The notes beneath the pieces were generated by a model, which made no database searches, was not told the DNA's origin, and saw only the letters and a program-made list of their open reading frames with translations. Shown one piece after another: positions 1 to 36,799 of a stretch of 36,799 bases of DNA; position 1 is the stretch's first letter; each line of letters starts with the position of its first letter. A program made the translations under genes and the position numbers. The stretch comes from Acidimicrobiales bacterium. GTDB taxonomy: Bacteria; Actinomycetota; Acidimicrobiia; Acidimicrobiales; VFJN01. The stretch is from positions 1 to 36,799 of the forward strand of contig DATFFY010000494.1 of NCBI GenBank assembly GCA_035249805.1. The letters are read 5' to 3'.

Positions 1-1
1 A

Positions 2-496
2 CCGAGGTCGCTGTGCCACGGCGATGCCGGCGCCGGCAACTTCCTGCACGATGGCGGCGCCGTGACGGCGCTGCTCGACTGGGAGTTCGCCCACGTCGAC
101 GACCCCCACGACGACCTGGCCTGGGTGGCGGTCCGCAACCAGGTGCAGCGCCGGCCCCTCGCCGTCGGCGCGGTCTTCGCGGCGTGGCAGCACTCGACCG
201 GACGGACGATCGACCCCGCCCGGCTCGAGCACCACCGTGCGGTGGTGCTCACCCGGATGCTCATCTCGTGCGACGCCGCGCTGGCGCGGGCCGGCGAGGC
301 GCAGCCCCCCACGGTCCAGTCGATGCTCCGGCCCTACCTGGGCCTGGCCCTGGTGGAGGCGCTCCGCCGGGCCGGCGCGGGCATCGACCGCCTCGACGAG
401 ATCGAGGAGGATGCCCGAGCGCGGTGGGCGCCCTCACCCATCGCCGAGGTGCTCGGCGACCCGACCGACCTCGACGACCTGGGAGGTCCGTGGTGA
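2..496 (+). CDS. APH-family (aminoglycoside/choline-kinase fold) phosphotransferase, C-terminal part; 5' end outside window
   Basis: Frame is open from the window edge. Translation LCHGDAGAGNFLHDGGAVTALLDWEFA carries the kinase-fold catalytic loop HGDxxxxN and the downstream D-W-E metal-binding motif. Stop TGA 494-496 overlaps the GTG of the next gene. Confidence 0.8.
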   Translation, partial: PRSLCHGDAGAGNFLHDGGAVTALLDWEFAHVDDPHDDLAWVAVRNQVQRRPLAVGAVFAAWQHSTGRTIDPARLEHHRAVVLTRMLISCDAALARAGEAQPPTVQSMLRPYLGLALVEALRRAGAGIDRLDEIEEDARARWAPSPIAEVLGDPTDLDDLGGPW

Positions 497-1398
497 CCGA
501 CGCCAGCCCGGCCGACGACCTGTTCCACCCGATCGCCGACGAGCACCCGCTGTGGACCGAGACGAGCTGGTGGGGCTTCTACGCGCCGGACGGCTCCGTG
601 GGCGGCATGGTCTACGCGTTCTTCCGGCCGAACCTCGGGGTCGCCACCCTGGTCACCAGCATCTGGGACGCGGACCACGTCGAGCCGTGGCGAGCGCCCT
701 ACTCGCGCAGCCAGTGGCACCTCCCCATGCCGGAGGGCGACCTGGACGACCTCGCGCTGGGGCACCTCCGCATCCGCTGCCTCGAACCGTTGGGCCGGTA
801 CCACCTCGCCTACGACGACCCCGGCGGGCTCGTCCTCGACCTCGCCTACGAGGCGGCGATGGCGCCGCACGTCGCCGTCGCCCAGCCCACGATCGGGCAC
901 TTCGACCAGCTCTGCCGGGCCACCGGCACCATCCGGTTGGGCACTCGCGTGGTCGAGGTCGACGCCCTCGCCGTGCGCGACCGGTCGTGGTACGTCCGAG
1001 ACGACCTGCGGTCGAGCCGGGCCGGGTACACCTACGGCGCCGTCGACGGGGACGAGCACTTCCTCGCGTTCAGCCGCCCCGCCGCCGACGGCGCGATCCA
1101 CGGTGGCTACCTCGTGCGGGCCGGCGAGAAGGCCGCCCTCGTCGAAGGGGCCCGCCACGTCCGTTCGCGGCGCCGGGGCCATCCCGACGAGGTCGAGGTC
1201 ACCGCCGTGGACGCGCTCGGCCGGGAGCTGCGCGCCCTCGGGCGGGTGACCGCGTCCCTGGCCAGCCAGTCGACCCCCGGGATGTTCGCCTGGATGAGCA
1301 TCGCCCGCTGGGACGTCGACGGCCGGGACGGCATGGGCGAGGACCACGACGTGTTCTCGCCCGACCTCCTCGCCGCCGGGGACCGCGGGGACCCGTGA
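493..1398 (+). CDS. conserved hypothetical protein, translationally coupled between two kinase-fold genes
   Basis: GTG 493-495 overlaps the upstream TGA (GTGA). 301 aa with a protein-like, aromatic/acidic composition (WWGFYAPDGSVGGMVYAFFRPNLG...), unlike the R/P/A-rich upstream part of the track ORF 13..1398. No catalytic motif recognised. Confidence 0.7.
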   Translation: MTDASPADDLFHPIADEHPLWTETSWWGFYAPDGSVGGMVYAFFRPNLGVATLVTSIWDADHVEPWRAPYSRSQWHLPMPEGDLDDLALGHLRIRCLEPLGRYHLAYDDPGGLVLDLAYEAAMAPHVAVAQPTIGHFDQLCRATGTIRLGTRVVEVDALAVRDRSWYVRDDLRSSRAGYTYGAVDGDEHFLAFSRPAADGAIHGGYLVRAGEKAALVEGARHVRSRRRGHPDEVEVTAVDALGRELRALGRVTASLASQSTPGMFAWMSIARWDVDGRDGMGEDHDVFSPDLLAAGDRGDP

Positions 1399-2489
1399 CC
1401 GCGATCCCCGAGTCGCCGGCCGACATCACCGCGGCGTGGTGCAACGAGGTGCTGGACCTGGGCCGGGTTGCCGACGTGCGGGTCGAGGACCTCGGGGCCG
1501 GCCTGGGCCTGCTCGGCGAGGTGGTCCGCCTCCACCTCGCCTACGACGGGCCCCCCGGCCCGCGGACCCTCATCGTGAAGCTGCAGTCCCCCGCCGCGGA
1601 GAACCGCTTCCTCGGCCAGGTCATGGGGTTCTACGACCGCGAGGTGAGCTTCTACCGCGAGGTGGCCGCGTCGGTCGGGGTGCGCGTCCCGGCCTGTCAC
1701 CACGCGGCGATCGACCCCCAGGGCGCTCCGTTCGTGCTCGTCCTGGAGGAGATCACCGGGGCCCGCACCCTCGACCAGGTCGTCGGGGCCACCCGCGCCG
1801 ACTCCGAGGCGGTGATCGACGTCGCCGTCGAGCTCCACGCCCGGTACTGGGACAGCGACGAGGTCCGCGCCCTTCGCTGGCTCCCGGCGATCAACGACCC
1901 GCTGTTCCTCGCCGCGAGCGACCTGGCGCAGCAGAAGCTCCCGGCCTACCTCGAGCACTGGAAGGGGAAGGTCCCCGACGCCACGCTCGACTTCGTGGTC
2001 GCGCTGACCCCGCACTACCCGGCGCTCCTCCAGTGGTGGGTCGACCAGGGGCAGCTCACGTTCGCCCACATGGACTTCCGGGCCGACAACTTCCTCTTCG
2101 GCGGGTCGGCCGGGGACGGCGTCGTCACCCTGCTCGACTGGCAGCTGAGCCTGCGGGGCGCCGGCGTGTGGGACGTCGCCAACTTCCTCGCCGCGTCGAT
2201 CACCACCGAGGACCGGCGGAGCTGGGAGGAGGACCTCGTCGACCGCTACCACGCCGGCCTGCAGGCGGCGGGCGTCGTCGGCTACGGGCGTGACCGCTGC
2301 TGGCGCGACTACCGGTACGCCATCGCCCAGCAGGCCTGGTCCACCTGCCCGATGGGCGACGTGCACCCCGGCAACGAGCGCGGCCAGCTCCTCCTCGACA
2401 CCGTCACCCCCCGGTACCTCCGCGCCGCCGACGACCTGGACGTGTACGAGGTCCTCGACCTGTTCGGTCAGCCGCGCCGCTCGCCGTAG
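1395..2489 (+). CDS. phosphotransferase, APH/CHK (EcKinase-like) family
   Basis: GTG 1395-1397 overlaps the upstream TGA 1396-1398. Motifs FAHMDFRADNFLF (HxDxxxxN catalytic loop) and VTLLDWQL (metal-binding Asp). The upstream part of track ORF 237..2489 is R/P-rich shadow. Confidence 0.8.
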   Translation: MTAIPESPADITAAWCNEVLDLGRVADVRVEDLGAGLGLLGEVVRLHLAYDGPPGPRTLIVKLQSPAAENRFLGQVMGFYDREVSFYREVAASVGVRVPACHHAAIDPQGAPFVLVLEEITGARTLDQVVGATRADSEAVIDVAVELHARYWDSDEVRALRWLPAINDPLFLAASDLAQQKLPAYLEHWKGKVPDATLDFVVALTPHYPALLQWWVDQGQLTFAHMDFRADNFLFGGSAGDGVVTLLDWQLSLRGAGVWDVANFLAASITTEDRRSWEEDLVDRYHAGLQAAGVVGYGRDRCWRDYRYAIAQQAWSTCPMGDVHPGNERGQLLLDTVTPRYLRAADDLDVYEVLDLFGQPRRSP

Positions 2490-3319
2490 TCGCCGAAGGG
2501 GCGATCGCGCTCGCGGACGGCCTCCCGCCAGCCGATCTCCTGGGCGCGGGCGACGAAGTCGAGGCCTTCCTGCGTGTGGCGGGCGACGCCGTCGAAGACG
2601 AACCCGAGCAGCCGGCTCGTGTCCGGCTGGTACTGGTGCCGGGCGACGTCGTTCAGCATCCACTTCATCATCTGGAGCTGGTTCAGCGGCAGCAGCGCCA
2701 TGCGCTGCGCCAGGGCGGAGGCGTGCGACTGGAGCTCGTCGTCCGGCACGCACTCGAGGATCATCCCGGTGGCCGCCGCCTCCGTCGCGGTGAGCTCGTC
2801 ACCGGTGAAGAGGTAGCGCTTGGCCCGCTCGAGGCCGAGGCGGGCCACCCAGACCCACGGCGCCTCGGGCACGCCCCACACCCGGGCCGGCGGATAGCCG
2901 AAGCGGGCGGACTCCCCCGCGACGATGAGGTCGGCGTTGAGGATCATGTCCGTACCGCCGGCGATGCACCACCCCTGCACCGCGGCGATCGTCGGCTTCG
3001 AGATCGTGTGCAGCTTGGCGAACGTGTTGCCGAAGGTCCCGATCATCTGGACGTCGGCCACCGTGTCCCACACCCGCTCCGGCCGCTGTTCGGCGGTCGC
3101 CTGCGACACCGTGGACCAGTCCAGCCCGAAGCCGGCGCAGAAGGCCCGCCCCTCGGCCCGGACGAGCACGACCTTCACGGCGCGGTCGCGCTCCGCGGCG
3201 GTGAGCGCGGCGTCGAGCTCGTCGCGGAGGCCGACGGTGATCGTGTTGAGCTCGTCCGGCCGGCAGAGCACCAGGTGGCGCACGGCGCCGTCGTCGTCGA
3301 TGCGGATCGCGTCAGTCAC
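2468..3319 (-). CDS. enoyl-CoA hydratase/isomerase (crotonase) family protein
   Basis: 283-aa ORF with GTG start at 3319. Crotonase-like segments RAFCAGFGLDW and AAVQGWCIAGGTDMILNADLIVAGESARFGYPPARVWG. Confidence 0.85.
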   Translation of the reverse strand: MTDAIRIDDDGAVRHLVLCRPDELNTITVGLRDELDAALTAAERDRAVKVVLVRAEGRAFCAGFGLDWSTVSQATAEQRPERVWDTVADVQMIGTFGNTFAKLHTISKPTIAAVQGWCIAGGTDMILNADLIVAGESARFGYPPARVWGVPEAPWVWVARLGLERAKRYLFTGDELTATEAAATGMILECVPDDELQSHASALAQRMALLPLNQLQMMKWMLNDVARHQYQPDTSRLLGFVFDGVARHTQEGLDFVARAQEIGWREAVRERDRPFGDYGERRG

Positions 3320-3373
3320 GGCGCTGATCGTCGCACGATCCGCGCGTCCGGGTGTGGGGCGCCCTCGGGCGCC

Positions 3374-4594
3374 TCAGCCCACGGCGCTGCGGGCCGCCAT
3401 GATCCGGCCCACGTTCTCGTCGCTGAAGAACTCCGGGATGGGCATCGTCCCGGCCTGCACGCTGACGAAGTCGTCCATGGCCTGCTGATCGGTCGAGACC
3501 GCGGCGAGCAGCTGCTCCATCTCGGGCGGCGGCGGCTGATCGACCTGGGCCAGGTCGAAGGTCATCTCGTACATCGCCATGACGTGCTCGTCCCGCGCTC
3601 GCTGGTACCCGGCCATCGCGTCCTCGTAGGGACTCGTCCCGGTCAACGCGTCGTGGAGGGCCGAGCTCACGCGCTCCGCATCGAGGAACGCGTCGGTGAT
3701 GCCCTGCGCGGTGATCGGGTGGAGGTGGTAGCCGGCGTCGCCCACGAGTGCCCAGCCGGGGCCGTAGGGCTTGCGGAAGTACCCGGCCAGGCCACTGGCC
3801 GCGTGGAACCGCTCCTCGCGCGTGCCGGCCCGCAGGCGCTCGCCCAACGCGGGGGCGAGGTCGGCGGTCCGCTGGAACGTGCCCTCGACGTCGCGGCGAG
3901 CAGCGTCGAACGCATCCTGGCCGAACCCGACGATCACCAGGGTGAGGTCGTCGTGGGTCGGGAACGCCGCCATGCCGCACGCCTCCCTCGCGTAGACCTC
4001 GAACCCGGAGCTGCCGACGCCGCTCCAGTACGAGTAGAAGGCGGGCCCGACGGCCGGCTTCTCGTTGTACTGCTCAGGCTGCACCGCCTTGGCCACCGAG
4101 GAGCTCCGGCCGTCGGCGCCGACGACGACCGCCGCCCGCTCGGTGACGGTGCTGCCGCCGGCGTCCTTGCCACGGATGCCGACCACCACCCCGTCCTCGA
4201 TGAGCACCTCGTCGATCGCGAAGCCCTCGCGGACCTCCACGCCGGCGTCGGACGCCGCGTGGACGAGCATCGCGTCCAGGACCGTCCGGCGCGGGCAGTA
4301 CGCCTCGGCCGTGCCCTCGCTGGGGCGAGGGGACCCGGCGATCGTGAAGGGCCCGAAGTCGAAGCTGTAGGTCCGGGCGGGAGGGCAGCCCGAGGCGGCC
4401 AGCGCGTCGCGGAGACCCCACCGCTCCAGCGCGGCGACGCCGGGCGGATGGATGAAGTGGGTGGACACCGTGTCGCTCGGGAACGTGGCTCGGTCGACCA
4501 ACAGCACCCGGTGGCCCTTCCGGGCGAGCAACATCGCCGTCGGTGCGCCCGCGCAGCGCCCGCCGACCACGATCGCGTCGTACGGCTTCGTCAT
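3374..4594 (-). CDS. FAD-dependent oxidoreductase/monooxygenase (geranylgeranyl-reductase-like flavoprotein)
   Basis: Dinucleotide-binding N-terminus YDAIVVGGRCAGAPTAMLLARKGHRVLLVD and GDAGYHLHPITAQGITDA near the C-terminal third. ATG 4594 is preceded by GAGGAGG. The extra 15 codons of the track ORF are R/P-rich. Confidence 0.8.
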   Translation of the reverse strand: MTKPYDAIVVGGRCAGAPTAMLLARKGHRVLLVDRATFPSDTVSTHFIHPPGVAALERWGLRDALAASGCPPARTYSFDFGPFTIAGSPRPSEGTAEAYCPRRTVLDAMLVHAASDAGVEVREGFAIDEVLIEDGVVVGIRGKDAGGSTVTERAAVVVGADGRSSSVAKAVQPEQYNEKPAVGPAFYSYWSGVGSSGFEVYAREACGMAAFPTHDDLTLVIVGFGQDAFDAARRDVEGTFQRTADLAPALGERLRAGTREERFHAASGLAGYFRKPYGPGWALVGDAGYHLHPITAQGITDAFLDAERVSSALHDALTGTSPYEDAMAGYQRARDEHVMAMYEMTFDLAQVDQPPPPEMEQLLAAVSTDQQAMDDFVSVQAGTMPIPEFFSDENVGRIMAARSAVG

Positions 4595-4686
4595 CGGTCC
4601 CCTCCTCGGCCTCTGTCGAGCTTCCGGGGACCGGTCCACGGCCCCGCCGACCGCGTTACAGGAACCTGGGCCGGGCGGACCGGGTC

Positions 4687-5838
4687 TCAGTAGGCGAGGG
4701 CGAGGGGCTCGAGGCCGAGGAGGACCCGGCCCGAGCTCGTGTACGTCTTCGTCTGCGTGAGGATGTGCTGGGCGAGCGTGGTCGTGTCGCGGAGGTGCCG
4801 GTCCAGGACCGACGACCGGTAGACGCCGGTGGTGCCGAGGGCCTCGTAGAGGAGCCCGACCGCCGCCTTGCTGCTGTGGGCCGCGTGCGTGAGCGCGAGG
4901 CGGTACTCGGTCCAGAGCTCGGAGGGCAGCTCGTCACCGCGGACGAGCACGTCCCACATGCGCCCCGCCGTGTCGTAGACGTAGGCCCGGGCGCTGCCGA
5001 CGAGCGCCTGCGCCCGTCCGATGGAGGCTTGGACGACCGAGTCCTCCCGCGCCAGCGCGAACGTGGGCATGGTCACCTTCGTCTGCGCGACGTCCTCGGC
5101 CTCGGCCAGTGCCGCCCGGGCGATGCCCAACGGGACCCCGGCCATGTTCACGAAGAACATCCAGCGCCACCGGTACAGCGGCGACGGGTCGACGGGAGCA
5201 CCGGTGAGGAGCGAGAACGTCCGCTCCTGCGGAACGAACACGCCGTCCACGCTCACGTCGCCGCTCGCCGTGCCGCACAGCCCGGTGGTGTGCCACGTGT
5301 CGTGCACCTCGACCTCCGCGACGGGGACGGCACACATCGCCGTGCGGGGCAGCCCCTGCGATCCGGGCTGCATCTCACCGTCCTCGATGTGGATGGCGTG
5401 GAAGAAGAACCACTCCGCGTGCGTCGACCCGCTCGCGAACGACCACCGCCCCGTGACGCGGTACCCACCCGGTTCCACGACGGCCTGGCCCGAGGGGTTC
5501 GCGATCACCGACGTCGGCATGTCGAGCGACGAGTACATGCCCTTCGCGACGACCGGGTCGAGGAACGCGCTCCCGTAGCCGCCGTCGCTGTTGATCATGG
5601 CGCACCAGCCCGCCGACCCGTCCGCGCTGGCCACCTCCTCGATGACCTCCAGCTGCTCGAGCGGGGACAGCTCGGGGCCGCCGAGCGCCCCGCTCATGGC
5701 CATCCGGAACACCCCCGCATCGCGGAGGGCTGCGACCACCGCGGGGCTGAGCCGCCGCTCCTGCTCGCAGCTCGCCGCCTCGGCGCGGATCAGCCCCGCG
5801 GCATCGCGCACGCGGTCGAGGATCGTCGCCCCTGCCAT
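4687..5838 (-). CDS. acyl-CoA dehydrogenase-fold flavoprotein (possibly a flavin-dependent monooxygenase component)
   Basis: ATG 5838 (MAGATILDRVRDAAGLIRAEA...). ACAD-like N-domain, and YRVTGRWSFASGSTHAEWFFF resembles the G-x-W-x-F-x-SG segment of ACAD-fold oxygenases. The longer track ORF start adds a basic junk leader. Confidence 0.75.
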   Translation of the reverse strand: MAGATILDRVRDAAGLIRAEAASCEQERRLSPAVVAALRDAGVFRMAMSGALGGPELSPLEQLEVIEEVASADGSAGWCAMINSDGGYGSAFLDPVVAKGMYSSLDMPTSVIANPSGQAVVEPGGYRVTGRWSFASGSTHAEWFFFHAIHIEDGEMQPGSQGLPRTAMCAVPVAEVEVHDTWHTTGLCGTASGDVSVDGVFVPQERTFSLLTGAPVDPSPLYRWRWMFFVNMAGVPLGIARAALAEAEDVAQTKVTMPTFALAREDSVVQASIGRAQALVGSARAYVYDTAGRMWDVLVRGDELPSELWTEYRLALTHAAHSSKAAVGLLYEALGTTGVYRSSVLDRHLRDTTTLAQHILTQTKTYTSSGRVLLGLEPLALAY

Positions 5839-5972
5839 CGTCGGGTCAACGTACCAGCGGCCACCGTCCGTGTCGCGGCGTTCGCGCCGATTCGTCGGTC
5901 GGCGGTGGCTGGACCTGACCTCACCGGGGAAGGGTCGCTCCACTCCATCCCATCGAGACCCCGGAGGTCACC

Positions 5973-6059
5973 ATGGAGCTGTTGCTCTTCCTGGTCGTCG
6001 TCTTCATCGTGTTCATGGTCGCCGGCTGGGGCTGGCGCAGGGGGCGCAGCGGGGTCTGA
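5973..6059 (+). CDS. candidate 28-aa single-pass membrane peptide (not in ORF track, below size cutoff)
   Basis: GGAGG at 5964-5968, 4 nt before ATG 5973. MELLLFLVVVFIVFMVAGWGWRRGRSGV is a hydrophobic helix plus a basic anchor. All third codon positions are G/C. Confidence 0.35.
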   Translation: MELLLFLVVVFIVFMVAGWGWRRGRSGV

Positions 6060-6572
6060 ACCGTTCGACCCGCTTCCTCCGCTGTCGGCCTGGCGGCACC
6101 TCGACGCGCGGGAGGGCTACGAGGTCCTCGCTGTTCGGGCGACCCCAGCCGGGGTCGTCTTCGAGGGGCACACCACCGCGGTGGAGGACGGCGCCGCGTT
6201 CGCGGTGGGCTACCGGATCGAGGTCGACGACGAGTGGCGGACGCGACGCGCGGAGCGCCGGGCCTGGTGGCCCGGCGGTGCAGGGCAGGCGCTGATCGAG
6301 GGCGACGGCGGTGCCTCGTCCGTCGACGGTGTGGATCGGCCCGATCTCGCCGGGTGCCTCGACGTCGGTCTGGAGTCCTCGGCCTGCACGAACGCCTTCC
6401 CGCTGCGCCGCGCTGGTGCTGCCGTCGGGACCGCGTGGTCGAGCCCGGCTGTCGGTTCGGCGCCGCCTTCGATCTCGTCTACGACCGCAGCGGGCTCGTG
6501 CTCACCTACCCCGGTCTCGCCGTGCGGGCCGACGGCGAGACCACGGATCGAGCGCTACCTGACAGCATGTGA
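6058..6572 (+). pseudogene. putative glycolipid-binding-domain family gene, frameshifted with an apparent internal deletion and no start codon
   Basis: N-terminal two-thirds read in frame 1 (SAWRHLDAREGYEV...TTAVEDGAAFAVGYRIEVDDEWRTRRA...DLAGCLDVGLESSACTNAFPLRR). The family-typical C-terminus reads in frame 0 (FGAAFDLVYDRSGLVLTYPGLAVRA, stop 6570-6572). The junction is near 6412-6450. No ATG/GTG/TTG lies in frame 1 near the expected start. Confidence 0.55.
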
Positions 6573-6634
6573 CAGTGATGGGGCGCGATCGTCCTGAAGG
6601 TCCCGACCGCCGTCCACCCGTCCAGGAGGTCCAG

Positions 6635-7099
6635 ATGGCTGCTGTCCGTCCGATCCCGGAGGGCTACCCCCGGGTCATCCCCTACCTCGCCGTCGACGGC
6701 GCCGCCGCCGCCATCGACTTCTACACGTCCGTGCTCGACGCCAAGGAGCGCATGCGGATGCCGGGCCCGGCCGACAAGATCGGCCACGCCGAGCTCGAGA
6801 TCGGCGACTCGATCGTCATGCTGGCCGACGAGTTCCCCGAGGTGGGCAACCGGGGACCGAGGTCGATCGGTGGGTCACCGGTCTCGATCATGGTGTACGT
6901 CGAGGACGTCGACGCCACCTTCGCCAAGGCGCTGGCCGCCGGCGCGACCGAGACCCAGCCCCTCGAGGACAAGTTCTACGGTGACCGGAGCGGGGCGTTC
7001 GAGGACCCGTGGGGGCACGCCTGGCACATCGCGACGCACGTCGAGGACGTCACGCCCGAGGAGATGGAACGGCGCATGGCGGAGCAGAGCCCCGGCTGA
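6635..7099 (+). CDS. VOC (glyoxalase/bleomycin-resistance/PhnB-like) family protein
   Basis: ATG 6635 preceded by AGGAGG (6624-6629). PYLAVDGAAAAIDFYTSVLDAKE...GHAELEIGDSIVMLADEFPE...DKFYGDRSGAFEDPWGHAWHIATH. Confidence 0.85.
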   Translation: MAAVRPIPEGYPRVIPYLAVDGAAAAIDFYTSVLDAKERMRMPGPADKIGHAELEIGDSIVMLADEFPEVGNRGPRSIGGSPVSIMVYVEDVDATFAKALAAGATETQPLEDKFYGDRSGAFEDPWGHAWHIATHVEDVTPEEMERRMAEQSPG

Positions 7100-7129
7100 C
7101 CCGCACTGGCTGGCCCGAGCGGCTCTGCC

Positions 7130-8458
7130 TCAGGCCGGCTCGATGTTCTGGTTCCCCCGGAACACGTTCGTGGGGTCCCACTCGCCCTTGATGGCGGCGA
7201 GCCGGGCGTACTTCGCCTCGCCGTAGGCGGCCCGCACGCGATCCTCGCCCTCGTCGCCGATGAAGTTGAGGTACACGCCACCGGTCGCGTAGTGGGCGAT
7301 GTCACGGCGGAACGATCTCGCCCACTCGATGTTCTCGGCGTCGGCGGCCGCGCTCTCCCACACCGCGAACGGGTGGGTGATCCAGGTGGTCCCGCGCTTC
7401 GTCATCGGCGTCGCGTCCTCGCCGACGCGGGCGACGGCACCGCCCCACGGGATCATCAGCTGCTGCGTCAACGGCGACGGCCTGGAGAAGCCGTACTTCA
7501 CGAACACGTCGAGCGCGTCGTCGGGGAAGCTGTCGTGGTAGTCGGCCGACCAGTAGTTCCGGTTGCCGGGCGGGTCGTCGATCATGCACTGGAAGTCGGC
7601 GTACGGCATAGGACCGACGAGGTCGACCTCGGGCCCGAGGTCCTTGAACGGCTGCATCGCCTCGGCGCCATCCTCGACGGCACCGACCCAGAGGCCGGCG
7701 ATGCCGAGCACCGTCGTGCCCTGCAGGTGGGCCGGGACGAACTCCTCCGGCGGGCCGGTCAGGAACACCAGGCCCGTGCCCAGCTCGTCCGGCGCGTCGG
7801 CGGCGAGGTCGCGGTAGCGCCGCGCGACCTCGGCGGCAGCGTCGCCGGGCCAGAGCATCAGGCCGGCGGTCACCAGCGGGCCCAGCTCGTGCAGCGCGAA
7901 CACGAACGAGGTGGCGACACCGAAGTTGCCGCCGCCGCCGTGCAGCGCCCAGAACAGCTCGGGGTTCTCGTCCTCGCTCGCCGTGACCTCACGCCCGTCG
8001 GCTGTCACGAGATCGACCGACACGAGGTTGTCGCAGCTGAGGCCCCACGCCCGCTCCGTCCAGCCGGACCCGCCCCCGAGGGTCAGGCCGGCGACACCGG
8101 TCGTCGACACCCGCCCCCCCGTCGTGGCGAGGCCGTGCTCCTGCGTCGCCCGGTCCAGCTCGCCCCACGTGACGCCCGCGCCCACGCGCACCTGCCGGGC
8201 GGCCGCGTCGACCTCGATGGCCTTCATCGGGCGCACGTCGATGACCAGGCCCCCGTCGTTCAGGCAGACCCCCGCGACCGAGTGCCCGCCGGCCCGCACG
8301 GCGACGTCGTGCCCCTCGCTGCTGGCGAGCTGCAACGCCTCGCGGACGTCAGCGGGCGTCGCGCACGGCGCGATGACCGCCGGCCGCTTGTCGATCATCG
8401 AGTTGAAGACGGTGCGCGCCTCGTCGTAGCGCGCATCGTCGGGCCTGATCAGATCCAT
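7130..8458 (-). CDS. FAD-binding oxidoreductase (PCMH-type FAD_binding_4 plus BBE-like C-terminus)
   Basis: ATG 8458 (MDLIRPDDARYDEAR...). RPAVIAPCATPADVREALQLASSEGHDVAVRAGGHSVAG, and C-terminal YLNFIGDEGEDRVRAAYG...LAAIKGEWDPTNVFRGNQNI. The upstream 108 codons of the track ORF are R-rich shadow. Confidence 0.85.
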   Translation of the reverse strand: MDLIRPDDARYDEARTVFNSMIDKRPAVIAPCATPADVREALQLASSEGHDVAVRAGGHSVAGVCLNDGGLVIDVRPMKAIEVDAAARQVRVGAGVTWGELDRATQEHGLATTGGRVSTTGVAGLTLGGGSGWTERAWGLSCDNLVSVDLVTADGREVTASEDENPELFWALHGGGGNFGVATSFVFALHELGPLVTAGLMLWPGDAAAEVARRYRDLAADAPDELGTGLVFLTGPPEEFVPAHLQGTTVLGIAGLWVGAVEDGAEAMQPFKDLGPEVDLVGPMPYADFQCMIDDPPGNRNYWSADYHDSFPDDALDVFVKYGFSRPSPLTQQLMIPWGGAVARVGEDATPMTKRGTTWITHPFAVWESAAADAENIEWARSFRRDIAHYATGGVYLNFIGDEGEDRVRAAYGEAKYARLAAIKGEWDPTNVFRGNQNIEPA

Positions 8459-8520
8459 CCGCTGTCCCCCCAACTCTCGTCGTCGCAACCGATCCACAGT
8501 CTGCTCCGGATCCGCTCGCG

Positions 8521-8778
8521 TTACCCAGGGAGCTCGCGGCTGCCGCCTGGTACCCGGGCTCCGAGCTCTCCCTCTCCGCCCTCGACGCCGTCGACGTACC
8601 GCCGGGTGACGGTGGCCTCTGAGTCGCTCGGTCGCAGCTGCCAACGACCGTTCTCCGGTCCTCCCAGCAGCGCAGCGAAGCACGCGCCCGAGGCGAACCG
8701 GGGAAGGCAGAGCCAGTCGACCGACCCGTCGCGCGACACGAGTGCCGCTGTCCGCGTGTCGCCGATCAGTCTCGATCC
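8521..8778 (-). pseudogene. N-terminal fragment of a glycoside hydrolase family 15 (glucoamylase/trehalase-like) gene
   Basis: Reading upstream of the track ORF 8521..8739 gives (stop)[50 protein letters not shown]. This is the conserved GH15 N-terminal block. It lacks the normal N-terminus and terminates about 70 codons in, where GH15 proteins run to about 600 aa. Confidence 0.65.
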
Positions 8779-8899
8779 TCACGGCATTGGCTGAAGCGTC
8801 GGCTGGGCCGGCATCTGCGCACCTCCCCCCGTGGTCGTTACCGACTTGTGACCGTGGCGATCGACCTCACCGCATGACGGCTCAGTAGGTTCCGCCTGC

Positions 8900-9211
8900 A
8901 TGGCGGGACTTGCGCTGCGGCTCGAGCCGGTGACGGTGACCACGACCGTGGTCCACGTCGCTGGCGAGCTCGACGGGGCGACGATCGCCCAGCTCACCGA
9001 TTGCGTGAGCTCGGTCGAGCCTGGTTCGACGACCGTGATCCTGGACCTGCTCGGCCTGACCTTCATGGACTCGATGGGCATCGGGGCGCTCGTCGGCCTC
9101 CACAAGGACCTCGACGCAGCGGCCCGGCTGCTACAGCTGCGCAACGTCAACGGGCACCCACTTCGAGTGTTCGAGATGACCGAGCTCGACCGCGTCCTGC
9201 ACCTGATCTGA
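8900..9211 (+). CDS. STAS-domain anti-sigma-factor antagonist (SpoIIAA/RsbV-like)
   Basis: 103 aa. VVHVAGELDGATIAQL...TVILDLLGLTFMDSMGIGALVGL, with Ser in the DSxG position that is phosphorylated in SpoIIAA-type proteins. Confidence 0.85.
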   Translation: MAGLALRLEPVTVTTTVVHVAGELDGATIAQLTDCVSSVEPGSTTVILDLLGLTFMDSMGIGALVGLHKDLDAAARLLQLRNVNGHPLRVFEMTELDRVLHLI

Positions 9212-9215
9212 TCGG

Positions 9216-9235
9216 GCCCGGCTCTCACGCCGGGC
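9216..9235. terminator. GC-rich hairpin between convergent genes
   Basis: GCCCGGC (9216-9222), loop tctcac, GCCGGGC (9229-9235). It lies 5 nt after the STAS stop. No U-tract. Confidence 0.35.
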
Positions 9236-9269
9236 GAGCTGGCGAACGTCGTTGCACAGCCGCGCGCTC

Positions 9270-10151
9270 CTAGTCGGGTCCGGTCAGGAAGCCACAACAG
9301 TGGTGGGCCACGGCGATGGGCGCCTGCGACGCGAGATCGTGCGCGGCGCCGCCGATCTCCACCAGCGGCTGGGGGTGGAGAAGGCGATCGATCATCTGAT
9401 CGGCGGTGGCGCGCGGGAGCACCTCGCTCGCGTGACCTCGGATGACCAGCGTCGGAGCCACGAGGTCGTCGATCGCCCCCCAGAGCAGGGGACCCTCGAT
9501 CCCCGAGCCCACGCGCCCCGCGAGGCCCAGCGCATCGAACGTCCAGATGAGCCGGCCGTCCCCGTCGCTGACGAGGGACCGTCGGAGGAACTCGAAGATG
9601 TTCTCGCGCTTCGAGCGCGGATCCGCTTCGAGCCACCTGTCGACTGCCTCGTCCACCGAAGCGAACGACTCCCACGCTCGATGCCGGAGCAGCTCGAGGA
9701 ACCGCTCCGCAATCGGACCCTCCTCGAAGGCGTCAGGTGCACTCTCGACGAGGACCAGTCGACGCACGAGGTCTGGCCGTCGCGCCGCCAGCAGCATGCC
9801 GGCCGATCCCCCGATCGAGGAGGCGACGATGTCGACGTCCCGGAGATCGAGGTGCTCGAGGAGGGCAGTGGCCTCCCCGGCGAGCGCTTCAGCGGTGTAG
9901 TCCGCAGACCACTCGCTGAAGCCGTGGCCGCGGAGGTCCGGAACGACGACATCGTGCGTCGTGGCCAGCTGCCGCACGAGCGTGTCCCACTGCCACGCGT
10001 GGGCCATGAGGCCGTGCAGCACGAGCGCCGCAGGCCGGCTTGGTCCACCGAGTCTGCGGTAGTGGATGCACAGGTCGCCGAGGTCCACGAGACCGCCCTC
10101 CTCGGCGACGCGGGTCCGTCGGGGAACCACGAGATCCGGCACCTCTCCCAT
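9270..10151 (-). CDS. alpha/beta-fold hydrolase
   Basis: ATG 10151 (MGEVPDLVVPRRT...). LVLHGLMAHAWQWD, nucleophile-elbow-like IVASSIGGS, and C-terminal IGGAAHDL. The 119 upstream codons of the track ORF are mostly intergenic or remnant sequence. Confidence 0.8.
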   Translation of the reverse strand: MGEVPDLVVPRRTRVAEEGGLVDLGDLCIHYRRLGGPSRPAALVLHGLMAHAWQWDTLVRQLATTHDVVVPDLRGHGFSEWSADYTAEALAGEATALLEHLDLRDVDIVASSIGGSAGMLLAARRPDLVRRLVLVESAPDAFEEGPIAERFLELLRHRAWESFASVDEAVDRWLEADPRSKRENIFEFLRRSLVSDGDGRLIWTFDALGLAGRVGSGIEGPLLWGAIDDLVAPTLVIRGHASEVLPRATADQMIDRLLHPQPLVEIGGAAHDLASQAPIAVAHHCCGFLTGPD

Positions 10152-10402
10152 GCGCAGCGACCGTACGGAGGCGGTGCCGTGGGCGCCAGGCTCCCATCGG
10201 AGCTGTAGCGGAACGGTTGCCGCACGCCTGCGTATGTCACAAGCCCGTAACGCGTCGAGCGAGTCGCTGGAACGTCGGCGATGCTCGGCCCTACGGTGCC
10301 GCCCAGCCGCTGGCCGGGTGCCCGCGCGTCGCACCTGCCCGCATGGCCGATGCGCATGCCCGGGCGCCCGGCCAGTGCGCCGGACTCGTCGCCTGCGGGC
10401 GG

Positions 10403-10577
10403 TCACGGCGACACCACGATCGTGCCGTCCATCCCCGGGCGGAGCGTCGAGCTCTCGCCCGTCGGACGTCACGTTGTGGGGTTCGTCCCCGACCCACCTC
10501 CACGTCACCGTCGTCCCGGCGTGGACGTCGAGCTGCCCGGGCGGGACCGCTCAGCGCGACGTGGTCGTGACGATCGG
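10403..10577 (-). pseudogene. decayed cupredoxin (plastocyanin/azurin-like) gene remnant
   Basis: Minus strand reads PIVTTTSR(TGA)AVPPGQLDVHAGTTVTWRWVGDEPHNVTSDGRELDAP. After a 1-nt frame change it reads PGMDGTIVVSP(stop at 10403-10405). This is a cupredoxin N-terminal beta-strand/HNV motif and a C-terminal ...GMxGTIVV tail. The Cys-His loop region is missing and there is an in-frame stop. Confidence 0.5.
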
Positions 10578-10598
10578 TCAGCCGGGAGCGCAGAGTGG

Positions 10599-11993
10599 CT
10601 ACGCGTTGACCCTGTCGCCGCCAGCGGAGGGGAGGCGAAGTGTGAAGACTGCCCCAGGTCCGTCGGGCGAGTTGGCTGCTCGGAGCTCCGCGGACATCGC
10701 TGCGGCGTGACCAGCAGCGATGGCGAGCCCGAGGCCCGAACCGCCTGCGGCGCGTGAGCGATCGGACTTGGCGAACCGATCGAAGAGCCGATCGGGGTCG
10801 GCGCCGATCCCTGGGCCGTGGTCCCGTATGCGGACGGAGATCCGGGCACCTTCCTGCGAGGCGGAGATCTCGACCGGTGGGCTCCCGTGTCGAACCGCGT
10901 TCTCGAGGAGGTTCCCGAGCACTCGACTGAGCCGGGCGCGGTCGGCCCGCACCCGCAGTCCGGGGGGGATCGCGATCACGACGTCGTCGGCTCCGTCCGC
11001 CGCACGAACGACGGCCTCGACCGACCGTTCCACGTCGAGGGGTTCCAGATCGGTGGGCTCCGCGCCGGCATCCATCCGGGCGAGCTCGAGCAGCTCCAGG
11101 ACGAGATCTCTGAGCCGGTCGACGTCATCCAGGAGGATCTGCGCCGCTCGGGAGCCGCGCTCGGTGAGACGGTCGACCTCCTCGCGCAGCAACGAGCTGG
11201 AGGCGGCCATGCCGGTCAGCGGAGTGCGCAGCTCGTGCGCCACCTCGGCCGTGAGCTGGCGTTCGCGCTCGGCCGCCCTCGTCAGCTGCTCGATCGTCTG
11301 CTGCAGCGCGGCCGCCATGTCGTTGAACGACGCAGTCCACGCGCCGAACTCGTCGTCGCCGCCGCCGTCCAGGCGCGTCTCGAGCAAGCCGCTGGCCAGC
11401 GATCGGGCGGCGGACGAGGCCGCCCGCACGGGCGCCAGCACGCGCCGTGCGAACCAGCTCCCCACCACGGCACCAGCTCCCGCGGTGATCAGCCACGCCA
11501 CGCCCAGCACGACGCGCAGGTCGCGGAGGCTCTCGTGGACCGGGTCGGTCGAGAAGAAGAACCAGTAGTCCGTCCCCGATCGTCGTGACGCGAGGACGAA
11601 GCGCTCGACGCCGTTGATCTCGGTGTGGCCCTCGGCGATCGCGTCCGATGGCGGATCCTGCAGGTTCGCCGGGATGTCCTCGCCATGGAGGTCGGCGGCT
11701 GAGGTGTACTCCCCGGCGCTGGTCCGAGCGATGGTGCTCGCCCCTGTGCGCGACTCGTATGCCGCTTGCAGGCGCTCGAAGCTCGTCTCCGTGAGGTCCT
11801 CCGGCGCCAGCGCGAGGGCCAGCTCGGCCTCATCTCGGCTGCGTCCCTCGAAGGTCTGCATGCGATAGGCCGCCGACAGGGTGTAGGTGATGATCCCGAG
11901 CACGCCGGCGCCCGTGGCCGCCACCAGGACGAAGGCGGCGGTCAACCTCCGTCGGAACCGCGGATGGCTGCGGGACGGCTGCGCCTCAGGCAC
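10599..11993 (-). CDS. two-component sensor histidine kinase (2 TM, HAMP, HisKA, HATPase_c)
   Basis: H-box AEVAHELRTPLTGM. N/G boxes LLENAVRHG, IRDHGPGI and GGSGLGLAI. TM segments LTAAFVLVAATGAGVLGIITYTL and VVLGVAWLITAGAGAVVGSWFA. Start chosen at in-frame GTG 11993, overlapping the response-regulator stop by 8 nt; 12044 is the alternative. Confidence 0.85.
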   Translation of the reverse strand: MPEAQPSRSHPRFRRRLTAAFVLVAATGAGVLGIITYTLSAAYRMQTFEGRSRDEAELALALAPEDLTETSFERLQAAYESRTGASTIARTSAGEYTSAADLHGEDIPANLQDPPSDAIAEGHTEINGVERFVLASRRSGTDYWFFFSTDPVHESLRDLRVVLGVAWLITAGAGAVVGSWFARRVLAPVRAASSAARSLASGLLETRLDGGGDDEFGAWTASFNDMAAALQQTIEQLTRAAERERQLTAEVAHELRTPLTGMAASSSLLREEVDRLTERGSRAAQILLDDVDRLRDLVLELLELARMDAGAEPTDLEPLDVERSVEAVVRAADGADDVVIAIPPGLRVRADRARLSRVLGNLLENAVRHGSPPVEISASQEGARISVRIRDHGPGIGADPDRLFDRFAKSDRSRAAGGSGLGLAIAAGHAAAMSAELRAANSPDGPGAVFTLRLPSAGGDRVNA

Positions 11994-12654
11994 GTTCGAA
12001 CCGGTACCCCACGCCCCGGACGGTCGCGATGAAGGGCGGGCCATCCGTGGGGTCTCCGAGCTTGTCGCGCAGGCGCTTCACGGCCATGTCCACGAGGCGC
12101 GAGTCGCCCAGGTAGTCATAGCCCCACACCCGGTCGAGAAGGACCTCCCTCGACCTGACCTCCCCCGCGTGCTGCAGCAGCTCTGTGAGGAGTCGCAGCT
12201 CGGTCCGACTGAGGCCCAGCTCCACGCCCTCGCGCTCGGCGCGGAAGGCGCGCTCGTCGACGGACACGCCCCGCGCGCTCAGCGGCTCGTCGGGGCTCGC
12301 GCGCCGGAGCACGCTCCGGATCCTCGCCACCAGCACCGATGGGTCGAAGGGCTTCGTGACGTAGTCGTCGGCCCCGTGCTCCAGGCCGGTCACGACATCG
12401 CGCGCGTCGGCCCGGGCCGTCAGCAGGATGATCGGGATCTGGCTCTCGGCGCGCAGGCTCTGGCAGATCTCTAGGCCGCTCCGGCCCGGCAGCATGATGT
12501 CCAGGAGGACCACGTCGAAGGATCGAGCGCTCGCGAGGTCGACGACGCCTTCGCCGTCGGGTACCGAGACGACGTCGAAGCCGGCGGCCTCCAGCACGAG
12601 CGTCGCGCTCTCGCGGACGGAGCGATCGTCCTCTACGAGCAGAACTCGGCGCAC
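11986..12654 (-). CDS. OmpR/PhoB-family response regulator
   Basis: Receiver motifs VLLVEDD, DVVLLDIMLPG and DDYVTKPF. Winged-helix output ends in ATVRGVGYRF. Confidence 0.9.
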   Translation of the reverse strand: MRRVLLVEDDRSVRESATLVLEAAGFDVVSVPDGEGVVDLASARSFDVVLLDIMLPGRSGLEICQSLRAESQIPIILLTARADARDVVTGLEHGADDYVTKPFDPSVLVARIRSVLRRASPDEPLSARGVSVDERAFRAEREGVELGLSRTELRLLTELLQHAGEVRSREVLLDRVWGYDYLGDSRLVDMAVKRLRDKLGDPTDGPPFIATVRGVGYRFERA

Positions 12655-12678
12655 GGCGCCTCCGAACTCGTGTGCATG

Positions 12679-12695
12679 ACTACACTCAATGTAGT
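12679..12695. promoter_or_regulatory. perfect inverted repeat ACTACA-N5-TGTAGT in the divergent RR/MarR control region (candidate MarR operator)
   Basis: ACTACA 12679-12684, ctcaa, TGTAGT 12690-12695. It sits between the response-regulator start (12654) and ATG 12703. Confidence 0.4.
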
Positions 12696-12702
12696 GCAGC
12701 AG

Positions 12703-13179
12703 ATGTCAGAGGGAAAGGCGGTCGATGCGCTCCTGCGAGCGTCCCGGGCGCTCGTGGCCGTCGCCGCCGCGTCGCTCGCCGAGGTGGAGGACGTGACGCT
12801 GCCCCAGTACCGGGCGCTCGTGCTGCTCTCGGCCCGGCCCAGGACGACCGTGTCCGAGCTCGCTGCGGCGCTCGGCATCCACTCCACCACCGCCACGCGC
12901 CTCACCGATCGCCTGGTCCGCAAACAGCTGGTCGTCCGCTCGGAGGATCCCGAGGACCGCCGGGTCACCACCTTGCGCCTCGCGCCCGGCGGCCGTCGCA
13001 TCGTGACCGACGTGATGCGCACCCGCTCCGACCAGCTGAGGCGGATCGTGGCCGAGATGCCCCACAGGTCGTTGCCACCCCTCATCGAGGCCCTGGAGTC
13101 GTTCAGCCGGGCGGCAGGAGAGCCGGACGAGCTGAACCTCTTCGGTTGGGCTCCGGCGACTGAGACCGGGCGTACCTAA
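12703..13179 (+). CDS. MarR-family transcriptional regulator
   Basis: Winged HTH LPQYRALVLLSARPRTTVSELAAALGIHSTTATRLTDRLVRKQLVVRSEDPEDRRVTTLRLAPGG. Start uncertain: in-frame GTG 12670, ATG 12676 or ATG 12703. 12703 is chosen because the palindrome would otherwise lie inside the CDS. Confidence 0.8.
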   Translation: MSEGKAVDALLRASRALVAVAAASLAEVEDVTLPQYRALVLLSARPRTTVSELAAALGIHSTTATRLTDRLVRKQLVVRSEDPEDRRVTTLRLAPGGRRIVTDVMRTRSDQLRRIVAEMPHRSLPPLIEALESFSRAAGEPDELNLFGWAPATETGRT

Positions 13180-13508
13180 CAACCACTGGTCGTCGGCTCG
13201 AGACGAAGCGAGGGTGTCATGCCGGTCGCGTCGAGCACCCGGCGAACGAGACGGGAGGGGCGGATGCGCAGGTCGATCCCACGCTGACGCGCCCGACGGT
13301 CCTGGTAGACGAGCGTCCCCACACCGGCGCCGTCGCAGAACGTCACCCCTCGTAGATCCACGACCACGACGTCGACCCCTTCGGCGCACGCGACCTCGAC
13401 GGCCCGACCCAGCGATGCAGCCGTGTTGGCATCGATCTCGCCGATGACCCGAACCCGACCGAGGCGCTTGTCGGTCGACTCGACGCGCACGGAGAAGCGA
13501 GAGAGCAC
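13176..13508 (-). CDS. STAS-domain anti-sigma-factor antagonist lacking the phosphorylatable Ser
   Basis: VIGEIDANTAASL...VVVVDLRGVTFCDGAGVGTLV. The DSxG Ser position is Gly (CDGAG). The stop overlaps the MarR stop (convergent, 4 nt). Confidence 0.8.
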   Translation of the reverse strand: MLSRFSVRVESTDKRLGRVRVIGEIDANTAASLGRAVEVACAEGVDVVVVDLRGVTFCDGAGVGTLVYQDRRARQRGIDLRIRPSRLVRRVLDATGMTPSLRLEPTTSGC

Positions 13509-13594
13509 CGGCTGATCGTAGAGAGTGGAACGGACGGCGTTCGGGCACGTCGATCCCTTGTTACCGAACCGTTGCCGAGAGCGGGACCCGGGCG

Positions 13595-13801
13595 ACAGCG
13601 ATCGCGGTCGGCGCGTCCCTGCTGTCGTTGTCGGGGTGCGGCCACGACGACGAGCGCGGTCGGATCACCGACGCCGATCGCTCCGGTCCGGTCGAGCTGC
13701 TCGCCAGCGACGGGAGGTCCGTGGAGCTCTGGGCGTTCGTCGACTGCCGGATCGAGGCGGTGCGGAGCGCACTGGGGTCGCGACGGGAGGCGACTCCGTG
13801 A
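13595..13801 (+). pseudogene. lipoprotein-like coding frame without a usable start codon (possible pseudogene or sequence error)
   Basis: Frame 2 reads TAIAVGASLLSLSGCGHDDERGRITDADRSGPVELLASDGRSVELWAFVDCRIEAVRSALGSRREATP(TGA 13799-13801). There is a lipobox-like L-S-G-C, and third codon positions are about 90% G/C. No ATG/GTG/TTG is in frame upstream of the hydrophobic segment back to about 13481. Confidence 0.3.
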
Positions 13802-13882
13802 CCAGCGGTGACGGTCCGGCATTCTCGCCTCGGCACTCGCCACGACGGTCTACGAGGCCGCCGATGCGGGCACGCGGCTCCC

Positions 13883-14746
13883 ATGGTCGCTCAGATGCCA
13901 GGCAGTAGGTCGGTGCCGACCCGAACCCCGGACTTCGCTGACTGGGTCGACGAGGTCCCGCGTCACTTCGCCGCGGACGGCGACGTCGTGATGAGCCACA
14001 TCCTGGCCGTCCTGTCCGGCGTGTTCCCCGACGGAGAGGACTACTTCGTCCGGTCCGTGGCTGCGGTCCGCGATCGGATCGAGGATCCCGAGCTGCGCCG
14101 GGACGTCGAGGGCTTCATCGGGCAAGAGGAGATGCACGGCCGAGAACACCGACTGCTCAACGAGCGCCTGGCGGAGCTCGGCTACCCGACCCGGCCGATC
14201 GGGGCCTACGTACGCTGGCTGTTCCGCACCCGTGAACGGGTGAGGATGCCGACCCTCCACCTCGGCTTCACCGCCGCGCTCGAGCACTACACAGCGACGC
14301 TGGCAGAGACGTTGCTCAGCGAGCCGGACGCACGTGCGGAGATCGGCCACGATGCGGTGCGCTCGCTGCTCCTGTGGCACGCCTTGGAGGAGGCCGAGCA
14401 CAAGGCCGTGGCCTTCGACGTGTTCCGTGCCGTCGGCGGCACCGAGCGGATGCGGCTCGCCACGATGTGGCTGACGCACATCCTCTTCCTGCTGGAGACC
14501 TCGATCTGGACCGCCATCTCCCTTGCCAGGGATCCGGTCGCCCGCCGGCATCCGGGTCGCGTGGCGAAGGGGATCTGGCGTCTACGGCGATCACCGTTCA
14601 CGCGTCCTGCGGCGGCTCGCCAGCTCCTGCAATACACCAAGCGCGGGTTCCATCCCAACGATCGGGACACCACCGAGCTCATCTCCGCTTGGCGGGCGAA
14701 GCTCTTCGGCTCCGAGGGCGAGCTCGTCGACCTGGTGGCCAGCTGA
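13883..14746 (+). CDS. predicted metal-dependent hydrolase family protein (PF10118-like)
   Basis: VMSHILAVLSGVFPDGEDYFVRSVAAVRDRIEDPELRRDVEGFIGQEEMHGREH...LWHALEEAEHKAVAFDVF. Start at ATG 13883 (13895 alternative). Confidence 0.7.
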   Translation: MVAQMPGSRSVPTRTPDFADWVDEVPRHFAADGDVVMSHILAVLSGVFPDGEDYFVRSVAAVRDRIEDPELRRDVEGFIGQEEMHGREHRLLNERLAELGYPTRPIGAYVRWLFRTRERVRMPTLHLGFTAALEHYTATLAETLLSEPDARAEIGHDAVRSLLLWHALEEAEHKAVAFDVFRAVGGTERMRLATMWLTHILFLLETSIWTAISLARDPVARRHPGRVAKGIWRLRRSPFTRPAAARQLLQYTKRGFHPNDRDTTELISAWRAKLFGSEGELVDLVAS

Positions 14747-14761
14747 GCGCCATCGGCGCTC
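14745..14761 (+). terminator. short perfect hairpin overlapping the stop codon
   Basis: GAGCGCC (14745-14751), atc, GGCGCTC (14755-14761). No U-tract. Confidence 0.3.
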
Positions 14762-14933
14762 CCCTGGAACCCGTGGCTCCGACGGTCCAGGCAACGGTCG
14801 AGAAGCATCCCGGACTCGAGATGGGTGATCACTCGACCGCGTCACGAGCTCGTCACACGCGGGTGCATCGCACTGACACCCGGCACAGTTCGGGTACGCG
14901 TCGGCGACGACCACCGCGAAATCGGAGGACTCG

Positions 14934-15248
14934 ATGGTGCCGATCATCCCTTGGACCTATCCGACGGACCGCTATTACTACGGATGGTACGGAGAGGCAC
15001 CACCCCCCTTCGGCACGGACAGCGGCACGGATGGCGCCATCAAGTCGACAGTGGTCGATCGCCTCAGGGAGAACCCGTTGACCGCACCCTTCGACCTGAA
15101 GGTCGATGTCAAGCAGTCGGTCGTCGTGCTCGGAGGCATCGTGGGCTCTTCGCTGGCCAAGCGCGCCGCTGGGGACGATGCCTGGGACACCCCCGGTGTG
15201 AACGACGTCTCCAACCAGCTCGAGGTCGTCCCCGACCAGTTCGGTTGA
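14934..15248 (+). CDS. BON-domain protein
   Basis: GGAGGA 6 nt upstream of ATG 14934. IKSTVVDRLRENPLTAPFDLKVDVKQSVVVLGGIVGSSLAKRAAGDDAWDTPGVNDVSNQLEV matches the BON pattern. Confidence 0.8.
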   Translation: MVPIIPWTYPTDRYYYGWYGEAPPPFGTDSGTDGAIKSTVVDRLRENPLTAPFDLKVDVKQSVVVLGGIVGSSLAKRAAGDDAWDTPGVNDVSNQLEVVPDQFG

Positions 15249-15545
15249 GCCCGTCGCCGCGGACGCCGCCGCCTCATCGATCTGTGGTGAGTGAGCGCAG
15301 CAAGTAACGATCTCGCGACAAGCGCTCCATGACGTTGACCGCTTCCGAGGCGCGACCTGAGATTGCAGCATGACCTCCGATCGGAACGGCTCGGCCGAAC
15401 GCGGGCGGCGCCCGCTCGTGGATCACCGTCCTGGCGAACCTGCAACGATGAACCTTCACGACTCGGAGGCGGTGCTCCCGCGTCGCGCCGCCGATCGGGC
15501 CGATCGGTCGGCTGCGGCCGCCCAGCGTCACCCGAGCAGCGCGAG

Positions 15546-16655
15546 ATGCCGCCGGTGAGGGCCGTCGTCCAGGCGAGGTACGGCAACCCATCGGACGTCC
15601 TCGGGGTACAGCAGGTCGAAGCGCCCGCCCTGGCTGCCGATGGCGTCTTGGTCCGGGTCGATGCGTCCTCTGTGACCGGCGACGACTGGCAGCTCACGCG
15701 CGGCGTCCCGCTCATGGCGCGCTCGATCACGGGGCTTCGGCGGCCCAAGGCGCGCATCCCGGGACGGGACGTTGCTGGCGTCGTGATCGCCACTGGCTCG
15801 CGGGTGACCTCGCTGAGGCCCGGCGACCGGGTGTTCGGCTGGTGCCACGGGGCACTCGCGGAGGTGGCCGCCGCCACCGAGAGCTCGCTCGTCGAGGCCC
15901 CGGCCCAGGTGAACACCATCGACCTTGCGACGGTGCCGACCAGTGCGGTCACCGCGCTCCAGGCGCTGCGGTCCGGAAGGAGCGGTCCCGGCAAGCGGGT
16001 CCTGATCGTGGGTGCTTCCGGCGCCATCGGCACGTTCGCGGTGCAGATCGCTGCTGCGAGCGGCGCGTATGTGACGGCCGTGTGCGGGGATCAGTCAGCC
16101 GAGCTCGTCCTGTCACTCGGCGCGCAGCGCGCGATGACGGATCGTGCGGGGGATGTTGCGGCCGCCGGTGAGCGCCACGACACCATCATCGACTTGGTTG
16201 GCTCGGTGCCGCTGCGCACTTGGGGCCGAGCCACGGTCCGGGGGGGCACCGTGGTGGTCGTGTCCAGCTCCGGTGGGCGCTGGTTGAACGGAGCCCAGCG
16301 CTTCCTTGCCGCAGCGCTGCGAACGCCGTTCTCGCGGCGCCGGTACCGCCCGCTGTTCCTCAGCGAACGCCTGGACGACCTCATCACCGTCGCAGAGATG
16401 CTGGAGGCGAGAGCGATCACCCCGGTGGTGTCGCACACGTACCCGCTGGAGGGGATCGCGGCCGCCGTCGAGCACTTTCTGCCCGGGCGCGGCCGAGGCG
16501 TGGTGGCCATCAGGGTCACCGGGCGGTCGGGACTCGGTTCCGAGCCGTCACCCGGTCGCCCGGCACGGGCGCTTCGTCCGCGGAGCCGACCGGATGCGAT
16601 GGGTGGCACCAGCGATGCACGCTTCGGTCCCGTCCGGGACAGCGGACGGACATGA
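15546..16655 (+). CDS. MDR-superfamily NAD(P)H-dependent oxidoreductase (quinone oxidoreductase / zinc-type ADH-like)
   Basis: ATG 15546 (MPPVRAVVQARYGNPSDVLGV...). GDRVFG, and Rossmann motif VLIVGASGAIGTFAVQIA. About 40 extra C-terminal residues beyond the usual ...GVVAIRV end. Confidence 0.8.
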   Translation: MPPVRAVVQARYGNPSDVLGVQQVEAPALAADGVLVRVDASSVTGDDWQLTRGVPLMARSITGLRRPKARIPGRDVAGVVIATGSRVTSLRPGDRVFGWCHGALAEVAAATESSLVEAPAQVNTIDLATVPTSAVTALQALRSGRSGPGKRVLIVGASGAIGTFAVQIAAASGAYVTAVCGDQSAELVLSLGAQRAMTDRAGDVAAAGERHDTIIDLVGSVPLRTWGRATVRGGTVVVVSSSGGRWLNGAQRFLAAALRTPFSRRRYRPLFLSERLDDLITVAEMLEARAITPVVSHTYPLEGIAAAVEHFLPGRGRGVVAIRVTGRSGLGSEPSPGRPARALRPRSRPDAMGGTSDARFGPVRDSGRT

Positions 16656-16659
16656 CCGA

Positions 16660-16675
16660 GCGCCGGGTTCGGCGC
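16660..16675. terminator. short GC hairpin between convergent genes
   Basis: GCGCCG (16660-16665), ggtt, CGGCGC (16670-16675), 5 nt after stop 16653-16655. Confidence 0.3.
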
Positions 16676-16704
16676 CTTGGGCAACGGAACGGGACGTTCT
16701 TCAG

Positions 16705-17916
16705 CTACTCGCTCGCTACGGATGGCCGAGACCCCACGACGGGGCTACCTCTCGTGAGCCGTGTCGTGCCGCTGAGGGCCATGGCGATGCGGAGCTCCTC
16801 GTCGAGGATCTCGATGGCGCGCTCCACTCCGGCGTCACCGGCCGCGGCCAAGCCATACAGATAGGCCCGGCCGACCAGGACCGCGCTCGCACCCAGCGAC
16901 ACGGCAGCGAGGACGTCGGAACCGCGGCGTACGCCCGAGTCGAACAACACCTCGGCGCGGTCGCCCACGGCGTCCACCACCGCAGGCAGGGCATCGATGG
17001 CCGCGGGCACGTGGTCGAGCTGGCGGCCGCCGTGGTTGGACACGACGATCGCCTCCACCCCGAGGTCGACGGCTCGGCGAGCGTCGTCCGCCGACAACAG
17101 CCCCTTCAGGACGAGTGGTCCGCGCCACGAATGGCGGATCCAGTCCAGGTCATCCCAGGTGAGCGACCCGTCGAAGAGCCGCCCGAGCTCTTGCATGCTC
17201 CCGCGCGAGTCGCCGCCCACGTCGAGGTTGGGGAAGGCCAGCCGCTCGCCGCTGAGGAAGTGCCATGCCCACGCCGGGTGGCGAGCCCCTTCGACGATCG
17301 AACGCGCCGTCAACCTCGGGGTCGGAAGCGTCACCCCCGCTCGCATCTCCCGTTCGCGCTTCGACCGAACGCTGCAGTCGACGGTGACGACGAGCGCCTC
17401 GTACCCAGCCTGCTGTGCCCGTTGGATGAGGTTCCGGCTGATCCCACGGTCTCCCCACACGTACAGCTGGAACCAGAGCGGGCTCGTGGCCGCTCGCGCG
17501 ATGTCCTCGAGAGAGACGCTCGACAGCGTCGAGACCACATAGGGAACCCCGGCTGTTGCAGCTGCTCGGGCGACCGCGAGCTCCCCGTCGTGGTGGAACA
17601 GTCGGGGGCCTCCGACCGGCGCCAGGATGATGGGAGACGGGAGCCTCGCGCCGAAGAGCGTGATCGCGAGATCGACCTCGCGGACGTCGCGAAGGACGTT
17701 CGGGGTGACCTCGATGGCCTCGAGGGCCGACCGATTGCGGCGCAGCGTGCACTCGTCCTCCCCGCCGCCCTCGAGGTAGTCGTACGCGGCGGCGGGCAAG
17801 CGTCGACGCGCTCGCCTCGCCAGGTCGTCGATGCTGTAGCACCGCGACAGCGCGTCGCTCCGGTGGAAGCGCTCGCCGGGGCTGCCAAGGAGCTCGGCGA
17901 TCTCCCTGAGCTTCAT
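16705..17916 (-). CDS. FMN-dependent alpha-hydroxy-acid dehydrogenase/oxidase (L-lactate dehydrogenase LldD-like)
   Basis: ATG 17916 (MKLREIAELLG...). AAYDYLEGGGEDECTLRRN, LWFQLY, VVTVD, and active-site SNHGGRQLD. The upstream 67 codons of the track ORF are junk. Confidence 0.85.
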   Translation of the reverse strand: MKLREIAELLGSPGERFHRSDALSRCYSIDDLARRARRRLPAAAYDYLEGGGEDECTLRRNRSALEAIEVTPNVLRDVREVDLAITLFGARLPSPIILAPVGGPRLFHHDGELAVARAAATAGVPYVVSTLSSVSLEDIARAATSPLWFQLYVWGDRGISRNLIQRAQQAGYEALVVTVDCSVRSKREREMRAGVTLPTPRLTARSIVEGARHPAWAWHFLSGERLAFPNLDVGGDSRGSMQELGRLFDGSLTWDDLDWIRHSWRGPLVLKGLLSADDARRAVDLGVEAIVVSNHGGRQLDHVPAAIDALPAVVDAVGDRAEVLFDSGVRRGSDVLAAVSLGASAVLVGRAYLYGLAAAGDAGVERAIEILDEELRIAMALSGTTRLTRGSPVVGSRPSVASE

Positions 17917-17974
17917 GGCCGCGGGCCGAGGCCGATGGCGTCGCCCGAGCCGGCCACCGCCGCGGGCCGGTCCA

Positions 17975-19501
17975 TCAACTCGGGTCAGCGAGTCGCCGAG
18001 CGGTGCGGGCGGCGATCGCCTGGATCGTGAGGCTGGGATTGACCGCCCCGACCGTTGGCAGGACCGATCCGTCGCAGATCCAGAGGTTGCGGATGTCGTG
18101 GCTGCGGCAGTCGGCATCCACCACGGAGGTAGCGGGGTCGTCGCCCATGCGGCACGTGCCGAGGACGTGGTGCGTCCCTTGGCTGACGATCACGCGTTCC
18201 GCTCCGGCTGCCTCCATGATGTTGACGCCGTCGTCGGTCATCGCGCTGATCAGCCCCTTGTCGTTCTCTCCGTACGAGAAGGTGACCCTGGCGACGGGCA
18301 CACCATGGTCGTCGGCCTCGTCAGCCAGCGTCACCCGGTTGTCGGGGTCGGGGAGCACCTCACCGAGGCCGGCGAGGAGCCCCCAGTGGGCGTACTCGTC
18401 CAGGACCTCCATCAGGTCGTGCCCCCACAGGTCGGGATCGGCCTGCGCCATGGACTGGGCGAAGTTGATCGGGAACTGCGCGTACGTGTTGTAGATCCAT
18501 CCCCGGGCGAAGCCTCGGGCTTCGGGATCGGACGGGTAGGGGTCCCGGGTGAAGACTCCGACCGGCGGAGTCACGAAGCTGTCGAGCGGCCGTCCGAAGT
18601 GGCCGTAGACCACCGGGCCCGAGTGGACCATGAGGTTGCGACCGACCTGGTCGGAGCTGTTGGCGAGGTTGCCCGAGTTGAGCAGCAGCCTGGGGGTCTC
18701 GATCGCGTAGCCGCAGACGACGACGCGTTCGGCGGCCTGGAAGTGCTCCGTGCCGTCGTGCAGGTAGGTGACGCCGGTCGCCCGGGCGCCGTCGGTCTCG
18801 ATCCGGGTGGCGAAGCACTCGGCACGGATCTCTGCGCCGGCGATGACCGCCTTCGGGAGGTAGTTGACGTTGACCGACCCCTTGGCGTCGCTCTTGCAAC
18901 CGTCCATGCAGAACCCGTAGTACATGCACGCGCTCCGGCCCTCGACCGGACCGGTGGCGATGGCGTGGGGTGTCATCTCGACGCGGTAGCCCACCTTGTC
19001 GAACCCGACGGCGAGGACATCGTCCTTCGCCGACCACGGCAGCTCGCCATGGGGGTACGGCGCGCCGGAGGTCCATGCGGAGGAACGTGGGCCCGAGACG
19101 GGGAGCGCTCGCTCGACCTCCGCGTAGTAGGGCGAGAGGTCGTCGTAGCCGATGGGCCAATCCACCCCGACCCCATCCCGAGTCGCAACCTCGAAGTCGC
19201 TCCGATCCAGTCGGAGTGCCGCGGCGGTGTAGTGCACCGTGGTGCCGCCGACCGCCCTGCCGGTGTTCACCCGACCCATCTTCAGCGGGTCGTTGCCATC
19301 GGTGATCCGGGTGTCGTCCCAGTCGAGGGTCCCGAGCATCGAGAGCTCGTCGTTGACGAAGTCCTGCTGTGTGTGGAGCCAGCGACCGGCCTCCAGGACG
19401 ACGACGCTCATGCCTGCCTCGGCCAGCTCCTTGGCCAGGACAGCGCCGGCCGCACCGGAGCCGATGATGCAGGCGTCGACGCTGCCCTGGTGGGATCGCA
19501 T
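17975..19501 (-). CDS. GMC-family FAD oxidoreductase (gluconate-2-dehydrogenase alpha-subunit-like)
   Basis: VDACIIGSGAAGAVLAKELAEAGMSVVVLEAG, and C-terminal THHVLGTCRMG...DIRNLWICDGSVLPT. Start at ATG 19501. ATG 19552, which overlaps the upstream gene by 16 nt, is the alternative. Confidence 0.85.
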   Translation of the reverse strand: MRSHQGSVDACIIGSGAAGAVLAKELAEAGMSVVVLEAGRWLHTQQDFVNDELSMLGTLDWDDTRITDGNDPLKMGRVNTGRAVGGTTVHYTAAALRLDRSDFEVATRDGVGVDWPIGYDDLSPYYAEVERALPVSGPRSSAWTSGAPYPHGELPWSAKDDVLAVGFDKVGYRVEMTPHAIATGPVEGRSACMYYGFCMDGCKSDAKGSVNVNYLPKAVIAGAEIRAECFATRIETDGARATGVTYLHDGTEHFQAAERVVVCGYAIETPRLLLNSGNLANSSDQVGRNLMVHSGPVVYGHFGRPLDSFVTPPVGVFTRDPYPSDPEARGFARGWIYNTYAQFPINFAQSMAQADPDLWGHDLMEVLDEYAHWGLLAGLGEVLPDPDNRVTLADEADDHGVPVARVTFSYGENDKGLISAMTDDGVNIMEAAGAERVIVSQGTHHVLGTCRMGDDPATSVVDADCRSHDIRNLWICDGSVLPTVGAVNPSLTIQAIAARTARRLADPS

Positions 19502-19536
19502 GATCCGGCGCAGGTCCTGTGGCTGGTGCGGGATCG

Positions 19537-20082
19537 TCACAGGGACTCCCATCCCCGCTTGCGCTGGTGACGGGCGGAGACCTCGTCGAGCCCGATCCAG
19601 GCGTAGCCCTCGGGGTACGCGGGTCCCCCGAACCCGATGCGCTCCCACACGTCCGGATGGGCCATGTAGCCCGTGAGCGCCTTCGCCAGCAACCGATCGA
19701 TGAACTCCTTGGCGTGGGTCTCGAGCTCCTGGTCGGCCTGGCCACGGCGCATCCGGGTGATCAGCTCGCGCTGCGACGCATCGTCCAAGCTGAGGAAGCC
19801 GGCCCGCTCGAGGGCGCCGAGGCCGGCGCGGAACAGCTCAGGCTCAGCCGGCGTTCCAGCTCGCCGGTCGCCACGACCCAGCGGTCTGCCGGTGTTGGCT
19901 TCGATGAACGCCACGAGGTCGACGGTCGGTGGGACGCCCGGGAGGAGCTGGTCGAGGAGGGCGCCGAGGGTCTCCCGGACCTCGGCGAGGCCGTCGTCCG
20001 AGGCCTCGGACCGATAGCCGTCACGCCGGCGCTGCGCGACGACGTCCTGCTCGTTGGTGCCGATGCGGTCGAGTGGCTTCAC
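19537..20082 (-). CDS. gluconate 2-dehydrogenase subunit-3-like small subunit (no Tat signal seen)
   Basis: GTG 20082-20080 overlaps the stop of the upstream membrane-protein gene (GTGA). LLDQLLPG...AFIEAN...AKEFIDRLLAKALTGYMAHPDVWERIGFGGPAYPEGY resembles the GADH gamma-subunit family. Family call is from memory. Confidence 0.6.
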   Translation of the reverse strand: MKPLDRIGTNEQDVVAQRRRDGYRSEASDDGLAEVRETLGALLDQLLPGVPPTVDLVAFIEANTGRPLGRGDRRAGTPAEPELFRAGLGALERAGFLSLDDASQRELITRMRRGQADQELETHAKEFIDRLLAKALTGYMAHPDVWERIGFGGPAYPEGYAWIGLDEVSARHQRKRGWESL

Positions 20083-20480
20083 CAGGCCTCCCACGCGACG
20101 GCGAGGGCGCCCGTGAGCCCGAGCGCGCCGAAGGCCAGCGGCAGGAGCGGGGGCGGTCCCGCGGTGAGGTTCCGGAGCGTGAACCCACCCACGCGTGCCG
20201 CCACGCCGCGCAGGTGCAGCACCGTACCGAACAGCCCCTCGGCGAAGGCGAGGGCGAACACGGCCAGGACCACCCAGCCGAAGGCGCCGGATCGCGTGAT
20301 CGCCCCGGCCACGCCGGCGGCGGCGATGACCGGCGCCATCACGACGGGCCCGTACATCGACCTCGCGCGGAATGCTGCTCGGAGGTGGAAGAGGTACACC
20401 TGCCCACCGACCACGAGGAACGCCAGCGCCACCAGGAACAGGTAGGCCCGCGCGTAGGGCCAACCATCCCATGCGTCCAT
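20079..20480 (-). CDS. small integral membrane protein, 4 predicted TM helices
   Basis: 133 aa, strongly hydrophobic (YLFLVALAFLVVGG..., VVMAPVIAAAGVAGAI, FGWVVLAVFALAFAEGLFG, PLLPLAFGALGLTGALAVAW). Its ATG is 1 nt after the upstream TGA, and its own TGA overlaps the downstream GTG. Confidence 0.75.
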   Translation of the reverse strand: MDAWDGWPYARAYLFLVALAFLVVGGQVYLFHLRAAFRARSMYGPVVMAPVIAAAGVAGAITRSGAFGWVVLAVFALAFAEGLFGTVLHLRGVAARVGGFTLRNLTAGPPPLLPLAFGALGLTGALAVAWEAW

Positions 20481-20481
20481 G

Positions 20482-22245
20482 TCAGTCCCCCCTCATCTGC
20501 GCCACCTTGTCCCGGAACAACGTCGAGGCGATCGCAGCCCGACGAGGCTGCCCGTGGAGGAACGACTCCGCGAAGCCCTTCGCCTGCGCCCAGGTGACCT
20601 TCGCCGGCATCGGCGGCTCGTCGGGGTTCACGACGACGTCCACGACGGCCGGGCCGGGGTGCGCGAACGCGGAGGCGATGGCCGCCTCGACGTCTCCAGG
20701 GTGCTCGACCCGCACGCCGAGGCAACCGGCCGCCTCCGCCCACGGGGCGAAGTTGGCGGGACCCTGGAAGCGCACGCCGAACTCCGGGTACCCGAGGGCC
20801 ATCTGCTCCCAGAGGATCTGGCCGAGCGCCCCGTTGTTGGAGATGACGACCTTGACGGGCAGGTCGTGGCGAACGGCGGTGAGCAGCTCGGCCATGAGCA
20901 TCGCGAAGCCGCCATCGCCCACGAACGCGATGCACTGGCGGCCGGGGTGCGCCCACTGGGCCGCGAGCGCGTAGGGCAGGCCCGGGGCCATGGTGGCGAG
21001 GTTGCCGGACAGGTAGAACCGCCGGTCACCCCGGATGTCGAAGTGGCGGGCCGCCCAGGTGGCGATGGTGCCCGAGTCCGAGCAGAGGATCGCGTCGTCC
21101 GTCGCGAGCCGGTCGACCACCCGCATGAGGTACTGGGGCTGGATCGGATCCCGGTTCGGGTCCTCCAAGGCGGCCAGGTCGCTTCGCCAGTCCGCCATCG
21201 ACGCTTGCGCGCGCTCCAGGAACCCGCGGTCGTCCTTGCGGCGCAGCAACGGCAGCAAGGCGCGGAGCGTCTCGGCGGCATCGCCGACGAGTGGTACCTC
21301 GGTGGGGATCCGGGCCCCGGCCCGGGTGGGATCGACCTCGATCTGCACGACTCGCGCCTTCTCCGGCAGGAACGCCGTGTAGGGGAAGTGCGTGCCGACC
21401 ATCAACAGGGCGTCACAGTCGTCCATGGCGTCCTCGGAGGGCCGGGTCCCGAGCAGTCCCAGCCCTCCGGTGGCGAGCGGATGCGCGTCGGGGACCACGG
21501 CCTTGCCCAGGAGTGACTTGACGATCGGCGCCCCCAACGTCTCGGCCACGGAGATCACCTCGGTGCCGGCTTCGAGGGCCCCCGCCCCGACCAGCAGCAC
21601 GACCCGCTCACCGGCGTTCAGCACCTCGGCCGCTCGTCGGAGGTCGATCTCGTCCGGGACCTGGGGTGACCGCAGGCAGATCGGCGCTGTCTCCGGCGGC
21701 CGGCCGGTCCCCAACCCTCCCTCGAAGGGGTTCAGCCCGGGATCTGCTTCCTGGATGTCCACCGGGAAGGTGAGATGAGCGACGGTGCGGCGCGTCAGTG
21801 CGGTGCGCACGGCGTTGTCGACGAGCGCCGGGATCGAGACAGGCACGTGCACCATGGCGTTGTACGCGGCAACGTCCTCGAACACGCGATCGAGGTGCAC
21901 CTCCTGCTGGAACCCCGTGCCGAGCAGCGAGGTGCTCTGCATCCCGGTGATGGCCAAGACCGGAGCGTGGTCGAGCTTCGCGTCATAGAGGCCGTTCAGC
22001 AGGTGGAGCCCACCTGGGCCGGAGGTCGCGAGGCACACGCCGAGTCGGCCGGAGGACTTGGCGTAGCCGGTCGCCATGAAGGCGGCCGCCTCCTCGTGCT
22101 GCACGAGCACGAAGCGAATGCGGTCCTGATGGCGGCGGAACCCCTCCATGAGCCCGTTGATGCCATCGCCCGGAAGACCGAACACGGTGTCGACACCCCA
22201 GTCGATCAGCCGCTCGACGAGAAGCTCCGAAGCGATCTTCTTCAC
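20482..22245 (-). CDS. thiamine-pyrophosphate enzyme, pyruvate oxidase / pyruvate:quinone dehydrogenase (PoxB)-like
   Basis: GTG 22245 with ACGGAG upstream. LVERLIDWGVDTVFGLPGDGINGLMEG...VLVQHEEAAAFMATGYAK, and TPP motif IAFVGDGGFAMLMAELLTAVRHDLPVKVVISNNGALG. Confidence 0.85.
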   Translation of the reverse strand: MKKIASELLVERLIDWGVDTVFGLPGDGINGLMEGFRRHQDRIRFVLVQHEEAAAFMATGYAKSSGRLGVCLATSGPGGLHLLNGLYDAKLDHAPVLAITGMQSTSLLGTGFQQEVHLDRVFEDVAAYNAMVHVPVSIPALVDNAVRTALTRRTVAHLTFPVDIQEADPGLNPFEGGLGTGRPPETAPICLRSPQVPDEIDLRRAAEVLNAGERVVLLVGAGALEAGTEVISVAETLGAPIVKSLLGKAVVPDAHPLATGGLGLLGTRPSEDAMDDCDALLMVGTHFPYTAFLPEKARVVQIEVDPTRAGARIPTEVPLVGDAAETLRALLPLLRRKDDRGFLERAQASMADWRSDLAALEDPNRDPIQPQYLMRVVDRLATDDAILCSDSGTIATWAARHFDIRGDRRFYLSGNLATMAPGLPYALAAQWAHPGRQCIAFVGDGGFAMLMAELLTAVRHDLPVKVVISNNGALGQILWEQMALGYPEFGVRFQGPANFAPWAEAAGCLGVRVEHPGDVEAAIASAFAHPGPAVVDVVVNPDEPPMPAKVTWAQAKGFAESFLHGQPRRAAIASTLFRDKVAQMRGD

Positions 22246-22273
22246 GTGCGACTCCGTTCGTCCGGGCCCTCGA

Positions 22274-22305
22274 TTGACGGTATGCCCTCGAATCTGTAAC
22301 GTCAA
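22274..22305. promoter_or_regulatory. overlapping divergent promoter-like elements (TTGACG ... CGTCAA)
   Basis: Plus strand: TTGACG 22274-22279, 17-nt spacer, TAACGT 22297-22302. Minus strand: TTGACG (rc of 22300-22305), 17-nt spacer, TACCGT (rc of 22277-22282). Followed by hairpin TGCCTG 22309-22314 / CAGGCA 22324-22329. Confidence 0.4.
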
Positions 22306-22338
22306 ACTTGCCTGTGTTTAGAGCAGGCAGGAACGGAC

Positions 22339-22833
22339 ATGACCGAACAGACGCCGAGCAGCGACGAAGGTGGCGAGGCCCCCTGCTTCGCACCCCTCTT
22401 CGAGGAACCTGATGCTCCGAGCGAACGACAGCTCGCGCAGCTCGTGCACGAGCTCGCCGATGCGGTGGTGATCGCGGACGCCGACGGCGCGATCACGTTC
22501 TGGAACGAGTCCGCGGCTCGCATCTTCGGTTGGTCACCGGCGGAGGCGATCGGCAGATCTCTCGACCTCATCATCCCCGAGAGGCTTCGGGACCGGCACT
22601 GGGCCGGGTACCGCGGCGTCATGGCGAGCGGCGAGACCCGTTACGGCGTGACGCTGCTCGAGGTCCCCGCATTGCACAAGGACGGCAGGCAGCTGTCGGT
22701 CGCGTTCACCGTCACCTTGCTCCGTCGACCCGGTGAGCGGCCGCACGGGATCGCCGCAGTGCTTCGCGATGACACCGTCCGTTGGACGGAGCGACGTCAG
22801 CTCACCGACCGCATCGCGGAGCTCGAGCGCTGA
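22339..22833 (+). CDS. stand-alone PAS-domain protein
   Basis: 164 aa. LADAVVIADADGAITFWNESAARIFGWSPAEAIGRSLDLIIPERLRDRHWAGY...HKDGRQLSVAFTV is a typical PAS S-box. No output domain. Confidence 0.85.
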   Translation: MTEQTPSSDEGGEAPCFAPLFEEPDAPSERQLAQLVHELADAVVIADADGAITFWNESAARIFGWSPAEAIGRSLDLIIPERLRDRHWAGYRGVMASGETRYGVTLLEVPALHKDGRQLSVAFTVTLLRRPGERPHGIAAVLRDDTVRWTERRQLTDRIAELER

Positions 22834-22839
22834 CCGGGC

Positions 22840-23544
22840 CTACGCCCCGCAGAACTTGACGCAGCACTGCCCGGCTTCGGGCTCGAGCCTCGGCACCAGC
22901 ACGCGGTCCCCCAGGTCGAGCGCGCTGCGCACGCCTCGCATCAGGTGGAGGTTCATGCCGCACACCAGGTCGGTGTACTGCTCCGCCAGGGAGTGGAAGG
23001 GGCAGTTGGCCAGGACGATGTCGCCGTCGACGAGTCGGGGCTCGAAGCTGTGGTCGCGGAGCACCTCGAGGAGGGCATCACGCTTCCTGGCCTTCGATGC
23101 TCGGCCTCCAGCGCGGGCGACCGCCTCGGACCCCAGGGTCTCGCCGAAGCGCTTGGCCGCCCGCTCGAGCTCCTGCCGAACCGAGCGGCCGGACCCCTCC
23201 GACGCCGCGATGGCTTCGGCAAGCAATCGGCCGGCGAGGTCGTACTCGCGCGGTGGGAGAGACACCGCGATCTGGCGTTCCGACCGTCGGTACAGCTTGG
23301 CTGGCCGGCCAGCGCCCGGACCCGTCCTGCCCGTGAGCCGTCGGAACTCGACGTCGAGCAGGCCCTCCTCGACCAGCCTGTCGAGGTGGAACGCAGCGAG
23401 GCTGCGTTGCACACCGACGGCCTCCGCAGCCCGCTCGCGGCCAACCGGCCCGTCGCTGTTGACCACGAAGAGGTAGAGGGCGCGACGAATCGGGTCGTGC
23501 AACGCGGCGATGCCCGCTACTTGGCTCTCGAGGTCTCGGGTCAC
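22840..23544 (-). CDS. ArsR-like winged-HTH regulator with a Cys-containing C-terminal domain (paralog of 29031..29690)
   Basis: GTG 23544. LHDPIRRALYLFVV...PVGRERAAEAVGVQRSLAAFHLDRLVEEGLL...GRPAKLY. C-terminal VLANCPFHSLAEQYTDLVCGMNLHLMRG...EAGQCC. Confidence 0.75.
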   Translation of the reverse strand: MTRDLESQVAGIAALHDPIRRALYLFVVNSDGPVGRERAAEAVGVQRSLAAFHLDRLVEEGLLDVEFRRLTGRTGPGAGRPAKLYRRSERQIAVSLPPREYDLAGRLLAEAIAASEGSGRSVRQELERAAKRFGETLGSEAVARAGGRASKARKRDALLEVLRDHSFEPRLVDGDIVLANCPFHSLAEQYTDLVCGMNLHLMRGVRSALDLGDRVLVPRLEPEAGQCCVKFCGA

Positions 23545-23782
23545 GATGAGAGCCTACTAACGCAAGCCACCATTGCCGCTAGATACGTGCGGCGCCGGTG
23601 CGGGCGAGGACGGCGCCGAGGGCCGAACGGCGCACCACGGACTCTCCCGCCAAGGGTTGGTTGACCCACGCCACCTCCGGATGGAAGCGCTCGAGAAGAG
23701 GCCTCCCTTCGTCCACCTCAGCGGCGAGCGGCCTTCGGTACCGTCCCTTCACCAGCGGCCGTCCGGGGCGGCACGATGACGC

Positions 23783-24400
23783 TCAACGCTGGACGCCGGT
23801 CAGGGAGAAGAACTCGGCGCGAGCGCGGCCGTCGTCGCGGAGGTGGCCGTGGAGCGCTGAGGTGACCGTGCGGGCGCCGGCGGCCTGCACGCCGCGGAGT
23901 GACATGCACAGGTGCTCGGCCTCGAGGACCACGCCCACGCCCTTGGGGCTCAGGCGCGCTTGGAGGAGGTCGGCCACCTGTTGGGTGAGCCGCTCCTGCA
24001 CCTGGAGATCGCGTGCGAACAGCTCGACGACGCGGGCGAGCTTCGACAGACCCAGGATGCGTGGACCCGGGAGGTACCCGACGTGCGCGACGCCCCGGAA
24101 GGGGAGCAGGTGGTGCTGGCAGAGCGAGGTGAACGGGATGTCCCGGGCGATCACGAGCTCGTCGTACCCCTCGTCGTTGGGGAACGTCGTGAGCTGGAAC
24201 GGCCGTGGAGACAGCAGCTCGGCGTAGGCACCGGCGACCCGCCGGGGCGTGTCGGCCAGGTGGTCGTCGTGCGGGTCCCGACCCAGGGCGAGCAGGAGGT
24301 CTCGGATGGCGCGCTCGGCAGCGTGTCCGTCGATCCGCGCCGCACCATCGACGGCGTGGAGGTGGGGGCGGGTCGCCTCGATCGGTTCGGTAGCCGTCAT
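23783..24400 (-). CDS. folE: GTP cyclohydrolase I (type IA)
   Basis: DTPRRVAGAYAELL...FTSLCQHHLLPFRGVAHVGYLP...ILGLSKLARVVELFARDLQVQERLTQQVA...VLEAEHLCMSLRGV, including the Zn-ligand C-x2-H and C positions. Confidence 0.9.
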   Translation of the reverse strand: MTATEPIEATRPHLHAVDGAARIDGHAAERAIRDLLLALGRDPHDDHLADTPRRVAGAYAELLSPRPFQLTTFPNDEGYDELVIARDIPFTSLCQHHLLPFRGVAHVGYLPGPRILGLSKLARVVELFARDLQVQERLTQQVADLLQARLSPKGVGVVLEAEHLCMSLRGVQAAGARTVTSALHGHLRDDGRARAEFFSLTGVQR

Positions 24401-25293
24401 GCGATCTGCCCTTGGCGGGTCGGACCCACCAGCGGGGTCGAGGCGTGGCGGTGCAGGGAGAGGAACCGCTCCGGATGCGATCGCCTCGTCCCGCCCTCCT
24501 GCAGCCAGCGTTCCGACGCGCCCCGCGCCTGGGTGATGAGGATCGGTCCGTATCGGAAGTCCGTCGACGAGACCGACAGCGGGCAGAGCGGCGGGATGAC
24601 CCGGATGTCGGCGTGCTCCGCGTAGTACGCCACCTCGAGGATGAGGCGCTGCTCGATCAGGAGGGTGAGGGCGTGCAGCGCGCTCGACAACGGGCTGCTC
24701 GGCGGCGCTTCGAGCGCGCAGGCGTAGCCGGTGGGCAGGACGTACACGATGTCGGCACCGAGCGCGACGGCCTGGGAGATGGCGGCGTTGTCAGCGATCC
24801 CACCGTCGACGAGGTCGCGGCCGTCGATCCGGACCGAGGGGAACACCGCTGGGATGGACGCGCTGGCCACCACGGCATCGATCGAGTCGCCGTGGGACAG
24901 CAGCACCTCCTTTCCACTGGCGAAGTCGGTCGTGACGACGTGGAGAGGGAGCGGGGCGTCCTCGATCCGATCGAAGGCCAGATGGGTGCGGACCAGCCGT
25001 CGCAGTGGCTCCTCCGAGCACAGCGACTCGGCCCGGCCCATAGCCGCGGCGGCGAGGCGCCCGGCCTGGAGTGGGAACACGTCCCGGCGGTTGAGGCCGG
25101 CCCAGATCCTCGCCAGCTCCTCCAGCGCTGCCGCGTCAGTGCCGTGTCCGGCGATGAACGCTGCGTTCAGTGCCCCCGCCGAGGTGCCGATCACGAAGTC
25201 CGGGTGCACGTTCCGGGCGCTCAGTGCTTGGAGCATCCCGACCTGGACGGCGCCGAGGCTCCCGCCCCCGGAGAGCACGAAGGCCGTGGTCAT
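24397..25293 (-). CDS. patatin-like phospholipase
   Basis: FVLSGGGSLGAVQVG (oxyanion GGGxxG), GTSAGA (GxSxG) and LVDGGIADN (catalytic Asp). ATGA overlaps on both sides (25290-25293 and 24397-24400). Confidence 0.9.
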   Translation of the reverse strand: MTTAFVLSGGGSLGAVQVGMLQALSARNVHPDFVIGTSAGALNAAFIAGHGTDAAALEELARIWAGLNRRDVFPLQAGRLAAAAMGRAESLCSEEPLRRLVRTHLAFDRIEDAPLPLHVVTTDFASGKEVLLSHGDSIDAVVASASIPAVFPSVRIDGRDLVDGGIADNAAISQAVALGADIVYVLPTGYACALEAPPSSPLSSALHALTLLIEQRLILEVAYYAEHADIRVIPPLCPLSVSSTDFRYGPILITQARGASERWLQEGGTRRSHPERFLSLHRHASTPLVGPTRQGQIA

Positions 25294-25745
25294 GCCCGCG
25301 GCGCCGAGGACCAGGTCGGACGGCGGTCGTGGACCATCGCCAAGCGGGCGAGGGTGAGCGCAGCGAGGAGGAGCCCGAAGTCCCGCAGGGCGATGTCGTA
25401 GTAGTCAGCCTGCAGGAGGAGGCTCGTGATGATCCCCGCCAGCCAGGCGGCCACGAGATAGCCACCGAACCGCGGTCGGATGGCGACGACGAGGCCGGCG
25501 ACGATCTCGATCACCCCGACGGCGAGCATGGCCTGGTGGGCGTTGCCCGGAACGATGTCGTTCAGCTCGGGGGCGAGGTAGATGCGCCAGTCCACGAGCC
25601 AGTCGAGGAACTTGTCGAGCCCGAACAGGATCGGAGCGACGGTGAACCCGATGCGGAGCAGCGTGAAGGCCTGGAACGCTGGGTCGTCGAGCAGCGGACG
25701 GGTGGTCAACACCGAGACCGGTCGGTGCACCTGTGTCGTGGCCAT
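25290..25745 (-). CDS. DoxX-like small membrane protein
   Basis: 151 aa with 4 hydrophobic segments (FTLLRIGFTVAPILFGLDKF, AMLAVGVIEIVAGLVVAI, GGYLVAAWLAGIITSLLL, FGLLLAALTLARLA). GGAG upstream of ATG 25745. Family assignment tentative. Confidence 0.55.
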   Translation of the reverse strand: MATTQVHRPVSVLTTRPLLDDPAFQAFTLLRIGFTVAPILFGLDKFLDWLVDWRIYLAPELNDIVPGNAHQAMLAVGVIEIVAGLVVAIRPRFGGYLVAAWLAGIITSLLLQADYYDIALRDFGLLLAALTLARLAMVHDRRPTWSSAPRA

Positions 25746-25771
25746 GCGAGCTCCTTCTAATGTCGGGTGTT

Positions 25772-25824
25772 GTTGACCATAGAACCCTTGGCGGTCTTAC
25801 GTCAACCGCTCTCTGTTTTAGACT
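25772..25824. promoter_or_regulatory. divergent promoter region repeating the architecture seen at 22274-22324
   Basis: GTTGAC 25772-25777 ... GTCAAC 25801-25806. ACGTCAA (25799-25805)-N11-TTTAGA (25817-25822), the same spacing as 22299-22322. TAGACT 25819-25824 lies 6 nt before ATG 25831. Confidence 0.4.
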
Positions 25825-25830
25825 TGGACC

Positions 25831-26310
25831 ATGCACCGGACCATGACGGGCTTCCACCTGGACGACGTCGGCGACTGGGTGGCGGAGCTGTCCTGCCTCC
25901 ACCGCCAGCACATCCGCCACCAGCCTCCGTTCTGGGAGGCGAGCTGGATCGAGGACCCCGACGAGCGCACCGCCCGCATCGGTGCGCTTCTCGATTGCCC
26001 GCTGTGCGACAGAGCGCAGCTCCCCGATGGTCTGCGTGTCGTCAGGCGCACCCCCACGTGGGACGAGAGATCCACCCCACCAGGCCTGCGGGGAGCACAC
26101 CGCCTGGCCGCCGGGACCTGGGCCGTGCTCGAGGTCGAGGCGGGAACGGTCCGCTTGATCGCCGAGACCACCCCGACGCTCGACGTGACCGTGACCGTCG
26201 GTCACCCTCAGCCGATCCCGCCCGAGCTCGATCACCACATCGAGGTCGGGCCCGACGCCCGGTTCCACGTCCTGTTCCTGGCCCCGCAAGAAACTTCGAG
26301 AAAGAACTAG
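25831..26310 (+). CDS. DUF3565 plus TehB-N-terminal-like (DUF1971) two-domain protein
   Basis: WVAELSCLHRQHIRHQPPFWEASWI...CPLCD (DUF3565-like Cys/His pattern), followed by TPPGLRGAHRLAAGTWAVLEVEAGTVRL (DUF1971/TehB N-domain-like). Confidence 0.65.
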   Translation: MHRTMTGFHLDDVGDWVAELSCLHRQHIRHQPPFWEASWIEDPDERTARIGALLDCPLCDRAQLPDGLRVVRRTPTWDERSTPPGLRGAHRLAAGTWAVLEVEAGTVRLIAETTPTLDVTVTVGHPQPIPPELDHHIEVGPDARFHVLFLAPQETSRKN

Positions 26311-26505
26311 AAAAAACCGACGACCCGGCCTATGGTCGGTCCATGGCTCGTCGGCTCCCTCATCTCGCGTCCGAGGCATGGCTCCTCGGCGACGTGGGTG
26401 ACGACTGGCGCTCCCTCCTCCTTGGCGCACCGCCCGGGCTGGCCTGACCCGCTAGCTCCGCACCGCTCCGGCCAACGCCGCGAGCCACACAAGGAAGGTT
26501 CAACC

Positions 26506-26895
26506 ATGGCACCCGATGTCGCATCGCCGCGCGCACCCGTCGGTCTTTCGAGCGAACGCGTCGTCCTGCTTCGAGCGAAGCTGCTCTGCGAGCTGGCTGA
26601 ACAGCTGCAGCAAGGTGACGAAGCCCGCGCCACCGCCATCGCGCTCACCGGACAGAGCGACGTCGACAGCCTGCTGGAACGTGAAGTAGCGGGCGCGACC
26701 GCGTCCCGAGCCGCCGCGGCAGCCAGCGAGGTCCAGCACGCGCTCGCACGACTCGAGATCGGTACCTACGGCTGCTGTGAGGGATGCGGTGCTCCCATCC
26801 CCTTCGAGCGCCTCGAGGTGATACCGCACACGCGTCGCTGCACCGGATGCTCGTCCTCGGGAGCTCCGCCCCGCGGCTCGGGCAGCGCAGCCTGA
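26506..26895 (+). CDS. TraR/DksA-family C4 zinc-finger protein
   Basis: AAGGAAGG 9 nt upstream of ATG 26506. Coiled-coil-like N-part, then YGCCEGCGAPIPFERLEVIPHTRRCTGC (CxxC-N17-CxxC). Confidence 0.8.
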   Translation: MAPDVASPRAPVGLSSERVVLLRAKLLCELAEQLQQGDEARATAIALTGQSDVDSLLEREVAGATASRAAAAASEVQHALARLEIGTYGCCEGCGAPIPFERLEVIPHTRRCTGCSSSGAPPRGSGSAA

Positions 26896-26989
26896 CCAGC
26901 TCGCGGTGAGCGGGCCGGCTGCCGCCGCCCTCAGGCCCGGCCCGCTCGCCGTCCCTCTGACCCAGCCCAACCAGTCCAAGGAGAGACCC

Positions 26990-27370
26990 ATGACCATGTA
27001 CCGCCCCCTCATCGGTGGGATCGCGCTAGCGCTTGGCCTCACCGCCTGTGGGGATGACGACGCCGCCACCGCTCCCAGCAGCACTCCGAGGTCGGCCGAG
27101 TCCGTCGTCGAGGTCGTGGCGACCGACATCGCGTTCGACGCCGACGCCTACGAGGCCTCCGCCGGCACCGTCACGATCGAGTACCGCAACGACGGTGCCA
27201 TCCCCCACACCCTGGTGATCGAGGACGTCGCGGGCTTCAAGCTCGACGTGCCCAACACGGCCGCGGAGGACAAGGGCACCACCGATCTCGAGTCGGGCGA
27301 CTACGTCCTCTACTGCGACATCCCGGGCCACCGCGATGCCGGCATGGAAGCCACCCTCAGCGTCGCCTGA
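26990..27370 (+). CDS. cupredoxin (plastocyanin/azurin-like) lipoprotein
   Basis: AAGGAGA upstream of ATG 26990. Signal plus lipobox IGGIALALGLTAC. Type-1 Cu ligand pattern IPHTLVI ... YCDIPGHRDAGM. Confidence 0.85.
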   Translation: MTMYRPLIGGIALALGLTACGDDDAATAPSSTPRSAESVVEVVATDIAFDADAYEASAGTVTIEYRNDGAIPHTLVIEDVAGFKLDVPNTAAEDKGTTDLESGDYVLYCDIPGHRDAGMEATLSVA

Positions 27371-27408
27371 GCAGGCACGGCTTCAGGTCCCGTCGTTCCC
27401 GCGGTACC

Positions 27409-27819
27409 TCAGGCCAGCCAGCTGACCCCCAGGATCCGACGGGCAAGGGTGCCGGCCATCCGGCTCGCGTGATCCTTGGCGGCGTCAGCCCGCGGTCCGC
27501 TCCAACGGGCATCGACCGAGGACGCGAAGAGCTCGTACCACCGGTCGAAGTACTCCAGCTGAAAGCTCTGCAGCTCGTGCACGTGCAGGTGGGGTCGAAG
27601 GATGTACCCGTCATAGGACGGGTCGCCGAGCAGGACGCGAGCCCAGTAGTCGATGAGCCTCGGGATGTGCTGTGACCAGTCGACCTCTGCCACCTCGTCG
27701 AAGACCGGGCCGAGCACCGGATCGAACGTGATCTCCCGATAGAAGTCGATGACGAGGTCGTGGATCTCAGTGCGGGTGGCGAGGTCGGGCTTGGCTTCGG
27801 TCATCTGGTCCTTGGTCAC
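27409..27819 (-). CDS. group III truncated hemoglobin
   Basis: IHDLVIDFYREITFDPVLGPVFDEVAEVDWSQHIPRLIDYWARVLLGDPSYDGYILRPHLHVH...YFDRWYELF matches the trHb-III (Ctb-like) pattern. GTG 27819 is preceded by GAAGG. Confidence 0.8.
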   Translation of the reverse strand: MTKDQMTEAKPDLATRTEIHDLVIDFYREITFDPVLGPVFDEVAEVDWSQHIPRLIDYWARVLLGDPSYDGYILRPHLHVHELQSFQLEYFDRWYELFASSVDARWSGPRADAAKDHASRMAGTLARRILGVSWLA

Positions 27820-27874
27820 GGATCCGACCTTCTTTATTCTGCGATCTGCTAGAACAATAGCCTAGGCTGCCGCG

Positions 27875-28312
27875 ATGAGCATCACTCGGTGGAGCCTGGT
27901 CCGGTTCGCTCATGTGCTGGCGGCGATGGGCTGGGTCGGCGGGCAGCTCCTGTTCAGCAGCGTGGTCCTGCCTGTGCTGCGAGACGCGCTGGGTCCCCGG
28001 GAGCGCACTCCCCTGATCCGCCTGGCAGCGATGCGCTTCGCGACGATCGCGAACCTCGTGCTCCTCCCCACCCTGGTCGTCACGGGGGTAGCCCTCGCAT
28101 GGCACCGCGGGGTGCGCTTCGACACCCTCACCGAGCCAGGCTATGGCCGGCTGCTGGCGATCAAGCTGGTGCTGGTCGTCTTGTCGATCGCCTTGGCCGC
28201 CGTGCACGGTGTCCTCGCCACCCGCAAGCCGCGAAGCGCTCGCCCTCTCGGCGTGGCCAGCCTGGGGACCTCCATCACCATCGTCATCTTCGCAACCGCG
28301 CTGGTCCCCTAG
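27875..28312 (+). CDS. 4-TM membrane protein, CopD/HemJ-like (tentative)
   Basis: 145 aa. TM1 RFAHVLAAMGWVGGQLLF resembles the H-x6-W-x-G motif of CopD/HemJ-type proteins, and TM3 is LLAIKLVLVVLSIALAAVHG. No SD. TAGGCT lies 6 nt before the ATG (leaderless geometry). Confidence 0.5.
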   Translation: MSITRWSLVRFAHVLAAMGWVGGQLLFSSVVLPVLRDALGPRERTPLIRLAAMRFATIANLVLLPTLVVTGVALAWHRGVRFDTLTEPGYGRLLAIKLVLVVLSIALAAVHGVLATRKPRSARPLGVASLGTSITIVIFATALVP

Positions 28313-28325
28313 GCCCGGCAGACGT

Positions 28326-28961
28326 TCACCGGTTGGGCTGCGCCGTCGTGCGGAGGTAGTGCGTGTGGGTCGTGAAGCCCTTCGGGAACTCGACCTTCGC
28401 GTCCTCATCGGACACTGCCGGGGAGATGATCACGTCGTCCCCCTCGTTCCAGTCCACCGGCGTGGAGACCGGGAACTCCGCGCTGAGCTGCAGAGCGTCG
28501 AGCACCCGGATGACCTCGTCGATGTTCCGGCCGATCGAGGCCGGGTAGGTGAGTGTGAGCTGCACCTTCTTGTCCGGCCCGATGACGAACACGGTGCGCA
28601 CCGTCGAGGTGGCCAGCGCCTCGGGGTGGATCATCCCGTACAGCTCCGCGACGACGCGGTCCGGGTCGCCGATGAGGGGAAAGTTGGGTGCCACGCCCTG
28701 GGTCGCCGCGATGTCCGCCGACCAGCCCTCGTGCGACGAGACGTCGTTGACGCTGATCCCGATGAGCTTGGTGTTGCGCTTCGTGAACTCGTCCTTGCGC
28801 CTGGCGAAGGCGCCCAGCTCCGTGGTGCACACGGGCGTGAAGTCCGCCGGGTGCGAGAAGAGGACGCCCCAGCTGTCGCCGAGGTACTCGTGCAGGGACA
28901 CCTTCCCCTCCGTGGTGTCCGCGGTGAAGTCAGGGGCTGTCTGGCCGAGCTGGATCGTCAT
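28326..28961 (-). CDS. 1-Cys peroxiredoxin (Prx6-type)
   Basis: APDFTADTTEGKVSLHEYLGDSWGVLFSHPADFTPVCTTELG...LIGISVN...TVRTVFVIGPDKKV...GRNIDEVIRVLDALQ. No resolving Cys seen. Confidence 0.9.
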   Translation of the reverse strand: MTIQLGQTAPDFTADTTEGKVSLHEYLGDSWGVLFSHPADFTPVCTTELGAFARRKDEFTKRNTKLIGISVNDVSSHEGWSADIAATQGVAPNFPLIGDPDRVVAELYGMIHPEALATSTVRTVFVIGPDKKVQLTLTYPASIGRNIDEVIRVLDALQLSAEFPVSTPVDWNEGDDVIISPAVSDEDAKVEFPKGFTTHTHYLRTTAQPNR

Positions 28962-28973
28962 GAGGCGCTGCTT

Positions 28974-28993
28974 TCTCTAGTAAGTACTAGAGA
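28974..28993. promoter_or_regulatory. 20-bp palindrome TCTCTAGTA-AG-TACTAGAGA (operator candidate, site 1)
   Basis: 9-bp perfect arms. Lies 12 nt upstream of the peroxiredoxin ATG (28961) and downstream of the HTH-regulator stop (29031). Core is TCTAGT-N4-ACTAGA. Confidence 0.6.
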
Positions 28994-29030
28994 ATCTAAC
29001 AGAACGGTGTGCCGCCCCGGTCAGGCCTCG

Positions 29031-29690
29031 TCAGGAAGGTTGGAAGTGCACTGCGAGCTCGCAACCGGCCTTGCGCGGATCCTTGGCGACGAGCTTCTCG
29101 ACGGAGGCGTCGGTGCCCTCGACGAGTCCCTCCGCGAGCCCGAGGTGCAGCTGGCACACGGTCTCGCGGTCGGCCATCACCGTGGTCACGAACGGACAGC
29201 GATCGAGGACGACCTTTCCCCGCGCCCCTCGCCGGCGAGCGCGAGGGGCGAACCCCTGGCGTGCCATCGCGATCGTGAGCGTCTCGAGCGGGTCGGCGTC
29301 GGCGGGAAGCTCGGCTCGCATGAGCCTCCCGGCATCACGACCGACCTCCACTGCGGTGCGGCCCGACCTGATGATCTCCGTGAGGAGCACTGTCAGGCGT
29401 TCGTAGGGACCGGTGACCCCCCAGCGGCTGTCCACCCCGGGCGCCACCTCATAGACGAGGCGCGGGCGGCCCCGCCCGATGGCCGCTGCCTTCTCCTCGA
29501 TCACCAGGCCGGCGGCAAGGAGCTTCGCGAGGTGCTGGCGGATCGCGTTGTGGTTGAGACCCATGAGATCGGTCAGCTCCGCGATGTCCACGGGCCGCCC
29601 AGCGCTGGCGACGTGGCTGAAGATCGCATGCCGCGTCGGATCGCCCAAGGCGCGGGCTTCTTGCTGAAGGCTCACCGACGCGGTCGTCAC
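29031..29690 (-). CDS. ArsR-like winged-HTH regulator with a Cys-containing C-terminal domain (paralog of 22840..23544)
   Basis: GTG 29690. LGDPTRHAIFSHVASAGRPVDIAELTDLMGLNHNAIRQHLAKLLAAGLV...GRGRPRLVY. C-terminal VVLDRCPFVTTVMADRETVCQLHLGLAEG...KAGC. Confidence 0.75.
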   Translation of the reverse strand: MTTASVSLQQEARALGDPTRHAIFSHVASAGRPVDIAELTDLMGLNHNAIRQHLAKLLAAGLVIEEKAAAIGRGRPRLVYEVAPGVDSRWGVTGPYERLTVLLTEIIRSGRTAVEVGRDAGRLMRAELPADADPLETLTIAMARQGFAPRARRRGARGKVVLDRCPFVTTVMADRETVCQLHLGLAEGLVEGTDASVEKLVAKDPRKAGCELAVHFQPS

Positions 29691-29712
29691 GCCCGAAGGG
29701 TACCCGACTTCT

Positions 29713-29728
29713 TCTACTCCGTACTAGA
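29713..29728. promoter_or_regulatory. operator candidate, site 2: TCTACT-CCGT-ACTAGA (one arm mismatch)
   Basis: 22 nt upstream of the regulator GTG (29690) in the divergent intergenic region. Shares GTACTAGAG with site 1. Confidence 0.5.
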
Positions 29729-29768
29729 GGCAGAGTTCGCCCGGGATCGGTGGTCATCGTCGTTTTTT

Positions 29769-29784
29769 TCTAGTAGACACTAGA
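29769..29784. promoter_or_regulatory. operator candidate, site 3: TCTAGT-AGAC-ACTAGA
   Basis: Perfect 6-bp arms. Preceded by a T7 run (29763-29769) and ends 1 nt before ATG 29786. Contains TAGACA 6 nt upstream of the ATG. Confidence 0.6.
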
Positions 29785-29785
29785 T

Positions 29786-30187
29786 ATGACTACGCTCACG
29801 GAGTCGACCTCGCAGGCAGCCAGCGACGGGCCCATGGGCGAGGTGCCCAGGACCCTACGAGCGGTGGTCCGAGGTTCGCTCATCGGCGTCGTCGTCGCGT
29901 TCACGGGAGTCGGGGGATCCCTCTACCTGTCTGGCCACGACGCCGGCGTGGCGCTCGGCATCGGAGGTATGGCGGCCTTCTGGGGAGGCCTCGGGTTCGG
30001 CTCCATGCTCGGTGGGACGCTGCACCTCATCCGGCATTCGGGCGAGCCCTACGGCCACTCCCGCGCGCCCGGGTCCCAAGCGGTTCCGTTGGGGAGACGG
30101 GACGCAGAGCTCACCCCGCGGCGGGCCGAGGCCTGGACACGACAGGTCGGAGGTGCCGCCGATGCCCCTGCTTCGTCGGGTTCTTGA
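29786..30187 (+). CDS. small membrane protein (2 predicted TM helices, Gly-zipper-like)
   Basis: 133 aa. SLIGVVVAFTGVGGSLYL and VALGIGGMAAFWGGLGFGSMLGG. No SD (leaderless geometry). The 3' end overlaps the next CDS by 26 nt. M17 (29834) is the alternative start. Confidence 0.55.
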   Translation: MTTLTESTSQAASDGPMGEVPRTLRAVVRGSLIGVVVAFTGVGGSLYLSGHDAGVALGIGGMAAFWGGLGFGSMLGGTLHLIRHSGEPYGHSRAPGSQAVPLGRRDAELTPRRAEAWTRQVGGAADAPASSGS

Positions 30188-32168
30188 TCCCCATCCCTGC
30201 GGGAGCCTCGTCCAGTACGAGCACCAAGGCGGAGGCCGAGGGCTCGCCCGCGCCCGCCGGCTGGGTCCCAGCGGCATCATCGCCGAGATCACCGCCGCCG
30301 GCCTGCGGGGCCGCGGCGGCGCCGGCTTCCGAGCTGGCGTCAAGTGGCAGACCGTCGCCGACAGCGCCTCCAGAACCGCGGGGACGTCCGTGGTGGTCAA
30401 CGGGGCCGAAGGCGAGCCCGGCACCTTCAAGGACAGGACCCTGCTCCGTTGCAACCCCTACAAGGTGCTCGAGGGCGCGCTGATCGCTGCGGTCGCAGTG
30501 GACGCGGCGGAGATCGTGGTCGGCCTCAAGCACGTGTTCGAGCGGGAGATCGCAGAGGTCTCCCGTGCGATCGTGGAGCTCCGGGAGGCGGGCTGGACGG
30601 ATGACCTTCGCGTCCGCGTCGTCGAAGGGCCGAGCAGCTACCTCTTCGGGGAGGAGACCGCGCTCCTCGAGGTCGTGGAGGGTCGGCAGCCCTTTCCCCG
30701 GGTCGATCCCCCATACCGGCGCGGCCTCGACCCCCTGCACCGGGATTCCGGTCACAGCGCGGCCCGTGTGCACCTCGCGGCGATCGGTGGGACCGACAGC
30801 CCGCCCGCGCTCGTCAACAACGTCGAGACCATGGCGAACGTGCCCGGCATCCTCGAGCACGGGCCCGACTGGTACCGAGCGATCGGCACCGACGAGTCGC
30901 CGGGAAGCCTTCTCTGCACGATCACCGGCCACACTCGCCGGCACGCCGTCGGGGAGGTGCCGATGGGCACCACCGTCCGGGAGGCCATCGCGCTGATCGG
31001 CGGGGGGCCTCGGGCCGGGCGACAGGTCCTCGCTGTCCTGTCCGGCGTCGCCAATCCGATCCTGCCGGCCGCACTGCTCGACACGCCGCTGTCCTTCGAG
31101 GCCCTGGCCCGCGTCGGGTCGGGCCTCGGGGCCGGCGGCCTCATCGTCTTCCAGGACGGCACGGACCTCCTCGACGTCGCCCATGCCGTTGCACGGTTCC
31201 TCGCAGTCGAGTCGTGCGGCCAATGCGAGCCGTGCAAGCGAGACGGCCTCGCCATCGCAGACGTCCTGGCGACGATCATCAGCGGACGAGGCAGCGACCG
31301 GGTAGAGCGTGAGCTCGTGGGACGCCTCGAGACGGTGACCCGTGGGGCGCGCTGTGCGCTCGCGACCCAGCAGGAGCAGGTGATCGCGAGCATCGTCGAG
31401 CTCCTCGACGGGCCGCTCGGCGGGTCCGATCCTCGCGGTGATGGTGCAGCGTTGCTCTTGCCTGTGGTGGACATCATCGAGGGCCGGGCCGTGCTCGACA
31501 CCGCCCAGGACACGAAGAACCCTGACTGGACCTACTCGCAGCGAGACTCCGGAAGCTGGCCCGCAGCTCGGCTCGGCAACGCACCGGTCCAGATCGGCCC
31601 AGCCCGGGTCCGGGAGGACCTGACGGCGAGCCGCATGGCATCCGTCGCCGTCCCGGTGACCGGCCCACGGCATCCACTCGCCAGCCTTGCCCACGCGCAC
31701 GATTCGCTCCTCGCTGACCTGAGGGCCGCCACCGAGGCTCCTCCTGCAGAGCGGGCACGGTCTCTACGAGCCCTGGCGAGCAAGCTTCTCGTGCACGTCG
31801 ACGTGACCCGGCGGGTGCTCTACCCGATGGTTCGCCGGGTTGCGGGCACCGAGGGCGACGCCTCGAGCGCGGACGGCTCCCGCAGTGAGCTCGCCGGCTT
31901 GCGCCTCGTCGAGGAGATGGAGAGGAGCAGCAGCCTGGTGGCCACTGATGACGACGCGCTGCAGCAGCTCGAGCAGCACCTACGCGCCCACATCGAGGCC
32001 GAGCGGGATCGAGTGATACCCCTTCTCGTCGCGTCGCTGGACCACGAAGCCCTCGACGCGCTCGAGAACGCGCTCAACGAGGCGCGCCTGCGAGCCCAGG
32101 ACGTCCACGGTCTGGAAGCCTCGCGAACCCGCGCGGCTCTGGAAGCGAACCTCGGAGAGGCCTCGTGA
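30162..32168 (+). CDS. orphan NuoF-like (complex I 51-kDa-type) flavo-iron-sulfur protein with a hemerythrin-like C-terminal extension
   Basis: GGAGG 10 nt upstream of ATG 30162. GLRGRGGAGFRAGVKW (NADH site), VVNGAEGEPGTFKDR, YLFGEETALLEVVEG (FMN site), and ESCGQCEPCKRDG...ARCAL (4Fe-4S Cys). About 230 extra C-terminal residues contain HVDVTRRVLYP and HIEAERDRVIPLL. Confidence 0.8.
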   Translation: MPLLRRVLDPHPCGSLVQYEHQGGGRGLARARRLGPSGIIAEITAAGLRGRGGAGFRAGVKWQTVADSASRTAGTSVVVNGAEGEPGTFKDRTLLRCNPYKVLEGALIAAVAVDAAEIVVGLKHVFEREIAEVSRAIVELREAGWTDDLRVRVVEGPSSYLFGEETALLEVVEGRQPFPRVDPPYRRGLDPLHRDSGHSAARVHLAAIGGTDSPPALVNNVETMANVPGILEHGPDWYRAIGTDESPGSLLCTITGHTRRHAVGEVPMGTTVREAIALIGGGPRAGRQVLAVLSGVANPILPAALLDTPLSFEALARVGSGLGAGGLIVFQDGTDLLDVAHAVARFLAVESCGQCEPCKRDGLAIADVLATIISGRGSDRVERELVGRLETVTRGARCALATQQEQVIASIVELLDGPLGGSDPRGDGAALLLPVVDIIEGRAVLDTAQDTKNPDWTYSQRDSGSWPAARLGNAPVQIGPARVREDLTASRMASVAVPVTGPRHPLASLAHAHDSLLADLRAATEAPPAERARSLRALASKLLVHVDVTRRVLYPMVRRVAGTEGDASSADGSRSELAGLRLVEEMERSSSLVATDDDALQQLEQHLRAHIEAERDRVIPLLVASLDHEALDALENALNEARLRAQDVHGLEASRTRAALEANLGEAS

Positions 32169-32914
32169 AGCTCGTCGTGGGTGTCGATGAGACCCCGGAG
32201 TCGGCGGCGGCGGTCACCTGGGCGGCAGCACTCGCAGGTGCCTCGGCCTCGACCGTCACCATCGCCGAGGTGTTCGAGCCCGAGGAGGCGGAGCGCCCAC
32301 CGGAGCATGCAGCAGAGCTGCGCCGAGAGGCCGGCCATCGACTGACCTCGTGGGTCGAGCGCCTGGGCCTGGGTCTCCCCCACTGCGCTGCGCTCGCTCT
32401 GGAAGGCCGGCCCGTCGGTTCTCTCGCTGCGCTCGCCGACCGCTCCGGAGCGGACGCGTTGATCATCGGCTCGAAGCCCTATGAGGGCGTCAGCCGCTGG
32501 GCGCTGGGCAGCCTGGCCCATGCGCTCGTCCACCACGTCCACTGCCCGCTCATCGTGGTCCCGAACGCCGGCGCGGACCTGACCGGTGGTCAGCTGCTGG
32601 TGTGCGACGACGACACCGAGGGCGGCCGCGTAGCAGTGCAATGGGCCAGGAACCTCGGCGGGCAGGTCGGAGCGGAGGTCGAGGTCGTACGACCGGACGG
32701 CCGCGATCCCGCCCGACAGCTTCGGGCCCTGGCCTGGGAGACCAGCGCTGGATTGCTGGTCGTCCCCGCCCGGTCGCATCACAGCTTCGATGGCTGGCTC
32801 GTCGGCGCCCTGCCCGATGCGCTGCTCCACCACCCCACCTGTCCTGTCGCCGTCCTGCCGTACGGGTACCTGACCCGCTCTCGCGATCTTCTCCGCTCCG
32901 GGAGCCGGCCATGA
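32165..32914 (+). CDS. universal stress protein (tandem USP domains)
   Basis: GTG 32165 overlaps upstream TGA 32166-32168. KLVVGVDETPESAAAV...ALIIGSKPYEGVSRWALGSLAHALVHHVHCPLIVVP, then a second, more degenerate domain ending HHPTCPVAVLP. Confidence 0.8.
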   Translation: MKLVVGVDETPESAAAVTWAAALAGASASTVTIAEVFEPEEAERPPEHAAELRREAGHRLTSWVERLGLGLPHCAALALEGRPVGSLAALADRSGADALIIGSKPYEGVSRWALGSLAHALVHHVHCPLIVVPNAGADLTGGQLLVCDDDTEGGRVAVQWARNLGGQVGAEVEVVRPDGRDPARQLRALAWETSAGLLVVPARSHHSFDGWLVGALPDALLHHPTCPVAVLPYGYLTRSRDLLRSGSRP

Positions 32915-33378
32915 CGGAGCGGCCCGCCTTCCCTGCCCGCCCTCTCCCCCCGGGGTATAGAAACGATCCCGTGAGACTGCTCATCGCAGCGGGCGAGACG
33001 GCTTCTGATCTCTCCGAGCTGCCCGACGGTGTTCGCTCCCTCGTCGACGCGGCGTCGGAGATCCTGGTGATGTCCCCGAGCCTCACGGGACGGCTCAACT
33101 GGTTGACCGGCGACAACGCCCGCGCCCGTCGCCTCGCCGATGACCGCCTCGAAGCCGTCCTCGGCCAGCTCGAGACCGAAGGCGTCGCCGCGTCCGGCAT
33201 GCGCGGAGACGAGCTGCCCAGGACAGCGTTCGCGGATGCCGTCCTGCAGTTCGCCCCTGATCACATCCTCATCGGCCTTCGTTCGGGCGCTCACCGAGGC
33301 TGGCAGGAGCGAGGTCTGCTCGATCACCTCGTCGATCGCTTCCGGTTGCCCTTGACCGTGTTCGTGCTCGACGCGTGA
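32911..33378 (+). CDS. hypothetical protein (alpha/beta, possibly degenerate USP-like)
   Basis: ATG 32911 overlaps upstream TGA (ATGA). 155 aa with good codon bias. No motif recognised. Confidence 0.6.
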   Translation: MTERPAFPARPLPPGYRNDPVRLLIAAGETASDLSELPDGVRSLVDAASEILVMSPSLTGRLNWLTGDNARARRLADDRLEAVLGQLETEGVAASGMRGDELPRTAFADAVLQFAPDHILIGLRSGAHRGWQERGLLDHLVDRFRLPLTVFVLDA

Positions 33379-34274
33379 TGAGTACCCCTGAGGCGACCCC
33401 TCGCCTTCCCGATGTGCACGTCAACAACGTGCTCGTGCCGTTGGACGGGTCGGAGCTCGCGCTCCAGGCGATGCCGACTGCTCGGGTGCTCGCGCAACGC
33501 CTCGATGCGGATCTGCACACCGTCACCGTGGCCAACGGCCCTCCCGACGCCGACCGAGCGCGTGCCCTGTCGGCCGCGGCACTCGGCGTGTCGCCGGACG
33601 ACGAGCGCGTGTCCGTGGTCAACGAAGGTGACCCCGCAGAGGTGATCGCTCGGCACGCCAAGGCGCTCGGCTCGTGCTTGGTGTGCCTAGCGACCCATGG
33701 CCGCGGCAGGTTGAGCGGCGCGCTCGTAGGTTCGGTCGCGCGATCTGTGTTGCACCTCTCGGACGGTCCGGTCGTCGCGCTTGGGCCTTCGGCGGACAAT
33801 CCTGGGTGGTCGCCTCGCCCGAGGGGTTGGCCGGAGCCGCTGTCGGTCTCCCGGATCGTGGCGTGCGTCGACGGCAGCACTGCATCCGAGCAGGTTCTTC
33901 CGCTCGCAACGGGTTGGGCCAGGGCTCTCGAGATGTCACTCACGATCCTCACCGTCATCGATGACGCTCCGACCGCCGTCAGAGCGGCCCGCGGGCAGGC
34001 TCGCTACGGAGGCCACGCGGAACCTGCGACCTACATCGAGGAGCTCGTGGAGCGGTTGCGGTCACAGCTCCCGGACGTGGACGGCGAGGTGGTGCGCGAC
34101 CCGATCGGCGCCGCCGGCGGCATCCGAGCTCACTTGGACCGGCGTCCGGCGGGTCTCGTCGCGTTGACAACCCATGCACGCTCGGGGTTGCAACGAGTCA
34201 TGCTCGGCGCGGCGGCGGCCAGCATCGTCCACGCCTCGGTTGCCCCCTGCCTGGTCTCACCGGTGCGTCCGTGA
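33375..34274 (+). CDS. universal stress protein (tandem USP domains)
   Basis: GTG 33375 or ATG 33378 overlaps upstream TGA 33376-33378. VLVPLDGSELALQAM...CLATHGRGRLSGALVGSVARSVLHLSDGPVVAL, and a second domain IVACVDGSTASEQVL...ALTTHARSGLQRVMLGAAAASIVHASVAPCLV. Confidence 0.85.
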   Translation: MMSTPEATPRLPDVHVNNVLVPLDGSELALQAMPTARVLAQRLDADLHTVTVANGPPDADRARALSAAALGVSPDDERVSVVNEGDPAEVIARHAKALGSCLVCLATHGRGRLSGALVGSVARSVLHLSDGPVVALGPSADNPGWSPRPRGWPEPLSVSRIVACVDGSTASEQVLPLATGWARALEMSLTILTVIDDAPTAVRAARGQARYGGHAEPATYIEELVERLRSQLPDVDGEVVRDPIGAAGGIRAHLDRRPAGLVALTTHARSGLQRVMLGAAAASIVHASVAPCLVSPVRP

Positions 34275-34302
34275 TCCCCCAGGCCAACCGGCGGCGGCGA
34301 GC

Positions 34303-34614
34303 ATGAGCGATCCGACCGTCGTCGAGGAGATCGCGTCACTGCGCGACCGCGGCTACGTCGCTGACTTCAGGGTCACTCTCGCCGGGCAGCTGTACTGCGA
34401 CACCTGCGGCCACGTCCTCGAGGCCAGCGCCGCAGTGATCGAGTCGACCGCTCGCTTCGAGGGAGCATCGAACCCCGATGACCAAGCGGTCGTCTTCGGG
34501 CTTTGGGCGGGCGTGCGTGGGGTCCTCGTGGCCGCCTACGGCCCGACCGCGACGGCAGCGGAGGCCGCCGTCGTGACCGCTCTCTCGCATCCTCCGTCTG
34601 ACCGAGCGAGCTAG
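34303..34614 (+). CDS. small hypothetical protein with a CxxC pair
   Basis: ATG 34303. 103 aa. RGYVADFRVTLAGQLYCDTCGHVLEASAAVIESTARFEGASNPDDQAVVFG. The upstream part of track ORF 34174..34614 is shadow of the preceding gene. Confidence 0.55.
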   Translation: MSDPTVVEEIASLRDRGYVADFRVTLAGQLYCDTCGHVLEASAAVIESTARFEGASNPDDQAVVFGLWAGVRGVLVAAYGPTATAAEAAVVTALSHPPSDRAS

Positions 34615-34647
34615 TCCGCGAAACGCCCGTCGACCTGACCAGGTCGG

Positions 34648-35526
34648 TCAGATGTTCGCTTGCTCTGGAGGCGCGGCGTCGCGCGCCGGGAGCGATGCGG
34701 CGGCACGATCGCTCGTCGGATCCGGACAGTCGGCGCCCAGCGTGTAGCTCGTCATCGATATCGATCCGTAGGCGGAACCCTCGACGAGGACCTGGGGTGT
34801 GTCGCCCGTCGCGGCGGCGAGGGCCGCGATGTAGAGCAGCGGGATGAAGTGGTCAGGGGTGGGCACCGCAAGGCCGAAGTCCTTGTGCTCGACGAGCTTC
34901 AGGACGTCGCCTGGGTTGTCCCGCATCAGCGAGGTGGCAGCCTCGTCGAAGCGGCGGTTCCAGTCGAAGCCGCCGGCAGGCTGGTCCCAGTCGATGCGGC
35001 GGAGGTTGTGCACGAGGTTTCCACTGCCCACGACAAGGATCCCGTGATCGCGCAGCGGGGCCAACCGAGCGCCGAGGTCGAGGTGGTCGTCGAGGGGCTG
35101 CAGAGCGTTGATCGAGAGCTGCACCACCGGGACGTCGGCATGCGGGAACATGTGCGCCAACACCGACCACGTGCCGTGGTCGAGCCCCCAGCTGTCGACA
35201 TCGAGGCCGACCCACCGCGGCTTGACGGTCTCGACGACGAGCTCGGCGACCTCCGGGTTGCCCGGGGCGGGATAGTCGAACGCGAACAGCTCGTCGGGAA
35301 ATCCGTAGAAGTCGTGGATCACGCGGGGACGCGGCATCGCCGTCACCGCCGTTGCGTTGGTGTACCAGTGGGCCGAGATCGAAAGGACGGCGCGGGGTGT
35401 GGCGACGCAGTCGCCGAAGGCGCGCCAGGAGTCCGTGTAGCGGTTGTGCTCGAGGGTGTTCATCGGGCTTCCGTGCCCGACGAACACAGCCGGCATCGTC
35501 GAGAGGTCGGTCACTGGGGGCTCCAT
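34648..35526 (-). CDS. 4,5-DOPA dioxygenase extradiol-like (LigB/YgiD family)
   Basis: MPAVFVGHGSPMNTLE...LSISAHW...VIHDFYGFPDELF...DHGTWSVL...VVQLSI...ILVVGSGNLVHNL. Start at ATG 35526 (GGAG upstream, overlaps the pirin gene by 16 nt) or ATG 35496. Confidence 0.85.
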   Translation of the reverse strand: MEPPVTDLSTMPAVFVGHGSPMNTLEHNRYTDSWRAFGDCVATPRAVLSISAHWYTNATAVTAMPRPRVIHDFYGFPDELFAFDYPAPGNPEVAELVVETVKPRWVGLDVDSWGLDHGTWSVLAHMFPHADVPVVQLSINALQPLDDHLDLGARLAPLRDHGILVVGSGNLVHNLRRIDWDQPAGGFDWNRRFDEAATSLMRDNPGDVLKLVEHKDFGLAVPTPDHFIPLLYIAALAAATGDTPQVLVEGSAYGSISMTSYTLGADCPDPTSDRAAASLPARDAAPPEQANI

Positions 35527-36443
35527 GGCGGCGCTCCGACCTCGATGCGAGGCAGCCGCGAGTCCACCCGGCCGAAGCGCTCAGCCTCCGCCATCCAGTC
35601 GCGGTGCGCAGCGATGACCTCGTCGCGCGTGCGGGCGACGAAGTTCCACCACATGAGCACAGGCTCGTCCAACGGCACGCCGCCGACGACGAGGGCCCGA
35701 GTGGGGGTGTCGACCGTCAGGCTGAGCTCGTCTCGGCCGACACCGACGTAGGCGAGCTGTCCGGGCTCGACAGCCCTCCCCTCGATGAGCACCGCCCCGG
35801 CGAGCACGACGAGTGCGTGCTCGTAGTCGGTGCGGAGCGGAAGGGTTGCTCGGCCGGGCCGGAGAGCGAGGTCGAAGCCGGCGTGGTCGGTGTCCCGCCG
35901 GGCGGGCGACCTGACCTCGACGAGATCGCCGACCAGAACGGTGGCGCTGCCGTGCTCGAGCTCGACCTTCGGCAGCTCCGAGTGGTGCTCGAACGAGGCC
36001 GCCCCATGTCGGCTGTGCGACGGCTGTGCCACCCACAGCTGGACGCCGTGGACGTCGCCACGAGGGTGGCCCGTGCCCTCCTCGGAGTGGGCGACGCCGT
36101 TGCCGGCGGTCATGAGGTTGAGCTGACCCGGCCTGATGAGCTGCTCGGTGCCGAGCGAGTCGCGGTGCAGCGCTTCGCCGGCCAGCAGCCAGGTGACGGT
36201 CTGCAGGCCGATGTGAGGGTGAGGGGCGACACCCAGGCCGCCCTCGTCGAGCGTCGCGGGGCCCATGTGGTCGATGAAGCACCAGGCGCCAACCGTGCGG
36301 CGGGCTCGACGGGGCAACGCCCGCCGTACAGGCAGCGCGCCCACCTGGCTGACTCGGCTCTCGGTGATCTCGAGCGTGGCCGAGTGCGCAGCGACCGGCT
36401 CCTCGTCGATGCCCGCGTCCGCGGAGGTGACGGGACCGCTCAC
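35511..36443 (-). CDS. pirin-family protein
   Basis: GTG 36443 preceded by AGAGGGA. VRRALPRRARRTVGAWCFIDHMGP...APHPHIGLQTVTWLLAGEALHRDSLG...LNLMTAGNGVAHSE...GVQLWVA. Confidence 0.85.
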   Translation of the reverse strand: MSGPVTSADAGIDEEPVAAHSATLEITESRVSQVGALPVRRALPRRARRTVGAWCFIDHMGPATLDEGGLGVAPHPHIGLQTVTWLLAGEALHRDSLGTEQLIRPGQLNLMTAGNGVAHSEEGTGHPRGDVHGVQLWVAQPSHSRHGAASFEHHSELPKVELEHGSATVLVGDLVEVRSPARRDTDHAGFDLALRPGRATLPLRTDYEHALVVLAGAVLIEGRAVEPGQLAYVGVGRDELSLTVDTPTRALVVGGVPLDEPVLMWWNFVARTRDEVIAAHRDWMAEAERFGRVDSRLPRIEVGAPPWSPQ

Positions 36444-36640
36444 GCGCGTCCCTCTTGCAATCGGGTCGAGTGGAGGTCCAGCCCGTCACCAAGGGCAGAC
36501 AGCATCGAGGCCTCCGGCGCCACGGCTCGCTCCTTACCCGCTCGCGGTCCTGATCGCCTGCATGGATGTGGCGACGGTAGCTGTCGGCCAATGCCGGCGA
36601 CACGGTGACCGTCGATGGCCACGGCGACCACTCGCACGAC

Positions 36641-36655
36641 CCCGGCTGAGCCGGG
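36641..36655 (-). terminator. short hairpin just downstream of the partial USP gene
   Basis: CCCGGC (36641-36646), tga, GCCGGG (36650-36655), 15 nt downstream of stop 36670-36672 on the minus strand. No U-tract. Confidence 0.25.
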
Positions 36656-36669
36656 ATCAGCGACGTCCT

Positions 36670-36799
36670 TCACCTGTGGGGCAAGCCGGCCCGGTCGGTT
36701 GGGGGCACCACCACGATGGGGCACTCTGCGTGGTGGGCCAGCTGGTAGCTGACCGAACCCAGCAGTAGCTCCCGGAACCCGCCGAGGCCTCTCGAACCG
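36670..36799 (-). CDS. universal stress protein, C-terminal end only (5' part outside window)
   Basis: Minus-strand frame open to the window edge reads [42 protein letters not shown](TGA), the canonical USP C-terminal ATP-loop/helix/strand motif. Not in the ORF track because there is no start inside the window. Confidence 0.8.

Follow-up and report, generated by a model that had tools for sequence, protein, structure and literature searches.

A NuoF-type NADH-oxidising module joined to a divergent hemerythrin-like domain in Acidimicrobiia

The NuoF-Hr gene and its neighbours

The window, that is, the whole 36.8-kb stretch of DNA that was analysed, carries at 30162–32168 on the plus strand a stop-free open reading frame of 668 codons. 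Its product, hereafter NuoF-Hr, is the NADH-oxidising module of complex I, separate from the complex and joined to a divergent hemerythrin-like helical domain. The Pfam scan and the translation bear out the architecture proposed in a preliminary description of this DNA, in which NuoF-type domains are followed by a hemerythrin-like C-terminus. ATG 30162 is the supported start because numerous homologues start at query residue 1. An in-frame upstream GTG at 30012 was rejected, as homologues begin at the residue matching ATG 30162 and the stretch upstream is part of a conserved small ORF in a different frame. The gene, its parts and its surroundings are as follows.

28326–28961, minus strand: 1-Cys peroxiredoxin (Pfam AhpC-TSA and 1-cysPrx_C; NCBIfam NF009668, 213.6 bits against a cutoff of 211)
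28976–28991, unstranded: perfect palindrome TCTAGTAAGTACTAGA, preceding the peroxiredoxin start by 15 bp
29031–29690, minus strand: divergent ArsR/HTH_20-type regulator of 219 aa (Pfam, NCBIfam), candidate binder of the palindrome
29713–29728, unstranded: second operator-like box TCTACTCCGTACTAGA with one mismatch, in the divergent intergenic region
29769–29784, unstranded: perfect palindrome TCTAGTAGACACTAGA, probable operator, ending one base short of the ATG of the next gene
29786–30187, plus strand: small predicted two-transmembrane (2-TM) protein of 133 aa with the motif AFWGGLGFGSM (translation, tblastn)
30162–32168, plus strand: NuoF-Hr, 668-aa NuoF-like flavo-FeS protein ending in a hemerythrin-like domain, stop codon included in the span
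30162–31400, plus strand: NuoF-type core, residues 1–413 (Pfam, Foldseek, NuoF/NfnB alignment, invariant columns)
31449–31571, plus strand: family-specific cap, residues 430–470 (conservation, secondary structure, ends of short forms)
31680–32162, plus strand: hemerythrin/HHE-homologous helical domain, residues 507–667 (PF01814, hmmsearch, hhalign and, weakly, Foldseek)
32165–32914, plus strand: tandem universal stress protein (USP; Pfam Usp in two stretches, E = 5.5e-32)
33375–34274, plus strand: second tandem USP (Pfam Usp, E = 1.8e-29), 460 bp downstream, operon membership uncertain

The 2-TM gene overlaps the start of NuoF-Hr by 26 nt at its 3' end, and the GTG start of the first USP overlaps the NuoF-Hr stop codon (GTGA), an identical 4-nt overlap being present in the P0007 and P0006 loci. 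The 2-TM gene, NuoF-Hr and the tandem USP, in this order, are predicted to form a small operon. By tblastn, the 2-TM protein is limited to the clade of the window, with 56% identity upstream of the family member P0009 (locus L084) and 37–49% upstream of P0006 (L085); it had no Pfam or NCBIfam match. USP genes are enriched beside genes of the NuoF-Hr family (odds ratio 8.3, p = 0.004), and a USP is fused to the family protein itself in ~16 of 195 members (~8%). A 1-Cys peroxiredoxin gene lies near NuoF-Hr in the window as well as at the P0007 and P0006 loci, and the neighbours in the triple-fusion clade comprise SOD, DSBA, DUF2231, AOX and SufBCD. Outside the USP-linked clades, gene context is variable among 80 loci. 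An Rfam scan of the window returned no match, and a promoter/terminator scan of 28200–34700 gave nothing above chance.

The gene had been described as an orphan with respect to NuoE, NuoG, hydrogenase and formate dehydrogenase. Consistently, none of these domains was found in the ~40 scanned ORFs of the window, no NuoE/G-type partner was present at the nine loci of relatives for which gene tables were available, and no such gene recurred as a neighbour among the 80 loci.

A conserved NuoF-type core and a remodelled hemerythrin-like tail

The Pfam scan placed Complex1_51K (PF01512) at residues 43–228 (E = 4e-38; 131.1 bits against a cutoff of 31.2), SLBB at residues 253–287 (25.6 bits, slightly below the 27-bit cutoff) and NADH_4Fe-4S (PF10589) at residues 338–413 (E = 2.4e-10; 40.6 bits against 23.5). 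Of the four models named in the preliminary description, these two complex I domains and Hemerythrin (PF01814) exceed their cutoffs and SLBB falls just short. The complex I 51-kDa hallmarks listed there could all be located and are conserved: GLRGRGGAGF, the Gly-rich NADH/FMN loop, occupies residues 47–56, YLFGEETALLE residues 160–170 (YLFGEE, 160–165), and C352, C355, C358 and C398 are the ligands of an N3-type [4Fe-4S] cluster. NNVET is found at residues 219–223. Across 91 aligned family members, nearly all NADH/FMN motif residues are invariant or at least 90% conserved, the key residues and all four cysteines being invariant.

In the AF2 model of NuoF-Hr (pLDDT 88.4, pTM 0.81), the core contains a low-confidence insert at residues 182–206. 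Foldseek matched the core to mycobacterial NuoF (8e9h_F; E = 4e-30, TM 0.84 normalised to the target). Identity to each of the solved homologues is ~30–33%, with no subfamily preferred. The NCBIfam nuoF equivalog TIGR01959 scored 265.9 bits against a cutoff of 558.65, and the cutoffs of NF010120 and NF008436 were likewise not reached. The core is followed by the cap, which consists of a β-hairpin (residues 435–445) and an invariant K452-x-P454-D455-W456...S463-G464..P467 motif. Long and short forms of the family have this motif in common, and the short forms stop just past it.

Profile comparisons indicate solid homology of the tail to HHE domains, as had been suggested. PF01814 matches residues 511–622 with 34.5–37.6 bits (cutoff 25.3) and is matched by 23 of 28 family C-termini, and hhalign of the tail family against canonical stand-alone HHE proteins gave a probability of 99.2% (E = 2.8e-19). 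In an hmmsearch of the tail profile against the PDB, Mka HLP (6q09) ranked best (E = 7.6e-4) and YtfE second (E = 0.02); phmmer of the tail alone against the PDB returned coiled-coil noise only. Foldseek of the tail retrieved 3cax, FBXL5 (3u9j; target-normalised TM 0.54) and, lower, hemerythrin (4xpx), at E of ~0.3–2, with generic helical bundles comparable.

The putative ligand positions of the tail are H513, H545, (T549), Y554, E576, H610 and E614. Measured against the HHE ligand signature H...H-x3-E...H...H-x3-E/D, the tail has H513, H545 and H610-x3-E614. In helix 2, however, Thr549 takes the place of the bridging Glu, in a column of T/V/M/N that is never acidic in 108 long forms, and the His position of helix 3 is Glu576. 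Among the same long forms, H513 is retained in 100 and the H/Y/E/H/E set in about two-thirds, while H545 is changed to Tyr in 31 and H610 to Leu in 27. P555 and R559 are invariant and are not metal ligands. As for the H-x3-(D/E) motifs originally proposed, the one at H610-x3-E614 stands; in HVDVTRRVLYP the residues are H545-x-D547, Thr taking the +4 position, and in HAHDSLL they are H511-x-H513-D514. A canonical di-iron site, as first envisaged, is not supported, in view of Thr549, Glu576, the variability of H545 and H610 and the repeated loss of the domain. In both predicted models, DSSP showed helices 2 and 3 running as one continuous helix, an arrangement that would not close a four-helix site. 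The domain has an extra fifth helix (residues 628–667). Membership in the PA2171 ribosome-binding persister family was rejected (21 bits against a cutoff of 190); that family is a reminder that HHE-like proteins may be non-enzymes (PMC13041383).

In species-level genomes, at least 585 places matched peptide patterns specific to the family, so the protein of the window is not a one-off. Nearly all of the best 80 of these matches are labelled Acidimicrobiia or unclassified Actinomycetota. The family is thus large and located in Acidimicrobiia, and we found no characterisation of it. The preliminary description knew of no characterised example of the fusion; in the literature searched we likewise found no paper on a NuoF–hemerythrin fusion, an earlier mention in a review of hemerythrin domain architectures being possible. 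Several MAGs carry two copies of the family gene. The long, hemerythrin-bearing forms look ancestral. Because the tail has been lost about six times, including in one clade of 55 short forms, the core evidently works without it; no separate hemerythrin gene lies within 10 kb in that clade. Short forms are common and complete, as exemplified by P0009 on a 508-kb contig.

A clade-specific palindrome and a candidate regulon

We searched for the operator as the 16-bp palindrome TCTAGT-N4-ACTAGA. The window contains four copies against 0.2 expected, ten more copies occur in five related loci (L005 and L084–L087), and none was found in the other ~80 loci; by this search the palindrome is clade-specific. 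Counting sites with at most one mismatch in the window and these five loci, 10 of 11 stand immediately before a NuoF-Hr, USP, Prx, SOD or sufB gene or operon, and the eleventh is a second box slightly farther up one such intergenic region. The box at 29713–29728 has a counterpart at position 9636 of L084, in L085 a palindrome homologous to that at the peroxiredoxin gene precedes the 1-Cys Prx gene by 33 bp, and in L086 the palindrome precedes sufB. Examination of 83 upstream regions for enriched 7-mers revealed no convincing motif common to the whole family.

The divergent regulator carries three C-terminal cysteines (C165, C179 and C210), and an orthologue with 75% identity occupies the equivalent place in L084. 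Its identification as SufR is unsupported (19 bits against a cutoff of 178.8, in the HTH region only). Because matching palindromes stand before genes for peroxiredoxin, superoxide dismutase and Suf proteins, we infer that NuoF-Hr belongs to an oxidative-stress/Fe-S-homeostasis regulon. NuoF-Hr is apparently co-regulated with antioxidant genes, and the 1-Cys peroxiredoxin may belong to that regulon too.

Possible functions and comparison with known systems

The interpretation we favour, tentatively and at somewhat less than an even chance, is that NuoF-Hr is a self-contained NADH oxidoreductase with a built-in hemerythrin-like acceptor or regulator, acting within an oxidative-stress/Fe-S regulon. 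NuoF-Hr would be a cytoplasmic NADH-oxidising flavo-iron-sulfur protein operating without NuoE or NuoG. NADH would reduce FMN, from which single electrons would pass to the N3-type [4Fe-4S] cluster and from there to the C-terminal domain as internal acceptor or regulator. In the latter, H513, H545, Y554, E576, H610 and E614 would probably make up a non-canonical iron site, which may reduce or sense O2, H2O2 or NO, or deliver iron. The divergent ArsR-type regulator would probably control the operon via the TCTAGT-N4-ACTAGA operators. A stress role is made likelier by the antioxidant gene context.

A more specific and more speculative form of this proposal, which we consider doubtful but worth stating, is a new antioxidant/repair enzyme. 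Here the electrons that an autonomous NuoF takes from NADH would travel via its [4Fe-4S] cluster to an iron site on the same chain, remodelled from that of a hemerythrin, for reduction of H2O2, O2 or NO or for mobilisation of iron in Fe-S repair. Bound USP would gate the activity, and in Acidimicrobiia the protein would share one redox-responsive regulon with SOD, 1-Cys peroxiredoxin and Suf.

The same domains could serve signalling without net turnover, a reading to which we give a minor share of belief: the NuoF module would gauge NADH/NAD+ by how far FMN and cluster are reduced, the tail would read O2, iron or NO, and the signal, passed to the fused or co-translated USP, would control entry into a stressed or dormant state. 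A protein without redox chemistry, the USP, is fused or translationally coupled to NuoF-Hr; signalling proteins are frequent neighbours in other clades, with GGDEF, EAL or PAS proteins at 11 of 80 loci and STAS, sigma-factor and CBS proteins at 3 each; and a ribosome-hibernation-factor gene and a STAS gene adjoin P0033. The degenerate ligand set would fit a sensor as well as an enzyme. Hemerythrin-like domains fused to other domains are in many cases sensors, for example DcrH, Bhr-DGC and FBXL5 (PMC6993866), which is in line with such a role. Nevertheless, the catalytic residues of NADH dehydrogenase are conserved beyond what a binding-only sensor needs, and the majority of the family does without both USP and hemerythrin tail. 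Counting further against signalling, no sensor is known to use a NuoF module, nor did the literature searched yield one.

Alternatively, the protein might be a general diaphorase that delivers electrons to an external acceptor (ferredoxin, quinone or a membrane partner reached via the 2-TM protein or DUF2231), with the tail as a metal-free structural or regulatory lid. We regard this as unlikely, although the complete tail-less forms (P0009 and the 55-member clade) would suit it, as would the position of the invariant family signature in the cap (430–470) rather than in the tail, and the non-ligand nature of P555 and R559. In the clade of the window, NuoF-Hr is co-translated with a small membrane protein that is conserved there, and DUF2231 membrane proteins recur nearby. 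Against it, most long forms keep H513 and some two-thirds the H/Y/E/H/E set, no ferredoxin- or quinone-binding partner is conserved beside the gene in the 80 loci, and the 2-TM protein is confined to a single clade. That NuoF-Hr is an ordinary subunit of complex I or of an NAD-linked hydrogenase or formate dehydrogenase, with partners encoded elsewhere in the genome, seems to us highly improbable. Its fold and cofactor motifs are of the NuoF/HoxF/FdsB/NfnB type, and the genome is visible over 36.8 kb only. However, the nuoF equivalog score is less than half its cutoff (266 against 559), no subfamily of solved homologues is preferred at ~30–33% identity, none of the examined loci has an adjacent NuoE/G partner and several MAGs have two copies. 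Moreover, the cap and tail come after the N3 helical bundle, on what we take to be the NuoG docking side.

NuoF-type modules are known as subunits that require NuoE-like and NuoG-like partners. A large family without both would show the NADH input module of complex I working alone, and would offer a compact soluble model of electron transfer from FMN to N3. Should the tail bind iron, the protein would be a hemerythrin-like enzyme or sensor driven by NADH and supplied with its physiological reductant, a gap for mycobacterial HLPs and RIC. Soil, activated sludge and marine water commonly harbour Acidimicrobiia, which have been little studied. The operator-defined regulon (NuoF-Hr, USP, SOD, Prx and Suf) would give a first handle on their oxidative-stress response, and universal stress proteins, whose biochemical roles are mostly obscure, would become tied to a defined redox partner.

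Among known systems, NuoF-Hr has the fold, Gly-rich loop, GEE, NNVET and N3 Cx2Cx2C...C cysteines in common with NuoF/Nqo1/51-kDa subunits and also with HoxF, FdsB, NfnB and HydB. It differs in that the canonical NADE(S/G)EP is N(G/A)AEGEP in the family, with an invariant Ala82 in place of Asp, in the additional ~20-residue insert after PPY-RRG (residues 182–206), and in carrying a cap and a hemerythrin-like tail with no NuoE/NuoG partner found nearby. Where flavodiiron proteins and rubrerythrins are fused to NAD(P)H-oxidoreductase modules, one chain leads from NAD(P)H via flavin to non-heme iron that reduces O2, NO or H2O2. These fusions are a functional analogue only; both halves of NuoF-Hr have folds unrelated to theirs, and no homology is expected.

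Stand-alone metagenomic HHE proteins of 146–271 aa (P0176–P0210) have the helix-1 His, helix-2 His...Tyr-Pro and helix-4 H-x3-E in common with the tail. Their H, H-x3-E, Y-P and H are invariant, whereas the fusion family lacks the helix-2 Glu and has mostly lost the helix-3 His. YtfE/RIC, whose hemerythrin-like domain is implicated in Fe-S repair and NO reduction (PMC6993866), was the second-best and weak match among solved structures; RIC has no fused NADH-oxidising module. As the Pfam scan found no ScdA_N domain in NuoF-Hr and the ligand set is incomplete, the protein falls outside the RIC/YtfE group. Among solved structures, Mka HLP is closest to the tail in sequence. This stand-alone monomer has the ligands H11, H45, E49, Y54, H71, H105 and E109 (PMC6993866). 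Five of these seven positions are retained as His, Tyr or Glu in the tail, a sixth has changed from His to Glu (H71), and E49 has become Thr. The tail shares with Mka HLP (6q09) and Rv2633c a fifth helix after the core helices, and the Tyr-Pro that ends helix 2 stands where Mka HLP has its Tyr54 ligand; in NuoF-Hr, however, this domain is attached to an NADH dehydrogenase module. Mka HLP is reported to act on nitric oxide as a peroxidase and to be weakly active as a catalase (PMC8913304), which provides a precedent for ROS/NO chemistry.

Gene and NuoF-type core of NuoF-Hr

NuoF-Hr, in which a NuoF-like core is followed by a cap and a hemerythrin-like tail, is encoded by an uninterrupted ORF of 668 codons (30162-32168, +). 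The window has a G+C content of ~70%, and the codon-position G+C of the ORF (0.77/0.51/0.85) agrees with a genuine gene. A GTG in frame at 30012 was ruled out as the start, because many homologues start at the residue that aligns with M1 and the sequence ahead of it lies in another conserved ORF. Pfam scanning recovered the domains anticipated in the preliminary description, with SLBB just below its cutoff:

Residues 43-228: Complex1_51K, E 4e-38
Residues 253-287: SLBB-like stretch, 25.6 bits (cutoff 27)
Residues 338-413: NADH_4Fe-4S, E 2.4e-10
Residues 511-622: Hemerythrin PF01814, 34.5 bits (cutoff 25.3)

The hallmark motifs GLRGRGGAGF (47-56) and YLFGEETALLE (160-170) and the cluster ligands C352/C355/C358/C398 were likewise confirmed in place, and the alignment of 91 family sequences shows the key nucleotide-, flavin- and cluster-motif residues, all four Cys included, to be invariant. 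The AlphaFold2 model built on these 91 sequences (mean pLDDT 88.4, pTM 0.81) was grouped by Foldseek with NuoF, FdsB, NfnB and HydB chains, the top match being the mycobacterial complex I NuoF 8e9h_F (E 4e-30, target-normalised TM 0.84). The core is ~30-33% identical to these chains, with no subfamily preferred, and reaches 266 bits against the NCBIfam NuoF equivalog (cutoff 559).

No NuoE, NuoG, hydrogenase or formate-dehydrogenase domain was found in any ORF scanned across the 36.8-kb window. It had been considered that orthologs might always lie beside NuoE/G-type partners; no such protein occurs in the nine relatives' loci with Pfam-annotated gene tables, which upholds the orphan status proposed for the gene. 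Judged by sequence, the core is a complete but atypical NuoF module, a member of the NuoF superfamily and not a complex I NuoF, since both its equivalog score and its partners fall short.

Two departures are family-wide relative to every solved NuoF homologue aligned. Residues 81-87 (30402-30422) read N-G/A-A-E-G-E-P instead of the canonical NADE(S/G)EP, with Ala82 invariant, and a disordered, low-confidence insert of ~20 residues (182-206; 30705-30779) follows the conserved PPY-RRG. After the helices binding N3, the [4Fe-4S] cluster of NuoF, the cap (430-470) forms a beta-hairpin and then an invariant K452-x-P-D455-W456...S463-G..P467. It is found in every family member, both in long forms, which carry the tail, and in short forms, which lack it. 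A poorly conserved linker (~471-506) joins the cap to the tail helices.

The hemerythrin-like tail

The model places four helices in the tail:

Residues 507-525: helix
Residues 528-588: helix
Residues 597-625: helix
Residues 628-667: helix

The isolated tail scored 37.6 bits on PF01814, and 23 of 28 diverse family tails also matched. A profile of the family tails, searched against solved structures, best matched the Mycobacterium kansasii hemerythrin-like protein (Mka HLP, PDB 6q09; E 7.6e-4), followed by YtfE (E 0.02). A search of 1.84 billion representative proteins with the tail returned 97, mostly the same fusion or its fragments, with stand-alone proteins of 146-271 aa at the weak end. 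In twelve stand-alone proteins H, H-x3-E, Y-P and H are all invariant, and hhalign aligned these twelve with the fusion tails at a probability of 99.2% (E 2.8e-19). The tail model (pLDDT 84.6) retrieved the Hr-like PF0695 (3cax), the FBXL5 hemerythrin domain (target-normalised TM 0.54) and, lower, a true hemerythrin, at E ~0.3-2, where generic helical bundles score alike.

The ligands published for Mka HLP (H11, H45, E49, Y54, H71, H105, E109; PMC6993866) were mapped by two independent profile alignments, which agreed.

Mka HLP ligands and their counterparts in NuoF-Hr
H11 (helix 1): H513; the 6q09 alignment is one residue off, at H12
H45: H545
E49 (bridging Glu): T549, lost
Y54: Y554
H71: E576
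H105: H610
E109: E614

Column 549 holds T/V/M/N and no acidic residue in any of 108 long forms. H513 is retained in 100 of them, H545 in 73 (Tyr in 31) and H610 in 60 (Leu in 27). The two substitutions mostly go together, delimiting a subfamily of ~30 long forms that keep H513, D547 and E573 and would have either a different metal site or none. The strictly invariant tail residues, P555 and R559, are not ligands. The hemerythrin-like assignment thus stood as homology, by PF01814, profile and hhalign, and failed as a canonical metal-ligand signature: H-x3-(D/E), ascribed to all tail motifs, is present only in the last helix (H610...E614), the middle motif being H545-x-D547 with Thr at +4.

DSSP on both AlphaFold models gave residues 528-588 (31743-31925) as one continuous, very confident helix, whereas HHE homology predicts a turn near 560-566, between helices 2 and 3, where some relatives have Pro-Pro. 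The modelled continuity may reflect over-prediction of helix, or it may hint at a domain-swapped dimer. By profile, the tail is a divergent HHE domain of the HHE superfamily without the canonical metal site; it may carry a remodelled mono- or di-iron site. The ligand analysis weakens the idea of a functional iron site fed by N3.

Family distribution, gene context and a shared palindrome

By word-indexed search, more than 100 proteins of 640-690 aa were found to share this architecture (46-63% identity); ~12 matches of ~1000 aa bear an extra C-terminal universal stress protein (USP) domain (triple fusions), and ~10 of ~480-520 aa lack the tail. The few taxon-labelled matches were Acidimicrobiia, Microthrixaceae or Actinomycetota MAGs. 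Family peptide patterns were confirmed at no fewer than 585 places in species-representative genomes. The best 80 of at least 585 were nearly all Ilumatobacteraceae, Microthrixaceae, Acidimicrobiales/Acidimicrobiia or unclassified Actinomycetota/Actinomycetes, with two labelled otherwise. The family, the phylogenetic distribution of whose fusion had been in question, is widespread and, among these 80, almost all labelled Acidimicrobiia or unclassified Actinomycetota. Among the matches listed, several MAGs give two loci each (L030/L071, L046/L078, L050/L077, L027/L067), indicating that some Acidimicrobiia hold two short-form paralogues.

The 195 members with a complete core comprise 64 without tail, 115 with the hemerythrin-like tail and 16 with tail plus USP. 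On a crude, midpoint-rooted NJ core tree, in which a few "short" proteins may be fragments, parsimony placed the long form at the root with ~6 tail losses, one founding a 55-member short clade; USP fusions were nearly monophyletic. P0009, a short form of 477 aa, is nevertheless a complete gene and lies on a contig of 508 kb; short forms lack a separate hemerythrin gene within 10 kb. Public annotation already notes the domains (NCBI HJR26978.1; one JGI entry adds "hemerythrin-like domain-containing"). No publication on this architecture was found in a full-text literature search that leaves out most subscription journals. This is a real, widespread family for which we found no characterisation, and not a new category.

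The genes around NuoF-Hr are:

28326-28961, -: 1-Cys peroxiredoxin (Prx)
29031-29690, -: divergent ArsR/HTH_20 regulator
29786-30187, +: predicted two-TM protein, 133 aa, with AFWGGLGFGSM; its end overlaps the NuoF-Hr start by 26 nt
32165-32914, +: tandem USP; its GTG overlaps the NuoF-Hr stop codon
33375-34274, +: second tandem USP

The two-TM protein matched no Pfam or NCBIfam family; the two nearest relatives with DNA have it at the same upstream position (56% and 37-49% identity, AFWGGLGFGSM shared). Further out, 25831-26895 holds a DUF3565+DUF1971 fusion gene and then a DksA/yteA-like C4 zinc-finger protein, with a 2-mismatch palindrome between. At 26906-28312, just upstream of Prx, lies what may be a copper-handling cluster: an unassigned 136-aa ORF (27409-27819, -) between genes for a cupredoxin-like protein and a short CopD-like membrane protein. 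Tandem genes with overlapping ends (34648-36443, -), downstream of the second USP, encode a LigB-type extradiol dioxygenase and a pirin.

When three genes on each side were clustered across the best 80 of at least 585 loci, no conserved partner gene emerged; GGDEF/EAL/PAS proteins, at 11 loci, and ABC ATPases, at 9, were the most frequent neighbours. USP genes were enriched within two genes of the target (7/284 vs 2/662 farther off; odds ratio 8.3, p 0.004). Neighbourhoods are coherent in two clades. Each locus of the window's clade (relatives P0006, P0007, P0009) has most of one pattern: HTH_20 regulator, small TM protein, NuoF-like gene and overlapping or adjacent USP, plus, in the vicinity, a gene for 1-Cys Prx, glutathione peroxidase, CMD, DSBA or DUF2231. 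In the triple-fusion clade, USP genes lie upstream of the fusion gene, Fe/Mn superoxide dismutase (SOD) is beside or downstream of it, and DSBA and DUF2231 also occur; one locus has an alternative oxidase, and another has SufBCD a few kb off. A ribosome hibernation factor (S30AE), a G6PD fragment, SufBCD and alternative oxidase occur at L001 6127-8001, L086 1324-5337 and L087 1-697; with the USPs, these neighbours lend a dormancy/stress flavour to the relatives' loci.

A 16-bp palindrome, TCTAGT-N4-ACTAGA, has four matches in the window (0.2 expected), recurs in five related loci and is absent from the other ~80.

Palindrome copies in the window and related loci
26296-26311: two mismatches, upstream of the DksA-like gene
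28976-28991: perfect, 15 bp upstream of the Prx start
29713-29728: upper of two boxes in the AT-rich stretch between the regulator gene and the operon, one mismatch
29769-29784: lower of these two boxes, perfect, ending one base before the ATG of the small TM gene
L084 (8231/9636/9688): two upstream of the small-TM/NuoF operon, one upstream of DUF2231
L085 (9604/13217): one upstream of the small-TM/NuoF operon, one 33 bp upstream of a 1-Cys Prx gene
L086 (1280/7049/15134): between the SOD gene and the USP/NuoF-Hr-USP operon; upstream of sufB
L087 (7958): 43 bp upstream of the NuoF-Hr-USP gene
L005 (723): 100 bp upstream of the NuoF-Hr-USP gene

Of the 11 sites carrying no more than one mismatch, ten lie between genes, each immediately upstream of a gene or operon, and the remaining one is the upper window box. 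The palindrome is probably an operator defining an oxidative-stress/Fe-S regulon, in which, from motif position alone, we infer that NuoF-Hr, USP, Prx, SOD and Suf share one regulator. The divergent HTH_20 protein would be the natural candidate binder. It has three C-terminal Cys (C165/C179/C210), and its ortholog at the corresponding position in L084 is 75% identical; its C-terminal ~150 aa, without domain match, may be a redox- or Fe-S-sensing domain. Assignment as SufR was not supported (19 bits, cutoff 178.8).

Proposed mechanism and comparison with known systems

The analysis establishes an intact NADH/FMN/[4Fe-4S] module without complex I partners, an HHE-derived tail with most but not all ligand positions, a USP coupled physically and translationally, and a palindrome shared with antioxidant and Fe-S assembly genes. 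In the mechanism we tentatively favour, at somewhat below even chances, NADH would reduce FMN, whose electrons would pass to the N3-type cluster and on to a putative metal site in the tail or, where the tail is missing, to some other acceptor. At the tail site O2, H2O2 or NO would be reduced, or iron mobilised, and the USP would modulate that activity.

Alternatively, the protein might have a signalling role, read out through the coupled USP, which we consider doubtful. It is unlikely to be a plain diaphorase serving an external or membrane acceptor, with the tail as a metal-free lid. A conventional multisubunit enzyme, its partners encoded elsewhere, is highly improbable. Electron transfer through the N3-type cluster to the tail site remains our preferred reading. 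It is unusual for a NuoF module to be autonomous, and the putative regulon supplies a testable physiological frame for NuoF-Hr.

The core resembles NuoF in its working and differs from complex I NuoF both in its equivalog score and in lacking the partners. Its profile places the tail in the HHE superfamily, with an incomplete ligand signature. Among solved structures the tail is nearest to the mycobacterial HLPs, then YtfE; two reports (PMC6993866, PMC8913304) describe mycobacterial HLPs as five-helix proteins with a Tyr ligand and as NO peroxidases.

Follow-up and report, generated by a model that had tools for sequence, protein, structure and literature searches.

We asked what function unites six adjacent genes (g1 to g6) in an uncultured Acidimicrobiia bacterium. 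They lie in a window of 36,799 nt, the whole stretch of DNA that was analysed. A preliminary description had read them as a hypoxia and redox-stress module resembling the mycobacterial dormancy regulon. In that reading, a small two-transmembrane (2-TM) protein anchors a NuoF-like enzyme to the membrane. The redox-stress part is supported by our analysis. However, the operon looks like an NO/oxidant defence unit and not like a membrane-anchored dormancy module, because a NuoF-hemerythrin protein and its stress partners stand under a presumed iron-sulfur repressor.

Operon architecture

The six genes form a genuine translationally coupled operon. Every overlap and junction previously claimed was re-checked in the sequence and borne out. 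The positions of three overlaps, a GTGATG junction and a 28-nt gap were confirmed exactly. The stop codon of g1 (29786..30187, plus strand) is the TGA at 30185-30187, and g2 begins at the ATG at 30162. This gives a 26-nt overlap, which is also kept in the near relative L078. A GGAGG lies 9 nt 5' of the g2 ATG, and homologue N-termini (e.g., MPLIWRVLD) favour this start over an upstream GTG at 30012. The following junctions are GTGA at 32165-32168 (g2/g3), ATGA at 32911-32914 (g3/g4) and GTGATG at 33375-33380 (g4/g5). Finally, g5 ends at 34274, and after the 28-nt gap g6 starts with the ATG at 34303.

All six frames present the GC pattern of coding DNA, highest at codon position 3 and lowest at position 2. 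All six also have homologues (n = 25 for g1, 590 for g4 and 183 for g6), and g2, g3 and g5 match Pfam above the curated cut-offs. Third-position GC is 0.79-0.85 within the operon, compared with 0.88-0.96 in its neighbours. No promoter-like or terminator-like site was found inside the operon. We infer that the six genes are co-transcribed and induced.

The gene order had been expected to be conserved in other genomes. It recurs solely in L078, with 70-95% amino-acid identity. The operon is a mosaic and not a conserved block, and it may have been assembled from four units: the operator with g1, g2 with g3, g4 with g5, and g6. The conserved core comprises tandem universal stress proteins (USPs) and a stand-alone NuoF-like FMN/[4Fe-4S] protein with a fused hemerythrin-like domain.

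Regulator and operator

A SufR/ArnR-like (COG2345-type) regulator is encoded divergently (29031..29690, minus strand). It matches HTH_20/HTH_5 and, weakly, SufR. The protein carries a GRGRP AT-hook; the GRP AT-hook is a hallmark of COG2345. Its cysteines 165, 179 and 210 are spaced by 14 and 31 residues, compared with 14 and 30 in ArnR, and His182 lies three residues after the second cysteine. A GRP AT-hook, three cysteines and a histidine at +3 are hallmarks of SufR/ArnR-type [4Fe-4S] regulators (bioRxiv 10.64898/2025.12.26.696629). We rejected a metal-sensing ArsR protein on the grounds of the GRP AT-hook and this three-cysteine signature. From these residues, the regulator presumably carries a [4Fe-4S] cluster and represses the operon. 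Nitrosylation of ArnR results in loss of DNA binding, and ArnR represses hmp; it senses anaerobiosis through NO (PMC12343034).

The operator is a 16-bp palindrome, TCTAGT-N4-ACTAGA. With one mismatch at most, it occurs at three places in the 2.9-Mb genome, all of them in the window. Site 1 (TCTAGTAAGTACTAGA, 28976..28991) is an exact match, 15 nt upstream of the start codon of a 1-Cys peroxiredoxin (28326..28961, minus strand; Pfam AhpC-TSA and 1-cysPrx_C). Site 2 (TCTACTCCGTACTAGA, 29713..29728) has one mismatch and adjoins the regulator's own start; it is kept in L078. Site 3 (TCTAGTAGACACTAGA, 29769..29784) has a T-run on its upstream side, and a single nucleotide separates it from the g1 ATG. 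The space between this site and the ATG is too short for a Shine-Dalgarno site, and the operon is probably leaderless. The peroxiredoxin lies outside the six-gene operon and appears to be co-regulated through site 1. In L014, L078 and L085, too, its orthologues are preceded by this operator. Taken together, the claim of a translationally coupled operon starting at the operator of a divergent winged-helix regulator is supported.

The identical 16-mer, followed by T and ATG, precedes the g1 homologues of L078 and L085, and a one-mismatch version precedes that of L083. In L005, L006, L011, L013, L014 and L074, the palindrome lies 60-110 nt upstream of the NuoF-hemerythrin gene or of its upstream USP gene. 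By a rough estimate, chance alone would give about 0.2 matches in the fetched loci (roughly 0.8 Mb). L085 has the palindrome between sufB and a globin gene. It is absent from about 60 of the 76 NuoF-hemerythrin loci. The link between the regulator and NuoF-hemerythrin is confined to one sublineage.

The NuoF-hemerythrin protein

The g2 gene (30162..32168, plus strand) encodes a stand-alone NuoF-like flavo-iron-sulfur protein of 668 aa with a hemerythrin-like domain (Pfam Complex1_51K, SLBB, NADH_4Fe-4S and Hemerythrin). Residues 43-413 (30288..31400, plus strand) make up the FMN/NAD(P)H-binding and N3 [4Fe-4S] module, recognized by conserved motifs. These are GLRGRGGAGF (47-56), AEGEPGTFKDR (82-92), GEETALLEVVEGR (163-175), NNVET (219-223), ESCGQCEPCK (350-359) and GARCAL (395-400). 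The protein thus has intact FMN, NAD(P)H and CxxCxxC...C motifs, which 40 homologues conserve. The best solved match is NuoF of M. smegmatis (8e9g). In the tree, g2 falls in an orphan clade apart from canonical NuoF (support 100/99). NuoE and NuoG are absent from all the Acidimicrobiia loci examined, and no hyc genes were found near the operon. The genome has three orphan NuoF paralogues and a true nuoF.

Residues 511-622 (31692..32027, plus strand) form a hemerythrin-like (HHE) domain. It is of the mycobacterial HLP type, but its ligands are altered. The domain matches PF01814 with 34.5 bits (cut-off 25.3), as do 20 of the 22 family members, and its assignment from sequence is robust. The nearest solved relative is Mka HLP (6Q09), an NO-peroxidase, matched weakly by the family profile (E 1e-5). 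We compared g2 with the ligand map of Mka HLP (PMC6993866). In the alignment, the bridging Glu49 is replaced with threonine and His71 with glutamate. Moreover, several members of the NuoF-hemerythrin family lack the helix-4 histidine. Because the ligand site is non-canonical, a di-iron centre in g2 is not assured. In L042, the hemerythrin part is a separate neighbouring gene. In about 20 of the 76 loci the protein is short and lacks the hemerythrin domain; these forms are interleaved in the tree. The NuoF module can therefore work without this domain.

Universal stress proteins

USPs are nucleotide-binding regulatory domains. The operon holds five of them in all, g4 included, and the whole genome has only eight USP-domain matches. 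Both g3 (32165..32914, plus strand; PF00582 in two stretches, E 5.5e-32) and g5 (33375..34274, plus strand; PF00582, E 1.8e-29) are tandem-domain USPs. In L005, L006, L011, L013 and L014, NuoF-hemerythrin continues at its C-terminus into a g3-like USP, so that each of these five loci encodes a single NuoF-hemerythrin-USP polypeptide of about 1000 aa. In L005, L006 and L011, the gene immediately 5' of NuoF-hemerythrin encodes a g5-like USP. Of about 45 loci with the hemerythrin domain, 17, from at least four subclades, have a USP next to NuoF-hemerythrin or fused to it. These loci and fusions support the suggestion that the USPs go with the NuoF-like/hemerythrin protein.

The g4 product (32911..33378, plus strand; 590 homologues) had been called hypothetical. 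It is instead a divergent single-domain USP-fold protein. It has no Pfam match; its AlphaFold2 model (pLDDT 68) matches TT0030 (2iel) and USP structures (E ~1e-4, TM ~0.56). The gene is nearly absent from this order of bacteria (4 of 121 genomes) and has no specific association with NuoF. The g4/g5 pair is present without NuoF in L077. In L082, one g4 homologue follows a HisKA_3/GerE two-component pair, near cytochrome bd genes.

The first and last genes, and the wider neighbourhood

The g1 product is a 2-TM glycine-zipper membrane protein with 25 homologues. Its family has an invariant motif, AFWGGLGFGxMxGG, and nearly invariant His80 and Arg83. In more than 70 related loci, NuoF-hemerythrin is not preceded by any 2-TM ORF. 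Elsewhere, g1 homologues stand behind the same operator, and the next gene encodes a peroxiredoxin or a DksA/TraR zinc-finger protein. These contexts do not agree with the proposed role of g1 as a membrane anchor for NuoF, with which it has no specific association. The operator with g1 is a "leader" unit of the regulon, in other genomes too.

The g6 product (34303..34614, plus strand) is a small conserved alpha+beta protein of a four-cysteine family (183 homologues, 65-93% identity). It had been described as a CxxC protein. The family consensus has two CxxC pairs; the first is kept in the window copy, and the second is removed by a deletion of three residues in the alignment. The g6 model (pLDDT 86) gave no fold match in the PDB. 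Relatives of g6 adjoin NuoF-like genes in L037, L050, G041, G114 and G079.

A catalase gene lies at most 3 kb away in L001, L014, L023, L027 and L029. Peroxiredoxin, globin-like and DksA/TraR zinc-finger genes are neighbours or lie under the same operator.

Proposed function and alternatives

We propose that the operon is a unit derepressed by NO or oxidants, whose enzyme drives a mycobacterial-type hemerythrin-like site with NAD(P)H. The proposal draws on the observed gene structure, domains, cofactor motifs, fusions, neighbourhoods and operator conservation, and we give it tentatively a probability of about 0.45. The regulator would repress the operon from the palindrome, which stops one base short of the g1 ATG. 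Damage to its cluster by NO or another agent would release the regulator, and transcription would then begin at this ATG. The g2 enzyme may oxidise NAD(P)H at FMN, and the electrons may reach the metal site of the hemerythrin-like domain by way of the N3-type [4Fe-4S] cluster. This site might turn over NO, peroxide or O2. The USP domains could be nucleotide-binding partners or regulators of g2. Thus described, g2 would be a non-haem equivalent of the ArnR-controlled NO detoxifier of Corynebacterium, flavohaemoglobin.

A self-contained hypoxia or dormancy-like module, with g1 anchoring the NuoF-like enzyme as in the mycobacterial DosR/Rv0081 region, seems very unlikely. It would account for the g1-g2 overlap kept in L078 and for the clustering of several USPs with a redox enzyme. 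Also, ArnR-type regulators report anaerobiosis indirectly via NO, and the L082 homologue of g4 lies near cytochrome bd genes. However, the regulator is SufR/ArnR-like and not of the DosR or Rv0081 type, and the neighbourhood has no hyc, NuoE or NuoG genes; on neither count is the Rv0081/DosR analogy supported. The lack of 2-TM ORFs before NuoF-hemerythrin in the relatives, and the g1 homologues that lead peroxiredoxin or DksA-type genes, also speak against it, as do the co-regulated peroxiredoxin and the frequent catalase neighbours. A role in hypoxia is only an indirect possibility. Could the operon be a chance mosaic, where independent stress genes share a promoter and only the g2-USP pair works together? 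Five of the genes overlap tightly, by 4 or 26 nt, and g5-like USPs and g6 relatives recur beside NuoF-like genes in other lineages. A chance mosaic is highly improbable, although L078 alone shares the arrangement of six genes, g4 is all but missing from this order of bacteria, g1 and g4 have unrelated contexts elsewhere, and third-position GC differs from that of the neighbours.

The hemerythrin-like domain might otherwise be a sensor of O2, NO or iron. The NuoF-hemerythrin-USP assembly would in that case transduce redox signals, or act as a gated diaphorase that hands electrons from NAD(P)H to an external acceptor. The poor conservation of the metal ligands across the family, the regulatory nature of USPs and the short forms without hemerythrin are consistent with it. 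Many bacterial hemerythrin-like domains are, moreover, fused to signalling modules (PMC6993866). We consider it unlikely nevertheless: no kinase, cyclase or DNA-binding output domain is fused to the protein or regularly encoded beside it, the closest relative of known structure is an enzyme, and the neighbourhood is one of detoxifying enzymes. A YtfE/RIC-like system for iron-sulfur or iron repair would use its own reductase and provide electrons or iron for rebuilding damaged clusters, and the SufR-family regulator would report cluster status. The family profile matches YtfE weakly (E 0.007), and this match is weaker than that to Mka HLP. The SufR family membership of the regulator and the palindrome beside sufB in L085 fit such a repair role. 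However, no operator was found ahead of the only sufB copy of this genome for which upstream DNA is present, and no suf or isc genes adjoin NuoF-hemerythrin in the 76 loci. Repair is quite unlikely.

Comparison with known systems

In the DosR regulon of Mycobacterium tuberculosis (with USPs such as Rv2623, and Rv0081 with hyc), several USPs are likewise co-expressed with redox proteins in a common stress set. The regulator belongs to a different family, and our operon has no hydrogenlyase or complex-I partners. The preliminary description noted no DosR-type box. The co-regulated peroxiredoxin and the catalases near related loci point instead to peroxide/NO defence.

The g2 protein shares its fold and its FMN, NAD(P)H and N3 motifs with NuoF (Nqo1, 51-kDa) and with the diaphorase subunits HydB, NfnB, FdsB and HoxF. 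Its identity to canonical NuoF is about 39%. However, both NuoG and a NuoE-like domain or gene are missing, and the protein scores below the NCBIfam NuoF cut-offs. It also presents a clade-specific insertion of about 16 residues after the PPY motif, a conserved PDW...DSG...PV linker and the added C-terminal hemerythrin domain. Of the mycobacterial HLPs (Mka HLP, 6Q09; Rv2633c), Mka HLP is the best solved match to this last domain, with an alignment that reaches the fifth helix. The tyrosine that replaces a histidine ligand is conserved as VLYPM, and the positions of His11, His45, His105 and Glu109 are kept. Mycobacterial HLPs are stand-alone proteins, reported only from pathogenic mycobacteria (PMC8913304, PMC6993866), whereas here the domain is fused to a reductase.

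Di-iron detoxifiers of NO and O2 that have dedicated reductases, namely the flavodiiron protein NorV with NorW, and YtfE/RIC, follow the same logic, from NAD(P)H via a flavin and metal relay to non-haem iron that handles NO, with an NO-responsive regulator. The folds of the reductase and of the iron domain both differ from ours. Only here are they one fused chain with USP partners. Finally, Hmp under ArnR in Corynebacterium glutamicum also combines a reductase fused to an O2/NO-reactive metal domain with an iron-sulfur repressor freed by NO (PMC12343034). The reductase of g2 is of the NuoF type (FMN and [4Fe-4S]) and not an FNR-like FAD domain. Its predicted metal site is a non-haem hemerythrin-like bundle and not a globin. 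ArnR binds a short 10-bp consensus (bioRxiv 10.64898/2025.12.26.696629), whereas the operator here is the 16-bp palindrome.

Operon structure and transcription signals

The window corresponds to one entire 36.8-kb contig (C494) of a genome of 2.9 Mb, which is 81% complete and has about 70% G+C. Its relatives are Acidimicrobiia MAGs. Six plus-strand genes follow one another: g1 (29786-30187), g2 (30162-32168), g3 (32165-32914), g4 (32911-33378), g5 (33375-34274), and g6 (34303-34614). The gene positions of the preliminary description proved exact on re-check, together with the 26-nt overlap, the GTGA, ATGA, and GTGATG overlaps, and the 28-nt gap before g6. Every one of the six frames presents GC phasing of coding type. 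Purine-rich ribosome-binding sites precede g2 (GGAGG), g3 (GGAGAGG), and g4 (GGGAG). No such site precedes g1, as its ATG comes 1 base after the end of the palindrome TCTAGTAGACACTAGA (29769-29784).

A pattern scan found no promoter-like or terminator-like sites within the operon; the sole terminator-like site lies upstream of g1. Together with the overlaps and short gaps, this supports the prediction that g1-g6 form a single transcription unit. A search of the window found no Rfam families.

Some candidates were rejected. As an intrinsic terminator, the hairpin 3' of g6 (34634-34650) does not stand out from shuffled sequence (z = -1.35). A start of g2 at GTG 30012 was ruled out; its homologues begin where ATG 30162 lies, and the GC phasing of the upstream frame is non-coding. 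Likewise, the antisense ORFs over g4 and g5 (32779-33327 and 33324-33656) were ruled out, as the plus-strand genes have hundreds of homologues. The third-position codon GC of g1-g6 is 0.79-0.85; the peroxiredoxin, cupredoxin, and LigB genes nearby have 0.88-0.96.

The NuoF-like module of g2

The g2 protein has 668 amino acids. It consists of the Complex1_51K, SLBB, and NADH_4Fe-4S domains, followed by a Hemerythrin HHE domain (residues 511-622). Its best solved match is the NuoF of M. smegmatis. More precisely, residues 47-56, 82-92, and 163-175 of g2 (GxGGAGF, E-EPGT-KDR, and GEETAL) align with this protein, and the FMN/NAD(P)H motifs are kept in 40 homologues. The cysteines of the N3 [4Fe-4S] cluster are C352, C355, and C358 (ESCGQCEPCK), and C398 (GARCAL). 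They are invariant in the family. These motifs and cysteines place g2 in the NuoF/Complex1_51K flavoprotein family. Against the NCBIfam equivalog for the NADH:quinone oxidoreductase NuoF (TIGR01959), however, g2 scores 265.9 bits, far below the cut-off of 558.65.

The true nuoF of the genome is on another contig (C212). Apart from it, the genome has three orphan NuoF-like paralogues. The two besides g2 are at C248:572-1972 (51% identical to g2) and C305:1929-3311 (47%). Both are without the hemerythrin domain and end just past the conserved PDW/DSG linker motif, which in g2 reads PDW...DSG...PV. A maximum-likelihood tree splits the orphan clade from canonical NuoF with support of 100/99. An insertion of about 16-25 residues is specific to this clade and found throughout it. 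In g2, it occupies residues ~186-207 (window 30717-30782), after PPY(R)RGL, where canonical NuoF has PPFPAxxG.

There is no NuoE-like domain in g2. Neither NuoE nor NuoG was found near the orphan NuoF-like loci of Acidimicrobiia, and such homologues flank only distant non-actinobacterial outgroup loci. We know of no description of a NuoF module without NuoE-type and NuoG-type partners.

The hemerythrin-like domain of g2

The PF01814 score of g2 is 34.5 bits, above the gathering threshold of 25.3, and the profile is matched by 20 of 22 family members. With the family profile, the hemerythrin-like protein of Mycobacterium kansasii (Mka HLP, 6Q09) is matched at E 1e-5; for YtfE, the E value is about 0.007. 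The metal ligands of 6Q09 are His11, His45, Glu49, Tyr54, His71, His105, and Glu109 (PMC6993866). We transferred these published ligands to g2 through the family-profile alignment. His11 falls on H513, His45 on H545, Tyr54 on Y554, His105 on H610, and Glu109 on E614. The bridging Glu49 of helix 2 is replaced by Thr549, and His71 by E576. Compared with the full di-iron set (H, HxxxE, H, HxxxE), the ligand positions in g2 are thus H513, H545, Y554, E576, H610, and E614. The metal site varies within the NuoF-hemerythrin family. For g2, a non-canonical candidate metal site seems plausible.

The combination of linker and hemerythrin domain is rare, with 75 cluster representatives among 1.84 billion, mostly at the C-termini of proteins of about 640 amino acids. 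A split version of the fusion is seen in one related locus (L042). There, a separate ORF (7946-8287, minus strand), with 31% identity to the hemerythrin portion of g2, lies about 0.5 kb downstream of a short NuoF-like gene (476 aa), on opposite strands. A literature search on NuoF combined with hemerythrin found nothing relevant.

Universal stress proteins and their link to g2

The g3 and g5 proteins are tandem-domain universal stress proteins (USPs), with two PF00582 domains each (111.7 bits in g3 and 103.5 bits in g5). In g4, no Pfam match was found, and it has 590 homologues. Its AlphaFold2 model (pLDDT 68) resembles TT0030 and USP structures. Therefore, g4 is probably a third, divergent protein of USP fold, linked to PF00582 by its predicted fold and not by its sequence. 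The whole genome has 8 USP-domain matches, of which 5 are in the window. One of these 5 is the C-terminal end of a further USP gene (36703-36798, minus strand), cut at the contig end.

Association counts were taken among 76 loci holding g2 relatives. In 17 of them, a USP is fused to the NuoF-like gene or lies at most 250 nt from it; all except one have hemerythrin-bearing forms, and the 17 are spread across at least four subclades. In five loci (L005, L006, L011, L013, and L014), a single ORF of about 990-1010 amino acids encodes NuoF, hemerythrin, and tandem USP. Its domains are joined by a low-complexity linker of about 90 residues, and the match runs from about 6001 (512 in L014). The palindrome TCTAGT-N4-(A/C)CTAGA lies upstream of each of these ORFs. 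In L005, L006, and L011, a g5-like USP is also directly upstream of the fusion. Neither the enzyme family nor its fusions with USPs appear to have been described.

Away from NuoF, g4 and g5 form a convergent pair in one related locus (L077). Homologues of g4 are also found in unrelated stress contexts. In another locus (L082:4359-6417), the genes of a HisKA_3 kinase and a GerE-type response regulator immediately precede a g4 homologue (53% identical), and cytochrome bd oxidase genes lie about 1.3 kb from it; this DosRS-like context is unlike that of the window.

Regulator, operator, and gene order

The regulator (29031-29690, minus strand) is divergent from the operon. It has 219 amino acids, an HTH_20 domain, a GRGRP motif, Cys165, Cys179, and Cys210, and His182. 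SufR-like COG2345 [4Fe-4S] regulators are defined by an AT-hook, three cysteines, and, 3 positions past the second of these, a fourth metal-capable ligand (bioRxiv 10.64898/2025.12.26.696629). Judged by its sequence, the regulator belongs to this SufR/ArnR-like group, with a predicted winged helix, a central GRP AT-hook, three C-terminal cysteines, and a putative fourth ligand. The cysteines of ArnR, which represses hmp and nar, are at 179, 193, and 223 (PMC12343034).

With at most one mismatch, the genome has only three copies of the palindrome: in front of the peroxiredoxin gene (28976-28991), at the regulator's own start (29713-29728), and before g1. Related loci carry it, with A/T runs on its flanks, 60-110 nt before NuoF-hemerythrin(-USP) or before the USP that precedes this gene. 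A copy with 1 mismatch is found in the locus L085 (4324-4339), with a divergent sufB-sufC-sufD operon on one side and a globin-like gene on the other. Therefore, the regulator may also control iron-sulfur cluster assembly in some relatives. The regulator was also considered as a candidate for the SufR of the source genome. There, no operator was found upstream of one copy of sufB, and the other copy is cut by a contig end.

The order in the window is trHb-like, CopD-like, peroxiredoxin, regulator, g1-g6, LigB, and pirin. This full order was found again only in L078, a close relative (70-95% identity) whose assembly has frameshifts. A tblastn search of the 76 related loci with all six proteins recovered only g2 and the USPs, and g6 twice. 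Homologues of g4 are otherwise almost absent from the taxonomic order (4 of 121 genomes). Conservation of the six-gene order, which the preliminary description had named as a check, is not supported.

Several neighbours were observed besides. A catalase gene lies 1-2.6 kb from NuoF-hemerythrin in L001, L014, L023, L027, and L029. In L023, only 123 nt separate NuoF-hemerythrin from a divergent gene for a SufR/ArnR-like regulator. In the window, only 6 bp separate the convergent genes of a stand-alone PAS-domain protein (22339-22833, plus strand) and of a second SufR/ArnR-like paralogue (22840-23544, minus strand).

The g1 and g6 proteins

The g1 protein has only 25 homologues; the AFWGGLGFGxMxGG helix is invariant, and the tail varies. 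Homologues of g1 come immediately after the same operator. The gene that follows them encodes a DksA/TraR zinc-finger protein (L083) or a peroxiredoxin (L085 and L014), and their divergent neighbour is a globin-like gene or the regulator. In three frames over the 700 nt upstream of NuoF-hemerythrin in related loci, no recurrent hydrophobic or 2-TM ORF was found. Therefore, we take g1 as a member of the regulon; the suggestion that it anchors the NuoF-like enzyme to the membrane is not supported.

The g6 protein has 183 homologues (65-93% identity) and matches no Pfam family. The family consensus presents two CxxC pairs. In the g6 of the window and a 93%-identical relative, the second CxxC was lost by a deletion of 3 residues (LW---A-GVR versus LRCxGC-GVR). 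A paralogue on another contig (C55:1324-1605), 38% identical, retains all four cysteines. The model of g6 is confident (pLDDT 86), and no fold match was found for it in the PDB (best E 0.1, TM 0.33). Relatives of g6 adjoin NuoF-like genes in two related loci (L037 and L050) and in three other genomes (G041, G114, and G079).

Proposed mechanism and alternative readings

The earlier reading stands as far as a redox-stress operon with a real link between NuoF-hemerythrin and USPs is concerned. Its analogy with DosR/Rv0081 is not supported: the operator and the regulator family found here are both different, and the earlier reading itself had noted no DosR-type box.

From the operon structure, operator position, motifs, fusions, and neighbourhoods, we infer a release signal, an electron path, a substrate, and a role for the USPs. 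NO or another cluster-damaging stress would free the repressor from the site over the leaderless g1 start. In g2, electrons from NAD(P)H would pass to FMN, to the N3-type cluster, and to the hemerythrin-like site, where NO, peroxide, or O2 might be turned over. The USPs would be nucleotide-binding partners that modulate g2 or make it more stable. In support of this mechanism, Mka HLP is an NO peroxidase, the operator is common to the peroxiredoxin gene, and five loci have a catalase gene at most 3 kb away.

Other readings have to be weighed. In ArnR, nitrosylation of the cluster abolishes DNA binding, and O2 degrades the cluster only slowly (PMC12343034). The hypoxia of the earlier reading may act here through NO; the operator shared with peroxiredoxin and the nearby catalases fit a defence against peroxide or NO. 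The hemerythrin-like domain may be a sensor, a role with which its variable metal site is consistent; its nearest solved relative, Mka HLP, is an enzyme. NuoF-hemerythrin may also be a repair system similar to YtfE. The palindrome beside suf genes in L085 would suit such a function, and the family profile matches Mka HLP better than YtfE.

Finally, the operon may be a chance mosaic. The lower third-position GC of g1-g6 is compatible with a more recently assembled mosaic, and the full order recurs in a single close relative. This reading would apply less to g2 and the USPs, whose association recurs across subclades, fusions included.

A bolder reading is that NuoF-hemerythrin(-USP) is a non-haem iron enzyme of a type not described before, self-sufficient and driven by NAD(P)H, and a functional counterpart of flavohaemoglobin. 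A complex-I-type FMN/[4Fe-4S] module would recycle a mycobacterial-type site for the catalytic removal of NO or peroxide, gated by USPs and under a new Acidimicrobiia branch of SufR/ArnR-type regulators. We hold it tentatively, at a probability of roughly 0.3.

Significance and comparison with known systems

USPs are abundant, and few of their partners are known. Through the fusions, tandem USPs are connected with a single defined redox enzyme, and this gives a testable USP-client pair. Within the SufR/ArnR family, targets are known for SufR and ArnR only (bioRxiv 10.64898/2025.12.26.696629), to which the operon would add a further set. For now, little practical impact is expected, as the hosts are uncultured Acidimicrobiia from environmental metagenomes.

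Mycobacterial hemerythrin-like proteins are linked to macrophage survival, and Mka HLP is an NO peroxidase that, in vitro and without H2O2, makes nitrite or nitrate stoichiometrically at best (PMC8913304). A built-in reductase, as in g2, might remedy this. The natural fusion suggests the type of electron source that mycobacterial HLPs may use. If the flavohaemoglobin comparison is true, it would also point to the type of reductase partner missing from the stand-alone proteins.

The mycobacterial HLP class (Rv2633c and Mka HLP) has an unusual Tyr in place of a His ligand. This Tyr is also present in g2, conserved as VLYPM, and the alignment with Mka HLP extends to the helix 5 region. However, the mycobacterial HLPs are stand-alone proteins of five helices, whereas the domain of g2 is fused and differs in two ligands.
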